Shown one piece after another: positions 1 to 64,000 of a DNA stretch of 64,000 bases. The notes below the pieces were generated by a model. That model saw only the letters and a list, made by a program, of their open reading frames with translations. It did not search any database and was not told where the DNA came from. Position numbers and translations under genes: made by a program. Location: NCBI GenBank assembly GCA_015059405.1, contig SVAL01000001.1, forward strand, positions 72,032 through 136,031, read 5' to 3'. This stretch comes from Bacillota bacterium. Its GTDB lineage: Bacteria; Bacillota_I; Bacilli_A; RF39; UBA660. Within the stretch, counting starts at the first letter, position 1. Each line of letters begins with the position of its first letter.

Positions 1-1638
1 AAGATTACTTATACTCATACTACTGAAACTGATTATGTAACATATTATTGTCATGTTAAAGATAATGCTGGTAATACCTATACTAATAATCGTAAGATTA
101 GAAAAGATTCTGTTGCTCCTACTTGTTCTTTAAAAGCTAAAAGTGCGGGGAGTTGGTTTTTTGGCTTAGGTGGAACTGATTGGACTACTACTAGTCAAAC
201 CTTTACTAAGGAAGGTGATGTAACTATTGGATGGAATTCTAAATCTGATACAACTAGTGGTATTGTTGCTTATGGATTAACAACTTCTTCGGAAGCTGAT
301 TATAATAGTACTGATGAAATAGAGTTAGTAGATGATACTGTTAATAGAATTACTTATTATGGTTATGTAAAAGATGAAGCTGGTTTAACTGGTAAATGTA
401 GTAGATCTTGGGGAAGGGATACTCAAGAACCTGCATGTGATATTAAGGTTACTTCTGGTACTCTTGGTGGAAGTAAATGGTATCGTAGTAGTGTAAACGT
501 TTCTTTTACCGCATATGATGAAAATAAAAACGCAATAAGTTGGAATAGTGATAAGATGACATTTACTGGTGGTTCTTATTCTAGTAGTACTAAAAGATAT
601 GCTTCATCTCAAGGTACGACTACATTTAAGGGGTCTTATACATTCCCTGCTGGATTCTTAAATTTAGGTTCAGAAACTGCAAATTGTAGTTTAGAAGTGA
701 AAATTGATACCGTTGCTCCTACGCTGTCTGTTTCTACGTCAAAAGCATCTTCTAAAACTAATCCTAGTTCAACTGCTGTTACAGTTTATTTAAGTGGTTC
801 TGATAGTACTAGTGGTATAAATTATTGGTATTATAAGAAAAGTGGTGCTAGTTACTGGAGTTTTATTTCTGGTTCAAAAGGTAAAACATCTTTGACGTTA
901 ACTATTGATGATGAAGGGGATAATAGTAGATATTTTAAAGTTTGTGATGTGGCTGGCAACTGTAAAGAAACTTCATCAGCTACTTCTATTTGGGTTGATT
1001 ATTCTTGTGCTCATGTTCCTGCTGGAGTGACTGGCACTTGGGGAGCTTGTAAAGCAGCGTGTGGTGCTAGTACGAAGGAAAAAACCACAACTTGGACAGG
1101 TGATACTGGAGCAACTTGTAAAAAAACAGAACCAGAAGATTGTGAGAATTATGATAATTGTAAAAATGCACATAACTTATGTAAGAATAATAGTGATTCA
1201 GCATTGTTTGGAAGTAGTATAGCTTCTAGTAGAGCTAATAGTATGAATAATTATGGTTCTTGGTCAAATGATATGGGAGCATTTACTTGTAATCGTTGTT
1301 CTAATCCTATTACTGTTTATAGTGGATATCATCGTGTTTGTAATCAAAATATTTGTTCTACGTATGGTGCTTTAGGTAAAACAGCTGATGCTTTACATAA
1401 TGAGGAAGCTTCATTCCTTGCTGGGTTGAGGCAGGATATAGCTGATGGAAAAATAAGTTCTTCTGACGTTGATTTAACTACTTATTGTAAAGCGTCTGAT
1501 GGTTGGCGTTTTTGGTGTAGTTGTAATAGTGCGGATGCAAGACAACCATTTGTTCATAAAGTTTTATCATTAAATGGTACATGTTCTTGGATGACTGAAG
1601 AAGATAAGGCTTACGATAGAAGTGGACTATGTTCTTAA
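1..1638 (+). CDS. Large secreted/surface protein, 5'-truncated by the window edge; Ig-like repeat modules followed by a Cys-rich C-terminal region
   Basis: Frame 1 is open from base 1, with no stop before the first ATG at 556; stop at 1636-1638. Module boundaries recur ('DSVAPTCS', 'DTQEPACD', 'DTVAPTLS') and each is preceded by a 'D-x-AG(N/L)' motif, as in bacterial Ig-like repeat proteins. The last ~210 aa are very Cys-rich. Confidence 0.6.
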   Translation, partial: KITYTHTTETDYVTYYCHVKDNAGNTYTNNRKIRKDSVAPTCSLKAKSAGSWFFGLGGTDWTTTSQTFTKEGDVTIGWNSKSDTTSGIVAYGLTTSSEADYNSTDEIELVDDTVNRITYYGYVKDEAGLTGKCSRSWGRDTQEPACDIKVTSGTLGGSKWYRSSVNVSFTAYDENKNAISWNSDKMTFTGGSYSSSTKRYASSQGTTTFKGSYTFPAGFLNLGSETANCSLEVKIDTVAPTLSVSTSKASSKTNPSSTAVTVYLSGSDSTSGINYWYYKKSGASYWSFISGSKGKTSLTLTIDDEGDNSRYFKVCDVAGNCKETSSATSIWVDYSCAHVPAGVTGTWGACKAACGASTKEKTTTWTGDTGATCKKTEPEDCENYDNCKNAHNLCKNNSDSALFGSSIASSRANSMNNYGSWSNDMGAFTCNRCSNPITVYSGYHRVCNQNICSTYGALGKTADALHNEEASFLAGLRQDIADGKISSSDVDLTTYCKASDGWRFWCSCNSADARQPFVHKVLSLNGTCSWMTEEDKAYDRSGLCS

Positions 1639-1652
1639 GGTGGTGAGATAAA

Positions 1653-2072
1653 ATGTCTAAAAAGAAAAAAATTTTTATTGGATTTGTAATTTTAGGTATT
1701 GTTCTTATTGGTGTTGGACTTTTCTTAATTTTTATTCAAAAGAAAGAGGAAAGTCCAGAAGTACCACCAAAAGAAGTAGAAGAACCTACGATGAAGCAAG
1801 AACATGAGTCTTATGATAAATTTGTAATGGATAATTTTGAAATTAAAGGTGACTTTGAATATGTTATAGAGTTTGATGTAACTAATAAAAATAATAGAGA
1901 TTACAAAGATGCTTATCTAATTTTAACCTTTTTAAGAGATGATGGAAGTACTATTTATTTTGTTGATATTTCTATTGGTGATATTAAGAATGGTGAAACT
2001 AAACATATTGAGTATAAAACATTTTATGATTTTACAACTGCAGCTGACTATACGTTTTATATTGAAGAATAA
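1653..2072 (+). CDS. Membrane-anchored hypothetical protein (one N-terminal TM helix)
   Basis: RBS GGTGGTGAG sits before the ATG. The N-terminus 'KKKKIFIGFVILGIVLIGVGLFLIFI' is a signal-anchor. No catalytic motif recognised. Confidence 0.55.
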   Translation: MSKKKKIFIGFVILGIVLIGVGLFLIFIQKKEESPEVPPKEVEEPTMKQEHESYDKFVMDNFEIKGDFEYVIEFDVTNKNNRDYKDAYLILTFLRDDGSTIYFVDISIGDIKNGETKHIEYKTFYDFTTAADYTFYIEE

Positions 2073-2073
2073 A

Positions 2074-2100
2074 AAAGACAGTACAATGTACTGTCTTTTA
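2074..2100. terminator. Bidirectional intrinsic terminator between convergent genes
   Basis: aaagacagtac-aat-gtactgtcttt: perfect 11-bp stem flanked by A-run and T-run. Confidence 0.7.
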
Positions 2101-2102
2101 AT

Positions 2103-3359
2103 TTAATTTTTTATAGATAAAACAAGTTGTTTTGCTTTTTCTGATTTGGGTGATGTTACCTTTAATTCTGTTAAAATATTTACTGCTTTATTTGCTTGTT
2201 GTTTATCTAAATTATTATTTCTTTGTATAGCATCTATTACATGATCGTGTAGTAGATGTTTTTCTTTTTTTGCTTGTGCAATTGCAAAACTAGTATTAAT
2301 CATTTCAAGTAGTAATCCCGGATTTTTTTGTTTAGTAATAAAATTAATACTTGTTGTTTTAGTAGTTCCAATTAATACTGTTATAATATCATCTAAATAT
2401 TCTTTTATACCATTTATATTAATACCTGTTCTTTTACTTTGATCAATAAAGGATTTTTTTGCTATTTCTATTAATTCTTCTTCAGTTGGTTCTTTTAATT
2501 CTATTACATCAAAATTATCTTTTAATAAAGAATTTTTCTTATATGTTTCTAAATCAACAGATGCGATAATTTTAATATTTTCTCTTTCTGCTGCATAACG
2601 AAGTAGAGCAATTACATTTACATTATCTTCATTTGCATCTAATATTTCATCTGCATTGTCGATATATAGAATAGCTTCTTGGTTTTTTGTATAAGTAATT
2701 ATTTCTTTTATTAGTTTATCTATATCTTTTGGTTTTTTAGCTGCTTTTATACTTGGAATATTTATTTCAAATATTTGTTTTTTTCTTAAAAAATCAGGTA
2801 CTTGATTATGTTGAATGAGATAAGCTAGTTGCTCAACTAGTGCAGTTTTCCCTGTACCATTTTCTCCAGTTATTAAAGTTATTTTTTTATTCATTGCTAT
2901 TGAAATCATTAATGTTTCTAGTTCTTTGTCTTTTAAGTAACTAGGAGGTGTTGTAAATGCTTTTTTATTTAAAATAGTTATTTCTTGAGGTTCATCTAAT
3001 TTTAATTTTTCTATTGTCATTACATAACCATTTTCATCGTTTAAAGCATTATATATTCCAATTAGTTCACTTTTAGTGGCATAACCATTTTGTAGTAATT
3101 TATCTTTAAATGTACTAGGTTTAAATACTGATATTAAAGATACTGGATTAAATGCTACAGTTTCACCTACGTTAGAGCGATAATCATTACTTAATCTATA
3201 ACTATTATTAGTAAAGATATCAGTATACCAATAATGATCATATGAATCTTTTTTTCTTTTACATATAATAGTTTCTTTAGCATATGTAGTATTACTTGAC
3301 TTTACTCCTATATGTACTACAAAAAGATTATCTATTTTGTATTTTTCTTCTCTTGGCAT
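2103..3359 (-). CDS. AAA+ ATPase with a ClpA/B D1-like P-loop domain and an unknown N-terminal domain
   Basis: Walker A 'ITGENGTGKTALVEQLAYLI' followed by 'QVPDFLRKKQIFEINI' resembles Clp/Hsp100 D1. Walker B-like 'ILYIDNADEIL'. Confidence 0.65.
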   Translation of the reverse strand: MPREEKYKIDNLFVVHIGVKSSNTTYAKETIICKRKKDSYDHYWYTDIFTNNSYRLSNDYRSNVGETVAFNPVSLISVFKPSTFKDKLLQNGYATKSELIGIYNALNDENGYVMTIEKLKLDEPQEITILNKKAFTTPPSYLKDKELETLMISIAMNKKITLITGENGTGKTALVEQLAYLIQHNQVPDFLRKKQIFEINIPSIKAAKKPKDIDKLIKEIITYTKNQEAILYIDNADEILDANEDNVNVIALLRYAAERENIKIIASVDLETYKKNSLLKDNFDVIELKEPTEEELIEIAKKSFIDQSKRTGININGIKEYLDDIITVLIGTTKTTSINFITKQKNPGLLLEMINTSFAIAQAKKEKHLLHDHVIDAIQRNNNLDKQQANKAVNILTELKVTSPKSEKAKQLVLSIKN

Positions 3360-3408
3360 TTATTTCACCTCTTTAATAGTCGTATTTATTATTATATATT
3401 ATTATTTA

Positions 3409-4674
3409 TTAATAGTTAACTCTTTTTAAGTATTTTAAAAATGTTTTTCGTTTTTGTTTTTCTTCTAAGTTTTTAAATCTTTCTTTTATTTCTTCTTTTG
3501 TTTTTGGATCCATATTGATATTTTTTTGATCTAATGCTTCAATAAAATCTTTTTTACTTATTACTTTATCTTTTTTTCTTTTAATATTTTTACTACTTGA
3601 TATTAGAAAAGCATTATATATTATTTGCATTCCTAATTTTGGGTTTTTAGTTGTATTTGTCATATTATTACTACTTATTTTATCTAGATCTATTAATATA
3701 TCAATTATGTCTTCTTTTGAATAATTTATTTTATATTTTTTGTCTTTTTCTATTTTATTTAAATAAAATTCAAAAATACTTCTTTTTATATATTCTTTTG
3801 TTTCTGTTACTTCTATATATCTATATTTAGAATTATTTAAATCTATATCTTTTTTCTTTGAAGCAACTAGTACTAAACCTATATTTTCATCTTTTGATAA
3901 TGTAGTTAGTGTTTCTAAAAAGAAAGTATCTTTCATATCAATATTATCTATTACTAATAGGTTACAATTAATGTTTTTTAAGAACTCTAGTGCTTTTTTT
4001 ATTCTATTTTTTACGTGTTTAATAGTTTTTGTTTTATTTAACATTTCTAAATAATCCATCATAAAAATTTTGTTTATATCAATATATGTACTATCATTTT
4101 TAGCATAATATAATAGTTTATCTACTAGTGTTGTTTTACCAATACCATTATCTCCATAAATTACAACTGGTTTTGGATTTGTTCTAATTGATGCGATTAG
4201 TTCAGTTAATTCATTTTCTTCTTCATCTAATAGAGGTATAATCCATTCATATGTTTTAGCATAAGTAGGTGCTTTATATTCTGCTCCTTCATATTTCCAA
4301 GTATATGTTTCATATTCAGTATCAGTATTTAAATCATTATAAAGATCTATTAAATCAAAATTAGTTATAAATCCATCTCTTAATATAGTATTTTTTCTTT
4401 CTTCTGGAAGAAGAGAAGTTAAAGTAAATATTTTGATAGGTTTTATTTCATTTGTATCGTTTGGAATATAATTATTTTTAGTTAATAAATCAAGATAATA
4501 GACATTACCATTTTCATCTGTTTCTTTTTTACATATAGATACTTCTATTATGTCTTTATCATCACCTATATATATGGCATATAAATCTTTAAGTGGATAT
4601 TCAATTTTCTTTTTTCCTCTAGGATTTTCGAATGGTTCGAAAATAATATCTTTATTGGGAATTGACATAAGCAT
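3409..4674 (-). CDS. AAA+ ATPase, tandem paralog of 2103-3359
   Basis: Walker A 'IYGDNGIGKTTLVDKLLYY' and Walker B-like 'LLVIDNIDMKD'. Same length class as its neighbour, and the N-terminal motifs are colinear (e.g. 'RDGFITNFDLIDLYNDLN' versus 'QNGYATKSELIGIYNALN'). Confidence 0.65.
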   Translation of the reverse strand: MLMSIPNKDIIFEPFENPRGKKKIEYPLKDLYAIYIGDDKDIIEVSICKKETDENGNVYYLDLLTKNNYIPNDTNEIKPIKIFTLTSLLPEERKNTILRDGFITNFDLIDLYNDLNTDTEYETYTWKYEGAEYKAPTYAKTYEWIIPLLDEEENELTELIASIRTNPKPVVIYGDNGIGKTTLVDKLLYYAKNDSTYIDINKIFMMDYLEMLNKTKTIKHVKNRIKKALEFLKNINCNLLVIDNIDMKDTFFLETLTTLSKDENIGLVLVASKKKDIDLNNSKYRYIEVTETKEYIKRSIFEFYLNKIEKDKKYKINYSKEDIIDILIDLDKISSNNMTNTTKNPKLGMQIIYNAFLISSSKNIKRKKDKVISKKDFIEALDQKNINMDPKTKEEIKERFKNLEEKQKRKTFLKYLKRVNY

Positions 4675-4752
4675 ATAAACACCTCTTTTGTAAGTTTATA
4701 TTATAATATATTTAAAAAAATATTTAAAGAAATATTTAATATTTTAAGGATG

Positions 4753-4761
4753 TGTTATAAT
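4753..4761 (+). promoter_or_regulatory. Extended -10 promoter element (TGTTATAAT) for tcdA
   Basis: Matches TGnTATAAT and lies ~20 nt upstream of the RBS/ATG at 4782. Confidence 0.4.
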
Positions 4762-4781
4762 CAGTTTAGAGGTGAAGGAGT

Positions 4782-5495
4782 ATGAATCAATTTTCTAGAA
4801 GTGAATTATTATTAGGTAGAGAAGTTATGGCTAATTTAAGTAGAATGAAAATTCTTATTTTTGGTATTGGTGGTGTTGGCTCGTATGTTTGTGAGGCTTT
4901 AGTTAGAAGTGGAGTTAAGAATTTTGTTTTGGTTGATAGTGATAAGATTTCTCTTACTAATGTTAATAGACAGATTCATGCTACTTTAAAAACTGTTGGT
5001 AGAAGTAAAGTAGAAGTTATGAAAGAAAGAATGCTAGAGATTAATCCAGAGTGTAATATTACTATTTTTGAAGAGTTTTATTTACCTGATAATCATTCAA
5101 ATATTATTAATGATGATATAGATTATATAGTTGATGCGATCGATACTATCTCTGCTAAAATAGATATTATTGTTGAAGCTAAAAAGAAAAATATTCCTAT
5201 TATTTCAGCAATGGGAGCAGGTAATAAATTTGATCCAACAAGATTTGAAGTTACTGATATTTATAAGACTAGTGTTTGTCCACTGGCAAAGGTTATGAGA
5301 AGGGAATTAAAGAAAAGAAAAATTACTTCATTAAAAGTTGTTTATTCTAAAGAAGAACCTATTGAGATTTTAGATTATTCTTGTTGTATAGAAGATATGG
5401 ATAAAAAACGTGTTCCTGGTTCTTTAGCTTTTGTTCCTTCTAGTATGGGACTTATTATTGCTAGTGAAATAGTAAAAGATGTTATAAATAAATAG
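4782..5495 (+). CDS. tcdA: tRNA threonylcarbamoyladenosine dehydratase (ThiF/MoeB-fold, TcdA/CsdL family)
   Basis: 'ILIFGIGGVGSYVCEALVRSGV...LVDSDKISLTNVNRQIHA' and 'DYIVDAIDT' are colinear with E. coli TcdA. Strong RBS GGTGAAGGAG. Confidence 0.8.
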   Translation: MNQFSRSELLLGREVMANLSRMKILIFGIGGVGSYVCEALVRSGVKNFVLVDSDKISLTNVNRQIHATLKTVGRSKVEVMKERMLEINPECNITIFEEFYLPDNHSNIINDDIDYIVDAIDTISAKIDIIVEAKKKNIPIISAMGAGNKFDPTRFEVTDIYKTSVCPLAKVMRRELKKRKITSLKVVYSKEEPIEILDYSCCIEDMDKKRVPGSLAFVPSSMGLIIASEIVKDVINK

Positions 5496-5563
5496 TTTTC
5501 TTATTGATATTTTTATGATATAATATGGAGACTTTTAAGAATTAAAAAGAAAAGGGTGATATT

Positions 5564-6907
5564 ATGAATTTAAAAGAATTTAGAAATTTATTAGAAGAAA
5601 AGAAATTTGGAGAAATTAAAGCTTTATATAAAGAAATGAATGAATTTGATATATCGGTATTAATAGGGGATTTACCAATTAATCTCTTAAAACAAGCTTT
5701 TAGATTATTACCAAAAGATATAGCTAGTGATGTTTTTTCTAATTTTGATATAGATTTACAACAAGATTTAATTGTTGCTTTAACTACTAAAGAAGCAACT
5801 GATATTATTGAAGATATGTATAGTGATGATGCTGCGGATTTATTTGAAGAAATGAGTGCAGGGGTAGTTCAAAAGATGCTTAGTAAAGTTGATAAGAGTG
5901 TAAGAGATGATATTAATGCACTTTTAAAATATCCTAAGAATTCAGCAGGATCTTTAATGACTGTTGAATATATTCATTTGAAAAAGGGTCTTACTATTAA
6001 AGAATCAATAGAAAGAATTAGAAAACAAGCTGATGAAATAGTTAGTTTTGATAATTGTTTTGTTACTGATAATAAAAGAAAGTTATTAGGTACTGTTTCT
6101 GTTAAGGATTTACTTATTAATAATCCTTTTGAACTTATAGATGATATTATGGAAGAATGTGAACATCCAATTACTACTTTAATGGATCAAGAAGATGTTG
6201 TTAAAGTCTTCCAAGATTATAATTATAATGTTTTACCAGTTGTAGATAGTGAAGGTTTACTTGTAGGTATTATTACAATAGATGATGTTATGGATATTAT
6301 GGAACAAGAAGCAAGTGAAGATATGGAGTTAATTGCAGGGGTAATACCAACAGAAGCTGAGGTTCCATATTTAAAACAAAGTATTTGGAGTATTTATAAA
6401 AGTAGAATGCCTTGGTTGTTATTTTTAATGATTAGTTCAATTTTTACTGGAAAGATTATTTCTAGTTATGAAAATGCTTTAGGTACATATGTTATTTTAA
6501 CAGCGTTTATTCCAATGATAATGGGGACAGGTGGTAATGCTGGTAGTCAGGCATCTGTTACTATTATTCGTGCTTTATCTTTAGATGAAGTTAATTTTAA
6601 GGATTTATTTCGTGTTATTTGGAAAGAACTTCGTATATCATTTATTTGTGGTCTTACTTTAGCATTTTGTAATTTCTTAAAACTAATTTGTATTGATAGT
6701 ATTGCAATGGATGTGTCTTTAGTTATTTCTATTACATTAGTTTTAACTATTTTCTTAGCTAAAGTAATTGGTTCTATTTTACCAATATTTGCAGAAAAGT
6801 TTAAAATGGATCCAGCTGTTATGGCAAGTCCTTTAATTACTACTATTGTTGATGCAGGTAGTTTAATGATATATTTTAAAATTGCTTGTATCTTATTAAA
6901 TATTTAG
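5564..6907 (+). CDS. mgtE: Magnesium transporter MgtE
   Basis: Has the MgtE N-domain, tandem CBS region and C-terminal TM domain with 'MGTGGNAGSQASVTIIRAL'. Confidence 0.9.
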   Translation: MNLKEFRNLLEEKKFGEIKALYKEMNEFDISVLIGDLPINLLKQAFRLLPKDIASDVFSNFDIDLQQDLIVALTTKEATDIIEDMYSDDAADLFEEMSAGVVQKMLSKVDKSVRDDINALLKYPKNSAGSLMTVEYIHLKKGLTIKESIERIRKQADEIVSFDNCFVTDNKRKLLGTVSVKDLLINNPFELIDDIMEECEHPITTLMDQEDVVKVFQDYNYNVLPVVDSEGLLVGIITIDDVMDIMEQEASEDMELIAGVIPTEAEVPYLKQSIWSIYKSRMPWLLFLMISSIFTGKIISSYENALGTYVILTAFIPMIMGTGGNAGSQASVTIIRALSLDEVNFKDLFRVIWKELRISFICGLTLAFCNFLKLICIDSIAMDVSLVISITLVLTIFLAKVIGSILPIFAEKFKMDPAVMASPLITTIVDAGSLMIYFKIACILLNI

Positions 6908-6954
6908 AAACTTTTACTTACATAAAAAATTTAAAAATGATATAATTTATATGT

Positions 6955-6996
6955 AACGAGTAGCTATAGGCGTAAGTCCAGTTACTCGTTTTCTTT
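6955..6996 (+). terminator. Stem-loop plus T-rich tail downstream of mgtE
   Basis: aacgagtagc / gttactcgtt forms a 10-bp stem (one G-T pair) with a 16-nt loop, followed by ttctttat. An extended -10 (TGATATAAT, 6938-6946) lies just upstream, so the hairpin could instead be the 5' end of the next transcript. Confidence 0.45.
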
Positions 6997-7034
6997 ATAT
7001 AAGATGGTAATATGTTTAGATTAGGTGAGATAGT

Positions 7035-7250
7035 ATGAGAGGTATTAATTTAGATGATAATATTATTAAATTAGGACTTGATGATAAGATAATTGGTATT
7101 TTTAAAGATAATAATATAAATACTATTGATGATTTATGGAGTTTAAAAAGAAAAGATTTAAAGGATATGAATTTTTCTTCTGAACAAATTAATCATGTAA
7201 TTATTAAGATGCAGTTAAAAGGAATAGATTTAAATAGAAAAAAGTATTAG
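7035..7250 (+). CDS. Small hypothetical protein (71 aa), possibly helix-hairpin-helix-like
   Basis: RBS AGGTGAG. 'INTIDDLWSLKRKDLKDMNFSSEQINHVIIKMQLKGIDL' loosely resembles the RNA polymerase alpha-CTD / HhH fold. Followed by the hairpin gtaatc-gtag-gattac plus a T-run. Confidence 0.4.
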   Translation: MRGINLDDNIIKLGLDDKIIGIFKDNNINTIDDLWSLKRKDLKDMNFSSEQINHVIIKMQLKGIDLNRKKY

Positions 7251-7303
7251 TAATCGTAGGATTACTTTTTTTATTGTGTTATAATTAATAATAGGTGAAG
7301 AGT

Positions 7304-8065
7304 ATGATAGAGGTTAAAGATATAAAGAAGAAATTTATTAAAGATATGCCAGGTAAAAAGAAAGAAGAGTTTTATGCGAATAAGGGTATTAGTTTTTCTG
7401 CTTCTGAAGGGGAAGTTGTTGGAGTACTTGGTCCTAATGGTGCAGGAAAAACAACTCTTTTAAGAATTATTGCTGGTATTATGGAATCAACTAGTGGTGA
7501 AATTGTTATAGATAATATGACATATAAAAAGAATGATTTAGATATAAAAAGAAAGATAGCTTTTTTATCAGGTAATACTAAATTATATAAAGATATATCA
7601 CCGGTTGAATTACTTCGTATGTGTGGTGAGTATTATGATGTAAAAAAAGATGAACTTGATAAAAGAATTGAATCAATTATAGATAGATTTGATATGTCTT
7701 TTTTTAAAAATCAAAAAATATCTGATTTATCAACTGGTCAAACTCAAAGAGTTGGAATAGCTAGATGTTTAGTACATGATCCTAAATATTATATTTTAGA
7801 TGAGCCTACTAGTGGTTTGGATATTATTTCTAGTCAAGTTATATTAGATTTTATTAAAGAGGAAAAGAAAAATAAAAAATGTGTTTTGTATTCAACACAT
7901 TATATGGAAGAAGCAGAAAATATTTGTGATAGAGTTATATTAATACATAAAGGTAAAGTTATAGCAACTGGTACTCCTAAAGAGATAGAAAAAAATACTA
8001 AGACAACAAATTTAAGAGATGCTTTCTTTGAATTAATAGGAGGTGTAGAAAATGAGATGGAATAA
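7304..8065 (+). CDS. natA: ABC transporter ATP-binding protein (NatA-like)
   Basis: Walker A 'GPNGAGKTT', signature 'LSTGQTQRVGIARCL', Walker B 'YYILDEPTSGLD'. Start moved to the ATG at 7304, behind RBS AGGTGA; the track's 7295 is a GTG inside that RBS. Extended -10 TGTTATAAT at 7277-7285. Confidence 0.8.
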   Translation: MIEVKDIKKKFIKDMPGKKKEEFYANKGISFSASEGEVVGVLGPNGAGKTTLLRIIAGIMESTSGEIVIDNMTYKKNDLDIKRKIAFLSGNTKLYKDISPVELLRMCGEYYDVKKDELDKRIESIIDRFDMSFFKNQKISDLSTGQTQRVGIARCLVHDPKYYILDEPTSGLDIISSQVILDFIKEEKKNKKCVLYSTHYMEEAENICDRVILIHKGKVIATGTPKEIEKNTKTTNLRDAFFELIGGVENEME

Positions 8066-9200
8066 AATATTTTTAACAATAAAAAAAGAGTTAAGAGCAA
8101 TTGTTAGAGATAAAAAATCTTTTATGCAAATTTTGGCAATGCCTTTTATTATTCCTTTTATGGTTTTTTTAATGGGATTTTTATATGATTTTATGATGAA
8201 TGAAGAACAATTTAAATATACTATTGGTACTAATTATGAACTTAATAGTAATGAAGAGGGTATTGTTAGTGAGTTAGGTCTAGATGTTATTGTTTATAAG
8301 TCTAAAGAAGAGATGGATAAAGCTTATGAAGATGGTGAAATAGTTGCGTATATTAATTTAGAAAATAATATGTATTTTATTAGTTCTAATTTAAATGATG
8401 CAGATAGTGCAACTGCAGGTAGTTATATTGAAGCTTATCTTTCTAGTTATAACAATTTTTTAGCTGAAAATTATTTAATGAGTGAAGATATAGAACCTAG
8501 TGAAGTATTTAATATTATTAATTATGAAATTATTGAACTTGAAGGTGATAATTTCTTAGTAGAAATGATTTCTGATATGGCACTTCCTTATGTAATTGTT
8601 GTTATTGTATTAGTTGCTGCTACTTGTACTACTGATTTAACAGCAGGAGAAAAAGAAAGAGGAACACTTGAAACTTTACTTACATTTCCAGTTAAAAGTA
8701 GTGAAATAGTAATGGGTAAATTTTTAGGTATTACTTCTATGGCGTTTTTTAGTGGTGTATTCAGTTTTGTTTTAGCTCTAGCTTCTCTTGGTATATCTAC
8801 TCATTTGTTTGATTGTTTTGAAGGTTATGCTTTTAGTATAGGAGTAGATAAAGTTATTATGGCAGTCGTTATTATTTGTGCTGTTTCTTTAATTGTTTCT
8901 GGTTTATCTATTGCGATAGGTAGTAAAGCAAAGAGTTTTAAAGAAGCACAAAGTGCATTACAACCAATTCAATTTTTAGGTATGATTCCTTTATTTTTAC
9001 CAATGTTTGAAGTTGAAAATTCACTTATTATTTCTATAATACCATTAGTAGGACAAGGAATGCTTTTAAATGAATTATTTAGTATGGGTGTAAATTATTT
9101 ATATGTTATTTCTTCATTTATTTCTTCTATTATTTTTATAGTTTTAGTTATTGCAATTATTTCAAAGCAATATAAGTCAGAGAAAGTATTATTCTTTTAG
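8052..9200 (+). CDS. natB: ABC-2 type permease (NatB-like)
   Basis: Overlaps natA by 14 nt, suggesting translational coupling. 'TAGEKERGTLETLLTFPVKSSEIVMGKFL' is the ABC-2/NatB signature. Multiple TM segments. Confidence 0.75.
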   Translation: MRWNKIFLTIKKELRAIVRDKKSFMQILAMPFIIPFMVFLMGFLYDFMMNEEQFKYTIGTNYELNSNEEGIVSELGLDVIVYKSKEEMDKAYEDGEIVAYINLENNMYFISSNLNDADSATAGSYIEAYLSSYNNFLAENYLMSEDIEPSEVFNIINYEIIELEGDNFLVEMISDMALPYVIVVIVLVAATCTTDLTAGEKERGTLETLLTFPVKSSEIVMGKFLGITSMAFFSGVFSFVLALASLGISTHLFDCFEGYAFSIGVDKVIMAVVIICAVSLIVSGLSIAIGSKAKSFKEAQSALQPIQFLGMIPLFLPMFEVENSLIISIIPLVGQGMLLNELFSMGVNYLYVISSFISSIIFIVLVIAIISKQYKSEKVLFF

Positions 9201-9207
9201 GTGATGT

Positions 9208-11145
9208 ATGAATAGATATAGAAAGATTATAGGTATAGTAATAGTCTTAATTTTAATTAGTTCTTTTATATTTAATAATTTCTTTTCTAAGACTTTAATA
9301 AATGATTATTATACTTATATAAATGTAAATATTTTAGACGAATATGAAATAAAAGATGGAGAAATTGGTTGGAGTAAGTTTAGTATTGCTCAAGAAAAGG
9401 TTGATGAAGAAGTTAATTTAATTGTAAAAGATTTAATTAGTAGTAAATCTAATTTAGATATAAATATTTTATACAATAATTATTTAGATATAGAATCTAG
9501 AAATAAGAATGGTTTAGGTATTCTAAATAATTATATTTCATTAATAGATAGTTCTAAAAATATAAATGAATTTATTAAAAATGCTGTTAGAGTAGAAAAC
9601 GAACTTTATATTGATATTTTTACAAGAGCAACAGTTGCACCTGATTTTAAAGATACGTCTAAGAATATAGTTTATTTGTATCCTGTTACTTTTGATTTTA
9701 ATATGAGTAGTGATATATATATAAATCCTGATTATTCTAGATATCATGCTCTTTTAAAACAACATCAAATTAAATTATTAAAAGAGTATGGGTATGATAA
9801 AAAGAAAGCTAGAAAAGTATCTAAAAATTTAGATGAATTTTTTATAGATATTGCATCTAGTAGTAAAAATGAAGAAGAATTAAGTGATGTAGATAGTTTA
9901 TATAATGTAATTACGAAAGATGAATTACAAAGAATATATACTAATATTAATATAGATAATTATTTGAAATTAATGGGTATTTATGAAGAAGAATATTTTA
10001 GTATAGTTGATAGAGATAATTATATTAAGATGAATTCTTATTTAAAAGATGAAAATTTATCTTTATTAAAGGAATATGTTAAAGTAAAGATTCTTGAAAC
10101 TTATAGTGGTTATACTAGTAGTAATTATTCTAATATTATAAATAGTTTAAATAGTAAATTAGTAGGAGTAGAATTAACTAATGATTTAGAAAAAGATGCA
10201 ACTAACTTAATTAGTATTGTTTTTTCTTCTAATGTAGATAAGATTTATTTAGAAAAGAATTTTAATAATGATGATAAAAAGTTAATTGAAGATATGACTT
10301 TAGATATATTATCTTATTATGAGGATAGTATAAATAAAAATACATGGATGGATTCTAGTACTAAAGAAAAAGCTATTTTAAAACTTAAAAATATTAAGAT
10401 AAATATTGGTGGTAATTATGATTTAGAAATAGATTATGATTTTAAAAATAATTCTACTTTACTTGATAATATGATTTTAATAAATAAGAAAAATTCTGAT
10501 TTACTTTTATATAAGTTAAAGGTTAATGATGTAAAAAGTATTATTTCTCCAACTGTTGTTAATGCTTATTATAATCCACTAGATAATTCTATTAATTTTC
10601 CTGCTAGTTTGAAAGAGTTATATAAAGAAAGTGATAATTATTATGAGGTTTTGGGTAGTATGGGAATGATAATTGCTCATGAAATTACGCATGCTTTTGA
10701 TAATAATGGTAGTAAGTTTGATGAAGTAGGTAATAGAAGTAATTGGTGGAGTGATGATGATTATTCTAAATTTGTTGAACTTCAAAAAGAAATAATTGAT
10801 TATTATTCTAACTTTGAATTATTAGGTACTAATATAGATGGTGAGAAAACAGTTGGTGAAAATATTGCTGATTTAGGAGCAATGAATGCAATTGTAAGTA
10901 TTGCTAAGAGTAAGGGTGCTAGTGATGATGAAGTGAAGACTATGTTTAGTAGTTATGCTTCTTTATGGGCATGTGAGTATATTGAAAGTTATGAAAAATT
11001 GCTTTTACTTAGTGATACACATTCACCTAATAAGATAAGAGTAAATGCTGTATTATCTAGTTGTGATATGTTTTATGATGTTTATGATATAGATGAAGAT
11101 GATTCTATGTATATAGATAAAGATAAAAGAGTGGGTATTTGGTAA
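9208..11145 (+). CDS. pepO: M13 family metalloendopeptidase (PepO/neprilysin-like), N-terminally membrane-anchored
   Basis: 'VNAYYNP', zinc motif 'IIAHEITHAFD' and 'GENIADLGA' are the three M13 signature blocks. Confidence 0.85.
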   Translation: MNRYRKIIGIVIVLILISSFIFNNFFSKTLINDYYTYINVNILDEYEIKDGEIGWSKFSIAQEKVDEEVNLIVKDLISSKSNLDINILYNNYLDIESRNKNGLGILNNYISLIDSSKNINEFIKNAVRVENELYIDIFTRATVAPDFKDTSKNIVYLYPVTFDFNMSSDIYINPDYSRYHALLKQHQIKLLKEYGYDKKKARKVSKNLDEFFIDIASSSKNEEELSDVDSLYNVITKDELQRIYTNINIDNYLKLMGIYEEEYFSIVDRDNYIKMNSYLKDENLSLLKEYVKVKILETYSGYTSSNYSNIINSLNSKLVGVELTNDLEKDATNLISIVFSSNVDKIYLEKNFNNDDKKLIEDMTLDILSYYEDSINKNTWMDSSTKEKAILKLKNIKINIGGNYDLEIDYDFKNNSTLLDNMILINKKNSDLLLYKLKVNDVKSIISPTVVNAYYNPLDNSINFPASLKELYKESDNYYEVLGSMGMIIAHEITHAFDNNGSKFDEVGNRSNWWSDDDYSKFVELQKEIIDYYSNFELLGTNIDGEKTVGENIADLGAMNAIVSIAKSKGASDDEVKTMFSSYASLWACEYIESYEKLLLLSDTHSPNKIRVNAVLSSCDMFYDVYDIDEDDSMYIDKDKRVGIW

Positions 11146-11228
11146 TAAAAGATCTTGATTATTCAAGATTTTTTTATTGTAATTTTATAAAAAGATGTTA
11201 CAATAATAGTAATTTTTAGGTGATATGT

Positions 11229-11336
11229 ATGAAAAATAAAGAAAAGATTATTTTAGATAATTTTAATTTGAATTATAAATTATTAGAATTAATTAAAAAA
11301 GTACTTGGGAGGGTTGTAGATGTTTTCGAAGAGTAA
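11229..11336 (+). CDS. Candidate small ORF (35 aa) leading the two-paralog operon
   Basis: Not in the ORF track because it is under 60 aa. ATG at 11229 lies 6 nt after a strong RBS (AGGTGA, 11217-11222) and downstream of the extended -10 TGTTACAAT (11196-11204). It overlaps the next start (11320) by 17 nt. Product: MKNKEKIILDNFNLNYKLLELIKKVLGRVVDVFEE. Confidence 0.3.
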   Translation: MKNKEKIILDNFNLNYKLLELIKKVLGRVVDVFEE

Positions 11337-11997
11337 ATATGATGTAATGGAAAGTATTAGTAGTAAAAGTACAATGAGTTTATTATTTTTAGTAGGAAAG
11401 GTTGCTAAAGATTTAAAATTATATGAAAATAAAAAGATATCTAAAAGTGAATTTGAAAATAGATTTAATAATAATCTTTCATCTGGTCTTCCTAACATAA
11501 AAGCTATTTGTCATATTGGATATGAAAATAGTAAAGATATAGTTGATGTAAGTGAAGAAGAACTATATAGATATATGAAGAAAGAAGGATTAACTAAAGA
11601 TCAGTTTAATGCTAATTATATGATGATGATTAATACTTATGTTAGAATTATTCTTGCTTTTAATGTAATGGATAAAGAGGGCATTGATGTTTATAGTGTT
11701 ATGAGTCCTAGTGTTTTACTTGGTTTAGTAAAAGGAGATTTTTCTAAGTTAAGAGATAAAGTAGAAGAAGTAGGAGTTAATCTTAGTAAAGATAATCAAG
11801 TTTTAATTGATAAGTTAGTAAGTAAAGAATTTGATGTTAGTATGTTAACTAATGTTGAAATGAAAGAACTAGAAAGGGTTCACTCAAAATATATGGATAG
11901 ATATGTTAATGGAAAAGTAACAGATAGTTATGATAAAACTAAAGCCTTAAGATTTGCGAAGTCTTTAGGTAAAAAGAAATCTGTATTTGAGTTATAG
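11320..11997 (+). CDS. Hypothetical protein, tandem paralog A (225 aa)
   Basis: RBS GGGAGGG. Shares 'SKYD(V/I)MES' and 'H(I/L)GYEN(S/A)KD' with the next gene. Confidence 0.6.
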   Translation: MFSKSKYDVMESISSKSTMSLLFLVGKVAKDLKLYENKKISKSEFENRFNNNLSSGLPNIKAICHIGYENSKDIVDVSEEELYRYMKKEGLTKDQFNANYMMMINTYVRIILAFNVMDKEGIDVYSVMSPSVLLGLVKGDFSKLRDKVEEVGVNLSKDNQVLIDKLVSKEFDVSMLTNVEMKELERVHSKYMDRYVNGKVTDSYDKTKALRFAKSLGKKKSVFEL

Positions 11998-12005
11998 GTA
12001 ATAGT

Positions 12006-12683
12006 ATGGTAGATAGAAGTAAGTATGATATTATGGAAAGTGAAGAGAAAACATCTTCAATGGCTGTAGTTGATTTATTGGTAGATATTCATTCTTTAAT
12101 AAAAAAATTAGAAAATGATGAAATAACTAGCTATGAATGTGATGAAGAAATTAAGACTTTAATAAGTAATGCATGTTTTAATTTTAAATTAATCGCACAT
12201 TTGGGTTATGAAAATGCTAAGGATTTATTTAGAGTAGATATGAAAAGTATTTCATCTTCTGTTAGAAGTGATGGTATTACGGTTAGTTCTTTTGCTACTA
12301 ATTACGAGAAGGTTATTAATAGATATGCTAAGACTTTATTAATATTTTGTGTTTTAGATGAAGAAGAGATAGATGTTAAAGATATTTGTGATATTTCTAC
12401 TTTTAATTCTTTAATAAATGGAAATACGATTGAATTATTTGAATATTTTAATCGTAATGATATTATTTTAAGTAATGATAATAAAGAACTTTTAACTAGA
12501 TTTAATGAAGATAATTTTGTTGTTAGTAGTTTAAGTTCTTCTCAAATAAAAAGATTAAATGATTATCATGATAGTTTTGTTAGAAGATATATTTATCCTA
12601 AAATTACTTGTGATAAGGATGAAAAGGGAAGAGTACTTATGCAAGCTAAAAGAATTAGTACTGCAGGTAGATTTAATTTTTAA
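12006..12683 (+). CDS. Hypothetical protein, tandem paralog B (225 aa)
   Basis: Same length as 11320-11997 and colinear motifs with it. Confidence 0.6.
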   Translation: MVDRSKYDIMESEEKTSSMAVVDLLVDIHSLIKKLENDEITSYECDEEIKTLISNACFNFKLIAHLGYENAKDLFRVDMKSISSSVRSDGITVSSFATNYEKVINRYAKTLLIFCVLDEEEIDVKDICDISTFNSLINGNTIELFEYFNRNDIILSNDNKELLTRFNEDNFVVSSLSSSQIKRLNDYHDSFVRRYIYPKITCDKDEKGRVLMQAKRISTAGRFNF

Positions 12684-12714
12684 AAAAACTCAAGTTGTTA
12701 TACTTGAGTTTTTC
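12682..12714. terminator. Bidirectional intrinsic terminator
   Basis: aaaaaactcaagt-tgttat-acttgagttttt. The stop codon of the convergent TetR gene lies in the loop. Confidence 0.7.
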
Positions 12715-13261
12715 TTTCCCATATATATTTATTTGCTTTACAAAATATTTCAGCCATTTCATCAACTGATTCTTTCATATCATTTTCAATCCATTTCATA
12801 TATACATTAAATAATGCACCACTATAACTATACATATGATATTTTTCGTAAGGATCATTTTTATTAATGAAGATAATTTCATTTTCTAAATATTCATTTA
12901 TACAATCTTGTAATAAACCTAATAAATTAGCTTTTCTTAAAGTTTTAATGAAAAAGGCATATTTTTTAAAGTAAGCAAATAAGAATCTAATTACGTTTTT
13001 ATTAGTATATTCATTATTTTTTTGCCAGCTATGGCTTTCTTTTTTAAAATCAGTAGAAATATCTTTTAAATATTCAATAATTATATCTTTTTTAGTGTAA
13101 TAGTTACGATAATAAGCCATTCTAGATACACCGGCTTTATTACATATTTCAGTAATTGATATACTATCAAATTCTTTTTCATTCATTAATAACAGTAATG
13201 CATCTACAATACATTTTTTTATTAAAGTAGTAGATTCTTTTTTTATATTTTCCATGAACAA
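12698..13261 (-). CDS. TetR/AcrR family transcriptional regulator
   Basis: N-terminal HTH 'FDSISITEICNKAGVSRMAYYRNYYTKKDII'. Confidence 0.85.
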   Translation of the reverse strand: MFMENIKKESTTLIKKCIVDALLLLMNEKEFDSISITEICNKAGVSRMAYYRNYYTKKDIIIEYLKDISTDFKKESHSWQKNNEYTNKNVIRFLFAYFKKYAFFIKTLRKANLLGLLQDCINEYLENEIIFINKNDPYEKYHMYSYSGALFNVYMKWIENDMKESVDEMAEIFCKANKYIWERKTQV

Positions 13262-13314
13262 AATCCTTTCTTTTGTAACAATTTGTTTTTAAGTTAATTT
13301 TATTGTTAAAATTA

Positions 13315-13332
13315 ATGTTACAATAGTAACGT
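13315..13332. promoter_or_regulatory. Imperfect palindrome (candidate TetR operator) overlapping an extended -10 box
   Basis: atGTTACaataGTAACgt has a GTTAC-N4-GTAAC core and is self-complementary at 14 of 18 positions. TGTTACAAT (13316-13324) would be the + strand promoter of the ligase gene. A related TTGTAACAA lies at 13273-13281. Confidence 0.3.
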
Positions 13333-13375
13333 TGATAATAATATTATAACATATTATTTAATAAAGGAGAAAAAT

Positions 13376-15085
13376 ATGGGAAAAATTAATGAATATATAA
13401 AGAAGTTAATTAAGAAAAGAATAAAAAAGAGAGATGAAGAAAAACCTTGGTTAGATTTATATGAAGATGTTCCTGAGAAGTTAGATTATTATACAGGTTC
13501 TTTATATGATGCGATTAAAGAAAGTGGAGATAAGTATAGTAAGTTAACAGCTTATGAATATTTCTTTAAGAAATGTACTTATAAAGATTTTATTAAGAAG
13601 GTAGATAAGGCAGCTAAAGCTTTAAAAGCAATGGGTATTAAAGAAAATGAATGTGTAACTATTTGTATGCCTAATATACCTGAGGGGGTGGCACTTGTAT
13701 ATGCAGCTAATGCAATTGGGGCAATTGCTAATATGGTACATCCGCTAGGTGCTTTAAATGATATTGAATATGCACTTAATAGTACAGATAGTTCTGTTTT
13801 ATTTGTATCAGATGTTACTTATCCTAAAGTTAAAGATATTAAAGTAGAAAATTTAGTTGTTTGTGAAGTATCTAATGAATTAGAAGGTATTTTAAAACTT
13901 TTATATAATATTAAGAATAAAGCTAATATGATGTATAAGGAGAATGTAATTACTTGGAGTAAATTCTTAGATATGGGTAAAGGAATAGACAAGTTCTATA
14001 AAAAAAGAGATAAAGATGATCCAGCAGTAATTATTTATAGTGGTGGTACAACAGGAAAGAGTAAGGGTATTATTTTATCTAATGGTAACTTTAATGCTTT
14101 AGCTAGACAATGTTGTGCAATTGAAAAGACTGTAGCGCCTGGTAATTCAATTTTATCTGCTTTACCTATTTTCCATGGGTTTGGTTTAGGGGTATGTGTA
14201 CATATGCCTTTATATAATGGTATGAAATGTTTATTAGTACCTAAATTAAATACTAAGAAGATTAATAAAGAATTAAAGAAATATAAACCTAATTTATTAC
14301 CAGTAGTACCATCTTTACTTGCTTTAACTTGTAAAGGAAAAAGTGGTAGTGAACTTAAACATATTAAAGGTATTTTCTGTGGTGGAGATTATTTAAGTAT
14401 TGAACTTAAAGAAAAGACAGAAAGATACTTTAGAGAAAGAGGAAGTAGTGCTAAGATTAGAATTGGTTATGGTCTTAGTGAAGCAACAGCTTTCTTCTTA
14501 GCTACTTATAATCATATCCCATATGAATCAGGAAGTATTGGTATTCCTAACCCTGATACTATTGTTAAAATATTCCAAGTTGGTACTGAAATAGAATGTG
14601 TTCCAGGACAAGTTGGAGAAATTTGTGTAAATGGACCAACTGTAATGATGGGGTATATCAATAATGATAAAGAAACAGATAAAGTATTAATAAGACATAG
14701 TGATGATAGGTTATGGTTACATACAGGAGATTTAGGTTATAGAGATGAAAAAGGTGAATTCTTCTTCTCATCAAGATTAAAAAGAATGATTATTACTAAT
14801 GGTTATAATGTATATCCTTTAGAAGTAGAAGAATTAATTTGTAAACATCCTTATGTAGATAGTTGTGTTGTTATAGGTATTAAACATGAAGTAAAACAAC
14901 AAGTTCCTAAAGCAGTTATTGTATTAAAAGAAGGTATTGAAGATAGTATAAAAGTAAAAAATGAAATTAAAAAGTATTGTGAAGATAACTTAGCAACATA
15001 TGAAAGACCAGCAGTTTATGAATTTAAAGAAAGTTTACCAAAAACAGCAATTGGTAAAGTAGCATATAGAGATTTAGAAGATTAG
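13376..15085 (+). CDS. AMP-dependent acyl-CoA ligase/synthetase (long-chain fatty acid-CoA ligase-like)
   Basis: AMP-binding motif 'IIYSGGTTGKSKGI', then 'GYGLSEAT', 'TGDLGYRDEKGEFFFSSRLKRMI' and a C-terminal 'PKTAIGKV'. Confidence 0.85.
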   Translation: MGKINEYIKKLIKKRIKKRDEEKPWLDLYEDVPEKLDYYTGSLYDAIKESGDKYSKLTAYEYFFKKCTYKDFIKKVDKAAKALKAMGIKENECVTICMPNIPEGVALVYAANAIGAIANMVHPLGALNDIEYALNSTDSSVLFVSDVTYPKVKDIKVENLVVCEVSNELEGILKLLYNIKNKANMMYKENVITWSKFLDMGKGIDKFYKKRDKDDPAVIIYSGGTTGKSKGIILSNGNFNALARQCCAIEKTVAPGNSILSALPIFHGFGLGVCVHMPLYNGMKCLLVPKLNTKKINKELKKYKPNLLPVVPSLLALTCKGKSGSELKHIKGIFCGGDYLSIELKEKTERYFRERGSSAKIRIGYGLSEATAFFLATYNHIPYESGSIGIPNPDTIVKIFQVGTEIECVPGQVGEICVNGPTVMMGYINNDKETDKVLIRHSDDRLWLHTGDLGYRDEKGEFFFSSRLKRMIITNGYNVYPLEVEELICKHPYVDSCVVIGIKHEVKQQVPKAVIVLKEGIEDSIKVKNEIKKYCEDNLATYERPAVYEFKESLPKTAIGKVAYRDLED

Positions 15086-15179
15086 AGATAATCTTCTTTT
15101 TTATTTAATAATAAGGATTTTTCTCATTTTGACTTTTTATTTTATCTATATTATAATATCAAATTGTTTGAGGTGGATT

Positions 15180-16253
15180 ATGAGTAATATATTTGATAGT
15201 TTGAGTAGTAAAATGGATTATAATACATTAAGTAAATTTAAAAAGATTGGTTATTATTCGGCTTTGGGTATGTCTTGGGGAACTATATTTACTCCTTGGG
15301 AAGCTGATATGTTTATTATTCCATTACAACTTGGTTTACTTACTTTTTCTTTATGGTTAAATACAGAAAAGACTAGTGATATTACTAAGATTAAATCTAC
15401 ATATGATGAAGTTATAAAAGATTATAATAAATTAAACGAAATGTTTGGTTTAAAAGATCCTGTTTCGATAAGTGCTTTTTTTGAAAGATTTTATCGTGAT
15501 GGTTATTTATCTAAAAATAAAGAATTTTCTTTTTCAACATCTAATGTTCGTGATGTTCATCCAGTATTTGGTGCGAATATTATGAATGGTGAAGGGGTAT
15601 GTCGTCATATAGCATTTATGTTAGATGATATATATAAAGATTGTGGAATTGATAGTAATGTTTTATTAGTATATTTAAGAAAACGTATGTTGGTTCCAGA
15701 GATCAATATGGATAAACAAGGTCTTACTAGAAAAGAATTATATGAATTCATTGATTCTGCTAACGTTAGTAGTGAAGAAAGAGAAGTGGCTAGAGAAATA
15801 GTAGATGAGTTTATAGATCATTTTGGTGAACATTTATCTATTGGTGTCCTTATCGAAAAAGAAAGATTTAGACCAAGTTCTAATCATGCGATTAATTTTG
15901 CATTTTATAATAATAGAGCTTTTTGTCTAGATCCTACTAATGGTTGTACTTACAAGTTAAATAGAGAAGATCCTAGATTTTTATGTGATCATATTGATCC
16001 TAAAATATTTATAGATTGGTCTGGATATGGATACGCTAGAACATCTAGTAAAAGTATTAAAGAAGCTAAAAAACAAATAATGTGTTCTAGTACCACATTT
16101 GAAGAAGATATTGAGATTATGAAAAAAGTACAAGCTTTATATGAAGATAATTTAGATATAGTAGATAGATTTTATAATACTCATAAAGAAGCATATTCTG
16201 ATATTTCTAATGACTTAATGAAAATAAAAAGAAGAGGTAGAAGAACAAAATAA
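15180..16253 (+). CDS. Membrane-anchored transglutaminase-like (Cys-His-Asp) putative peptidase
   Basis: Start moved to the ATG at 15180, behind RBS GAGGTGG. Two N-terminal TM segments. 'GEGVCRHIAFMLDDIYKDCGI' followed by 'NHAINFAF...FCLDPTNG' follows the transglutaminase-core pattern G-x-C ... H-A-(W) ... DPT-x-G. Confidence 0.45.
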   Translation: MSNIFDSLSSKMDYNTLSKFKKIGYYSALGMSWGTIFTPWEADMFIIPLQLGLLTFSLWLNTEKTSDITKIKSTYDEVIKDYNKLNEMFGLKDPVSISAFFERFYRDGYLSKNKEFSFSTSNVRDVHPVFGANIMNGEGVCRHIAFMLDDIYKDCGIDSNVLLVYLRKRMLVPEINMDKQGLTRKELYEFIDSANVSSEEREVAREIVDEFIDHFGEHLSIGVLIEKERFRPSSNHAINFAFYNNRAFCLDPTNGCTYKLNREDPRFLCDHIDPKIFIDWSGYGYARTSSKSIKEAKKQIMCSSTTFEEDIEIMKKVQALYEDNLDIVDRFYNTHKEAYSDISNDLMKIKRRGRRTK

Positions 16254-16278
16254 AAGAGAATCTTATGATTCTCTTTTT
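16252..16278. terminator. Bidirectional intrinsic terminator
   Basis: aaaagagaatc-ttat-gattctctttt. Confidence 0.7.
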
Positions 16279-17609
16279 ATTATAAATTTTTTAGTTTTAG
16301 CAATTTTTCTTTGTCCTTTTTTACTTCTATCGATACTAGAATTTTCATAAGTTATATATGAAAGCATTTCTTCAAATTCTTCTTTTGTTTTTGATAAATT
16401 TTTTGATTTGATTGCTCTTGGAATAATTGATTCAGTTAATAGGTTTATTAAATTTGTTGCTTTGGCATCTAGGTTTCTTTTTGCTGATTTATAAAAATAT
16501 CTATCTATACTTATTTCTGTTGCAACTTTATTAATAAATGAAAAGTCTGATTCATTCCATCCATCTTCTCGTGGAGTAATTTCTGGAACTTTTGTATAAA
16601 AGAAATCAACAAAGTTAGTGTTGTTTTTTCGACATTCTTCACAGTGTTCACTAAATCTTTTTACATAGTGCTTAATAAATTCAATATCTTCTTTTGTAAA
16701 GGTAAAATCAACATCAATTGGATGATGATGAAAATTATAATCTTCAATATCATAATTATTCTCTTCTAAAAATGTTGTTATGAAGAATTGAATTTTTTTA
16801 CTTTGATTATTTAATGCGTTAATTAATGGTGCAAGTCTATTATCAAAAAATTCTTCTGATTCAATAGATTGGGCTTCATTTCCCATTAATTCTTTTGATG
16901 CTAAATCTAGACTTCTAAGTCCATCAATAAACTCATTTCCTAGGCCTTTTTTCTTAGTTATTTCATCAATCTTATTTATTAATATTTCTTCAGTGTTAGG
17001 GCTTACTAATGCTTTTGCAAGTGTTTCTTCTCCAACAATATGACTTATAGCATAAATCATATTTACTTGAAGAGCATTAGATACTGCGTATGTATGAAAT
17101 GTTCTTCCAGAGAAACTTACTAATTTTTTTTCTTTTTTATCATAATTAGTTGCAAAGTAATTAGCAATTAAACTTTTTATGTAAACATTTCTAGTTTCAT
17201 TAGTTCCGATATTATATCCCATATCTTCATGTGTATCTGAAAGAGCAGTAGTTAATCCAATTATTTCTAATAATTTGATAAGTTCTGGATATTCATTTAA
17301 GTTACTATTTTGATTAATACTATCTCTTACTGGTTTAGTGAAAAATATTTCTGATAATAATAGTGTATTTCTTTTTAATAATATATCTCCAACATAACCT
17401 TTATTTATTTTTATATTTTTAGCATGTTTTTCAATATTTTCTTTTATTTGTTTTGGTGTTACATAGTTTCTTAAAATAGTATTATTAACTACGTTAGTAG
17501 CACTAGCTATTAAAATAGTTCTAATATTATTAATTATTTTTTCATCTTTTAAGATTTCATCTGTTATTTCTTCTGATTCTGGTAATTCTATAAGTGAACT
17601 TTTTTCCAT
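16263..17609 (-). CDS. Hypothetical protein (448 aa)
   Basis: Long ORF with RBS GGAGG upstream. No motif recognised. Confidence 0.6.
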   Translation of the reverse strand: MEKSSLIELPESEEITDEILKDEKIINNIRTILIASATNVVNNTILRNYVTPKQIKENIEKHAKNIKINKGYVGDILLKRNTLLLSEIFFTKPVRDSINQNSNLNEYPELIKLLEIIGLTTALSDTHEDMGYNIGTNETRNVYIKSLIANYFATNYDKKEKKLVSFSGRTFHTYAVSNALQVNMIYAISHIVGEETLAKALVSPNTEEILINKIDEITKKKGLGNEFIDGLRSLDLASKELMGNEAQSIESEEFFDNRLAPLINALNNQSKKIQFFITTFLEENNYDIEDYNFHHHPIDVDFTFTKEDIEFIKHYVKRFSEHCEECRKNNTNFVDFFYTKVPEITPREDGWNESDFSFINKVATEISIDRYFYKSAKRNLDAKATNLINLLTESIIPRAIKSKNLSKTKEEFEEMLSYITYENSSIDRSKKGQRKIAKTKKFIIKRES

Positions 17610-17673
17610 AATAAAACCTCCTAAATACGTTTTATTATAAATTAATATAATTAAAAAAACAACTAGAGTTGTT

Positions 17674-18129
17674 TTAATTTAAAATATATATACTAATAGT
17701 TAAGTATGTTGCAAATAATATCCATAATAAATAGGGAATATTAAGATACGCTGATATTTTTACTTTTTTTAAGAATAGATAAATCATATATATAACTAAT
17801 ATATCTAAAATAATGATCCAAATAGATGCTAGTAATCTTGCTTTAAATATAAAGAATATAATTGACCAAAGTAAATTAATAGTTAATTGAGTATAGTAAA
17901 TTAAGTCTTCTTTAAATGTATCTGACTCATTTTTCTTAAAAATATAGTAAGATAATCCCATTAATAGATATATAATTGTCCATGCTATAGGAAATAGAAT
18001 CTTTGGTGGGGCAAGTGGTGGTTTAATTAAATTAGAATAGTCTATATAATCAGATATAATAAAACCAATTATTCCTCCAAGTACTACTGGTAAAAATAAA
18101 TGAAAGATATTTTTAATTATATTATTCAT
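17674..18129 (-). CDS. tspO: TspO/MBR family tryptophan-rich sensory protein
   Basis: Five TM segments. 'KPPLAPPKILFPIAWTIIYLLMGLS' matches the TspO N-terminal signature. A terminator hairpin lies at ~17651-17673. Confidence 0.75.
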   Translation of the reverse strand: MNNIIKNIFHLFLPVVLGGIIGFIISDYIDYSNLIKPPLAPPKILFPIAWTIIYLLMGLSYYIFKKNESDTFKEDLIYYTQLTINLLWSIIFFIFKARLLASIWIIILDILVIYMIYLFLKKVKISAYLNIPYLLWILFATYLTISIYILN

Positions 18130-18196
18130 AATACTCCTTTCTAATTTAGTATATGTATTTTATTTTAAAATATAAAAAAATAAGAAATATTATTTC

Positions 18197-18427
18197 TTAT
18201 TTTCTTACACTTTTAATATCTTGTAATTCAAAACGTAGTTTTTGACCATTTTTATTAACTTCATCAAAAAAAGTATCGTATGGTCTAGACCACAGTTTAT
18301 TATCGTCATATAATCCACGATAAATAATCATTTTTTCTAGAGTTTCACTATGATATGCAACATCTAATACAATATAATAATCTCCTTTATAATGTTTATA
18401 AATACCATTTATTTTTAATTCTTTCAT
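18197..18427 (-). CDS. DUF1653-like small protein
   Basis: 'YKHYKGDYYIVLDVAYHSETLEKMIIYRGLYDD..LWSRPYDTF' matches the DUF1653 pattern. A terminator hairpin follows immediately downstream (~18168-18196). Confidence 0.65.
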   Translation of the reverse strand: MKELKINGIYKHYKGDYYIVLDVAYHSETLEKMIIYRGLYDDNKLWSRPYDTFFDEVNKNGQKLRFELQDIKSVRK

Positions 18428-18454
18428 ATAATCACCAAGATAATTATATCATGT

Positions 18455-19126
18455 TTATTCATTAGTTTTAGTTTTTTGTTTATTTTTATCTAAATAATAA
18501 CTATCAGTAGTACTTTCTTTTATAAAAGTACTTGGTTTAAAATATTTATATTCTTCTGTTACTTCATCAAGTGATGTAAATAATTGTGATGTTGTTGTTC
18601 CATCTTCATTTAGTTTATATAGTCTAAATTGATAATTGGTATCACGTACTTTGTTTGTTGTATATTCATCCATTGGGATTTCTTGCCAAACATAATCCCA
18701 GTGATATCCAGTTTTTAATCCATAACTATAGTCATATTTACCACTACTATAATTATATCCCCAACCATAACCATAATAGGTTCCATAAACATATTCATAT
18801 GAATATTCTTCTCTTTTTGGTTGGTGAGAAGATATTTGATTTTGGATGTACTCAATATTTTCGCTAATACAATATAATTCATTTATATCGATATTTTTTA
18901 ATTCTTCTGTTATAGGTAAATATGAATCAGTTCTTAATAGATCGCCAATATATTCTTTTTCACTTTCAATGTATCTTGATAGTTTACTACCTTCATTTAC
19001 ATATAGATGTAGATGTTCTCCTGCAATGTTACATTCTACTTCTTTAGCTTCACATGCGGTGAAAGATGCAAGTACTATAGTACATGCTAAAACAGTTTTT
19101 ACTAATTTGAGAGTTGTTTTATTCAT
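18455..19126 (-). CDS. Putative lipoprotein
   Basis: Signal peptide with a lipobox-like 'LASFTAC'. The mature part is Tyr/Gly-rich. Confidence 0.6.
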   Translation of the reverse strand: MNKTTLKLVKTVLACTIVLASFTACEAKEVECNIAGEHLHLYVNEGSKLSRYIESEKEYIGDLLRTDSYLPITEELKNIDINELYCISENIEYIQNQISSHQPKREEYSYEYVYGTYYGYGWGYNYSSGKYDYSYGLKTGYHWDYVWQEIPMDEYTTNKVRDTNYQFRLYKLNEDGTTTSQLFTSLDEVTEEYKYFKPSTFIKESTTDSYYLDKNKQKTKTNE

Positions 19127-19242
19127 AAAAATCCCCCTTTAAAATTGGTATTATTATATCATTATGTTTTTTACTTGTCTATTTTTATTGAAATGATTGT
19201 GTTTTTATGGTATTTTAGAAAGCAAATAGCGAGGGGATTTAT

Positions 19243-20394
19243 ATGGATATGGAATATAGTAATTTAATGAGTGATTCGTCTAATTCTAAATTTTCTGAAT
19301 ATTGTTATGATTTTGTTCATAGAGATAATGTTGAAATAGACCCTCGTAGTAAAGAAAATGTAGATAAGCAAACTTTAGAATTATTAAAAAGATATTGTTT
19401 TTTATATGAAAATGCAAAGATTATTATTTTTTATTATATGCTTTCTTGTGATTGTAGAGGAGATATATTTAAAAATGATGCTAAAAAAATAAAGAATGCG
19501 ATATTAGAATATATACTTCTTACTAGATGCGAATCTATTGATACTAGAAATTTTCAAGAGTTTTTAGAAATATTTGAAGAAGGAATGCTAGGTTATGAAA
19601 CTTTAGAAGATACGACTTTTTATAAGGAGATTGAAGGTTTGAAAAGTACACTTTTATTTAAATCTTTAATTGAAAGAGAAAAAGACTTAATTATAGAAAG
19701 TAGGGCCTTTGATAATGATTTTTATTTTGAATTAGTTCTTCGTATGCTTAGTGCATTTATTGATGTTCAAAGTAATAGTACACTTATAAATAATAAATAT
19801 TTGGAAAATATTTCTTCTAATATGATGCTTCCTAAACTTAAAAGGGAAGTTTTATCTCGTTATTATGATATTTTTAGTTTTATAAATGATCCAGATAAAC
19901 AAAGGCAGTATGGTAATTGTTTTATATATTTTAAACCTGCTAGGTGTACACTGGTTTCTTATAATGAATTTATTGGTGCTTTTTCTGGGGGATATAAATG
20001 TCGTAGTTTTGTTTCTAAAAATGGTAATGGGCCAAGTTTTAGTCAAATAAAAGAAGTATATTTTAAGTATCATGATGAACTTCCGTATGATTTAGAAATT
20101 GAATGTGTTAGTGATAGTGATATTTCTAAACCTGAAGGTATTAGTAGTTGTGGTAGTAAGTTTAATATTAATGAAAAAGAAATATTTTGCGTAGATGGAT
20201 CTTTCTATCATTTATGTAGTAATTGTGGTTATATTGTAAAGGTGCCTTCTTCTTTATTAAAACCTATTATTCAAGAAAGAATAATAAAAAGAAGTAGGGA
20301 AGATAGTCTTTTATTTAGAAAAAAAGAATTATTATCTGAACTTACTTCTCTTGATAAAGATTATAAAGTTCTTATTAAGAGTAGAGGTGAATAG
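19243..20394 (+). CDS. C-terminal zinc-ribbon family protein, paralog 1 of 5
   Basis: 'YFKYHDELPYD...SCGSKF..EKEIF...FYHLCSNCGYIVKVP' gives a C..CG...CxxCG four-Cys pattern. N-terminal 'RYCFLYENA'. No signal peptide or TM segment. Confidence 0.65.
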   Translation: MDMEYSNLMSDSSNSKFSEYCYDFVHRDNVEIDPRSKENVDKQTLELLKRYCFLYENAKIIIFYYMLSCDCRGDIFKNDAKKIKNAILEYILLTRCESIDTRNFQEFLEIFEEGMLGYETLEDTTFYKEIEGLKSTLLFKSLIEREKDLIIESRAFDNDFYFELVLRMLSAFIDVQSNSTLINNKYLENISSNMMLPKLKREVLSRYYDIFSFINDPDKQRQYGNCFIYFKPARCTLVSYNEFIGAFSGGYKCRSFVSKNGNGPSFSQIKEVYFKYHDELPYDLEIECVSDSDISKPEGISSCGSKFNINEKEIFCVDGSFYHLCSNCGYIVKVPSSLLKPIIQERIIKRSREDSLLFRKKELLSELTSLDKDYKVLIKSRGE

Positions 20395-20395
20395 T

Positions 20396-21592
20396 ATGTT
20401 TGATGATAAGGATAAAAAATATAAAAGTTATTCTATTTATACTGATACTTCAAGAATGAAAAGAAGAAATGGTAGTATTGATTTTATTTCTAGTGGTTAT
20501 GTTCCTAGAAGGGATTTATATCATATGCCTATAATCCCTAAAAAAGATAAAAATAATGAGATACAAAAAAAATTTTTTGATGAGAGATATTGTTATTTGT
20601 ATGAGAATGCTCCATATATTTTATTTTTTATAGTTAATGATTTAGAAGATGATAATTTTAGTGAAGAGGTAAAAGAAAGAATTGGTTTTGATTTTAGAGG
20701 TGAACCTTTTTTACCCAAAAGAGATTTTAAAGCTTTAGTTGTTTTTGAATTTTTAGAAGATATGTTTTTAGGAAATGATTTTAAACATAAAAATGTTTTA
20801 GAAAATGTTATTAGGCAACTACGTAATTATAACTCCGTATCAGAATCATTTAAGAAGGAATTTGATTTTTCTTCTAATATAGGTGCTAGTAAATATGATG
20901 AATGTATGAGATTGTTAGTTGATATTGTATATAGTTTTGTTGATAGTCAAAATGTTTCTACAAAGGTTTATCAAAAGACATATTCTGGATGTATTTCTGT
21001 GCCTAGTCCTTATAATAGTCGTATGGAAAGAAGTCTAGATTATTTTGAAATTAAATCTAAGAAAAAAGCTTTAGAAAGTTATTATAGAGTGTTGAGTTAC
21101 AGTAATTGTTTAGGTGGAGGTTCATATTTAAAAGATAGAGGTATTAATTATGTTTTTTCTCCTCCAGAAAGAACTCTTATATCTTCAAATTTATTTATAA
21201 AAGCAATGCAGTATTTTTTTGGTATTAATGATATTACTAAAAGTTTTGAAAAAAGTATTTATTTTAAATTACATGATGAACTTCCATGGAATAATAATTG
21301 TATATGTAATAGTATCCATGGCGTAGAAGATGGGTGCGGAGCAGATTTTAGAGTACAAGAAGAAGATATATTTTATAGAGATGATAAATTTAATGTAATT
21401 TGTCCTTGTTGTGGAGCTATATGTACAACGGGAATTATGCCTGGTAAGTTTAAAGATAGAATAGAAGAAAGAATTAAGAAAAGATTTGTTGGAGATAAGT
21501 TTTTTGATAGAAAAATAAGTGCTTTATCAGAACTTTATAGTATGGGTTCAATAGTTTTAGAAAATGGTAAGAAAAAAATAAAAGATTATTAG
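20396..21592 (+). CDS. C-terminal zinc-ribbon family protein, paralog 2 of 5
   Basis: Start moved to the ATG at 20396, just after the upstream stop and RBS GAGGTGA. 'ERYCYLYENA' and 'YFKLHDELPW...GCGADF..EEDIF...ICPCCGAI'. Confidence 0.65.
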   Translation: MFDDKDKKYKSYSIYTDTSRMKRRNGSIDFISSGYVPRRDLYHMPIIPKKDKNNEIQKKFFDERYCYLYENAPYILFFIVNDLEDDNFSEEVKERIGFDFRGEPFLPKRDFKALVVFEFLEDMFLGNDFKHKNVLENVIRQLRNYNSVSESFKKEFDFSSNIGASKYDECMRLLVDIVYSFVDSQNVSTKVYQKTYSGCISVPSPYNSRMERSLDYFEIKSKKKALESYYRVLSYSNCLGGGSYLKDRGINYVFSPPERTLISSNLFIKAMQYFFGINDITKSFEKSIYFKLHDELPWNNNCICNSIHGVEDGCGADFRVQEEDIFYRDDKFNVICPCCGAICTTGIMPGKFKDRIEERIKKRFVGDKFFDRKISALSELYSMGSIVLENGKKKIKDY

Positions 21593-21602
21593 GAGGTGTT
21601 TT

Positions 21603-22802
21603 ATGTTTGGTGATGAGATTACTATTTTATATTTTTTTGATAGTGAAAGTGATACAAAAAGAAAAAGACTTTTTCCTAATATGGATAAATATAATTTAGG
21701 TAAATTGATAAAACTTCATCAAATGGGGATATCACCTGTAGTAATTAGAAATGGAGAAGTTATTAATCCTAAAAGTGAAGATAACATAAAAAAGCAAAAA
21801 GAAGAATTTAAAAAAAGGTTTGATTTTATAATAGAGAATGGATTTGAACTTTTATATACATATTCTTGTCCAATTCAGAATCATTTGGGACATAATTATT
21901 TAAAATGGTTAGAAGAGTTAGTTTTAGGTAATAAACCTCTTGAAGATGCTTATTTATATAATTACGTAAAAGAATATAGTAAAGATAAAAATTCATTGGT
22001 TAGTGAAGTTGAGCGATATGAATCAAAGGAAGAATATTGTATAAGAAGTAGGGCAGTTGTAAAGGGTGATAAATTTTATTATGCTTGGATTTTGTTAAGT
22101 CATTTAGTTTATTTTATAAGATCAAGAAAATATAGTAATAGTTATAATAATTTAAAAGAATTAGAAACTCTTGATGAATATTTTAGAGTTTTAAGATATA
22201 GTAATGATGGAATAGAATGGAAAAGTGGTTTTGATTTACGCGGAGAAGATTTAATGCATTCATTATTTTTAATAGAGGCAGAGGATGAAGAAGAAGTTTC
22301 TTATTATGATAGTTTGGAATTAGATGAAAATGAATTTATTTGTTGCTTTGCTAGTGATAGAAATGATTTGAATGATGTACATTTTAGTGAAAAAGAAAAA
22401 CAAGAAATTTATTTACAATATCACGATGAACTACCTTGGGATTACGTAGTTGAATGTATTAGTGATGATACATTCATAAGACCTGATAAAACTGATTCTT
22501 GTGGTAACAGTTTCATTTTAGAAGAAAAAGAAGTATTTGGGTGTGGAGATGGAAAATATTATTGTATGTGTCCTAAATGTGGTTATATAATAAATATTCC
22601 AAGCAAAGACATATTTAATGTTTTAGAAAAAGTAAGTCAAAGATGTAATTATTCATTTTTTAAAAAGATGATGATTTATTCGGAACTACTTGCTTTAGAT
22701 AGGGAATCAGAAGAAAATAAAGTATTGGTAAAAAAAGAAGAAAAAAGTGGTATTTATGGTCATTCTTATATAATGGATAGATTTAAGAAGGAGGAATTAT
22801 AA
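21603..22802 (+). CDS. C-terminal zinc-ribbon family protein, paralog 3 of 5
   Basis: RBS AGGAGGTG. 'LDEYFRVLRYSNDGIEWKSGFDL' and 'HFSEKEKQEIYLQYHDELPWD...SCGNSF...CMCPKCGYIINIP'. Confidence 0.65.
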   Translation: MFGDEITILYFFDSESDTKRKRLFPNMDKYNLGKLIKLHQMGISPVVIRNGEVINPKSEDNIKKQKEEFKKRFDFIIENGFELLYTYSCPIQNHLGHNYLKWLEELVLGNKPLEDAYLYNYVKEYSKDKNSLVSEVERYESKEEYCIRSRAVVKGDKFYYAWILLSHLVYFIRSRKYSNSYNNLKELETLDEYFRVLRYSNDGIEWKSGFDLRGEDLMHSLFLIEAEDEEEVSYYDSLELDENEFICCFASDRNDLNDVHFSEKEKQEIYLQYHDELPWDYVVECISDDTFIRPDKTDSCGNSFILEEKEVFGCGDGKYYCMCPKCGYIINIPSKDIFNVLEKVSQRCNYSFFKKMMIYSELLALDRESEENKVLVKKEEKSGIYGHSYIMDRFKKEEL

Positions 22803-24007
22803 TGCATGATGAAGATGTTAAATTAGAGGATTCTATTTGGTACGATGCATATAAAGAATTAGTAAATTATTCTAAATATTTTGATATTAGTAAAAAACAT
22901 ACTGTATTTGGTGATATTTACTGGGGAGATGTAGAATTTGATGAATTTAGGGAAAGTATTAAAGAACGTTATATTTTCTTAGCTAATAATTCTTTATTTT
23001 TGCTTGCACCATTATTATTACGAGAAGGGGATTTTTCTACTACTTTGGATAATGGTGCTGTATTAGTGCAGCATAATTTTTCTGGAAATATATATTTAAA
23101 AAATGATATATATTTATCAGTTTTATTAGAACAATATTTATTTATTGATGATTATAAAGAATCTATTTTATATAAGAAAATTAATGAGTATAAAGAAAAT
23201 TCTAATTATTTAGAAAATTATAAACAAGGTTTATTATTATTAGAAGGAAGAATTTTAAAAGAAGATATTAATGATGTTAATATTAGGATGTTTAGACTTT
23301 TTAATGGTGTTAGAAGTTATCTTTTAGGTCAAAAAGATACATCTAATAGAAGTCGAAAATTATGTGTTTTAGATGAATATTTTAGAATAGTTAGATATAC
23401 AAATGATAATAAAGTTTGGACTAGTGGTTACCTTCTAAATCAAGAAGATGCTCAAAATAATTTAAGTGTTGATGAAGCTGATCCTTTTGATTTAGCGAGT
23501 GTTAAAGTTATACCAGTATTAAATAGAGGGATTGGTAAGACAAGACTTATTCATTCTTTTGATGTTAGAGGGATTTTTAGAGATAATTTATTTAGTATTA
23601 ATCATTTAAGTGAAAAAGATAAACAAGAAATATATTTAAAGTTACATGATGAACTTCCACATGACTTGGAAATTCCTTGTATTTTAGAAGCAACTAATTT
23701 AGATTGTATGATAGATGAACGTTTAAAAAGACCTAACGAAACTAAACCTTGTGGGGTATCTTTTAGAATAAAAGAAGGTAATATTTTTATTAATGGTAGT
23801 AGTTTTTATCATTTATGTAATAGTTGTGGTTATATTGTAAAAGTACCAGCTAGTTTATTATCTGATGGTATTAAAGCTAGAATAAAAGAACGCTGTAGTA
23901 AAGATAAAAATTTATTTAGAAAAATGGAACTTATTTCAGAATTGCAAGCATTAGATGATCAGTCTTTACCACATCATAAAGTATTGTTTAAAAGTGATAA
24001 AAATTAA
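22802..24007 (+). CDS. C-terminal zinc-ribbon family protein, paralog 4 of 5
   Basis: The ATG overlaps the upstream TAA (TAATG). 'LDEYFRIVRYTNDNKVWTSGY' and 'LSEKDKQEIYLKLHDELPHD...PCGVSF...HLCNSCGYIVKVP'. Confidence 0.65.
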   Translation: MHDEDVKLEDSIWYDAYKELVNYSKYFDISKKHTVFGDIYWGDVEFDEFRESIKERYIFLANNSLFLLAPLLLREGDFSTTLDNGAVLVQHNFSGNIYLKNDIYLSVLLEQYLFIDDYKESILYKKINEYKENSNYLENYKQGLLLLEGRILKEDINDVNIRMFRLFNGVRSYLLGQKDTSNRSRKLCVLDEYFRIVRYTNDNKVWTSGYLLNQEDAQNNLSVDEADPFDLASVKVIPVLNRGIGKTRLIHSFDVRGIFRDNLFSINHLSEKDKQEIYLKLHDELPHDLEIPCILEATNLDCMIDERLKRPNETKPCGVSFRIKEGNIFINGSSFYHLCNSCGYIVKVPASLLSDGIKARIKERCSKDKNLFRKMELISELQALDDQSLPHHKVLFKSDKN

Positions 24008-24023
24008 ATTATTATATATAAAA

Positions 24024-24050
24024 TAAAAAAGAGAATTACTTCTCTTTTTT
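24024..24050. terminator. Bidirectional intrinsic terminator
   Basis: aaaaaagagaa-ttac-ttctctttttt. It overlaps the 3' end of the convergent gene. Confidence 0.65.
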
Positions 24051-25178
24051 TCTTGTAAATAATTGTTGGAATATAGATAATTTTTTTTGTGGTGCATCTT
24101 CCTCTAATACTAATTGTGTTTGTTTTTTTAGTTTAAGTTCTTCTTCTTGTCTTTGTCTTTCAACAATTTCTGCTTGTCTTTTTTGATATAATTCTTCTCT
24201 TATCCAAGATGGACAATCATCAATCTTAACATGGATTTTTTTTAAGAATTCCATTTCGTTATTAGTTAGTTTTTCTAGTATATCAGAGTAGGCATAGGAA
24301 TGTTCTATTTTATCACTATATGTATAGAATGTTGATTTAAATAGAGGGTTTAGTCCCATATAATATCCACCATATTTATCAATATATACATCTATATTAT
24401 AATGATCAATATCGATAAATAAATCACTATTTACTGATTTTATTTTATTTCTTCTTTGTTTTCTTGTTTCTTCGATGCTTAAATAAAAGTTTATTAAATC
24501 TAAGATGTGTTCTGATACGTTTCCAAGGACATTATAATCATGATATCCTTCTAGTTTTTTTTCTTTTATAGTACCATCTGGTTCTTTAAAATATTCATAT
24601 TTATCCCATGTAGAAGACCATCTTGTAGACATATGAATCTGAATAGAGTGTGTATCATAATCAAAGTCATGAACACTACAGTATATGTCTGAATCAACTT
24701 TATTGTTTAGTATTGTTTGAATAATATTTTTAGTTTTATCTTTTACATTTTTTATTTGTTTATCAAGATTTTGATATATCATTAATATTTCATATACTGA
24801 GGCACAATCTTGATCATATATTGGTTCATTTTCAAAAACGCTTAATACAGCTTTTGTTATTTCTTCTTTGGTATTTATTTTTTGTGGTGGTTTAGTTTCT
24901 TTTTCTTGCCATTTTGAGGTATTTACAGGATTATCTGTATAGAAGCAAAGTCTTCTTTGTTTTCTGGAATATTGTATTGTATGAAATGTTACATTTTCAT
25001 TATTTTCTAGAATTGTTTTTATACAATATTCTAATGATACTTCTCCAAGATTAGAGATATATGTTGTTTTTAGATTTTTACCTAAATCTTCAGGATTAAT
25101 AAATACATCTCCATATATTAATTCTTCATGAATAATGGATGTAGTATATGGATTAGGTAAAAGTACTTGTATGTTCAT
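24036..25178 (-). CDS. Hypothetical protein (380 aa) interrupting the paralog array
   Basis: Long ORF with RBS GAGGTGG upstream. C-terminal charged coiled-coil-like tail 'QRQEEELKLKKQ'. No motif recognised. Confidence 0.6.
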   Translation of the reverse strand: MNIQVLLPNPYTTSIIHEELIYGDVFINPEDLGKNLKTTYISNLGEVSLEYCIKTILENNENVTFHTIQYSRKQRRLCFYTDNPVNTSKWQEKETKPPQKINTKEEITKAVLSVFENEPIYDQDCASVYEILMIYQNLDKQIKNVKDKTKNIIQTILNNKVDSDIYCSVHDFDYDTHSIQIHMSTRWSSTWDKYEYFKEPDGTIKEKKLEGYHDYNVLGNVSEHILDLINFYLSIEETRKQRRNKIKSVNSDLFIDIDHYNIDVYIDKYGGYYMGLNPLFKSTFYTYSDKIEHSYAYSDILEKLTNNEMEFLKKIHVKIDDCPSWIREELYQKRQAEIVERQRQEEELKLKKQTQLVLEEDAPQKKLSIFQQLFTRKKEK

Positions 25179-25285
25179 AAAACCACCTCAATATTTCGAT
25201 TATTTATTATAGCATAAGTATTTTTAAAATAAAGTATTTTTATTTTTATTTTATGTGCTATTATTTTATTATAGTGGGTGATGGT

Positions 25286-26329
25286 ATGCGTAAAGAAAGA
25301 GAAATATTTTATAAAAAAGAATTTATTGATAGATATATGTATTTATATATGAATAGTGAATTTATTTTAGCACCTTTTTTGTATGAGGAAACAAAGGAAG
25401 AAATGCATAAAAGAAGTCAAAAATATCAAGAATTGAACCTTGCTTTTGATGGTTCTAAACCATTAATTTATTTAAAGGTAGATGATAAGACTTTATCTTT
25501 ATTAGAGGAATTTTTACTTAGTGATAAAGAAATGATTGATAGTGATTTATATAAAAAAATTGAATATTTAAAAAAGAGTAATAAGTATTATGCAGATGTT
25601 GAATATGGACTTAGTTTACTTGAAAAAAAGAATCAGGGGTGTCTTTCTTTTTTAAAGACTGAATTAGATTTATGGAAATTGCTTAGTGAAGTTAGAGGTT
25701 ATATATTAAATCAATCAGGTGATCAAAAAAATAAAAATTTAAAACTTGAGGTTTTGGATGAATATTTTAGGGTAAATAGATATTCTAATGATGGTAAGGT
25801 ATGGACTAGTGGTTTTGATTTAACTTTTCATGATATTAGTCATTTTGATAATTTTTCTATGGTTGGTTCTGATAGAGAAGTTATTCCTCATAGAAAAGAA
25901 AGTGATATTGGGGTTTTAAACAATAATTTTATAAATTTTTTTGCGAATACATCTATATTTAAAAAGAGAAGAAATTCTTTTCACTTTAGTGAAAAAGAAA
26001 AACAAGAAATATATTTGAGCCTTTGTGATGAACTTCCTTGGGATTTGAAAGGTTTTTGTATAGGAGAAAAAAAGGATCCGTCTACTAGTTTAGAAATGGG
26101 GTATCCAGTTTTAAATAATGTTAGTTCTTGTGGAAGTGAATTTATTATTAAAGAAGAAGATATATTTATAGATGAAAATAGTACTAAAGAAGTGGAAACT
26201 GAGGATTTTTATCAACTTTGTCCTGAATGTGGTTACTTGGTTAGAGTAACTGATTATATTGAAAACGTTAATGTAAAGAAAAGAATAATTAGTAGGTGCA
26301 AAGGAAGTGTAAAACAGTTAAAAAAGTAA
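25286..26329 (+). CDS. C-terminal zinc-ribbon family protein, paralog 5 of 5
   Basis: Start moved to the ATG at 25286, behind GGGTGATGG. 'LDEYFRVNRYSNDGKVWTSGFDL' and 'HFSEKEKQEIYLSLCDELPWD...SCGSEF...QLCPECGYLVRV'. Confidence 0.65.
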   Translation: MRKEREIFYKKEFIDRYMYLYMNSEFILAPFLYEETKEEMHKRSQKYQELNLAFDGSKPLIYLKVDDKTLSLLEEFLLSDKEMIDSDLYKKIEYLKKSNKYYADVEYGLSLLEKKNQGCLSFLKTELDLWKLLSEVRGYILNQSGDQKNKNLKLEVLDEYFRVNRYSNDGKVWTSGFDLTFHDISHFDNFSMVGSDREVIPHRKESDIGVLNNNFINFFANTSIFKKRRNSFHFSEKEKQEIYLSLCDELPWDLKGFCIGEKKDPSTSLEMGYPVLNNVSSCGSEFIIKEEDIFIDENSTKEVETEDFYQLCPECGYLVRVTDYIENVNVKKRIISRCKGSVKQLKK

Positions 26330-26373
26330 TTTCTTTTTAATTAGTTATGATATAATTAATAATAGGTGATAGT

Positions 26374-27195
26374 ATGAAAGCTAAATTAAAAGGTAATATG
26401 AATTTAGATGAAATTATTAATGTTATGTCTGAAGACAATGAAGAAGCAAAAGAAGTTGTATCTGAAATGATGCGTGAACCATCTTTATATAGAGGTGTTA
26501 TTATTTGTGATAGACTAGGTATTAGAGGAGATATTTTACGCAAATTATATCATGAGTGTTGTGAAGGTAGAAAGGAAATGTTTTCTAAGGTTCTACAAAT
26601 GTTTGAAAGTGGAGTCTATACTGAAGAAGAAATTACTAGAAATCTTAGTTTAAATGCTTCAGAATCATTTTTAGACGAATCAATTGTTAATCCATGTCTT
26701 CCACTTTATAGTGCTGATTTTAATAATACTCATCCTGATTGGGAAGAGTTTGCTTATCTTCAAAGAAGAAATTTAAATATAAAAGTAAAAAGAAAAGAAG
26801 CTTTAGAAAAAATACCTGAGTGGATTATTCAAGGGCAAGCTATGATGTATCCTGAAAAGTTTGCTAAATGGGAAAGTGTAGTTATTGAACATGCTACTGG
26901 TTTTTCATCTGGTACTATGATAAGAGATGCTCTTGAAATAATGACTGCTTTAGAAGAAGGTGCTTCTATTTCTCAAGCAAAACAAATTTTGGATAAGCAA
27001 TCACATTCTGGTGGAACAGAGACTATAACAAGAAATATAATTCTTAATTTTGCAAATAGAGGTCCTGATTTTTATGTTTCAACTGCTCCAATGCCATTAA
27101 CTGTAGAACAACAATTTGATGTAACTAAAATTAGAAAAGAAAATAAAGAGTATGCTGAAAAAAATTCTATGGTAGGACAAAATAATATATATTAA
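26374..27195 (+). CDS. Hypothetical protein (273 aa)
   Basis: Extended -10 TGATATAAT (26348-26356) and RBS AGGTGA. No motif recognised. Confidence 0.6.
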   Translation: MKAKLKGNMNLDEIINVMSEDNEEAKEVVSEMMREPSLYRGVIICDRLGIRGDILRKLYHECCEGRKEMFSKVLQMFESGVYTEEEITRNLSLNASESFLDESIVNPCLPLYSADFNNTHPDWEEFAYLQRRNLNIKVKRKEALEKIPEWIIQGQAMMYPEKFAKWESVVIEHATGFSSGTMIRDALEIMTALEEGASISQAKQILDKQSHSGGTETITRNIILNFANRGPDFYVSTAPMPLTVEQQFDVTKIRKENKEYAEKNSMVGQNNIY

Positions 27196-27219
27196 AAAAG
27201 ATGCTTAGGCATCTTTTTC
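27195..27219. terminator. Bidirectional intrinsic terminator
   Basis: aaaaagatgc-ttag-gcatcttttt. Confidence 0.7.
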
Positions 27220-28995
27220 TTCTTGTATAGTTTCGTTGATAATAATATTATTATTAACGTTTTTATTTGAACTGGAATAGTTGTTAGTTTGTATATCAAT
27301 ATAATAATTGTTATCTTTCATTAGTTGTTTATGTGTTCCTTGTCCAACTATTTTTCCTTGATTTAAAACAATTATTTTATCAGCATTTTGCATGATATCT
27401 TTTTTATGAGTAACAATTATAATTGTATGATCTAATTTTAGATTTTCAAATATTTCTTTTATTTTTTCTACTAAGATAGTATCAAGGGAAGATGTAACTT
27501 CATCAAATATAATGATTTCAGCTTTTGAAAGTAGAGTTCTAGCAATTGCTAGTAATTGTTTTTGACCGCCCGAGAAGTTATTAGCATTTTCTGAAAGAAT
27601 AGTGTTATATCCTTTAGGTAGACTCATAATATAATCATGTAATCCAACTCTTTTACAAGCTTCAATTTGATTATCTATATTAGGATCAATTAAGCTTAAA
27701 TTTTTTCTTATACTCATATTAAATATAAATGGTGTTTGGTTAACTCCAACTACATTGGTTGAATATACTTTGTTAGAGAACTCATAGATGTTTTCGTTAT
27801 CGATTAAGATTTCTCCACTGTCTACTTTATATTTTCTAAGAAGTAAATCAGTTATTGTTGTTTTACCACTACCGCTATGACCGACTAATGCGGTTATTTT
27901 ATTTGGTAGGGCAGTAAAGCTTATTTTTTCTATATTTCCTTTGTTTTTAGATTTGTATGAAAAACTAACGTTTTTAAATTTAACTAGTCCATTTATATAA
28001 TCATTTTCATTTAATCCAAACTCTATTTGCTGATTACTTGTATAATTAAGAAGGTTATTTATCCTTGTTATTGACAAAGACCATTCTCTTAATTGTCTAG
28101 AATAGCTCATTAATTCATCTGTATTACTCATGATATTCTCAAAATAAGTAATTAATAGTACTAATATGTTTACTTCATATGTTCCATTTAAAACGAAGAA
28201 TACTAAAATGGTATACAGAATTATTTTTCCAATATGGACTATAAATGGTAGGAGTGTTGCTCTTATATTTATATATTTTCTTTTTTTCATATATTGATCA
28301 GACCATTTATTAGCAATTATATAGAAATTATTTTTAATTTTATCAAATATATTAAATACTTTTATTTCACTTAATCCATTTAATATTTGATTTAAGTTGT
28401 CTGTCAAGTGATCTCTATATTTATATTGTCCGCGTAAGTATTTAGTACTTTTTATATTACAATAGTCATATGATTTTAAATAGATTAGTTCTAATAATAA
28501 AACAATTAATCCAATTAAGATATTAGTATTTAAAAATATTAGTGTTAATATGATAACTTTTATAAATACAACAATTATTTCACATATATTATCAATCATT
28601 CCAGAAAGATTAGAAACATCTCCACTGACTGTGTTTAGTATAGTTCCTTTTGATAATTTATCAGAGAATTCATTGTCATATGTAAATATTTTATCTATTA
28701 TTTTTTCTCTTAGATTTTTATAACTATATTTAAAGTTATAAGAATATGATACATAGTTTAAATACCAAAATAAATTATATATTATGTATGTTAATGCTAG
28801 TAGGGCAATATTTGTATATGTTGCTAGTGCATTTTTAATTGTTACTTCATAAATAATATTAGCTGCAAAAACAGGTATTAATAAACTAGTTAAATGAGCC
28901 ATGATTGATGCAAAAAATAATAAGAAAGTCCATTTTTTATGACCTTTTACTAAATAAAAAAAGTCTTTTATAATTTTAATATTGTCTTTTATCAT
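27205..28995 (-). CDS. ABC exporter, fused permease/ATPase (MsbA/ABCB-type half transporter)
   Basis: N-terminal six-TM domain. Walker A 'GHSGSGKTT', signature 'FSGGQKQLLAIARTLL', Walker B 'IIIFDEVTSSLD'. Confidence 0.85.
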   Translation of the reverse strand: MIKDNIKIIKDFFYLVKGHKKWTFLLFFASIMAHLTSLLIPVFAANIIYEVTIKNALATYTNIALLALTYIIYNLFWYLNYVSYSYNFKYSYKNLREKIIDKIFTYDNEFSDKLSKGTILNTVSGDVSNLSGMIDNICEIIVVFIKVIILTLIFLNTNILIGLIVLLLELIYLKSYDYCNIKSTKYLRGQYKYRDHLTDNLNQILNGLSEIKVFNIFDKIKNNFYIIANKWSDQYMKKRKYINIRATLLPFIVHIGKIILYTILVFFVLNGTYEVNILVLLITYFENIMSNTDELMSYSRQLREWSLSITRINNLLNYTSNQQIEFGLNENDYINGLVKFKNVSFSYKSKNKGNIEKISFTALPNKITALVGHSGSGKTTITDLLLRKYKVDSGEILIDNENIYEFSNKVYSTNVVGVNQTPFIFNMSIRKNLSLIDPNIDNQIEACKRVGLHDYIMSLPKGYNTILSENANNFSGGQKQLLAIARTLLSKAEIIIFDEVTSSLDTILVEKIKEIFENLKLDHTIIIVTHKKDIMQNADKIIVLNQGKIVGQGTHKQLMKDNNYYIDIQTNNYSSSNKNVNNNIIINETIQEEKDA

Positions 28996-29090
28996 ATATT
29001 CACTTCCTATTTTTAATTATATCATGTTAAAGATAGGAAATATATAAATCTTTAAAATAAAAAAAACTATCTTTTGATAGTTTTTAATAT

Positions 29091-29600
29091 TTATTTACAT
29101 ATTTTATTTATTTCTTTTTTTAATTTATTTATTTCTTCTACTTTAGCATAAATAATAACAGGATGATCTGCTAATATAATAATTAAATCATCTTTTATAA
29201 TTATGTTTTGGATTATATTCCAGTTAAATTTTATTGATGAATCTTTACATATATCAGTAATACCATCTTTTTCTATTAAAATATATTTTCCAGAATTGTT
29301 TTTTTTAAAATTAAAGTAATTTACTATAAAAATATAGGTTGCGATAAAGATTATTCCAGTAAATATTGCAATGGCATTAGTCATGAATTCTATAAATAAT
29401 TGATTTTTGTTAATGGTTGTTAATATTATAGTAAAGATTAATATAACTATATCAATTATAGAAAATTTTATTAAATCATTTGTATATTTATAAGTTTTTT
29501 TATTAGGATTTTTTATAAATTCTTTTTTATTAGCTATAACAGTATAAACTAGATTAAAAGTCTTAAAAGTATTTATATCATTTTTATATTTAAACTTCAT
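29091..29600 (-). CDS. Membrane protein (two central TM helices; YcxB-like architecture)
   Basis: Start moved to the ATG at 29600, behind RBS GAGGTG; the track's TTG at 29612 lies inside that RBS. Architecture resembles 59587-60126. Confidence 0.5.
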   Translation of the reverse strand: MKFKYKNDINTFKTFNLVYTVIANKKEFIKNPNKKTYKYTNDLIKFSIIDIVILIFTIILTTINKNQLFIEFMTNAIAIFTGIIFIATYIFIVNYFNFKKNNSGKYILIEKDGITDICKDSSIKFNWNIIQNIIIKDDLIIILADHPVIIYAKVEEINKLKKEINKICK

Positions 29601-29615
29601 ATTACACCTCAATAA

Positions 29616-29689
29616 TGGTGCCGAATGTGAGAATTGAACTTACCTCTGATCCTTACCAAGGACCTGTTTTACCACTAAACTAATTCGGC
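29616..29689 (-). tRNA. tRNA-Thr (anticodon GGU)
   Basis: Reverse complement GCCGAAT-TA-GTTT-AGTGGTA-AAAC-A-GGTCC-TTGGTAA-GGATC-AGAG-GTAAG-TTCAATT-CTCAC-ATTCGGC-A-CCA folds as a cloverleaf with a 7-bp acceptor stem, one A-C mismatch in the T stem and an encoded CCA. Confidence 0.8.
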
Positions 29690-29697
29690 ATATTTAA

Positions 29698-29706
29698 ATT
29701 ATAACA
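29698..29706 (-). promoter_or_regulatory. Extended -10 promoter (TGTTATAAT on the minus strand) for tRNA-Thr
   Basis: The reverse complement of attataaca is TGTTATAAT; it ends ~8 nt upstream of the tRNA 5' end. Confidence 0.5.
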
Positions 29707-29746
29707 TATTATATTTAGTTTTGGACATATTAATACTGGTGATAAT

Positions 29747-30484
29747 ATGAAAATTTTGATTACTGGTGGTACTAGTGGAATTGGCTTTTTAACTGGATGT
29801 GTTTTATCTAGTCGTGGTCATGATGTTGTTTTTACTGTTAAAACAGAAAATGAAGTTAGTTTGTTAAAGGAAAAAGTTGCTTTTTTAGATTTGTCCATCT
29901 CAATCTTAAAATTAGATATTACTAATGATATTGATGTTAATGATATAAAATCTATTTTAAAGGATGTTGATGTTTTATTTTTACACGCTGGAATTGGGAA
30001 TATAGGTTTTTTAAATAATATGAATATAGATAGTTTAAAAGAGGTTTTTGATGTTAATTTTTTTTCTAATTTAAGACTTATTCAATTATTTGTTAATGGT
30101 TATGATAATAAAAAAGTAGTTATGACTTCTTCTTTATTGTCTGGGAAGACACTTCCTTTTTTTTCTAGTTATTCTATGTCTAAAAAATGTATTGATATTA
30201 TGATTAAGACTCTTAGAAAAGAAAATATTTTCAATAATAATAGTTTTGTATTAATAAAACCGGGGGCTTATCATACTGGTTTTAATCAATATATGGTTTT
30301 ATCTGGAGAAAAAAATGGAATTAATAATAATATTTTATTACTTTTAGATAAAATGTTTTTATGTTTTGAAGAAAAAAATATTAATTCAATCGTCTATAAA
30401 ATAGTTATAGCAATAGAAAAGGGTAATAATTCTAATTATTATGCACCATTTTATCAAAGAATATTTATGTCTTTGGTTAATTGA
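29747..30484 (+). CDS. Short-chain dehydrogenase/reductase (SDR) family oxidoreductase
   Basis: 'ILITGGTSGIGF' (TGxxxGxG) and the catalytic 'YSMSKK' (YxxxK). Confidence 0.75.
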   Translation: MKILITGGTSGIGFLTGCVLSSRGHDVVFTVKTENEVSLLKEKVAFLDLSISILKLDITNDIDVNDIKSILKDVDVLFLHAGIGNIGFLNNMNIDSLKEVFDVNFFSNLRLIQLFVNGYDNKKVVMTSSLLSGKTLPFFSSYSMSKKCIDIMIKTLRKENIFNNNSFVLIKPGAYHTGFNQYMVLSGEKNGINNNILLLLDKMFLCFEEKNINSIVYKIVIAIEKGNNSNYYAPFYQRIFMSLVN

Positions 30485-30542
30485 AAATTGACTTTTGATT
30501 CCTCTTATAGTATTATAAAAAATAAATTTAGGGGGAATTTAT

Positions 30543-31400
30543 ATGAACTTATTAGTTATTTTTTTACAAGTATTACTTACTATACCTTTATTTTGTATTT
30601 TAGAGTATTTTAATAAGAAAAATATATCTACTATCCAAAAGATTTTAATACCAGTTATTTATATAGTTATATTATCTGGATTATGTAGTGAGATTAAGTC
30701 TAATATTTATTTGGTAGTTATTTTTGAAGTTATTTTACATAATTTTTATACTAATAATATTATTAATAAAGATATTTTAGTAAATAAAAAGGATTATTTT
30801 ATTAATTCTTTAATTAGTATTATTTTATCTATTGGTATATATGATTATTATATTTCTAAAGTAGATTATATATTTCCTTTAGCTAGTGAATTTAGAAGTT
30901 TATTATGGTTTTTAATAATAATATTTATATATAATTTATTTAAGAGTAATATAGTTAAAAATGAAAATACTAAAAAGAGTAATTTTATTGAGAGAAAAAG
31001 GGAATATGTAGTTGTAATGTATGCGAAACTAAAAAATAAATATTATAAATTAGTAAAGAGTAAAGATTCTATTATAAATAGACTTATTTATTCAATAATG
31101 GTTTATGAAAATTATAAAACTCCTGGTTTTTGTAGAAAAATTAATGTTATAAAAAATAGATTTATTAGAAAAGAATGTAAATATGGAATTATGCAAGTAG
31201 AGTCTACAAGTGAAATAGATGATGAAAAGAGTATTAAATTAAGTATAACTAAGTTAGAAAAAGATTATACTAAATTAGATAAGAAACTTAAAGAAATAGA
31301 TATATTAAAAGCATTACTTAGTGATAAATATTCTAAGAAAGAAGAAGTTAATGATATTATAGATGTTTATAATGAAATTAAAGAATTTGAAAATAGATAA
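30543..31400 (+). CDS. Polytopic membrane protein with a soluble C-terminal domain
   Basis: About 4-5 N-terminal TM helices. The C-terminal 'VYENYKTPGF...KYGIMQVES' weakly recalls the lytic transglycosylase (SLT) E...GLMQ pattern; this is very tentative. Confidence 0.45.
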   Translation: MNLLVIFLQVLLTIPLFCILEYFNKKNISTIQKILIPVIYIVILSGLCSEIKSNIYLVVIFEVILHNFYTNNIINKDILVNKKDYFINSLISIILSIGIYDYYISKVDYIFPLASEFRSLLWFLIIIFIYNLFKSNIVKNENTKKSNFIERKREYVVVMYAKLKNKYYKLVKSKDSIINRLIYSIMVYENYKTPGFCRKINVIKNRFIRKECKYGIMQVESTSEIDDEKSIKLSITKLEKDYTKLDKKLKEIDILKALLSDKYSKKEEVNDIIDVYNEIKEFENR

Positions 31401-31426
31401 TAAATTAATTTAATTTTAAAAAGTAA

Positions 31427-31455
31427 TTGACAAATTATTTTAAATATGATTAAAT
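31427..31455 (+). promoter_or_regulatory. Promoter for tRNA-Met (consensus -35 TTGACA plus TG-extended -10)
   Basis: TTGACA at 31427-31432, a 17-nt spacer ending in TGA, then TTAAAT at 31450-31455. The tRNA starts at 31468. Confidence 0.55.
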
Positions 31456-31467
31456 TAATTTTGTCAT

Positions 31468-31544
31468 GGCGATGTAGCTCAGCTGGCTAGAGCGCCTGGT
31501 TCATACCCAGGAGGTCGGGGGTTCGATCCCCTCCGTCGCTACCA
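31468..31544 (+). tRNA. tRNA-Met (anticodon CAU; elongator-like, though an Ile2-lysidine tRNA cannot be excluded)
   Basis: GGCGATGTAGCTCAGCTGGCTAGAGCGCCTGGTTCATACCCAGGAGGTCGGGGGTTCGATCCCCTCCGTCGCTACCA. The anticodon loop is TTCATAC. A paired G1-C72 argues against an initiator tRNA. Confidence 0.9.
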
Positions 31545-31553
31545 TATGATATT

Positions 31554-31580
31554 AACTAGATAGAGATATCTAGTTTTTTT
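31554..31580 (+). terminator. Intrinsic terminator after tRNA-Met
   Basis: aactagata-gaga-tatctagtt: 9-bp stem followed by a T7 run. Confidence 0.8.
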
Positions 31581-31591
31581 GTGTTTTTATA

Positions 31592-31620
31592 TTGAACAAA
31601 TGTACTATTCACAATATAAT
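31592..31620 (+). promoter_or_regulatory. Near-consensus sigma-A type promoter with no obvious gene
   Basis: TTGAAC (31592-31597), an exact 17-nt spacer, then TATAAT (31615-31620). Confidence 0.55.
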
Positions 31621-31626
31621 ACTTTT

Positions 31627-31746
31627 ATATTAAATAGTTTTCCTGATATTTATATGACAATTTATATGATAGGGTGTATTTCTAGAGGCAAAATAGAAAT
31701 ATGCATGATGCGGAGATACTTATTTGAAATAAGTATCTCTTTTTTT
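31627..31746 (+). ncRNA. Candidate ~120-nt small RNA, an orphan promoter-to-terminator unit
   Basis: The predicted TSS lies ~7 nt after the -10 box. The unit ends in an 11-bp hairpin (gagatacttat / ataagtatctc, 31713-31739) plus a T7 run (31740-31746). No RBS-preceded ORF lies inside. Confidence 0.3.
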
Positions 31747-32080
31747 ATTATTTTTAAATGAAATAATAGAAAAAGAAATTATTATAATTGATAATTATGC
31801 TGGTAAAGAGTTGTTGGATATTTTAAAAGATTTAGATAAAAATATAATAATTGTTTCTAAAAATATTAGTGAAAAACTAAATAAAAAATATATGAAACAA
31901 TATAATAATGTGAAGTTTATAGATAATGATTTGTTTCATGATCGTTTTGTAATTATTGATAGATATTATTTGTATTCTAGTGGCGCTTCTTTTAAGGATT
32001 TAGGTAAGAAGTGTTTTGTTGTTAATGAGTTTAGGGATAAATATTATTTAGATAGAATATTAAGTGAAATTGGGGTTTGA
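31733..32080 (+). pseudogene. Probable 5'-truncated gene remnant; only the C-terminal part of a protein ending '...HDRFVIIDRYYLYSSGASFKDLGKKCFVVNEF...' survives
   Basis: The frame is open back to 31733, inside the upstream terminator hairpin, and encodes '..EIIEKEIIIIDNYAGKELLDIL'. It has no in-frame ATG or GTG and no RBS; the only candidate start is the TTG at 31811. Confidence 0.4.
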
Positions 32081-32131
32081 TAGTTTTGTTTTATTTGATA
32101 TACTGATATTAGATGATAGTGGGGATGTAGT

Positions 32132-33979
32132 ATGAGTAGTAATATTTCATTTGATATTAAGGAAATTGATAATAAAGAGTATGGGAATAAATATCATGTT
32201 TCTATAAGAGTTCCAATGTCATATGGTTGGATTGATGATATGAGGATGGTTTTTGAAGATAGAGGTAGTGTTTTTGGATATAAGTTAAAACATATAAAAA
32301 ATGAGGATGGATATGTTTATTTTGAAGGTGATATACCGTTAGAAACACGTGCGATATATAGATATTATTTTTCTTATTATGTTAATGGATTTTTAAACTT
32401 TCATAAGAAAGAAGATATTGGTCAGAAAGATTCTATATACCGAGATGAAATGTGGAAGATGAGTGTTAATTTTGATACACCAGAATGGGCTAAGGGAAAG
32501 ATTATGTATCATATTTTTGTTGATAGATTTAATCGTGGTAGTAATAATGAACTTGTAGAAATGCCTAGGCGACATATTCATAAGTCATGGGATGAAGATA
32601 TGATGATTGGACCAGATAAAGAAGGTATTTGGAATAATGATTTTTATGGTGGTGATTTGAAGGGAATAATTGAAAAGTTAGACTATATAAAATCATTAGG
32701 AGTTAGTATTTTGTATTTAAGTCCGATTGTTCATAGTCAATCTAACCATCGTTATGATACTGCTGATTATGAAAATGTTGATCCATATGCTGGTAGTAAT
32801 GAAGATTTGAAAATATTATGCAATAAGGCTCATGAGATGGGAATGAAAGTTGTTTTAGATGCAGTTTTTAATCATACTGGTAATGATAGTAAATATTTTA
32901 ATGAATATGGTACTTTTGATACTGTAGGTGCTTTTAATAATTTTTCTTCTCCATATTCGCCTTTTTATAGAAAATATTATGCTAATAATAGAGTATATTA
33001 TGATTATTGGTGGGGAATGACAAATCTTCCGGTATGTGATGGTTATTCCAAAGAATGGCAAGAATATATATTAGGTGTTGACGGAGTTATTGATAAGTGG
33101 TTTAAGTTGGGAATAGATGGTTTAAGGTTAGATGTTGCTGATGAACTTACTGATGATTTTATTGAAAAGATTAGAATTGCTGTAAAAAGAAATAAAGAAG
33201 ATGGATTTATTTTGGGTGAAGTATGGAAAAATCCAATGCGAATGAATAGGGGATATTTAGATAGTGGTAAGGGAATGGATTCAGTTATGAATTATCCTCT
33301 TGTAGATGCTTTAATTAGATATTTTAAATATGGGGATGTAGATAAACTTGCTTATATAATTCGTGATATTAAGAATGAATATCCAGATGATACAATTCAT
33401 ACTTTGATGAATTTTACTTCAACTCATGATATTACTCGTCCGTTAAATGTATTTGGAAGTAATGAATTTAGCCCTTATAGTGAGTGGGCATGGAATCCTA
33501 ATTGTAGTGAAGTTGATTTTTGTAAAAAGTTTAAGTTAAGTGCTTCACAATATGAAAATGGAAAAGATATATATAAAGCTTTTGTTTTTGCTCTTGCTAC
33601 TATGCCAGGTATTTTATCTATTTTTTATGGTGATGAAGTTGGTGTTCAAGGACTTGGTAATTTAGCTAATAGAAAACCTTATCCATGGGGAAGAGAGGAT
33701 GATGATTTATTATCTTTTTTTAGAAGTATTACTAATTTTAGAGTTAATGAACATTTTTTAGAAAAAGCAAATTTAAATGTTTTAGATATTAATAATAATT
33801 ATTTTATGTATGAAAGGTATTTAGATAAAGATAAAAGTTTATTTGTAGTTAATAGGACTCCTACATATCAAGAATTTAGTATTCCGACTGAGTTTAAGGA
33901 TGGGGAAGTTAGTTATACTCTAAAGAAATCTAAAAAAGGTATTTTAGCTCCTTATGGTGCTGTTTCTATAAAAAAATAA
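32132..33979 (+). CDS. Glycoside hydrolase family 13 alpha-glucosidase/amylase (neopullulanase / cyclomaltodextrinase-like)
   Basis: All four GH13 conserved regions are present: 'VLDAVFNHTG', 'GIDGLRLDVADEL', 'FILGEVW' and 'NFTSTHD'. Confidence 0.85.
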   Translation: MSSNISFDIKEIDNKEYGNKYHVSIRVPMSYGWIDDMRMVFEDRGSVFGYKLKHIKNEDGYVYFEGDIPLETRAIYRYYFSYYVNGFLNFHKKEDIGQKDSIYRDEMWKMSVNFDTPEWAKGKIMYHIFVDRFNRGSNNELVEMPRRHIHKSWDEDMMIGPDKEGIWNNDFYGGDLKGIIEKLDYIKSLGVSILYLSPIVHSQSNHRYDTADYENVDPYAGSNEDLKILCNKAHEMGMKVVLDAVFNHTGNDSKYFNEYGTFDTVGAFNNFSSPYSPFYRKYYANNRVYYDYWWGMTNLPVCDGYSKEWQEYILGVDGVIDKWFKLGIDGLRLDVADELTDDFIEKIRIAVKRNKEDGFILGEVWKNPMRMNRGYLDSGKGMDSVMNYPLVDALIRYFKYGDVDKLAYIIRDIKNEYPDDTIHTLMNFTSTHDITRPLNVFGSNEFSPYSEWAWNPNCSEVDFCKKFKLSASQYENGKDIYKAFVFALATMPGILSIFYGDEVGVQGLGNLANRKPYPWGREDDDLLSFFRSITNFRVNEHFLEKANLNVLDINNNYFMYERYLDKDKSLFVVNRTPTYQEFSIPTEFKDGEVSYTLKKSKKGILAPYGAVSIKK

Positions 33980-34032
33980 TTTTATTTATTATATATTTAT
34001 GTTATTATTTAATTATGATAGGAGGTTATCTT

Positions 34033-34362
34033 ATGGGATTTTTTAGTAATTTATTTAAAACAAAAAGTGAAGTAGAAGAAGATTATATGTCTACATCTTA
34101 TTTAATACCAGCATATTTTTCTGGATTTCCTATATATCAAAAGAAAATTGTTTCTCCACCTGAAGAAAAAATTACTGATAGATATAATCGTTTAGAAATA
34201 TATTATTCAGGTAAACCTTTAAAGGAATATATTGAATTATTACAACAACAAGGTTTTGTTAGGGAAACTGATGTTAGGTTTAATAAGGGACATAATTGTT
34301 ATGTTATAGTTGAAAAATTATATGGTAATAAAACAAAAATAGCTTATCATATTGCTAGATAA
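34033..34362 (+). CDS. Hypothetical protein (109 aa)
   Basis: Start moved to the ATG at 34033, behind RBS AGGAGG (34021-34026). Convergent with the RT gene; the two stop codons are 1 nt apart. Confidence 0.5.
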   Translation: MGFFSNLFKTKSEVEEDYMSTSYLIPAYFSGFPIYQKKIVSPPEEKITDRYNRLEIYYSGKPLKEYIELLQQQGFVRETDVRFNKGHNCYVIVEKLYGNKTKIAYHIAR

Positions 34363-34365
34363 GCT
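34341..34365. terminator. Bidirectional hairpin spanning both convergent stop codons
   Basis: agcttatc-N9-gataagct: 8-bp stem with T-rich tracts on both strands (attttttcttttt on +, atttttgtttt on -). Confidence 0.45.
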
Positions 34366-35560
34366 ATTTTTTCTTTTTGTCTTTATAGTATTCATTTATT
34401 AATGATTTATAATTACATTTTTTTAATAATTCATAAGGGACTTTTTCATAGTTCTTTTTATTATGTTTTCCTGTAATTAAATATCTCAATTCTTGTTGCA
34501 TATATTCATCTATTATTTTTAATGATTTATCAGTATTAATAGTTGGAAAATACCAATATTTCCATGAGAGTTCATTTTCTTCTTTACCAAAAAATTTTTT
34601 ATTAAATTTTTTAGTCATTGTTTTTATTGCTGATTCTTGTTTAACATTTTTCTTTAGCATCCATCTTCTTATGCTTTTAGAACTTCTTTTGATTTTCTTT
34701 TTTATTTTTGTTAAGGAATTACTGCTTATATCAATTTCGTTTGATTGGATAGAAAATCCTAAATATTCTATTTTATTATTTGGCAGATAAAATATTTCTT
34801 TTTCTTTATTTATATTTAATTTTTTTGTATTTAAAAACTCTTTTATTATAGTTATGTATTTATTTAAATTGTCTTGATTATCTGAAAATATTATGATGTC
34901 ATCGGCGTATCTAAAATAATTTATATTATTATCATAAAAATATTTATCCATATCTTTTAAATAATAATTGGCTAAAAATGATGAGATTGGAACTCCCGCC
35001 ATAATACCTTTTTCTTCATTAATAATTTCATCTTTATATATTATTTGTTTATTTTCTAATAATAATTTAAATAATTTATATAATTTTTGATCATCTAAAT
35101 CTTTTTTTAAATCTTTTAGTAATATTTTGGTATCAACACTATTGAAATAGTTTTCAATATCTAATTTATATCCATATTTTTGATTAGGTTTAATTTTTAT
35201 TAAATCATTAATTGCGTTTTTGACAGATTTATTTTGTCTAAATGAATATAGATTTGGAGTAAATAAATAATCATATTTATATAATAAAAAAGTTAAATAT
35301 TTTAAGATATATGTTTCTTCTTTATTATATTGATATACAATTCTTTTTTTATTTTTCTTTATTTTATTAATTATAGTTTTTTTAGGTATTGAAAATACAT
35401 AATTATTATTTTGTATTTTTTTTATGATTTGTTTTACATTTTGATCATCTTTAAGTTTTTGATAATCTTTTATTTCTTTTTTAGAAAATGTATTTTTTGT
35501 TTTATGAATGATAAATTTATCTAAGTATATATTATTATCTAATAAGTCTATTAAACTCAT
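34364..35560 (-). CDS. Free-standing reverse transcriptase (RNA-directed DNA polymerase) with fingers, palm and a helical thumb/maturase-like tail; no endonuclease or other fused domain
   Basis: RT motifs appear in order: 'KRIVYQY' (1), 'YSFRQNKSVKNAI' (2), 'YGYKLDIENYFNSVD' (A), 'KGIMAGVPISSFLANYYL' (B), 'YFRYADDIIIFS' (C, YADD), 'LNINKEKEIF' (6), 'IEYLGFSI' (7). The C-terminal 'SWKYWYFP...LKIIDEYMQQELRYLITGK' is thumb/X-domain-like. RBS GGTGGTG. Confidence 0.85.
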   Translation of the reverse strand: MSLIDLLDNNIYLDKFIIHKTKNTFSKKEIKDYQKLKDDQNVKQIIKKIQNNNYVFSIPKKTIINKIKKNKKRIVYQYNKEETYILKYLTFLLYKYDYLFTPNLYSFRQNKSVKNAINDLIKIKPNQKYGYKLDIENYFNSVDTKILLKDLKKDLDDQKLYKLFKLLLENKQIIYKDEIINEEKGIMAGVPISSFLANYYLKDMDKYFYDNNINYFRYADDIIIFSDNQDNLNKYITIIKEFLNTKKLNINKEKEIFYLPNNKIEYLGFSIQSNEIDISSNSLTKIKKKIKRSSKSIRRWMLKKNVKQESAIKTMTKKFNKKFFGKEENELSWKYWYFPTINTDKSLKIIDEYMQQELRYLITGKHNKKNYEKVPYELLKKCNYKSLINEYYKDKKKK

Positions 35561-35578
35561 AAGTTACACCACCAAATA

Positions 35579-35715
35579 TGAGGTAGAATTCTCTTTTGAG
35601 AATAATATAATATTTATTATATTATATCGACTAGACTAAATATATTAAGATTACCTGCACAATCATTTTTATAATATACTTCATCCTTTGCAGGTGTTTA
35701 AAAACATCTACCTCA
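35579..35715 (-). ncRNA. Candidate structured non-coding RNA upstream of the RT (retron msr-msd-like or DRT-type ncRNA)
   Basis: On the minus strand the 5' UGAGGUAGA (35715 to 35707) and 3' UCUACCUCA (35587 to 35579) form a perfect 9-nt inverted repeat. Inside it are a 7-bp hairpin (35653-35659 / 35689-35695), a 10-bp A/T hairpin (35602-35611 / 35616-25) and a 6-bp hairpin (35588-93 / 35598-603). The region lies between a promoter and the RT RBS. Confidence 0.45.
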
Positions 35716-35720
35716 AAAAA

Positions 35721-35729
35721 ATTATATCA
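35721..35729 (-). promoter_or_regulatory. Extended -10 promoter (TGATATAAT on the minus strand) driving the ncRNA-RT transcript
   Basis: The reverse complement of attatatca is TGATATAAT. Five T residues separate it from the first inverted-repeat arm, which puts the predicted TSS at ~35714-35713. Confidence 0.5.
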
Positions 35730-35801
35730 TATAAAAGAAAAATATTTAAAAATAAAATATTTTATGGTAGTCTAATAAGTATATTATTTACTGGGGTGAT
35801 T

Positions 35802-37097
35802 ATGATGGAAAAGGTTCCTTATAATTATATTGGTTTATTAACTTTTTTAAATATATTAAAATATGAAAACGTTAGAAAGATAAAAAAGATAGATTTTGAT
35901 AGATATCGTGATCTTTTAATTGAGAGGGTTAAAGATGAGACTAAGTTATTAGAGTTTTATCCGGTAGAAGAAGATTCTTTTGATAGTTTTTTAGATAAAT
36001 ATAGTGATATTATTTCTTTTGATGGAGAAGTTTTGTATTTAGATAAAGATATTAGTTTATCAGAAGTAGAAAAGAAAGTAGCTGAAATTCAAAAAGAAGA
36101 AGATATAGATGATATTTTTGATGTATTTGATTATCAAAGACAAATGCTTAATATTTTAGGTATTTCTTCTATTTACAACACTTTAAAGCAATATTGGGAT
36201 TTAGAAAGAAAAATAGAAGATATTTATATGAATTTAGATAAGAAAATAGATCCTAATTTAAAAAAGTATTTATTATGGCGTGGAATATTTTTAATTAATT
36301 TTAAGAATGCCAGTAGTTCTTTAATAGATGCGATTAAAAGCACATCTACTAGTATTGGTTTTGAAGAAGATGATTTTGATTATGAGGATTTTCCGATAGA
36401 TTTTACACATTTTGAATATCCTGATAAATATTCTAAAGATAAGGATGATTTATTTGATGATGTTAGTGATAGTTTGTTTTGGATATATCAATATGCCATT
36501 TTTGGAGATGAGTCTTTAAGTGCTCAAAAATTATGGAAAGATATTGATTATATTTATATGCATGAGTTGGATTCTTTAGAAGAGACAGAAGAGTTTGTTG
36601 AAGTTGATCCTTTCGAAGAGATAGATTTTTCTTTGTTTGATGATGAAGAGATAACAGAAATATTAAATGATGATTCTGATGAAGCTGATTATTTATTTTA
36701 TTTATTATATATTGATAAGATTAATGCTTTTAATGATGAATATGGAGAACAAGATGAATTATTAAAAGTGAAGAAAAGACTTTTATATGCTTTAGATAAA
36801 CCAGAAGTTTGTTTATTTAAAGATAGTAATTTTAAAGTAGAGTTAGAAAAGACTAGAGATGAGAATGAGGCTACTTTTGAACTTTTTAGTGACGAAGTTA
36901 GATATATGTCGAGTGAAGTGTTTTTAGTTCCTTATAATAAGAATACTCTTAAGAAGCTGTTGTTTATTTCTACTTATTATGAATTAAGTGAAGATGAAGT
37001 AGTTAAAGATATAATTGATTCTTATTCAGAACATGAACAATATAGTTTTTATAAAAGAGTTGTTTTTGGTGAACAAAAAAACAAAAGAAAACTATAA
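35802..37097 (+). CDS. Highly acidic hypothetical protein (431 aa), divergent from the RT locus
   Basis: Start moved to the ATG at 35802, behind RBS GGGGTGA. The track's TTG at 35688 would run through the RT promoter and ncRNA region. The protein has D/E-rich segments and no motif I recognise. Confidence 0.55.
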   Translation: MMEKVPYNYIGLLTFLNILKYENVRKIKKIDFDRYRDLLIERVKDETKLLEFYPVEEDSFDSFLDKYSDIISFDGEVLYLDKDISLSEVEKKVAEIQKEEDIDDIFDVFDYQRQMLNILGISSIYNTLKQYWDLERKIEDIYMNLDKKIDPNLKKYLLWRGIFLINFKNASSSLIDAIKSTSTSIGFEEDDFDYEDFPIDFTHFEYPDKYSKDKDDLFDDVSDSLFWIYQYAIFGDESLSAQKLWKDIDYIYMHELDSLEETEEFVEVDPFEEIDFSLFDDEEITEILNDDSDEADYLFYLLYIDKINAFNDEYGEQDELLKVKKRLLYALDKPEVCLFKDSNFKVELEKTRDENEATFELFSDEVRYMSSEVFLVPYNKNTLKKLLFISTYYELSEDEVVKDIIDSYSEHEQYSFYKRVVFGEQKNKRKL

Positions 37098-37189
37098 TTT
37101 GAGATTATAAGGGTATAGTTTTTCGTTATAATTATTGAAAATATAAGGTTTTTTTGTTATAATATCAATACTTTTTAGGGGGTGTTGAT

Positions 37190-37756
37190 ATGAATAGTTT
37201 ATTTACTTTAAAAGATAAAAAACATAACTTTCATTTATTAGCATTTCAATTTCATACTTTAGATTATTCAGTAGGGGTTTTAAAAAATAGACGTCAAGAA
37301 TTAAGAAGAAATCCAGTTTTAAAACAAAAGATAGATAATTATTTATTGATGCAAAAATTATATTTAAATCAAGAATTAAATAATTTGAAATTACCATTTG
37401 ATATTAGAAAAAACATACATGATTATATTAATGATCCCAATAATAAAGATTTATTAAATTATATGAATTTATGTCAACATATTGTTGCAAGGGAACTTGA
37501 TATGGCTGAGATTTGTTCTAAGATTGATTTTAGTGATAATATGTTTATATTAGAAGGAAAAAACTTATTTACGGTAAATGGATTTTTATCAACTGCTGGT
37601 AGTTTATATAACGATATTGAAAGAGATTTTCTATGTAGTTGTGCTAAAAGAAGTAAAAGAATAGTTAAGGTTAATAGTAGTAATACAGTTAATAAAACTA
37701 CACCTTTATATAATAGTAATTCTAATAGTAATAATAATTTGATGAGAGTTGCTTAA
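37190..37756 (+). CDS. Hypothetical protein (188 aa)
   Basis: RBS AGGGGGTG and extended -10 TGTTATAAT upstream. No motif recognised. Confidence 0.55.
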   Translation: MNSLFTLKDKKHNFHLLAFQFHTLDYSVGVLKNRRQELRRNPVLKQKIDNYLLMQKLYLNQELNNLKLPFDIRKNIHDYINDPNNKDLLNYMNLCQHIVARELDMAEICSKIDFSDNMFILEGKNLFTVNGFLSTAGSLYNDIERDFLCSCAKRSKRIVKVNSSNTVNKTTPLYNSNSNSNNNLMRVA

Positions 37757-37782
37757 AAGTAGAATATTGATTCTACTTTTTT
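37755..37782 (+). terminator. Intrinsic terminator
   Basis: agtagaat-attg-attctact stem followed by a T-run. Confidence 0.7.
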
Positions 37783-37836
37783 ATTTTAAATTATTTATTT
37801 TTATGATATTATATTTTTAGAATAAAGGGTGATATT

Positions 37837-38607
37837 ATGGATGGAAATAATAAAGAATTAAATATAAATAATAATAGTATTGATTCTAATAATGTTAATC
37901 AAGAAAATGTTGTTGGAAATAATGAAAATATAGTTATTAATACTAATACAGGTAATGAAACTATAAATAATGAAACTAATAATGTTGTTGTTAGTGAAAG
38001 TGTTAATAACGATAATGTTGTAGTAGAAGAAGTTAGTTTTAATTATCCAGAAGAGGTAAATACTTCAACTACAGAAACTAATACAACCTTGGAAGATGTA
38101 AATACAAATGTTGAAGTTAGTGCTCCTGCCCCTGTTGTTACAACAACCATAGAAGAAGTTAGTGTTAGTGGAACTTCTTTAGATGAAGTTGAGACTTCTA
38201 GTAATAGTGTTTTTAATGAAAAAAGTGAAGATATAGTTAGTGGAAGTATGAAAGAAGGACAAGAACATCGTGCTGAAAAAAAGGGAATTCCTTATGGAAT
38301 GTTGATTGGATTTGGAATTTTAATTGTTTGTGCTTTCTTTATTGAAGAAATAGTCGGTTTTGTTGAAGATTATCTTTTACCTAAAGACGAAGTGGTAGAA
38401 GAGAATAAAAAAGATGATAAGGAAACTGATAAGAAAGAAGAAGGAAAAGAAGATAAAGAAGAAGAAAAAGAAGAGGTAATTCCTGATAATAACGAAAATG
38501 ATGAAATTACTAATGATGATGTAGTTAATGATAATTCTAATGATTTAGAAGATGATACAAGTACAGATGTTAATGTAGATGATAATTCTTTTAATGATGG
38601 AGAATAG
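37837..38607 (+). CDS. Low-complexity single-pass membrane protein (Asn/Val/Glu-rich N-terminus, Lys/Glu/Asp-rich C-terminus)
   Basis: Central TM helix 'GIPYGMLIGFGILIVCAFFIEEIVGF'. The flanks are compositionally biased. Confidence 0.5.
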   Translation: MDGNNKELNINNNSIDSNNVNQENVVGNNENIVINTNTGNETINNETNNVVVSESVNNDNVVVEEVSFNYPEEVNTSTTETNTTLEDVNTNVEVSAPAPVVTTTIEEVSVSGTSLDEVETSSNSVFNEKSEDIVSGSMKEGQEHRAEKKGIPYGMLIGFGILIVCAFFIEEIVGFVEDYLLPKDEVVEENKKDDKETDKKEEGKEDKEEEKEEVIPDNNENDEITNDDVVNDNSNDLEDDTSTDVNVDDNSFNDGE

Positions 38608-38667
38608 TTTAAGAAGGTATTCCTTCTTTTCTTTTTATGGTATAATTAATAGTTGTTGGAGGTATTT

Positions 38668-39180
38668 ATGAATAAAGATAAAAAAAGAAATGATTATATT
38701 AGTTGGGATGAATATTTTATGGGGATTGCGAAGCTAGCCGCAATGCGAAGTAAGGATCCTAATACTCAAGTTGGATGTTGTATAGTTAGTCGTGATAATA
38801 GAATTTTATCTATTGGATATAATGGTGCGCCTAATGGATTTGATGATGATCATTTCCCATGGGGAAGAGAGGGACATAGATTAGATACTAAATATATGTA
38901 TGTTTGTCATGGTGAATTAAATGCTATTTTAAACTATCGTGGTAATACTAGTGATTTTAAGGATGGTAAGATTTATGTTCGTTACTTTCCTTGTAATGAA
39001 TGTGCTAAAGCTATTATTCAAGCTGGGATAAAGGAAGTTATTTATTCATATTCATATGATTATGATAATCATAGTGATGAAATGGAAGCCTCTATTCGTA
39101 TGTTTAAAGAGTGTGGAGTTAATTATCGTAAATTTAGTGCGGGAGATAGAAAGGAAATCGTTATTGATTTAAGTGAATAA
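38668..39180 (+). CDS. comEB: dCMP deaminase (ComEB family)
   Basis: Zinc-binding 'CHGELNAI' and 'PCNECAKAI'. Start moved to the ATG at 38668, behind RBS GGAGGT. Confidence 0.85.
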   Translation: MNKDKKRNDYISWDEYFMGIAKLAAMRSKDPNTQVGCCIVSRDNRILSIGYNGAPNGFDDDHFPWGREGHRLDTKYMYVCHGELNAILNYRGNTSDFKDGKIYVRYFPCNECAKAIIQAGIKEVIYSYSYDYDNHSDEMEASIRMFKECGVNYRKFSAGDRKEIVIDLSE

Positions 39181-39181
39181 G

Positions 39182-39556
39182 ATGAAGAGATTGGTATTTG
39201 TATTTATACTTGTTTTAGTATTTATGTGTGGTTGTAGTAGTGATACTACTCCTAAAGTAGTTAAGGTTAATAAAGATAAAGCTATGGAATTAATGAATGA
39301 TGGAGCTTTACTTGTTGATGTTAGAAGTTTAATAGAGTATAATCAAGGACATATTGATAAAGCAATTAATATTGATGTTCAAGATATTCTTAATATGACT
39401 GATAGTTTAGTATATGAAAATGCTAATATTAGTAAAGATAAGAAAATTATTGTATATTGTAGAAGTGGTTCTAGAAGCAGTAGTGCTGCTAGTAAGTTAA
39501 TTGAACTTGGATATAAAAATGTTTATGATTTAGGTTCTATTGATAATTGGAATTAA
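39182..39556 (+). CDS. Rhodanese-domain lipoprotein
   Basis: Lipobox 'VFMCGC' and the rhodanese active-site loop 'CRSGSRS'. Confidence 0.7.
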   Translation: MKRLVFVFILVLVFMCGCSSDTTPKVVKVNKDKAMELMNDGALLVDVRSLIEYNQGHIDKAINIDVQDILNMTDSLVYENANISKDKKIIVYCRSGSRSSSAASKLIELGYKNVYDLGSIDNWN

Positions 39557-39563
39557 TATTTAG

Positions 39564-40718
<1,155 letters not shown>

Positions 40719-40719
40719 T

Positions 40720-40977
40720 ATGAAAAGTGTTGAATTTAATCCAGTTGGTGTATGCTCTAAGAAAATGATAGTTGAATGTGATGATAATGAAATAATTACT
40801 AAGGTACAAATTATTGGTGGTTGTCCAGGTAATACTTTAGGAGTTAGTAAACTTTGTTTAGGAAAAAGCGTTGATGAAGTTATTTCGTTATTAGAAGGTG
40901 TAAGATGTGGAGCTAGAAGTTCTTCTTGTCCAGATCAACTTGCGAAAGCTTTAAAAAAATTAAAAGAAACTGATTAG
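40720..40977 (+). CDS. TSCPD-domain small protein (TIGR03905-like)
   Basis: 'GGCPGNTLGVSKL' and 'RCGARSSSCPDQLAKAL'. Start moved to the ATG at 40720. Confidence 0.6.
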   Translation: MKSVEFNPVGVCSKKMIVECDDNEIITKVQIIGGCPGNTLGVSKLCLGKSVDEVISLLEGVRCGARSSSCPDQLAKALKKLKETD

Positions 40978-41333
40978 TTTCTTTTTTTATTTATACCTAG
41001 AATACTACTTATAGTAATTATTAAAAGTATTAATATATAAATAATTATATTTATTATTTTTATTTCTTTTAATATAACTAATCTTAAAAATATAATAATA
41101 GAAATTATTATAGTACCTATAGTTAGTCCATTTATATAAGCTTTATTTTTACTTTTTATTCCTATATAGAATCCTGTTATTATAGTGGATATTGGTAGTA
41201 TTAATTTTTTTAAAATATTAATAGTATTAATATTAATTATATCTTTATGATAAAGAAATGTTATTAATAAAGTACTTATTAATATTATTCCTATAAATAT
41301 TAATAAACTTTTTATGTAATTTTTATAAGTCAT
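40974..41333 (-). CDS. Small 4-TM membrane protein
   Basis: Four hydrophobic segments. No motif recognised. Confidence 0.5.
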   Translation of the reverse strand: MTYKNYIKSLLIFIGIILISTLLITFLYHKDIININTINILKKLILPISTIITGFYIGIKSKNKAYINGLTIGTIIISIIIFLRLVILKEIKIINIIIYILILLIITISSILGINKKRN

Positions 41334-41405
41334 ATAATCACCTATTTAATAGTATGTTTGTATTAAAAATATATGATTTGGTTATAATATATTTGAGATG
41401 ATTAT

Positions 41406-42053
41406 ATGGATTATTTGGTAGTTTTGTTTAGAACTTTATTTTTTTATATTTTAATAACTTTAATTTATCGATTTATGGGTAAAAGAGAAATAGGGCAACT
41501 TGGGATTATAGATTTAATAGTGTCTATTTTAATTGCGGAATTTGCGGCTGTTTCTATTGAACAAAGAGAGGAGCCTCTTTTAATGTTTGTATTTCCAGTT
41601 TTTCTTTTATTGGTAATACAAGTAGTTATGAGTTTTATTTCTTTAAAAAGTAAAAAAGTTAGAGATTTATTTGATGGGAATCCATCGGTTATTATTAATA
41701 ATGGCATGATTAATTATAAAGAAATGGTAAAACAACGATATAATATGGAAGATTTAATGACGCAGTTAAGAGAAAAAGGAATTAGGTCTTTAGAAGAAGT
41801 TGATTTTGCGATATTAGAGAGTAGTGGTAATCTTTCGGTATTTAAAAAAAATTCTAAATTATTAGGGGAATATCCGCTTCCTGTTATTATAGATGGTGAG
41901 ATTGATTATGATACACTTAGACAACTTGAAATTAATGAAGAGTGGATTATTAATTATTTAGATAAATATAAAATTGGTTTGAGTGATGTTTTTTATGGAT
42001 TTTATAGAAATAAGAGTTTGTTTTTAATAAAGAAAATAGATTTAAGAAAATAG
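41406..42053 (+). CDS. DUF421 (YetF-like) membrane protein
   Basis: 'YRFMGKREIGQLGIIDLIVSILIAEFAA' followed by a C-terminal soluble domain. Confidence 0.65.
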   Translation: MDYLVVLFRTLFFYILITLIYRFMGKREIGQLGIIDLIVSILIAEFAAVSIEQREEPLLMFVFPVFLLLVIQVVMSFISLKSKKVRDLFDGNPSVIINNGMINYKEMVKQRYNMEDLMTQLREKGIRSLEEVDFAILESSGNLSVFKKNSKLLGEYPLPVIIDGEIDYDTLRQLEINEEWIINYLDKYKIGLSDVFYGFYRNKSLFLIKKIDLRK

Positions 42054-42138
42054 TGTAAAAAAATTGTATCCAGTTTGTTATTAATTTACTTCTATTATTT
42101 AGCATGTTATAATTATTTTAATAATAGGAGGGAATAAT

Positions 42139-43323
42139 ATGAAGGGTATCATTAATACTATTAAACATATTGATAAATGGTTACTTGTTGTATCTATTCT
42201 TTTGTTTGGTATTGGTACTATTATGATATTTTCATCTTCTAATGTTTCATTTTATATGAATGGGACTGCGAGTCCTTACAAATATTTAATTAGACAAATT
42301 ATTATTTTATGTACTGGTGTTGGTATAGGTGGTTTTTTCTTAGTTTTAAATTTAAGAAGTTCAACTAAATTTAGTTCTTTTTGTAATTATTTATTGCTTA
42401 TATCGTTATGGTTATTATTTGTATTTGGAAAAGTATCTAATAATGCACGAAGTTGGTTTGATTTAGGACCTTTTAATATTCAACCAAGTGAGTTTTTTAA
42501 AATATTTTCGATTGTTTGGTTAGCAAAGTATTTTGATGATAAAAACAAAGATTTTAATAAATTAACAACGGTTTTATTTCCTATATTTATGTGTGGTTTA
42601 GGTTTTTTAGCAATACTTTTACAACCGGATTTAGGAACGTCAATAATATTGTTTTTGATAGTTGCATTAGTATTTTTATTATCGACTATTCCAGCAAATA
42701 TAAAAAAGAATATGGTTTTATTTGGGATGGGTGCTTTAGTTATTGTTGTTTTATGGGGAATGGTTAGTGGTAAAGGTATTATATCAGATAGACAAATGTC
42801 TCGTATTACTAGTGTTTTTTCTTCTAGTAGTCCTTGTAGTGAAGAAAATTATTATACTACTGGGAACCAAGTTTGTAATGGATATATAGCTATTAATAAT
42901 GGTGGAATGAAAGGATTAGGACTTGGTAATAGTATTCAAAAATATTTATATTTACCAGAAGCGCATACTGACTTTATTTTTTGTATTATTATAGAAGAAT
43001 TAGGTCTTAGAACTGGTTTATTTATTCTTTTCTTATATATTGTTTTATTAACTAGAATTCTTTTGATAGGTAAGAGAAGTTTAAACAATAGAGATGCACT
43101 TATTTGTTATGGTGCTGCTTTTTATATTTTTGTTCATATAATGGTTAATTTATGTGGGGTATTTGGTATACTCCCAATGACTGGTGTTCCACTTCCTTTT
43201 ATGAGTTATGGTGGATCATATACATGGTGTTTAATTATAATTCTTTCTTTTGTACAAAGAGTTAATATAGAAACTAAAATGTTATCTATGAGGGAAGTAG
43301 GAAAAGAAAAGAAAAAAGCATAA
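42139..43323 (+). CDS. FtsW/RodA/SpoVE (SEDS) family peptidoglycan glycosyltransferase
   Basis: 'QPSEFFKI', 'LQPDLGT', 'EAHTDFIF' and 'TGVPLPFMSYGGS'. Confidence 0.85.
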   Translation: MKGIINTIKHIDKWLLVVSILLFGIGTIMIFSSSNVSFYMNGTASPYKYLIRQIIILCTGVGIGGFFLVLNLRSSTKFSSFCNYLLLISLWLLFVFGKVSNNARSWFDLGPFNIQPSEFFKIFSIVWLAKYFDDKNKDFNKLTTVLFPIFMCGLGFLAILLQPDLGTSIILFLIVALVFLLSTIPANIKKNMVLFGMGALVIVVLWGMVSGKGIISDRQMSRITSVFSSSSPCSEENYYTTGNQVCNGYIAINNGGMKGLGLGNSIQKYLYLPEAHTDFIFCIIIEELGLRTGLFILFLYIVLLTRILLIGKRSLNNRDALICYGAAFYIFVHIMVNLCGVFGILPMTGVPLPFMSYGGSYTWCLIIILSFVQRVNIETKMLSMREVGKEKKKA

Positions 43324-43347
43324 TAATCTCCTTAGGGAGGTTTTTTT

Positions 43348-44031
43348 ATGACATTAAAAGAGTTTTTCTATTTTTATAGAAAAGGAATAATTATATTTAT
43401 AGGTATTTTATTAATATTTTTATTTGGAGTTGGATATTTTTGCTACAATAAGTATTTTAAAGAAGATGCAATTTATGAAGAAGTTAATCCTTTTATAGAA
43501 GAGGTTAAAAAAGAAGAAGTTATTGAACTATGTTTTTTTGACATAAAAGGTGAAGTAAAGAAAACAGGTGTTTATTCAATGGATTGTAATTTAAGAATAG
43601 CTGATGCGATTAATCTGGCGGGAGGTCTTACTAAAAATAGTGATACTAGTGTTCTTAATTTAAGTAAGAAAATAGAAGATGGGATGGTTATTATTGTTTA
43701 TAGTAAGAGTGATGTATCTAACTATTTAAAAACATTAGAAAAAGAGGAGAAAAAGCAATCAATTTGTGGTAGTTCTAATATTAAGAATGATGCTTGTATA
43801 AATACTTCTAATAATAGTTATAATTCATCTAGTTCTTTAAGTTCTCTTATTAATATAAATACAGCATCTTTAAGTGAATTAATGACTTTGAGTGGGATAG
43901 GTGAAGCTAAAGCTAAAAATATTATTTCTTATAGAGAAAAGAACCCATTTAAGTCTATTGAAGATATATTAAATGTTGATGGTATAGGAGAAAGTATTTA
44001 CGTTAATATTAAGAAAAATATTACTGTATGA
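43348..44031 (+). CDS. comEA: Competence protein ComEA (membrane-anchored DNA receptor with SLBB and HhH domains)
   Basis: N-terminal TM helix. C-terminal 'INTASLSELMTLSGIGEAKAKNIISYREKNPFKSIEDILNVDGIGE'. Confidence 0.85.
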   Translation: MTLKEFFYFYRKGIIIFIGILLIFLFGVGYFCYNKYFKEDAIYEEVNPFIEEVKKEEVIELCFFDIKGEVKKTGVYSMDCNLRIADAINLAGGLTKNSDTSVLNLSKKIEDGMVIIVYSKSDVSNYLKTLEKEEKKQSICGSSNIKNDACINTSNNSYNSSSSLSSLININTASLSELMTLSGIGEAKAKNIISYREKNPFKSIEDILNVDGIGESIYVNIKKNITV

Positions 44032-44113
44032 TTATATTTATTATTTTATTTTTATAGTTAGTATTGTTTTTGTTTTATATAGAACTAATAATTGTAAAAT
44101 AGATTATTCATAT

Positions 44114-46045
44114 TTGAAAAATACATCTTTTGAAGGAATAATTTCAGATATATATATTAGTGATTCTAGTGTAAGTTTTGAATTAGATGGTAAATATAAG
44201 ATAAAGTGTAATTATTATGAAGAATATAATACAAAATTAAAACTAGGTGATAAAGTTATTGTTTATGGAGATATTTATATACCTAGTAATAATTCTAATT
44301 TTAATTTATTTAATTATAATGATTATTTAAAGTCTAAAAATATATATTATATTGTTAGTGTATCGAGTTATAAAAAAGTATCTGATAATAGAAATGTTTT
44401 CTATTTTTTAAAAAATAATATTATTTCTTTAATTAATAATAATTGTTCTTATAAGTATTTATATGCTTTTATATTGGGTGATAATAGATATATAAATGAT
44501 GATATTAGTTCTAATTATCAAGAATTAGGGATAAGTCATTTATTTAGTATTTCTGGGATGCATGTAGGTATATTATCTAGTGTTTTATTGTGGTTGATGA
44601 AGAAAATAAAGTTAAATGAGGAAATTAGAAGTTTTATTACTTGTATATTTATTATTTTTTTTATGTTTTTAGTTAATTTATGTCCATCTGTTTTAAGGAG
44701 TGGTATATTCTTTGTTTTAATAACGATTAATAATATTTATTATTTTCATATTAAATCTATTAATTTATTGTTACTTACGGTAAGTATTATTATATTTATG
44801 AATCCTTTTATTATATATAATAATGGTTTTTTATTTTCTTCTATTATAACAGGTAGTTTGATTGGTTTTAGTTCTATTATTAATAGAAAGAATAGTTATA
44901 TTGGAAAGTTATTTATGACTTCTTTTATTTCTTTTATATTTAGTTTTCCTTTATCTATATATAGTTATTATCAAATAAATATATTAAGTGTTTTTTATAA
45001 TTTAATATTTGTACCATTGGTATCTATAGTTATATTTCCTTTTTCATTAATTTCATTATTTATACCTTTTTTAGGAGGTTTTTTAAACATATTAATTAAT
45101 TTTATGGAGATTTTAGCTAACTTTTTTTCTATGATAAATACTAATGTTATTTTTATGAAACCTAGTTTTTATATTTTAGTATTTTATTATATTTTTATTG
45201 TTTTTATGTTTAAATTTAGGAATAAGTTTTTATATATTATTTTTATTATTATTATTTTAATTCATTATAATTATAATTTTATTTTTCCTAGTAATTATAT
45301 GATTATGATTGATGTAGGACAAGGGGATTCTATGTTACTTCATAGTGGTAATTTTAATATATTAGTTGATACAGGTGGGAATACTTATAATAGTGGTAGT
45401 ATTTCTAAAAATACATTAATTCCTTTATTTAAATCATTAGGTATTAGGAAAATTGATCATTTGTTTTTAAGTCATGGAGATTATGATCATTTAGGTGAGA
45501 GTTATCATTTGGTTAATAATTTTAAAGTTTCTAATGTTTATTTTAATGAAGGTGAGTTAAATGATAATGAAGATAAATTAATAAATTTATTGAAAAATAA
45601 AAATATAAATTATTTTATTAGTTATGATGGAGATTTTTATAAAATAGGAGATTATTCATTATATTCTTTGGGAACTAATTTAAATGATGAGAATGATAGT
45701 AGTATGATTTTGTATGGAATGATTAGTAATTATTCTTTTTTGCTTATGGGAGATGCGAGTATTAAAAGTGAGGATATATTACTAAATAAATATAATATTT
45801 CTAATATAGATATTTTAAAAGTAGGACATCATGGTAGTAAAACTAGTTCTAGTTTTAGGTTTATTAATAAAATTAATCCTAAATATTCTTTGATTAGTGT
45901 TGGTAAGGATAATAAGTTTAAACATCCTAATAAAGAGGTTTTAGATAATTTAAATGTTTCTACAGTTTATAGGACTGATATAGAAGGTAGTATTATGATT
46001 TTATTTTATAAAGATAAGTTTAGAGTTAAGACTAATAAAGCTTGA
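44114..46045 (+). CDS. comEC: DNA internalisation competence protein ComEC/Rec2 (competence domain plus MBL domain); the N-terminus is probably frameshifted, see findings
   Basis: 'LGISHLFSISGMHVG'. MBL part: 'IDVGQGDS', 'SHGDYDHLG', 'LKVGHHGSKTSS'. The only canonical start in frame is the TTG at 44114. Confidence 0.8.
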   Translation: MKNTSFEGIISDIYISDSSVSFELDGKYKIKCNYYEEYNTKLKLGDKVIVYGDIYIPSNNSNFNLFNYNDYLKSKNIYYIVSVSSYKKVSDNRNVFYFLKNNIISLINNNCSYKYLYAFILGDNRYINDDISSNYQELGISHLFSISGMHVGILSSVLLWLMKKIKLNEEIRSFITCIFIIFFMFLVNLCPSVLRSGIFFVLITINNIYYFHIKSINLLLLTVSIIIFMNPFIIYNNGFLFSSIITGSLIGFSSIINRKNSYIGKLFMTSFISFIFSFPLSIYSYYQINILSVFYNLIFVPLVSIVIFPFSLISLFIPFLGGFLNILINFMEILANFFSMINTNVIFMKPSFYILVFYYIFIVFMFKFRNKFLYIIFIIIILIHYNYNFIFPSNYMIMIDVGQGDSMLLHSGNFNILVDTGGNTYNSGSISKNTLIPLFKSLGIRKIDHLFLSHGDYDHLGESYHLVNNFKVSNVYFNEGELNDNEDKLINLLKNKNINYFISYDGDFYKIGDYSLYSLGTNLNDENDSSMILYGMISNYSFLLMGDASIKSEDILLNKYNISNIDILKVGHHGSKTSSSFRFINKINPKYSLISVGKDNKFKHPNKEVLDNLNVSTVYRTDIEGSIMILFYKDKFRVKTNKA

Positions 46046-46076
46046 TTGTATGATATAATTGATATAGAGGTGTTTT

Positions 46077-46637
46077 ATGTATTACCATGCTTCACAAACA
46101 AAAGGAATAAAAGTTTTAGAACCAAGAGTATCTAATCATAATATTCCTTTAATATATTTTTCTAATAAAAGAGAAAATGTTTTGGTTTATTTAAGTAATG
46201 CGATAGAAAAGTTTTGTAAAGAAACTAATTTTAAGTATGATGGAATTTATTCTAAATGGGGACCATATAGTTTTACTAAAGATGGAAGATTACAGTTAGA
46301 AGAATATTATCCTAATGCTACTTTTGAAACATATAAAGGAGTAGATGCATATATATACTATATAGAAGATGTTCCTGGTATTGAAGTTTTAGAAGGTATT
46401 TCTAATGCTTTTAAAACTTCTATTCCTACAAAGGTTGATTTTGTTGAATATATTCCTGATGCTTATGATGCAATTATGGAAGAAGTTAGTAAAGGGAATA
46501 TAGTCTTTGTTAAATATGAAGATTTTATTAAAGATAAAAAAGATTGGTTAGAAAATATAATAAAAAAAGAATATGATGAATCTGATACTCATCCTGAATA
46601 TAGATATTTTTTAAAATCTAAATTTACTTTTTTGTAA
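46077..46637 (+). CDS. Hypothetical protein (186 aa)
   Basis: Extended -10 TGATATAAT and RBS AGAGGTG upstream. No motif recognised. Confidence 0.55.
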   Translation: MYYHASQTKGIKVLEPRVSNHNIPLIYFSNKRENVLVYLSNAIEKFCKETNFKYDGIYSKWGPYSFTKDGRLQLEEYYPNATFETYKGVDAYIYYIEDVPGIEVLEGISNAFKTSIPTKVDFVEYIPDAYDAIMEEVSKGNIVFVKYEDFIKDKKDWLENIIKKEYDESDTHPEYRYFLKSKFTFL

Positions 46638-46783
46638 CTTTTTTTAAAATTTGTTCATAATATATAATAACGTTAGATATAACGTTTATATAGATTGAGA
46701 GCTTTGCTCTCTTTTTTTATTTAAATACTTTATTAACAAAATAAAATATGTTACAATGGATAGTAGTCGTGTGGAGGTGAAGC

Positions 46784-47305
46784 ATGAAGGTAGTATCAAT
46801 TAATGCTGAAGATGACGAAAATTATTTGTCCTTGGTATCTGATATATTAGATAACGAGGAATTTAAAGAATTAAGTAATTATGTACATCATGATAGTAAT
46901 AGATTACAACATTCAATGAATGTTTCATATATATCGTACTTGGTTGCGAAAAAATTAAGATTAGATTATAAAAAAGTATCTAGAGGAGCGTTATTACATG
47001 ATTTTTTCTTTGTAGATAATCATTCTATTAGTAAAACTAGTAGGTTTAAGACTTTATTTATGCATTCTAAATATGCACTTTTAAAATCTAGAGAACATTT
47101 TGAATTATCTAAAATGGAAGAAGATATTATTCTTAGTCATATGTTTCCAGTTGGTATATTTTTACCAAAATACAAAGAAAGCATTTTAGTTGATTTGATT
47201 GATGATTATGTATCAATTTTAGAAGCATATACAGCTAAGAAAAAAGAACTAAGTACAGCATATAGTTTTTTATTTGTTTTTATGTTTAATTTTATTTTTA
47301 GATAG
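46784..47305 (+). CDS. HD-domain phosphohydrolase
   Basis: 'LQHSMNVSYISYLVA' followed by 'GALLHDFF' (H...HD). Confidence 0.7.
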   Translation: MKVVSINAEDDENYLSLVSDILDNEEFKELSNYVHHDSNRLQHSMNVSYISYLVAKKLRLDYKKVSRGALLHDFFFVDNHSISKTSRFKTLFMHSKYALLKSREHFELSKMEEDIILSHMFPVGIFLPKYKESILVDLIDDYVSILEAYTAKKKELSTAYSFLFVFMFNFIFR

Positions 47306-47317
47306 TAGGAGTTAGAT

Positions 47318-48415
47318 ATGAGAAGACTTAGGTTAAGAGCGCCATTTCGTATATTATTATCATTAATTGCTATTTTTGTTATAGTATCTTTATACTTTCC
47401 AGTAAGTAATATTTATAAATTAATGAAGTTAGATTATAGTTTTGAATCTAGTGTTGCGATTTATGAAATTGATTTACATGATACTTTGCTTGAGAGAAAG
47501 TATAGTAAAATAGTTGATGAATATATAGAAGATGAAGAATTTAATATTGATAATTTAGATCTATATATGAATATTAATTATTTGGATAGAGATAATTTTA
47601 TTAGTAATATTAATGATATGATTTCTTTAAAATATACTGTTAAGGAAATAAATAAAATATATGATAATGTTAGTGATGAGTTTTTGGCTTCTGTTATTTT
47701 AAAAGAATATGTTTATGATATTATTAAGTTTATTGATATAGATATTTTTAAAGAAGAGAATTATTCTAGGTATAGAGAGTTTTTTAATGGTAATTATGAA
47801 AAGACAGTATTACATGTAAATATTGGTCTTGATAAAGATTTTTATACAGATACTGATATTGTAGAAGAGTTTTCTACTTCTATGCTTATTAATAAGTATC
47901 ATGGTGTTAGTGAAGATTTTGTAGTTCCTAATTTAGTTAAATTAGATAGTGAGTGTAGTAATGGTGATAATTACTTAAATAGTGAAGCTGCGGATGCTTT
48001 TGTAAAAATGTGTAGGGCAGCTAAAAAAGAAGGATATTATATTTTAGCTAATTATACGTATAGAGATTTTGAAACACAACAAGCTGTTTGGGATCAATAT
48101 TTAGAGTTATATGGACAAAGTTATAATGATAGATATGTAACTAAACCTGGTTTTTCTGAACATCATACTGGTCTTGCGATTGATGTAAAAAGTACAAAGT
48201 CTAATATTTTTAAAAATTCTAAAGAATATACTTGGATGGTAGAAAATTCTTATAAATATGGTTTTATTCATAGATATCAAGCTTCAAAAGAAAATATTAC
48301 TGGTATATCTAGTGAAGCTTGGCATTTTAGATATGTTGGAGTTGATATAGCGACTTATATGTATGAAAATAAACTAAGTTTTGAAGAATATTATGCATTA
48401 TTTTTAGATAAGTAG
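47318..48415 (+). CDS. M15B (VanY-like) D-alanyl-D-alanine carboxypeptidase, membrane-anchored
   Basis: 'SEHHTGLAIDV' and 'EAWHFRYVG' are the zinc ligands of the VanY/M15 family. N-terminal TM helix. Confidence 0.8.
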   Translation: MRRLRLRAPFRILLSLIAIFVIVSLYFPVSNIYKLMKLDYSFESSVAIYEIDLHDTLLERKYSKIVDEYIEDEEFNIDNLDLYMNINYLDRDNFISNINDMISLKYTVKEINKIYDNVSDEFLASVILKEYVYDIIKFIDIDIFKEENYSRYREFFNGNYEKTVLHVNIGLDKDFYTDTDIVEEFSTSMLINKYHGVSEDFVVPNLVKLDSECSNGDNYLNSEAADAFVKMCRAAKKEGYYILANYTYRDFETQQAVWDQYLELYGQSYNDRYVTKPGFSEHHTGLAIDVKSTKSNIFKNSKEYTWMVENSYKYGFIHRYQASKENITGISSEAWHFRYVGVDIATYMYENKLSFEEYYALFLDK

Positions 48416-48423
48416 GTGTTAAT

Positions 48424-48903
48424 ATGGAAGAGTTAGAAAATGACAAGATGATATATTGGGTTATATTTTTTATAATAATAATTGTCTTAGCTGTTGTTGG
48501 ACATCATTATGTTTTTAATTATGCAAAAGAAAAAGAAAAATTAAGAGAAGAAGCAATAGAAGATGTTAATGTTGATTTAGATAAATATATTGGTGTTTGG
48601 CAAATATTTGGTGATGAAGAATTACCGTTACAAGAACTTCTTATTAATGTTATTGATGGATCTACTATAACGTTTGATTATTATGTTAATGGAATTGCAT
48701 ATTTTGAAAGTCAAACAGCTAGTTTAGAAGATGATACGGCAACTTTTTCAATTACTGATAGAGATGAATTAGGAAATGTTTCTGGAAAGATGACTTTTAG
48801 ACATAATAAAGTATATTTTGTTATTTTAGATAGTGATATTGAAGATGTTGTTGCTGGTACTTATCAATTTATGGATATAAATGAAGAAAGTTTATTAGAT
48901 TAA
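48424..48903 (+). CDS. Membrane-anchored hypothetical protein
   Basis: N-terminal TM helix 'YWVIFFIIIIVLAVVG'. Confidence 0.55.
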   Translation: MEELENDKMIYWVIFFIIIIVLAVVGHHYVFNYAKEKEKLREEAIEDVNVDLDKYIGVWQIFGDEELPLQELLINVIDGSTITFDYYVNGIAYFESQTASLEDDTATFSITDRDELGNVSGKMTFRHNKVYFVILDSDIEDVVAGTYQFMDINEESLLD

Positions 48904-48926
48904 GTGGTATTTAACCACTTTTTTTA
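48902..48926 (+). terminator. Intrinsic terminator
   Basis: aagtggt-attta-accactt followed by a T-run. Confidence 0.6.
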
Positions 48927-48934
48927 TTTTATTG

Positions 48935-48943
48935 TGTTATAAT
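48935..48943 (+). promoter_or_regulatory. Extended -10 promoter (TGTTATAAT) for tRNA-Arg
   Basis: Ends 13 nt upstream of the tRNA 5' end. Confidence 0.5.
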
Positions 48944-48956
48944 GTATTTATGAGTT

Positions 48957-49032
48957 GTCCTCATAGCTCAGCAGGATAGAGCAATCGCCTCCTAAGCGGT
49001 AGATATCGGTTCGAGTCCGGTTGGGGACACCA
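48957..49032 (+). tRNA. tRNA-Arg (anticodon CCU)
   Basis: GTCCTCA-TA-GCTC-AGCAGGATA-GAGC-A-ATCGC-CTCCTAA-GCGGT-AGAT-ATCGG-TTCGAGT-CCGGT-TGGGGAC-A-CCA. Confidence 0.85.
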
Positions 49033-49184
49033 TTTATATATGTTATAATTTATTGATTTAAATATTTTATATAGTAAGATAATTTGTGATGAAGTAATTG
49101 TGTTAAATTGTGTAACTGTAAAAAAATATTGTAAAAAGAATATATCTTATTGTATAATAGTACCCAAGGAAGGATGGGTTTTAA

Positions 49185-49823
49185 ATGAAACAAGAATTAA
49201 AAGATTTAAAAGAACTAACTAGTAAGTTTATTGAAGTTAGAGATGATTTTGAAAAGAAAAAGGAAGCATTTGATTTATGTGCTTTATTCGCAAATAGTGT
49301 AGATGCACCATTTTTAGAATTAGAAGAAGTTGAAGTAGAAACTCCTTATGATTTAGCTAATATTTTCTATGAAAAGTTTGGATTTGTTGTTAGTTATGCT
49401 ACTGCATTAAAAGAAGAACATCCAAGATATGGAGAAAAGAGATTTAAAAATACTTTAATCGAAACAGTTATTTCTAGTCAAGGATGGGACTATGAAGAAG
49501 ATTATGATAAAGCTAATTATGTAGTTGAAACTCATTTAGCTTATGATGCTTTAGGATATGCTGAAGTAAATGCACTAGAAAATGAATTAGTAGAAGTAGC
49601 TGAAAAGATTAATACTACTACTGGTGCTGTTGCAGAACAAACTGTTAATGCAGTTAAAGGTGCTGGTAGAGCAGTTGCTAATGTGTTTAGACCATACGGT
49701 GAAGTTGCTAAAGGTCAATTAGAAGTTGCTGGTAGAAAAGCTAAAGGTGCTGTTAATAAAGGTGCTAAACAATTAATCAAAGCTCTTGAGTCTCTTGCAG
49801 ATAAAACTGAAGGTAATAAATAG
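49185..49823 (+). CDS. Hypothetical protein (212 aa) with an amphipathic Ala/Lys/Gly-rich C-terminus
   Basis: -10 TATAAT at 49153-49158 and RBS AGGAAGGA. Its own terminator lies at 49831-49857 (agtaga-gcaa-tctact plus T-run). Confidence 0.6.
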   Translation: MKQELKDLKELTSKFIEVRDDFEKKKEAFDLCALFANSVDAPFLELEEVEVETPYDLANIFYEKFGFVVSYATALKEEHPRYGEKRFKNTLIETVISSQGWDYEEDYDKANYVVETHLAYDALGYAEVNALENELVEVAEKINTTTGAVAEQTVNAVKGAGRAVANVFRPYGEVAKGQLEVAGRKAKGAVNKGAKQLIKALESLADKTEGNK

Positions 49824-49910
49824 TATACTTAAAAAGTAGAGCAATCTACTTTTTTTATTGTTTTGTTCTACATTTTATGATAGAATATTTTCTACTTAAG
49901 GGGGTGTCTT

Positions 49911-50597
49911 ATGGAAAATATAAATGATGTTTTAGTATTAAAACCATTACTTGATGTTTGTGATGGTAAAAATATTTATAATTGTTTTATATATGAAGTT
50001 GATTCTAGTAATGAATGTCGTTTATATATAGACACTTCTAAATTATCTTTTGTAAATAAAAGTATTTTATATACGATTGCTGATGTTTATTACGATTTAA
50101 TTTCTTTTGGCGATGATCCTAATTATTCTTTTATGACTTATCGTGGTAGAGCACGTAAAAGAAGTTGTTTTGAAAAACATAAATATGCTTGTTTTCACAT
50201 TCCTTATTTTGGAGAAGAGTTTAATGATTATACTACTGGCTTTTTCTTGGAACTAGCTAATTGTTTTGTTTGCCAAGAACCTTCTTTAGAAATTCCTGAT
50301 ATTTTTACTAAAGAAGAATATGAAAGATATAAAAAATATATTTCTAAAGGGATGGAAGATCAAAAGAATATTTCTATGGTGGCTAGTTTAGGTAAAGATA
50401 ATCCATTAAGAAAAGATGAAAATGCACTTAAAGTTGCTGCTGATAGGTTTTGTGATGGTAAAATAGTTCCATCTCATCAAGTTAGTGTTAATGTTTTAAA
50501 TAAGAATTTTACTTTAACTACGGATAGAGCACTTAATAATTTTAAAAGGTATAACGCATCTAAAGAAAGAGAAGCCAAACAAAAGGTCAAAGTATAA
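49911..50597 (+). CDS. Hypothetical protein (228 aa), first gene of a five-gene operon
   Basis: RBS AGGGGGTG. No motif recognised. Confidence 0.55.
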   Translation: MENINDVLVLKPLLDVCDGKNIYNCFIYEVDSSNECRLYIDTSKLSFVNKSILYTIADVYYDLISFGDDPNYSFMTYRGRARKRSCFEKHKYACFHIPYFGEEFNDYTTGFFLELANCFVCQEPSLEIPDIFTKEEYERYKKYISKGMEDQKNISMVASLGKDNPLRKDENALKVAADRFCDGKIVPSHQVSVNVLNKNFTLTTDRALNNFKRYNASKEREAKQKVKV

Positions 50598-51334
50598 TGG
50601 AAAAAGAAAAATTATATGAAATGTTAGGTGCTTCTTGGTTTCAAAAAGTTGTTTTTAAAGTAGAAGATTTAAAATTTAAATTTATAGATAGATTTTGTCC
50701 TAATATAGATTCTTGGTATTGTAATTATTGCGATAAAAAAGTTAAAAAAATATGTTTAAAGTTAGATACTGAAGAAGAAAAAGAAAAAATTAGACTTAAG
50801 TACAATTTTAAAAAAATGGCTTTTAAAAAAGAGTTAAGGGAAAAAAAGAATAGAAATTATCATATTGATTTTAATAATGCTAGTAGATTTAAGGATTATT
50901 TATTATGGAATAAGAAAGTTCATAAGAATGGAATGATTTGGAATGGAATTTGGATTTCTCTTTGTAGTTTAGCTCTTTTCTTTACTAGTGGTATAGCTAG
51001 TGTTTTAACTTCTGTTTGGCTTGGATATAATGTATTAGCGTTAGGTGTTAATTTTGAGTGTGTTAACTTACAAAATTATAATTTATGTCGTTTTGAAAAA
51101 AGAGAAGATACTTTAGTAAAAATTGAAAAAAGAAGTAAAAGTAGAGATGTAAAAAACTTTGCTAAAGTTGGAGAAAAAATATATAATAAATTATGTAATA
51201 GAATTGAGATGCCAAAAAGTAGTGAGGTTGTTTCATCTATTACTGATAAAGAAGAATTAGAACAGCTAAGGAAATTAGCTTTAGAAGTAAAAGCTCAAAG
51301 ACAAGATAGTTCTAAAATAAAAATGAAAAAATAG
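50597..51334 (+). CDS. Hypothetical membrane protein (two central TM helices)
   Basis: The ATG overlaps the upstream TAA (TAATG). Contains 'GASWFQKVVFKVE...NYH...LWNKKVHKNG'. Confidence 0.55.
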   Translation: MEKEKLYEMLGASWFQKVVFKVEDLKFKFIDRFCPNIDSWYCNYCDKKVKKICLKLDTEEEKEKIRLKYNFKKMAFKKELREKKNRNYHIDFNNASRFKDYLLWNKKVHKNGMIWNGIWISLCSLALFFTSGIASVLTSVWLGYNVLALGVNFECVNLQNYNLCRFEKREDTLVKIEKRSKSRDVKNFAKVGEKIYNKLCNRIEMPKSSEVVSSITDKEELEQLRKLALEVKAQRQDSSKIKMKK

Positions 51335-51345
51335 GAGGGTTAATT

Positions 51346-51645
51346 ATGGATATAAGTGTTGGAACTTTATTAAGTTTAGGTACAACTACAACAACTACAA
51401 ACGATGGTGTTCATATTTCTAATGATGATATTGCAACTACATTAACTTCTACTATTAGTACTGCATCAACTAGTGGTGGATTTACAGTGGAAGTGCATGC
51501 AGAATCTGCAAGAAATTATGTATCTTCGATGAGTGTTGAAGAAATTGATCAATTATTACTTGATATTGATGAACAAGAAAGTAAATTAGGATTTGTAGAT
51601 ACTCCGAAGGTAAAACAATTAGGTAGTTATCAAAATAAAAAATAA
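51346..51645 (+). CDS. Small Thr/Ser-rich hypothetical protein (99 aa)
   Basis: RBS AGGAGGG. Low-complexity N-terminus 'GTTTTTTNDG'. Confidence 0.5.
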   Translation: MDISVGTLLSLGTTTTTTNDGVHISNDDIATTLTSTISTASTSGGFTVEVHAESARNYVSSMSVEEIDQLLLDIDEQESKLGFVDTPKVKQLGSYQNKK

Positions 51646-51723
51646 GATATATTTATATATCTTTTTTTGTTGTTTATTTTTAGTTTTTTTTATATAATAA
51701 AACTTAATTCAGGGGTGATTTAT

Positions 51724-53256
51724 ATGAATGCACAAGTTGTATATAGTTTATTAGAGTATTTTAAGAAAAATCCTAAATATGAAGAAAAGTCTATTCGTTT
51801 ATTAAGATTTTTATATGATGATGTATATAGAGATCTTTCTATAAAAATAGAAGAAGGAGAAAAAGAAGAATTAGAGTCTTATGCATCTTTTTTAGAGGGA
51901 TTTCAATCTGGTTTAGTTAGTTTTATTGATGAAGATAAGAATTCTATTTTATATTATTTTAAAGAGATGATTGATGATAATAAAGAAGAAGTTCTTAATT
52001 ATTTTTTTGATAAAATTAATACATATTTTATGATTGTAGACAATCGTTTGTTTAGGGAATCAGATTTTGTATATTATACTTGTGTTTTTAATATTTATAT
52101 GATGTGTTTATCTTATCATAAATATAAAGATGATTTTGATAAATGTAAGAAGTATATGGATCATTTTTCTTTATTAATACAACCTAATACTTTGAGTGAT
52201 GATGAATTTGATTCTGATTATGAGTTTTTTCTTTCTACTAAAAAAGAGATTTTAGATAAGATTTTTAGTATTGATGATTTTGAAGAAATACCTATTTTAA
52301 AGAGTAAATTTGATGAATGTTTTAATAATATTTGTAAGGCTAGTTATGATGGTAGTGATATAGAAGAATCTTTAGAGGAACTTAATTTTATAGAACGTAT
52401 TATTAATGATATGAGAGCGTTAAAGGAAATAGATCCAGATTTTGATTGTGAACATGTTTTTAAAAATATTGAAGACTGGGTAGATATATTAAGCGAAGAT
52501 GATGAGTATTTTTATGCACCTATATTATTATATGGAAATCGTATTGATTATATTAGAGATTGTTATAATTCGTATTTAGATAACGGAACTTATATGGATC
52601 AAGTTATTGAATATGTTTCTTCTTTTAATAATAAGATGTTTAGATATTTGGATTCTATATATAAAGATGGTAAAGATTCTTTTGTTACGTGCATGGAAAT
52701 GGTTTTTGATAGTGATAGTTTAGAAGAGTTAGAAAAGAAGTTAATTAGTTTAAGAGAAATTTCAGAAATGTTTGATAATGATAATATTTCATATCCAAAA
52801 GCATTAGAAATGATTAAGGATTTATCGAGTGATAAATTTAAGAAAGTATATAATGGTAGAAAAGTTATGTATAGGTGTGAAACTGCGAATAAGACTGGTA
52901 GTGTTGAGATTTATGAAAGAATGATTGAAGTCTATAGTCAAATGTTTGAAGTTAGTGAAGATGAGATTAGATATAATGTTGTAGAACATTTTTCTGAATC
53001 TGATACTATTAAAGAGTTTGAAGATGATGTAAATATTTCTTTAGAAGAATTAGAAGAACAACTTATTGAAAAAAGAAAAGCAAGTATGGAAGAAGATGTT
53101 ACTGCAATGCTAGATGAACATGGCTTAGAAAGTAGCAATAATGGTGTAGATGGAGAAACTTTTGATGGTACTTCTGTTGGTGGTGTTAATACTTCTAATG
53201 ATACAAAATCAATACCTAAATCTTTAAGAAAAATATTTGGTAGAAATAAGGGATAA
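51724..53256 (+). CDS. Hypothetical protein (510 aa), tandem paralog A
   Basis: Start moved to the ATG at 51724, behind RBS AGGGGTGA. 'VYSLLEYFKKNP', 'NYFFDKINTYFMIVDN' and 'FNIYMM' are colinear with the next gene. Confidence 0.6.
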   Translation: MNAQVVYSLLEYFKKNPKYEEKSIRLLRFLYDDVYRDLSIKIEEGEKEELESYASFLEGFQSGLVSFIDEDKNSILYYFKEMIDDNKEEVLNYFFDKINTYFMIVDNRLFRESDFVYYTCVFNIYMMCLSYHKYKDDFDKCKKYMDHFSLLIQPNTLSDDEFDSDYEFFLSTKKEILDKIFSIDDFEEIPILKSKFDECFNNICKASYDGSDIEESLEELNFIERIINDMRALKEIDPDFDCEHVFKNIEDWVDILSEDDEYFYAPILLYGNRIDYIRDCYNSYLDNGTYMDQVIEYVSSFNNKMFRYLDSIYKDGKDSFVTCMEMVFDSDSLEELEKKLISLREISEMFDNDNISYPKALEMIKDLSSDKFKKVYNGRKVMYRCETANKTGSVEIYERMIEVYSQMFEVSEDEIRYNVVEHFSESDTIKEFEDDVNISLEELEEQLIEKRKASMEEDVTAMLDEHGLESSNNGVDGETFDGTSVGGVNTSNDTKSIPKSLRKIFGRNKG

Positions 53257-53257
53257 T

Positions 53258-54790
53258 ATGAAAGTAGAAAAAGTTTATGAATTATTAGAATATTTAAAAG
53301 ATAAAGATCCTTTACTTAATGATAAAGCTAAAAGAGTTCTTAAATATATTTATCAAGATATATATCTAGATTGTTTTGATAGATTAATGAATATTGAAAT
53401 AGAAAGAGCTATGAACGATGGTGCTAAAGTTGGTTCTATTAGATATAATCAAGTAATTGAACCATATACTGAAAGTAAGAAACAATTATCTGTCTTTTTA
53501 GATGGAGAAGAGTCTATCGTTAAATATCTTTTAGAAATGATAAAAGATGGTAAAGTTGAATTTATTAATTATTTTTTTGATAAAACAAAGACTTATTTTG
53601 ATATCGTTGATAATCATTTCTATACTAATGATGATTTTTCTATATATTCATTTAGTTTTAATATTTATGCAATGTTAAGGGCATATCATGAACATAAAGA
53701 TAATTATGATATTTTTGTTAGAGTAGTAGATGATTCGTCTTCTTTAATTAGTTGCGGTAAGTTTGAAGAAAAATATATGAGTTTCTTTTCTAAGTTAAAA
53801 GAGAGAAAACCTTTGTTGGATGCGCTTATTGGGTGTTGGTCGTATGGTAAAGTGGAAAAAGTATCTACTATTTATAAAGATGTTTTATCAAATATAGGTA
53901 GAAGTTATTTCTCTTATGATAGTGATGAAATGATTAGGGAATTAAAGATGCTCGATAAGATAGTATCTGATTATGATGAATTATCGAAAGATATATCTAG
54001 TGAAAGATTGATTTCTCTTGATGAAGTAATTGAATGTTGTGTTTTTAAAAAATATAATAGAAACTATAAATCATATTATTCTAAGAGTTTACTTATTGGA
54101 GAAAGACTTGAATTTGTTAATGATTGTTTGAATAAGTTTTTTGAAGTAGAAGGATATCGAAATGAAGCTTTTGATAAGATTAATGGTATGGATTATCGTT
54201 TGTTTGAATATTTGAATAGTTTGGATGGGCAATTTGGTGACTCTTTTATTCAATGTTTAAATGTATTATTTGATAGTGATACTTATTTTGAGTTTAATAG
54301 TAAAGCAAATTCTTTGATAAAAGCAAGTCTTTGTTTTAAAGATGGTGATGTTGAAGAGAGTTTATTAGAAGTAAGAAGTTTAGATTCTTTAAAACATAAA
54401 AAACATATAGATAATAAAGTGCTTTCTTTTTCAATGGATACTAATAAGCCAGTTAATCGAGATATGAGTATATTTAGAAGGATGATTACTTTGTATGATG
54501 AGTATTATAAAGAGAGTGATATAAGTGTTGTTCCTATAATGCGTAAAGTTTTTGGTGGTGTTAATTTAGTTAATTTGGATTATGAACTTGATCAAGAAAT
54601 TAAGGGTGAAATAGAACGTATTACTGCACTTAGAAAGGTTGAGGAAAGACGCCAAAGTGAAATTAAAGAAGAATTAGAACAAATGCGTAATGTACTTGTA
54701 AATGATACTAAAGTTACTATAGAAGAAGAAAAAAATTCACCACCAGCACCAGTTCGAAGAATGATTCCTTTCTTTGGTAAAAAGAATTAG
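53258..54790 (+). CDS. Hypothetical protein (510 aa), tandem paralog B
   Basis: The ATG lies 1 nt after the upstream TAA. 'VYELLEYLKDKDP', 'NYFFDKTKTYFDIVDN', 'FNIYAM'. Confidence 0.6.
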   Translation: MKVEKVYELLEYLKDKDPLLNDKAKRVLKYIYQDIYLDCFDRLMNIEIERAMNDGAKVGSIRYNQVIEPYTESKKQLSVFLDGEESIVKYLLEMIKDGKVEFINYFFDKTKTYFDIVDNHFYTNDDFSIYSFSFNIYAMLRAYHEHKDNYDIFVRVVDDSSSLISCGKFEEKYMSFFSKLKERKPLLDALIGCWSYGKVEKVSTIYKDVLSNIGRSYFSYDSDEMIRELKMLDKIVSDYDELSKDISSERLISLDEVIECCVFKKYNRNYKSYYSKSLLIGERLEFVNDCLNKFFEVEGYRNEAFDKINGMDYRLFEYLNSLDGQFGDSFIQCLNVLFDSDTYFEFNSKANSLIKASLCFKDGDVEESLLEVRSLDSLKHKKHIDNKVLSFSMDTNKPVNRDMSIFRRMITLYDEYYKESDISVVPIMRKVFGGVNLVNLDYELDQEIKGEIERITALRKVEERRQSEIKEELEQMRNVLVNDTKVTIEEEKNSPPAPVRRMIPFFGKKN

Positions 54791-54890
54791 TTTTTGACTG
54801 TAAAGTATATAAAAAATATATAAAAAGTATAGTATTTAGTTACTATCTTTTTTTATTTGTTTTATACTAGAAGTAGTATAATAGAAAGGA

Positions 54891-55772
54891 ATGAATATAA
54901 TGGACAAGACTTTGTTTATTGCTAGCTTTCCAGATTTAGGTAGTTTTGACTTTTCTAAAACAGGTATTAGAGTTGGAAACATTGATAATAGTGATTATTA
55001 TTTTAGAAATAATGTTACATATATTCATTCTTATATTGAATCTTTGAAAAAAATGGTTGGAACTTGTGATGTATTATTTGTACCAGCAACTGATAAAGTT
55101 ATAACAGGACTACAAGATGAAGGAATTAAGTGTATTGTTTTATATCCAAATATATCTTGTAAGGATAAATTTATTAAAGATCTTTTAGATAGTAAAATGG
55201 AAGAAGATTTTGTTTCAATGATAGAAAGTAGTTGGGAATTTATTATTTCTCGTTTAGATAAAAAAAATTATGATTATAAGTTTGTGATGGGAGAAGATGA
55301 TAAAGTTCTTGATGTATTAAAAAGTTTAATTGAAAAAAAAGAAGTGCTTGGTGTTTCAAAAAGTGATGTTGATTGTTTAATTAGTGAAGAGATGGTTGAT
55401 AATATTTTTAGTTATTGTTTACTAAGAGAAGATGAATTTAGTGATGGTAAACCTAATATTCAAAGTGTTTTTTGTGAAGGAATTAAGTTTGATTGTTTCT
55501 TTAGTTTAGCGCGTCTTAGTGATAAAAGAGAGAGTATTTCTTCACTTGTAAACTCGATTAAAGCGGTTGATGAAGGAATTAGTGTTAATAGTTTAGGTAT
55601 TTTAAAAAATGGACGTATTTGGACTGATTCGTTAGATGAAAAAGAAAAGGTTATGGTTTTGGGGGTAGGAAATGGTGATTTGATTATTCCTTTTTCAAGG
55701 TTTTTAGATTCATCTTTAAAGGGTTCTGTTCCTTATGTTATTAAGAGTGAGGTTTTAAAAAAAGGCATTTAG
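54891..55772 (+). CDS. Hypothetical protein (293 aa; alternative start at 54900)
   Basis: Long ORF. RBS AAAGGA is better spaced for the ATG at 54900. Confidence 0.55.
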   Translation: MNIMDKTLFIASFPDLGSFDFSKTGIRVGNIDNSDYYFRNNVTYIHSYIESLKKMVGTCDVLFVPATDKVITGLQDEGIKCIVLYPNISCKDKFIKDLLDSKMEEDFVSMIESSWEFIISRLDKKNYDYKFVMGEDDKVLDVLKSLIEKKEVLGVSKSDVDCLISEEMVDNIFSYCLLREDEFSDGKPNIQSVFCEGIKFDCFFSLARLSDKRESISSLVNSIKAVDEGISVNSLGILKNGRIWTDSLDEKEKVMVLGVGNGDLIIPFSRFLDSSLKGSVPYVIKSEVLKKGI

Positions 55773-55828
55773 TTGTCTTTTTTTTATTTTTGTGTTATTT
55801 TGTTTTATGTAGTTTCTAGGAGGAAAAT

Positions 55829-56227
55829 ATGAGTGATTTAACTAATAAAGCTAAAGAAATATTAAAAAATCAAAAAGGTTTTATATCTGCGAATAATTAT
55901 GAAGTTATTAAGGTAGAAGAAAATTATTGTGAGTTAGAAGGTATTATTACTGATACTAGTACTAATCACCTAGGTATAGCTCATGGTGGATATATATTTG
56001 GTCTTGCTGATACTGCTGCTGGTATTGCAGCTATGACTGATGAGAGAGTGGCAGTTACAGTTGACTCTAGTATTCAATATTTAAAACCTGGTAAGGGAAG
56101 TAAGTTGAAGGCTATTGCTAAAAGTTTAAAAGTAGGTAAATCGGTTGGTTTTTTTGAAGTGTTAATCTACGATTTAGAAGATTCTTTAATCGCTAAAGCT
56201 AATATAAATTATTTTTATATGAATTAG
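55829..56227 (+). CDS. PaaI-family hotdog-fold thioesterase
   Basis: 'GIAHGGYIFGLADTAAG'. RBS AGGAGG. Confidence 0.75.
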   Translation: MSDLTNKAKEILKNQKGFISANNYEVIKVEENYCELEGIITDTSTNHLGIAHGGYIFGLADTAAGIAAMTDERVAVTVDSSIQYLKPGKGSKLKAIAKSLKVGKSVGFFEVLIYDLEDSLIAKANINYFYMN

Positions 56228-56315
56228 ATAAGGTAACTTATCTTTTTTATTTTATATTTTAATTTTATATAGATAATTATATTTACTTTTGTATTAAAAA
56301 AATGATATTATTTAT

Positions 56316-59300
56316 ATGATAGAGTGGTGCTATAAAATGAATAATAGAATTGGTAATAGTAATAATTTAGGTAAGCATGAACCTTATGGGAATAGGGAAC
56401 TTAAATATTATAAAGATATATATGGTAATGATGTTAGATTAATGACTAGTAAAGAGAGAAATATAGTTAATAAGTCATTAATTATTTCATCTGTTTTTAT
56501 TGTGGTTTTGTTGTGTGGGTTCTTTTATAAAGCTTATTTGGTAAAAAAAGAAGTTAGTGAAAGAACAAAACTTTATTTAACTTCTGGTGAAAGTATTCTT
56601 GAGGGAAAAGACATTGTTAATGCTGGTGGTGTTATAGTATCAGAAGATGAAGAAGTTGTTGCAGTAGAAGATGATGGTACTATTATTGCTAAGAATAGTG
56701 GTACTACTAATGTTACTGTTTATAAGAATATAGATGAGTGTGATTTATATAGTACTAATATAAAAAATGATAAAGATTTATCTATTTATGATCAATATAA
56801 TGCTTTAGGAGTAGAAGGAGAATTTACTTTTGAAGTTACTGTTCAGCAAAGTGTTACTGGTGTTTCTTTAGGAATGGCTGTTGTTAATATGAATGTTGGA
56901 GAAACTAATAAATTAGATGTTAATGTTTTCCCGCATGCTTCTTATAATAAAGATGTTGTATGGACTAGTAGTAATACTAATGTTGCGGTTGTTGATAGTA
57001 AGGGTGTTGTTACAGCAAGAGGTGTTGGTAATGCTACTATTACTGTTACAACTAAAGATGGTAGTTTTAGGGATTCAACTTTAGTTAGAGTTTCTAAGAA
57101 AGTAAGTAATGATTCTATTTATTTAACTATGGATTCTAATATTATGTATGTTAATGAAGTTTCTAATTTAATTACTGTTGTTACTCCTGATGAGAAGTTA
57201 TTATCTAAGGTAGTTTATTCTAGTAGTGATGCTAGTAAAGTATCTGTTACATCTAATGGTAAAGTAGTAGCTAAAAGAGAAGGGAAAGCAACAATTACAG
57301 CAAGAATTGCATCTGAAGGGATTTCAGCTAGTATAGATGTTATAGTTGAGAAAAAAGTGGTAGAAGATATTTATTTATCTAGTACTAATTTAACGTTAAA
57401 GGTAAATGATAATTATCGTTTAAAAACAAGTTTTTATCCAGTAGATGCTAAAAGTAATGTAACTTATACTTCTAGTAATAGCAATGTTGCATCTGTTGAT
57501 TCAAAAGGAAATATAAAAGCTTTAAAAGAAGGGTTAGCTGTTATTACTGTTAAAAGTAATAATCATGTTTCTGAAAAGTGTTTAGTTGAAGTTAAAAAGA
57601 AATTTAATGAAAGTAGTGGAATTGATATTTCTATTGATAAAACAAATATAAATATTGGAGAACGTGCTTTTATTTCTGCTTTAGTTGAACCAAGTAATAG
57701 TTATAATAAAAATGTTACTTATACTTCTAGTGATAGTGGTATTGCAAAAGTATTTAATGATGGTTCTGTACTTGGTGTTAGTGAAGGTAATGTAGTGATT
57801 ACTGTTACTAATGCTAGTGGTATTAGTGAAAATATATCTTTAAAAGTAAATAAAACAAATATTAATATTGAGAAGATAACACTAGATTCTTATATTACTT
57901 TAGAATCAGGAACAAGTCGTAAGATAAAGACTTCTATTTATCCTAGTGGTGCTAATAGTGGAAATATGGTTTGGTCTAGTTTGGATTCAACTATTGCTAA
58001 AGTTGATTCTAGAGGCGTAGTTACTGGTGTTAGAGATGGTAGTACTACAATTACTGTTACAAGTGGTAATGTTAGTAGTAGTGTTGTTGTAAAAGTTACT
58101 GAAGTAAAAGCTGAAAGTTTAGTTTTAAACTACGATGAACTTAATCTGCTTATTGGTAATTCGGTTGATTTAAAAACAAATATTATGCCTACTAATACTA
58201 CTAATCTTGATGTTAGTTATATTAGTTTAGATGAGGATGTTGTTAAGGTAGATAATAATGGTCGTGTTAAAGCGTTAAAAGAAGGAAAAACTGATGTTAT
58301 TGTTGTTTCTAAGAGTAATCCTAGTGTTAAGAGTAAATGTAGTATAAATGTATCTAAAGTGGATGTTGAATCTTTTAAATTATCTCATGATCAAGTTATA
58401 GTTGAAGTGGGTAAAGAAGTTAAATTATCAACTAGTAATATTAAACCTAGTCATGCATCTTATAAAAATGCTAAATATGATGTTTTAGACAAAACTTTAG
58501 CAAGTGTTGATAATGGTGTTATTAAAGGAGTTAGTGTTGGTAATACTAAGATAACTGTTGTTGTAGATGGTATTAGTAAAACAATAGATTTAACGGTTGT
58601 ACCTAAGGGAGATAAGGTTTATTTTATAGATACTTATTCTTCAGTTAGTGATGCTATTTTACTTGAAAGTAATGGTAAGTATGCTTTAATTGATACGGGA
58701 AGTAATGCATCTTCTATTAAGACTATTAAATTTTTAAAAGATTTAGGAGTTAAGAAATTAGATTTTATTTTAATTACTCATTTCCATGGTAATAATTTTG
58801 GTGGAATATATGGAGAAAATCCTACTAATAATCTTTTACTTAGTGATATAAAGGTAGATAAGTTATATATGAAACCATATTCTGGTAGTGATAGTTATTT
58901 CTTAGGTTCTAATAAGAATTTGTTAAAGGATAGAGAAGATATTATAGATAGACGTGTTATGAAAAATGAAATGTATGTTAGTATTAAAGATAATGCTACT
59001 AGAAATAATGTTTCTTTTATAACTTTAAATACTAAGAATAATATTTTAAACTTAGGTAATTTTAAACTTGATTTATATAATTTACAAGATCAATTGAAAT
59101 CTTATAGTTCAAAGTGTTTAGAGAAGAGAAATTGTAATGAAAATAGTAATTCTATTGTTGTTTATGCTAAAGTAAATGGTAAGGGTATATATTTTGCTAG
59201 TGATATTTATAATGCATATCATAGTGATGATACTAAGTATTTAAAAACTAAAACAGAAGAAGAAATATCTAAAATTATTTCAAAAGAATATGGTAAAAAT

Positions 59301-59540
59301 GTTGATATATATAAAGCTTCTAATCATGGAGATAGTTCTAGTAATGTTACTAATGCTTTAAAAAATATTAATCCAAAATATTCTATTATTACTAATAGTA
59401 AAAATAATATAAATAATACTTCAGGTATTGATAGAATTAAGAAATATACTAAAAATGATATTTATTATTCTTTAGATGGTACGGTTGTTGCTAATATTGA
59501 TTCAAAAGGAAATATAAGTTTTATCCAGATGGATGATTAA
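56316..59540 (+). CDS. Membrane-anchored surface protein with about seven Big_2 Ig-like domains and a C-terminal ComEC-type metallo-beta-lactamase-fold domain
   Basis: TM helix 'LIISSVFIVVLLCGFFY'. Seven repeats follow the pattern '..P..A..K.V.(W/Y)(T/S)SS(N/D)..VA.VD..G.V.A...G.A.ITV'. The C-terminus 'ALIDTGS...FILITHFHGNNFGG...YKASNHGDSSSN' is colinear with the ComEC MBL domain. Alternative start at 56337. Confidence 0.7.
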   Translation: MIEWCYKMNNRIGNSNNLGKHEPYGNRELKYYKDIYGNDVRLMTSKERNIVNKSLIISSVFIVVLLCGFFYKAYLVKKEVSERTKLYLTSGESILEGKDIVNAGGVIVSEDEEVVAVEDDGTIIAKNSGTTNVTVYKNIDECDLYSTNIKNDKDLSIYDQYNALGVEGEFTFEVTVQQSVTGVSLGMAVVNMNVGETNKLDVNVFPHASYNKDVVWTSSNTNVAVVDSKGVVTARGVGNATITVTTKDGSFRDSTLVRVSKKVSNDSIYLTMDSNIMYVNEVSNLITVVTPDEKLLSKVVYSSSDASKVSVTSNGKVVAKREGKATITARIASEGISASIDVIVEKKVVEDIYLSSTNLTLKVNDNYRLKTSFYPVDAKSNVTYTSSNSNVASVDSKGNIKALKEGLAVITVKSNNHVSEKCLVEVKKKFNESSGIDISIDKTNINIGERAFISALVEPSNSYNKNVTYTSSDSGIAKVFNDGSVLGVSEGNVVITVTNASGISENISLKVNKTNINIEKITLDSYITLESGTSRKIKTSIYPSGANSGNMVWSSLDSTIAKVDSRGVVTGVRDGSTTITVTSGNVSSSVVVKVTEVKAESLVLNYDELNLLIGNSVDLKTNIMPTNTTNLDVSYISLDEDVVKVDNNGRVKALKEGKTDVIVVSKSNPSVKSKCSINVSKVDVESFKLSHDQVIVEVGKEVKLSTSNIKPSHASYKNAKYDVLDKTLASVDNGVIKGVSVGNTKITVVVDGISKTIDLTVVPKGDKVYFIDTYSSVSDAILLESNGKYALIDTGSNASSIKTIKFLKDLGVKKLDFILITHFHGNNFGGIYGENPTNNLLLSDIKVDKLYMKPYSGSDSYFLGSNKNLLKDREDIIDRRVMKNEMYVSIKDNATRNNVSFITLNTKNNILNLGNFKLDLYNLQDQLKSYSSKCLEKRNCNENSNSIVVYAKVNGKGIYFASDIYNAYHSDDTKYLKTKTEEEISKIISKEYGKNVDIYKASNHGDSSSNVTNALKNINPKYSIITNSKNNINNTSGIDRIKKYTKNDIYYSLDGTVVANIDSKGNISFIQMDD

Positions 59541-59586
59541 AGAAATTATATTTCTTTTTTTATGATATAATTATATTGGTGGTTAT

Positions 59587-60126
59587 ATGGAAAAGAAAAA
59601 AAAGCTAAAAAACAAAAAGATAGAGGATAAAGTTTTTTATGAGACTACTATTATTGTTGATAAGGATGAGTTTAGAAGATTTAGTAAGTTTTATTCTAAT
59701 AAACTTAAGAGTAGTTTGATTCCAAGGTTGATATTGATTGGTTTATTATTATTATCTATATTTCTGAATTACATTAAGGGTAATTTTGTAGTTGTATATA
59801 GTTTGATTGGTTTAGGTATTTTGTATCCGATTGCTTTGAATGTTACTTTAAATATGCAAATTAATCATATGTTTAAGAATAATAAAAGGTTTCATTTGAC
59901 GGAAGAAAAGTTGAGGTTTTTTGAAAAATATTTTGAAAGTAAATCTTCAATTAATTGGTGCCGAATTAATTATGAAGATATTTATAAGATTTGTGAAACT
60001 AAAAGTAATTTTTATATATTTTTAAATCATAATCAGGCTTTTATAATTATTAAAGATAAATTAAGTGATGTTGATGGTTTTAGAATTTTTATTCGTGATA
60101 AAGCTTCTTATGAAAGGTATAAATAA
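59587..60126 (+). CDS. Membrane protein (two central TM helices; YcxB-like architecture)
   Basis: Extended -10 TGATATAAT upstream. Architecture resembles 29091-29600. Confidence 0.5.
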   Translation: MEKKKKLKNKKIEDKVFYETTIIVDKDEFRRFSKFYSNKLKSSLIPRLILIGLLLLSIFLNYIKGNFVVVYSLIGLGILYPIALNVTLNMQINHMFKNNKRFHLTEEKLRFFEKYFESKSSINWCRINYEDIYKICETKSNFYIFLNHNQAFIIIKDKLSDVDGFRIFIRDKASYERYK

Positions 60127-60812
60127 TGAAGTATTTTACTTATAAATTAGATTTAATGGTTTTAAATATTCTAGCATGTGTAATTATTGTTTTATTAACG
60201 ATTATGACATATATTTTTACGGGTAATATCGATTTTATTATAGATATTAATCTTTTTAGTTTTGTATTAATATTTGTATGGTTAATTCTACATGAATTAC
60301 TTCATGGAATTGGATTTTTGTCTTTAGGTAAAGTTAAGTTTAAGAATGTAGTATTCGGTGCTGAGTTAGAAAAAGGGATTTTTTACTGTATGTGTAAAGA
60401 GAAGATATCTAAATTAAATATTTTAGTAGCACTTGTTTTACCTCTTTTATTAATAGGAATTGTTCCTTATGTTGTAGGGATATGTATTAATAACAATTTA
60501 TTAATATTACTTGGTGTTTTTAATATTTCAGGATCTATAGGTGATTTACTTATGATTATTGATATTATTTTAATGCCTAAAGATATTTTATATTTAGATT
60601 TAGATGATACTACTAGTTTTACTATTTTGAGTAAAGATGATTTAAGTAAAAATAAATATTTTTCGATTATACTTAGTAAACATGGTAAATATAATGATAG
60701 TATAAAGGCTAAAGATTATAAGAAAATAAAGGTAAGTAAGGGCTCTAATTACTTTATAGTTTTCTTTTTAATATTATTAATTATATCTATTTTAGATGTG
60801 TTAGGTGCCTAA
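60126..60812 (+). CDS. DUF3267-like membrane protein (putative zincin, HExxH)
   Basis: 'LILHELLHGIGF' lies within a TM-rich protein. The start overlaps the upstream stop. Confidence 0.6.
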   Translation: MKYFTYKLDLMVLNILACVIIVLLTIMTYIFTGNIDFIIDINLFSFVLIFVWLILHELLHGIGFLSLGKVKFKNVVFGAELEKGIFYCMCKEKISKLNILVALVLPLLLIGIVPYVVGICINNNLLILLGVFNISGSIGDLLMIIDIILMPKDILYLDLDDTTSFTILSKDDLSKNKYFSIILSKHGKYNDSIKAKDYKKIKVSKGSNYFIVFFLILLIISILDVLGA

Positions 60813-60873
60813 CATAAGTATTGATTTAATGTTACAAATAATGTAAAATTGTTTAGTATGGAGGGTAGAAAAT

Positions 60874-61455
60874 ATGGATGTATGGTTTTATAGATTGGTT
60901 CGTCCAATAGTAAAATTATTTTTCTATTTTGTATATAGACCAAAAGTTATTGGAAAAGAAAATGTACCTAAAAAAGGTAGAATAGTTATTGCGAGTAATC
61001 ATACTGATTACTTTGATTGTGTAGCGTTAGTTGCGACTAATAAACGTACTATTCATTTTTTAGCTAAAGACGAATTGTTGAAGGGATTTTGGGGACCTGC
61101 GTTTAAAGCAATGGGTATTATTCCAGTAAATAGAAGAGAAAAAGATAAGAATGCATTACCTGCAGCAATAAAAGTACTAGAAGAAGAAAGAGTAATTGGA
61201 ATTTTTCCAGAAGGGACTTTTAAAAAGGATGTAGAAGAATTGCTTCCTTTTAAAATTGGTGCGGTTAAAATGGCACATGATGCTGAAAGTATGATTTTAC
61301 CTATGGCAATAGTAGGAGAATTCAAACCTTTTAGAAAAGGTCTTACTTTAAGATTTGGTAAACCATATAAAATAACTAGTGATGATTTAGATAAAGAAAA
61401 TGATAAATTAAAGAAAAAGATTCAAGATTTAATTGATAAAGAGAGAGGTAATTAA
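60874..61455 (+). CDS. 1-acyl-sn-glycerol-3-phosphate acyltransferase family protein (PlsC-like)
   Basis: HX4D box 'NHTDYFD', 'FPEGT' and 'PFKIGA'. Confidence 0.8.
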   Translation: MDVWFYRLVRPIVKLFFYFVYRPKVIGKENVPKKGRIVIASNHTDYFDCVALVATNKRTIHFLAKDELLKGFWGPAFKAMGIIPVNRREKDKNALPAAIKVLEEERVIGIFPEGTFKKDVEELLPFKIGAVKMAHDAESMILPMAIVGEFKPFRKGLTLRFGKPYKITSDDLDKENDKLKKKIQDLIDKERGN

Positions 61456-63204
61456 ATGGGTATAATTAATGCGATTAAGAGATGGAAGAAGCCTAAGGCT
61501 CCTTGGCATAAGTACTATGAAAAAAACGAAAGAACTGTAGAAGTTCCAGAAGAATCTATTTATAATTATTTTGAAAAACAAATAAGAGATAAAGATTTCT
61601 ATAGTGCTATTGCATATGATTATTTTGGTACTACTTGTACTTTTAGACAATTTTTAAATGATATTGATAAAGCTGCTAGAGCGTTTCGTTGTCAAGGAAT
61701 TAGAGAGGGGGACGTTGTTACTGTATGTATGCCTAATACTCCAGAAGGGGTTACATGTTTATATGCTTTAAATAAGATTGGTGCAATTGCTAACTTTGTT
61801 CATCCGCTTAGTGGTGAAGAAGAAATCAAACATTATTTAACTGCTAATAAGAGCGTTATGTTAGTAATGATTGATATGTGTTATGAAAAAGTTAAGAATG
61901 TTATTCATGAAACTGATGTATATAAGACAATAGTTGTTTCTGCAAAAGACTCAATGCCATTTTTAATGGGGCTTGGATATACTTTTACTAAAGGTTTTAA
62001 AATAAAAAAACCTAAGGCTAGTCAAGAATATATCTATTGGAAAGATTTTATTCAAAAGGGTAAAAATTATCATGGTAAATATATATTTGATACACCAAAA
62101 GATCATCCAGCAGTTATTTTACATAGTGGAGGAACTACTGGTACTCCAAAAGGTATTGTACTTACAAATGGTAACTTTACATCTTTAATAGAACAAGCTA
62201 AAATCGTATTTAAAGATGTTAGACCGGGTGATAGAGCGCTTGGAATTTTACCAATATTCCATGGTTTTGGTCTTGCAGTAAATGTTTATGCATTGCAATG
62301 TTTAGGAGCTAAAGTAGTATTACTTCCGCAATTTGATGCTGGTGGATTTAAAAAATTACTTGTTAAACAAAGACCTAATGTTATATTGGGAGTTCCTACT
62401 TTATATGAAGCTTTATTAAAAATTAATGATAAAGATTTAGATTTATCTTTCTTAAAATATATTATTTCTGGAGGAGATACTATTAATTTACCTCTTGAAA
62501 GAAAAATTAATGCTTATTTAAGAGAACATGGAAGTCGCACTAGAATTGCTCAAGGTTATGGTATGACTGAATCTGTTGCTCCTACTGCAGTTGCATGGGG
62601 AGATGCTAATAAAGAAGGAAGTATTGGTATACCTCTTCCTGGTAACTACTACAAAATTGTTAGACCTGGTACTCAAGAAGAAGTTGAACAAGGTGAAGAT
62701 GGTGAAATTTGTGTATGTGGTCCTACTGTAATGATGGGGTACTTAGATAATGAAAGAGAAACTAATGAAGTATTACAAATGCATAAAGATGGTTATATTT
62801 GGCTTCATACTGGTGATATAGGATATATGGATGAAGATGGCGTATTCTTCTTTAGACAAAGATTAAAAAGAATGATTATTTCTAGTGGTTATAATGTATA
62901 TCCACAACAAATTGAAACTATTATTGAGGAACATGAAGCGGTTTTAAAATGTACTGTTATAGGAATTCCTCATCCATATAAAGTTGAAGTTCCTAAAGCA
63001 TATATTGTTCTTCGTGATGGATATAAAGCATCTTTAGGTATTAAATCTGAGATTAAAGAATTATGTAAGAAAAAACTTGCTAAGTTCTCAGTACCATATG
63101 ATTATGAATTTAGAGAAAGCTTACCAAAAACAAAGATTGGTAAAGTTGATTTTAGAGAGCTTGCTCGACAAGAAGCTGAAAGACAAGAAAAAGAGAAAAA
63201 TTAG
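61456..63204 (+). CDS. AMP-dependent acyl-CoA/acyl-ACP ligase, paralog of 13376-15085
   Basis: The ATG directly abuts the upstream TAA. 'ILHSGGTTGTPKGI', 'GYGMTES', 'TGDIGYMDEDGVFFFRQRLKRMI', 'PKTKIGKV'. Confidence 0.85.
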   Translation: MGIINAIKRWKKPKAPWHKYYEKNERTVEVPEESIYNYFEKQIRDKDFYSAIAYDYFGTTCTFRQFLNDIDKAARAFRCQGIREGDVVTVCMPNTPEGVTCLYALNKIGAIANFVHPLSGEEEIKHYLTANKSVMLVMIDMCYEKVKNVIHETDVYKTIVVSAKDSMPFLMGLGYTFTKGFKIKKPKASQEYIYWKDFIQKGKNYHGKYIFDTPKDHPAVILHSGGTTGTPKGIVLTNGNFTSLIEQAKIVFKDVRPGDRALGILPIFHGFGLAVNVYALQCLGAKVVLLPQFDAGGFKKLLVKQRPNVILGVPTLYEALLKINDKDLDLSFLKYIISGGDTINLPLERKINAYLREHGSRTRIAQGYGMTESVAPTAVAWGDANKEGSIGIPLPGNYYKIVRPGTQEEVEQGEDGEICVCGPTVMMGYLDNERETNEVLQMHKDGYIWLHTGDIGYMDEDGVFFFRQRLKRMIISSGYNVYPQQIETIIEEHEAVLKCTVIGIPHPYKVEVPKAYIVLRDGYKASLGIKSEIKELCKKKLAKFSVPYDYEFRESLPKTKIGKVDFRELARQEAERQEKEKN

Positions 63205-63225
63205 AAGGCAAATTGCCTTTTTTCT
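63205..63225 (+). terminator. Intrinsic terminator
   Basis: aaggca-aat-tgcctt followed by a T-run. Confidence 0.65.
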
Positions 63226-63287
63226 TTTATATTTAAATTTGTTGTGTTATACTTTTATTATGATGTATATAAGTAGAGGGTGTTAGA

Positions 63288-63890
63288 ATGAAAAAAAATG
63301 ATTCAAAATTTGGTTATAGATTATTAAGAGGAATACTTCTTCCAGTATTTAAACTTTATTATAATCCCAAAATATATGGTGCTGAAAATATTCCAAGTGA
63401 AGGAAATATATTAATATGTGGTAATCATAAACATATAATGGATCAATGTATGCCAATTATGGGAACAAAAAGAACTATCCACTGGATGGCTAAAAGAGAA
63501 TATTTTGATGATTGGAAAGTAGCTTGGTTTTTCAAAATGAGTGGTTGTATTAGAGTAGATAGATCAATTCATGATGAAGAAGCTAAAGGAGAAGCTTTAG
63601 AAGTTTTAAAAACAGGTGGTGCAGTTGGGTTATTCCCAGAGGGTACTCGTAATAAAACTACAGATCAATTCTTATTACCATTTAAGTTTGGGGCTGTTTC
63701 TATGGCTAAAAAAACTAATTCTAGAATTGTTCCATTTGGTATTAGTGGAGATTATAAATTTAGAAGTAAGAATTTAAGAGTAGTTATAGGTAAACCTATA
63801 AATATAGAAAAAATGGATTTAGAAGAAGCTAATAAAAAGTTAGAAAAAGAAATAGGTAAATTAATTAGAAAAGGACAAGCTATGGACTAG
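63288..63890 (+). CDS. Second PlsC-like lysophospholipid acyltransferase
   Basis: HX4D 'NHKHIMD', 'FPEGTRN' and 'PFKFGA'. Confidence 0.8.
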   Translation: MKKNDSKFGYRLLRGILLPVFKLYYNPKIYGAENIPSEGNILICGNHKHIMDQCMPIMGTKRTIHWMAKREYFDDWKVAWFFKMSGCIRVDRSIHDEEAKGEALEVLKTGGAVGLFPEGTRNKTTDQFLLPFKFGAVSMAKKTNSRIVPFGISGDYKFRSKNLRVVIGKPINIEKMDLEEANKKLEKEIGKLIRKGQAMD

Positions 63891-63959
63891 TTTGTCTTTT
63901 TTATGGTTGACAAGTGTTAAATATACACTTATAATTATATTGTAGATAGAGGTGTTGTT

Positions 63960-64000
63960 ATGGAATTAAAAAATCCTTTATATAAGAATCAAGGTATTCA
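63960..64000 (+). CDS. Start of an unidentified CDS, 3'-truncated by the window edge
   Basis: ATG at 63960 lies 5 nt after RBS AGAGGTG. Only 13 codons (MELKNPLYKNQGI) are visible. Confidence 0.3.
   Translation, partial: MELKNPLYKNQGI

Follow-up and report, generated by a model that had tools for sequence, protein, structure and literature searches.

What does a free-standing reverse transcriptase (RT) do with the structured RNA that is encoded just ahead of its gene? The question is raised by a locus of a Bacillota bacterium, lying within a 64,000-nucleotide stretch of DNA, the whole of which was analysed and is called the window here. An initial annotation tied the RT to a promoter-proximal structured RNA, a reading that is borne out by an Rfam match, covariation and co-occurrence, and it left two options: a retron variant, or a defence RT of the DRT/UG kind with an upstream ncRNA. 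The second of these survives our analysis and the first does not. Nor is the locus of a type that cannot be assigned, as the annotation had it, since both parts are already catalogued, the RT as PADLOC RT_UG26 and the RNA as Rfam RF03026 (RT-5). The identity of these two parts is close to certain. The module is of a known kind, and for the window this amounts chiefly to a correct label, not a discovery. What is gained by the label? In the literature searched we found no description of an RNA partner, a DNA product or a biological role for UG26, and each class 2 system studied (DRT2, DRT3, DRT9 and DRT10) has exposed a new route of DNA making. The present analysis supplies RNA boundaries with a conserved promoter, a structure backed by covariation, a candidate template and an overlooked partner gene.

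The RT gene is as first described, a minus-strand open reading frame of 398 codons with a complete RVT_1 domain, the only domain found by Pfam, and with YADD (residues 218-221) in columns that are invariant among 41 relatives. Comparison with the published UG and retron profile sets, which had been suggested as a check, gives RT_UG26 as the best model by far (469.7 bits, E 1.6e-141), aligning residues 1-396 of the protein with positions 1-397 of the 398 in the model; the runners-up are UG17 (116.5 bits, E 3e-34), then UG4, UG27 and Drt9. By these profiles the RT is a UG26 enzyme, of a class 2 UG/Abi group, and is not a retron, group II intron or diversity-generating retroelement RT. The AF2 model (pLDDT 92) has fingers, palm, thumb and a helical tail, and the nearest solved folds are the GsI-IIC RT (TM 0.75), DRT9 and G2L4, in keeping with the earlier remark that the thumb looks group-II-like. 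The C-terminal helix of the model (residues 387-397) bears a conserved E-Y/F-Y motif. An invariant C-terminal priming tyrosine was considered and dropped: the motif is frequent, yet there are exceptions among 80 loci, and the candidate tyrosine is variable, with H, W or F at position 392 in about nine of them. Mestre et al. (2022) treat UG26 among the class 2 groups, listing 35 members, nine with a COG2852 (YcjD-like) partner; they report no ncRNA for the group and grade its defence association inconclusive (PMC9226505). Experimental work on any UG26 member was not found in the literature searched. The window RT resembles the group as described there in its size of about 400 aa, its lack of an extra domain and the occasional small accessory protein, and differs in that the partner here is another, undescribed, convergent gene and that RT-5 RNA is also present.

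How far does the RNA extend? RF03026 matches positions 35598-35699 of the window over its full length (model positions 1-104 of 104) with 48.1 bits, against a gathering score of 45.7, and it exceeds that score in 12 of 15 homologous loci tested. A covariance model built here, R1, matches 35576-35718 with 103 bits (E 8e-20). Apart from RT-5, the only RNA families that Rfam identifies in the window are three tRNAs. The RT-5 motif was described by Weinberg et al. (2017), who assigned it no function and speculated on retrons (PMC5737381). The window RNA shares with that motif the full 104-position model and the place beside an RT gene, but P1 and most of P2 lie outside the Rfam model, the match stops within P4, and the pseudoknot, between the unpaired 5' tail and the P3 loop, does not appear in the structure line given for it. 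Compared with its shuffled versions, the leader has the better fold (z = -2.8). The inverted repeat had been thought unlikely to arise by chance, and indeed, when the 170-nt leader was shuffled 20,000 times with its dinucleotides preserved, a perfect 9-nt repeat with at least four G/C turned up just 22 times; without the demand for G/C, 20% of the shuffles contain a 9-nt repeat. The features of the locus are collected in Table 1.

Table 1. Features of the UG26/RT-5 locus, in window coordinates
Feature	Position	Strand	Description	Basis
Predicted promoter	35721..35750	-	sigma-70-type: -35 TTTAAA (35750-35745), 18-nt spacer, extended -10 TGATATAAT (35729-35721)	consensus scan
Whole ncRNA	35579..35715	-	about 137 nt; core of Rfam RT-5, extended by closing helix P1	Rfam, covariance model R1
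P1 5' arm	35707..35715	-	UGAGGUAGA, 'a1' of the initial annotation; exact complement of 35587-35579	
P2	35696..35705	-	small hairpin, 3-4 bp in the window; first base G35705	covariation, RNAalifold
Pseudoknot 5' strand	35689..35695	-	ACCUGCA, pairs with 35659-35653	covariation
P3	35633..35686	-	long interrupted stem; apical loop with pseudoknot 3' strand UGCAGGU (35659-35653)	Rfam alignment, RNAalifold, pair counts
P3 segments		-	P3a 35686-83 / 35636-33; P3b 35679-72 / 35647-40; P3c 35664-61 / 35652-49	
P4	35602..35628	-	all-A/T hairpin in the window	self-complementarity, RNAfold
J4/1	35588..35599	-	single strand UCAAAAGAGAAU between P4 and P1 3' arm; candidate template	conserved pattern
P1 3' arm	35579..35587	-	UCUACCUCA, 'a2' of the initial annotation; exact complement of 35715-35707	
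RBS of RT gene	35567..35573	-	GGUGGUG, 6 nt ahead of ATG	read from sequence
UG26 RT	34364..35560	-	class 2 UG/Abi reverse transcriptase, no extra domain	PADLOC RT_UG26, Pfam, AF2
Shared hairpin	34339..34367	.	arms ATAGCTTATC and GATAAGCTAT, flanking A and T runs; probable two-way terminator	read from sequence
Convergent partner gene	34015..34362	+	B type, 115 aa (109 aa from conserved MGFFSNLF at 34033)	conserved position

The two arms of the repeat are exact complements, as the annotation stated, and covariation in homologous loci, which it had proposed as a check, marks them as the closing helix P1: each of its 10 pairs has changed in both partners, and pairing is kept in 98% of cells among 75 distinct sequences. 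The terminal stem averages 11.5 bp when both arms come from the same locus and 8.1 bp for permuted arm pairs, with none of 1000 permutations as high. All four modelled pairs of P2 covary, with 90.6% of cells paired. The 7-bp complementarity of 35695-35689 with 35659-35653 is real but is a pseudoknot, not the local hairpin for which it was first taken; six of its seven pairs are doubly changed and 98.2% of cells are paired, in a helix that was not part of the model that produced the alignment. Variants of the pseudoknot in the raw sequences include CUUGCA/UGCAAG and AUCUAUAA/UUGUAGAU. In the P3 helices (4-6 of the pair count) 94-98% of cells are paired and 15 of 16 pairs covary. The A/T hairpin of the annotation, P4, is present with 35602-12 opposite 35615-25, and RNAfold favours the register 35628-19 / 35613-04; a hairpin of unrelated sequence and variable length occupies this place in almost all homologues. 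A further 6-bp hairpin (35603-598 / 35593-588) can form in the window but is not conserved as such; it is the alternative in which the 3' half of J4/1 pairs with the end of P4. Across loci, potential pairing of this half with the 3' strand of P4 is weakly enriched (3.67 versus 3.36 bp, reached in 1 of 2000 permutations). For the whole structure, the share of paired cells is 96.8%, compared with 72.9% in shuffles and 44-49% when the 3' partners are slid by 1-3 columns as a control, and 35 of 37 pairs have compensatory changes.

The homologues came from an alignment-based scan of a genome collection, in which a single-protein query had given no match, and comprise 80 loci from gut and rumen bacteria and archaea (81 with the window). 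They form part of a larger set of at least 540 genome loci. The RNA lies beside the RT gene at all 80, recognised by R1 in 77 and by Rfam in the other three. The extended -10 box of the annotation was verified and is joined by a -35 box, and in those Bacillota homologues that have no upstream partner gene the RNA model begins 4-8 nt after the end of a TATAAT-like box, which is often of the TGn form and often accompanied by TTGACA at -35. The placement of the predicted promoter relative to the RNA start is conserved among homologues.

At the other end of the RT gene there is a convergent gene ending at 34362, and a hairpin (34339-48 / 34358-67) whose 3' arm holds both stop codons, just as the annotation had described. 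The hairpin is probably a two-way terminator; the terminator scan made no call on it. The accompanying claim that the locus has no recognisable effector and no linked neighbour has to be given up. Genes of the same type, which we call B, lie downstream of the RT and convergent with it in 17 of the 81 loci (window included), where the other flanking genes are unrelated, and by this conserved position the 115-aa gene is a partner of the RT-RNA module, with a putative role in its action. The B-type family forms 98 clusters without a Pfam domain or a name. The window protein has no Pfam or PADLOC hit, RTasCOG2852 included, and no fold match in the PDB (best E 0.085); in its AF2 model (pLDDT 77) a small beta-beta-alpha-beta-beta-beta domain comes after a disordered peptide at the N-terminus. 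Partners of another type, A/C, which PADLOC names RTasCOG2852 (E 6e-60), occur in 34 of the 81 loci, one of which encodes a fusion of the A/C and TIR domains, and 30 loci lack a recognisable partner. By hhalign, the B type and the COG2852 type have the N-terminal peptide alone in common.

How might these parts work together? A sigma-70-type promoter would start the transcript at the 5' arm of P1, and the transcript would fold first into the RNA of about 137 nt (RT-5 plus P1, P2 and the pseudoknot) and then run into the RT gene, while the convergent gene abutting the RT 3' end would supply a small partner protein. By analogy with DRT2, DRT3, DRT9 and DRT10, the RT would bind the RNA as a stable particle, and a short internal single strand may be copied repeatedly into DNA, possibly primed from the protein itself. 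The DNA product and the partner protein would then act in conflict with phages or other mobile elements. We put the probability of the overall reading, in which RT and RNA form a particle and a short template within the RNA is copied again and again, at roughly 0.6; it leans on the iterative copying of ncRNA templates by class 2 UG RTs (PMC12632851). Its parts deserve different weights. That RNA and RT form a particle acting beyond a cis leader is likely. Whether the product is a repetitive, RNA-templated cDNA is, by the same analogy, about an even bet, and we would give a defence role similar odds.

The relatives on which the analogy draws are alike in some respects only. DRT10 (UG17; PMC12632851; 10.64898/2026.06.29.735271) is itself an RT with an ncRNA and a SLATT protein, and carries out telomerase-like synthesis of tandem repeats. 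Its RT is likewise a class 2 UG RT, UG17 being the second-best specific model for ours (116 bits), and the shared points include an ncRNA (here of about 137 nt), a short single strand with a helix on either side (here J4/1, a candidate template), and an RT C-terminal helix with hydroxyl residues nearby. The RT group and the RNA fold are different, the fold here having a pseudoknot and a closing helix; a SLATT partner is absent; and the A-B-A' arrangement that is the hallmark of a DRT10-type template is without statistical support. DRT9 (UG28), an RT with an ncRNA that makes poly-dA by protein-primed synthesis, is among the nearest solved structures (TM 0.58-0.66, 20-22% identity) and likewise has its ncRNA upstream of the RT, and few genes. 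The Drt9 model reaches 89 bits, and RT-5 has no conserved poly-U tract, J4/1 consisting of U(C/U)AA and variable bases.

If the particle is real, is it an immune system? A function that is housekeeping or selfish, of the sort suggested for UG4 and UG27, is unlikely but is the alternative to be taken most seriously. The models of these two groups come among the runners-up for the RT, the association of UG26 with defence islands was found inconclusive (PMC9226505), and the window neighbours are mostly housekeeping genes, the sole nearby defence trace being a fragment of a candidate defence gene. Against this must be set that all UG RTs so far tested are antiviral, and that the COG2852-type partners and the one TIR fusion resemble defence effectors. 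The module also sits in unrelated genomic contexts across phyla and domains, like defence genes, and viral contigs yielded distant RTs alone, the best at 21-33% identity. Bacillota and Bacteroidota of gut and rumen commonly carry the module, which has also passed into methanogenic archaea, so that it may matter for phage-host dynamics in those habitats.

A related issue is whether the RNA acts in trans at all. One might think that it is merely a cis-acting element of the 5' UTR, for instance a leader to which the RT binds to repress its own translation. The 3' arm of P1 ends 5 nt before the RBS, and from the end of the RNA to the RT start codon it is 19 nt; the scan of the window found neither a terminator nor a second promoter between RNA and open reading frame, so a cis role on the mRNA is possible in the window; and in 74 of 78 loci the RT gene follows immediately on the RNA. 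In the remaining four, from archaea and Eggerthellaceae (L007, L010, L025 and L040), the RNA comes after the RT stop codon, in the same orientation, a position that speaks against its being a plain 5' UTR, and in the two of these whose open reading frames were listed (L010 and L040) no second RT follows the downstream RNA. Moreover, a pseudoknotted four-helix RNA kept across phyla is more elaborate than known autoregulatory leaders, and for every characterised class 2 UG RT the neighbouring ncRNA is template and scaffold. We consider a purely cis-acting leader quite improbable.

Could the whole RNA, and not a short strand of it, be the template? In DRT2, which is reported to be likewise a class 2 UG RT with an upstream pseudoknotted ncRNA, the analogous scheme is rolling-circle reverse transcription, here of the entire P1-enclosed RNA, into a concatemer encoding a stop-free 'neo' gene. 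The closing helix joins the RNA ends as template jumping needs, but the window RNA has at least two stop codons in all six frames, as does L001 in every frame, stop-free frames among the homologues follow no consistent strand or frame, and the Drt2 models give the RT only 52-64 bits. This scheme is very improbable for UG26.

The retron reading of the initial annotation, in which P1 is the a1/a2 pair, the enclosed RNA is msr-msd and G35705 is the branching guanosine that primes msDNA, is scarcely credible. The order of elements (promoter, inverted repeat, structured RNA, inverted repeat, RT) is indeed that of retrons such as Ec86, and some public records name relatives 'retron-type reverse transcriptase'. 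The RT falls outside the retron models, however: the PADLOC retron RT models give at most 60 bits against about 470 for UG26, NCBIfam retron_St85 gives 65.3 bits against a cut-off of 235, and EYLGFSI and NAIND stand in place of the VTG and NAxxH motifs. The G that the annotation placed at 35705 is present, but it is paired and covarying in P2, where the pair is GC in 53 of the 75 sequences, AU in 13, CG in 3 and GU in 2, and it therefore does not qualify as a free and conserved branching G. The Rfam search gave no match to a retron msr at E up to 1, and nothing resembles the long hairpin that serves as msd template. Two further candidates were rejected: a group II intron, for although the GsI-IIC RT is the best structural match and TIGR04416 the best NCBIfam hit, the latter reaches 132.6 bits against a cut-off of 300, the open reading frame lacks flanking ribozyme domains and the window has no intron RNA match; and a diversity-generating retroelement, the window containing no second copy longer than 24 nt of any part of 35541-35760.

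Returning to the particle that copies a short internal strand, which strand would be copied? We chose J4/1 as the candidate because it is the sole length-constrained single strand framed by two helices. In 70 distinct homologues it lies between P4 and P1, has 8-12 nt (12 in the window) and reads U(C/U)AA plus a further 4-8 nt; P4, which borders it on the 5' side, would be a boundary element, and P1 borders it on the 3' side. The assignment of the template to J4/1 is tentative, and we think it less probable than otherwise. A bolder proposal is that UG26 plus RT-5 is one more particle that adds repeats in the manner of telomerase and DRT10, set apart by three features: a core of closing helix, pseudoknot, boundary hairpin and template strand of about 10 nt; interchangeable small partners, of the COG2852 type, the undescribed B type and others; and a shared N-terminal peptide, MG(L/F)(F/L)xxL, that would dock these unrelated partners to the particle or to its DNA product. 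Under such a proposal the component list of RT-5 is nearer to the template/pseudoknot core of telomerase RNA than are the DRT9 or DRT10 RNAs. Taken jointly, these features make an improbable whole.

Are there traces of repeat addition in the sequences? Scans of metagenomes for hypothetical tandem-repeat cDNA gave no match to the window-type pattern, and ordinary microsatellites alone to a Prevotella-type repeat pattern. Around J4/1 the window has an A-B-A' arrangement, AUUCU...AUUCU, which repeats at 14 nt. Such an arrangement is not significant across loci (equalled in 512 of 2000 permutations and 48-98 of 1000 shuffles, p about 0.05-0.1), and for this reason we do not count it as evidence. 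Repeats near J4/1 that are confined to single loci are seen in L002, with 8 nt and a period of 12, and in L013, L065 and L071, with 6 nt.

The RT gene belongs to a kind of locus that is catalogued and experimentally unstudied. PADLOC's RT_UG26 model matches the encoded protein end to end (E 1.6e-141, 469.7 bits); the runner-up group-specific models are UG17 (116 bits), then UG4, UG27 and Drt9, and no PADLOC retron model exceeds about 60 bits. Against the NCBIfam group II, Drt3a, retron and Drt2 models the protein falls far under every cut-off, and its nearest solved folds are GsI-IIC RT, DRT9 and G2L4. The initial annotation had read the locus as retron-like or defence-RT-like, with no recognizable effector; a defence-type RT with an ncRNA stands, and neither the retron nor the lack of a partner does. 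UG26 is covered in the class 2 section of Mestre et al. 2022 (PMC9226505), with 35 members, 9 of which have a COG2852 (YcjD-like) neighbour; no ncRNA is reported there, and the defence prediction is graded inconclusive. No characterization of UG26 or RT-5 was found in the literature searched. Within its family the locus is unremarkable. What our analysis adds is the consistent link of RT-5 to UG26, a closing helix and a pseudoknot in the RNA, loci with the ncRNA 3' of the RT, and a second partner family.

Features of the RT locus and its homologues (window positions, or positions in the fetched locus named)
Feature	Position	Strand	Remark
RT gene	34364-35560	minus	398-aa ORF, complete RVT_1 domain
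Convergent partner gene	34015-34362	plus	B type, conserved family
Extended -10 box TGATATAAT	35729-35721	minus	-35-like TTTAAA 18 nt upstream
9-nt exact complements	35715-35707 and 35587-35579	minus
7-bp pairing	35695-89 with 35659-53	minus
A/T hairpin	around 35602-35628	minus
6-bp hairpin	35603-598 with 35593-588	minus
Single strand J4/1	35599-35588	minus	between P4 and P1
Downstream RT-5 RNA	L007 5880-6006; L010 4227-4355; L025 1300-1414; L040 5165-5304
Partner N-terminal peptide	window 34033-34056; partner genes of L024-L080; L007 4139-4636

The upstream features named in the initial annotation are all present where it placed them, and its remark that the 9-nt inverted repeat is unlikely by chance is borne out. 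The window is 25% G+C. When the 170-nt leader was shuffled 20,000 times with dinucleotide content kept, 22 shuffles contained a perfect 9-nt inverted repeat with at least four G/C; A/T-only 9-nt repeats are common, occurring in 20% of the same shuffles. The Rfam RT-5 motif (RF03026) lies at 35598-35699, scoring 48.1 bits against a gathering score of 45.7. RT-1 to RT-19 were defined merely as motifs near RT genes, with no function given (Weinberg et al. 2017, PMC5737381). Our covariance model, built from nine sequences, detects the ncRNA in the window and in 77 of the 80 homologous loci fetched (L001-L080), and Rfam RT-5 detects it in the other three. In an alignment of 78 sequences standard pairs occupy 96.8% of cells, versus 72.9% for shuffles, and sliding the 3' partners by 1-3 columns lowers pairing to 44-49%; two-sided changes occur in 35 of 37 pairs.

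The inverted repeat forms the closing helix, P1, with covariation at all ten pairs and pairing in 98% of cells. A register-free test gave a mean within-locus terminal stem of 11.5 bp versus 8.1 bp for permuted arm pairs, and none of 1000 permutations reaches the observed mean. The 7-bp pairing, earlier taken for a local hairpin, is real as a pairing, and instead makes a pseudoknot by joining the 5' tail to the apical loop of the long stem P3. Six of its seven pairs covary, with 98.2% of cells paired, and the pseudoknot was absent from the model that produced the alignment; raw sequences carry variants such as CCUGCA/UGCAGG, CUUGCA/UGCAAG and AUCUAUAA/UUGUAGAU. G35705, just inside P1, is the first base of the small hairpin P2 and covaries, and so is no branching G of the retron kind. 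Nearly all loci form a hairpin at P4, with sequence and length unrelated from one locus to another. The 3' half of J4/1 shows a small enrichment in complementarity to the 3' strand of P4 (3.67 versus 3.36 bp permuted, 1/2000). P4 and an alternative small hairpin (window 35588-35603 and equivalents) would be mutually exclusive; they may form a conformational switch.

Is this RNA merely the 5' UTR of the RT gene? In Bacillota loci without an upstream partner gene, a -10 consensus box, often TGn-extended and often with a TTGACA -35, ends 4-8 nt 5' of the ncRNA, which would put the transcription start at P1. In four loci, three archaeal (L007, L010, L025) and one from Eggerthellaceae (L040), the ncRNA is encoded on the RT strand and directly follows the RT stop codon, which argues that it is a separable partner of the RT. 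No second RT gene follows it in L010 or L040, the loci with ORFs listed. These archaea belong to Methanomassiliicoccaceae and Methanomethylophilaceae.

The convergent gene, in which no effector had been recognized, represents a family found downstream of the RT and convergent with it in 17 of 81 loci (the 80 and the window), directly abutting or overlapping the RT 3' end in 13 of the 17. The flanking genes vary by locus, two window flanks being common to the closest relative, L001, only. The family comprises 98 clusters in a 5.8-billion-protein database, without Pfam domain or name; its AF2 model (pLDDT 77) has a disordered N-terminus, then a beta-beta-alpha-beta-beta-beta domain, for which a PDB fold search gave no match. 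Thirty-four other loci have an upstream, co-oriented partner matching PADLOC RTasCOG2852, and 30 of the 81 have no recognizable partner. The two families are unrelated apart from an N-terminal MG(L/F)(F/L)xxL peptide; an upstream ORF of a third type, in archaeal L007, starts with it too. The fuller form, MG(L/F)(F/L)(S/D)x(L/I), then a disordered linker, begins the COG2852-type, B-type and archaeal third-type partners alike, whose C-terminal domains are unrelated. Directly upstream of the ncRNA and RT in L055 is an 876-aa protein (2945-5575) in which TPR repeats and a TIR domain (44 bits against a cut-off of 28) are joined to a C-terminal COG2852-type domain; this fusion is the one direct hint of an abortive-infection-type effector. 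A paralogue without the COG2852-type domain is encoded 4 kb downstream. The RT and partner stop codons of the window are 1 nt apart within one arm of a shared hairpin (34339-34367), and the 3' ends overlap by 11-30 nt in at least seven loci (L012-L016, L018, L020), so that the two mRNAs would be mutually antisense at their ends.

The RT family is large: a protein search gives 596 proteins at E up to 1e-10, and a species-genome scan at least 540 relatives. Hosts among the matches listed include gut and rumen Bacilli, Clostridia, Erysipelotrichaceae, Prevotella, Alistipes and Eggerthellaceae, and the archaeal Methanomassiliicoccaceae and Methanomethylophilaceae; in gut habitats the RT module has evidently passed between the two domains. 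The viral contigs searched hold distant RTs only, with no close relative.

What might the enzyme synthesize? Structure and associations are observed; for mechanism we infer from relatives. Class 2 UG RTs repeatedly copy a neighbouring ncRNA (PMC12632851): DRT2 by rolling circle, DRT9 from a poly-U tract, and DRT10 (UG17; DRT11 is UG5) in a telomerase-like manner that makes 7-9-nt repeats. Priming in DRT9 and DRT10 is reported to be from a C-terminal Ser or Tyr after a conserved helix. The C-terminal helix of the present RT (AF2 model, residues 387-397) bears a common E-Y/F-Y motif, which is not invariant among relatives. By analogy, J4/1, which is U(C/U)AA followed by 4-8 nt, would be the strand fitting class 2 geometry, and we tentatively suggest it as a candidate template. 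The P3b/P3c internal loop has on its 5' side the other long unpaired stretch, which ranks lower because its length varies and L014 and L015 have a hairpin inserted in it. A DRT2-like reading fails because the window's RNA has stop codons in each of its six frames. An A-B-A' signal around J4/1 was not significant, and metagenome scans for hypothetical repeat products were uninformative. The UG26 family is a good target for learning what uncharacterized class 2 RTs synthesize.

Flanking the RT module on its divergent side are two genes (35808-37097 and 37837-38607, both plus strand) for long, very acidic, low-complexity proteins without Pfam or PADLOC match, the nearer without counterpart in the other fetched loci. 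An 89-aa ORF (31811-32080, plus strand), 2.3 kb from the module and beside a tRNA (31468-31541), matches only the C-terminal part (214-299 of 306) of PDC-S05, a PADLOC candidate defence protein (E 9e-18), and looks like a decayed defence gene next to a tRNA.
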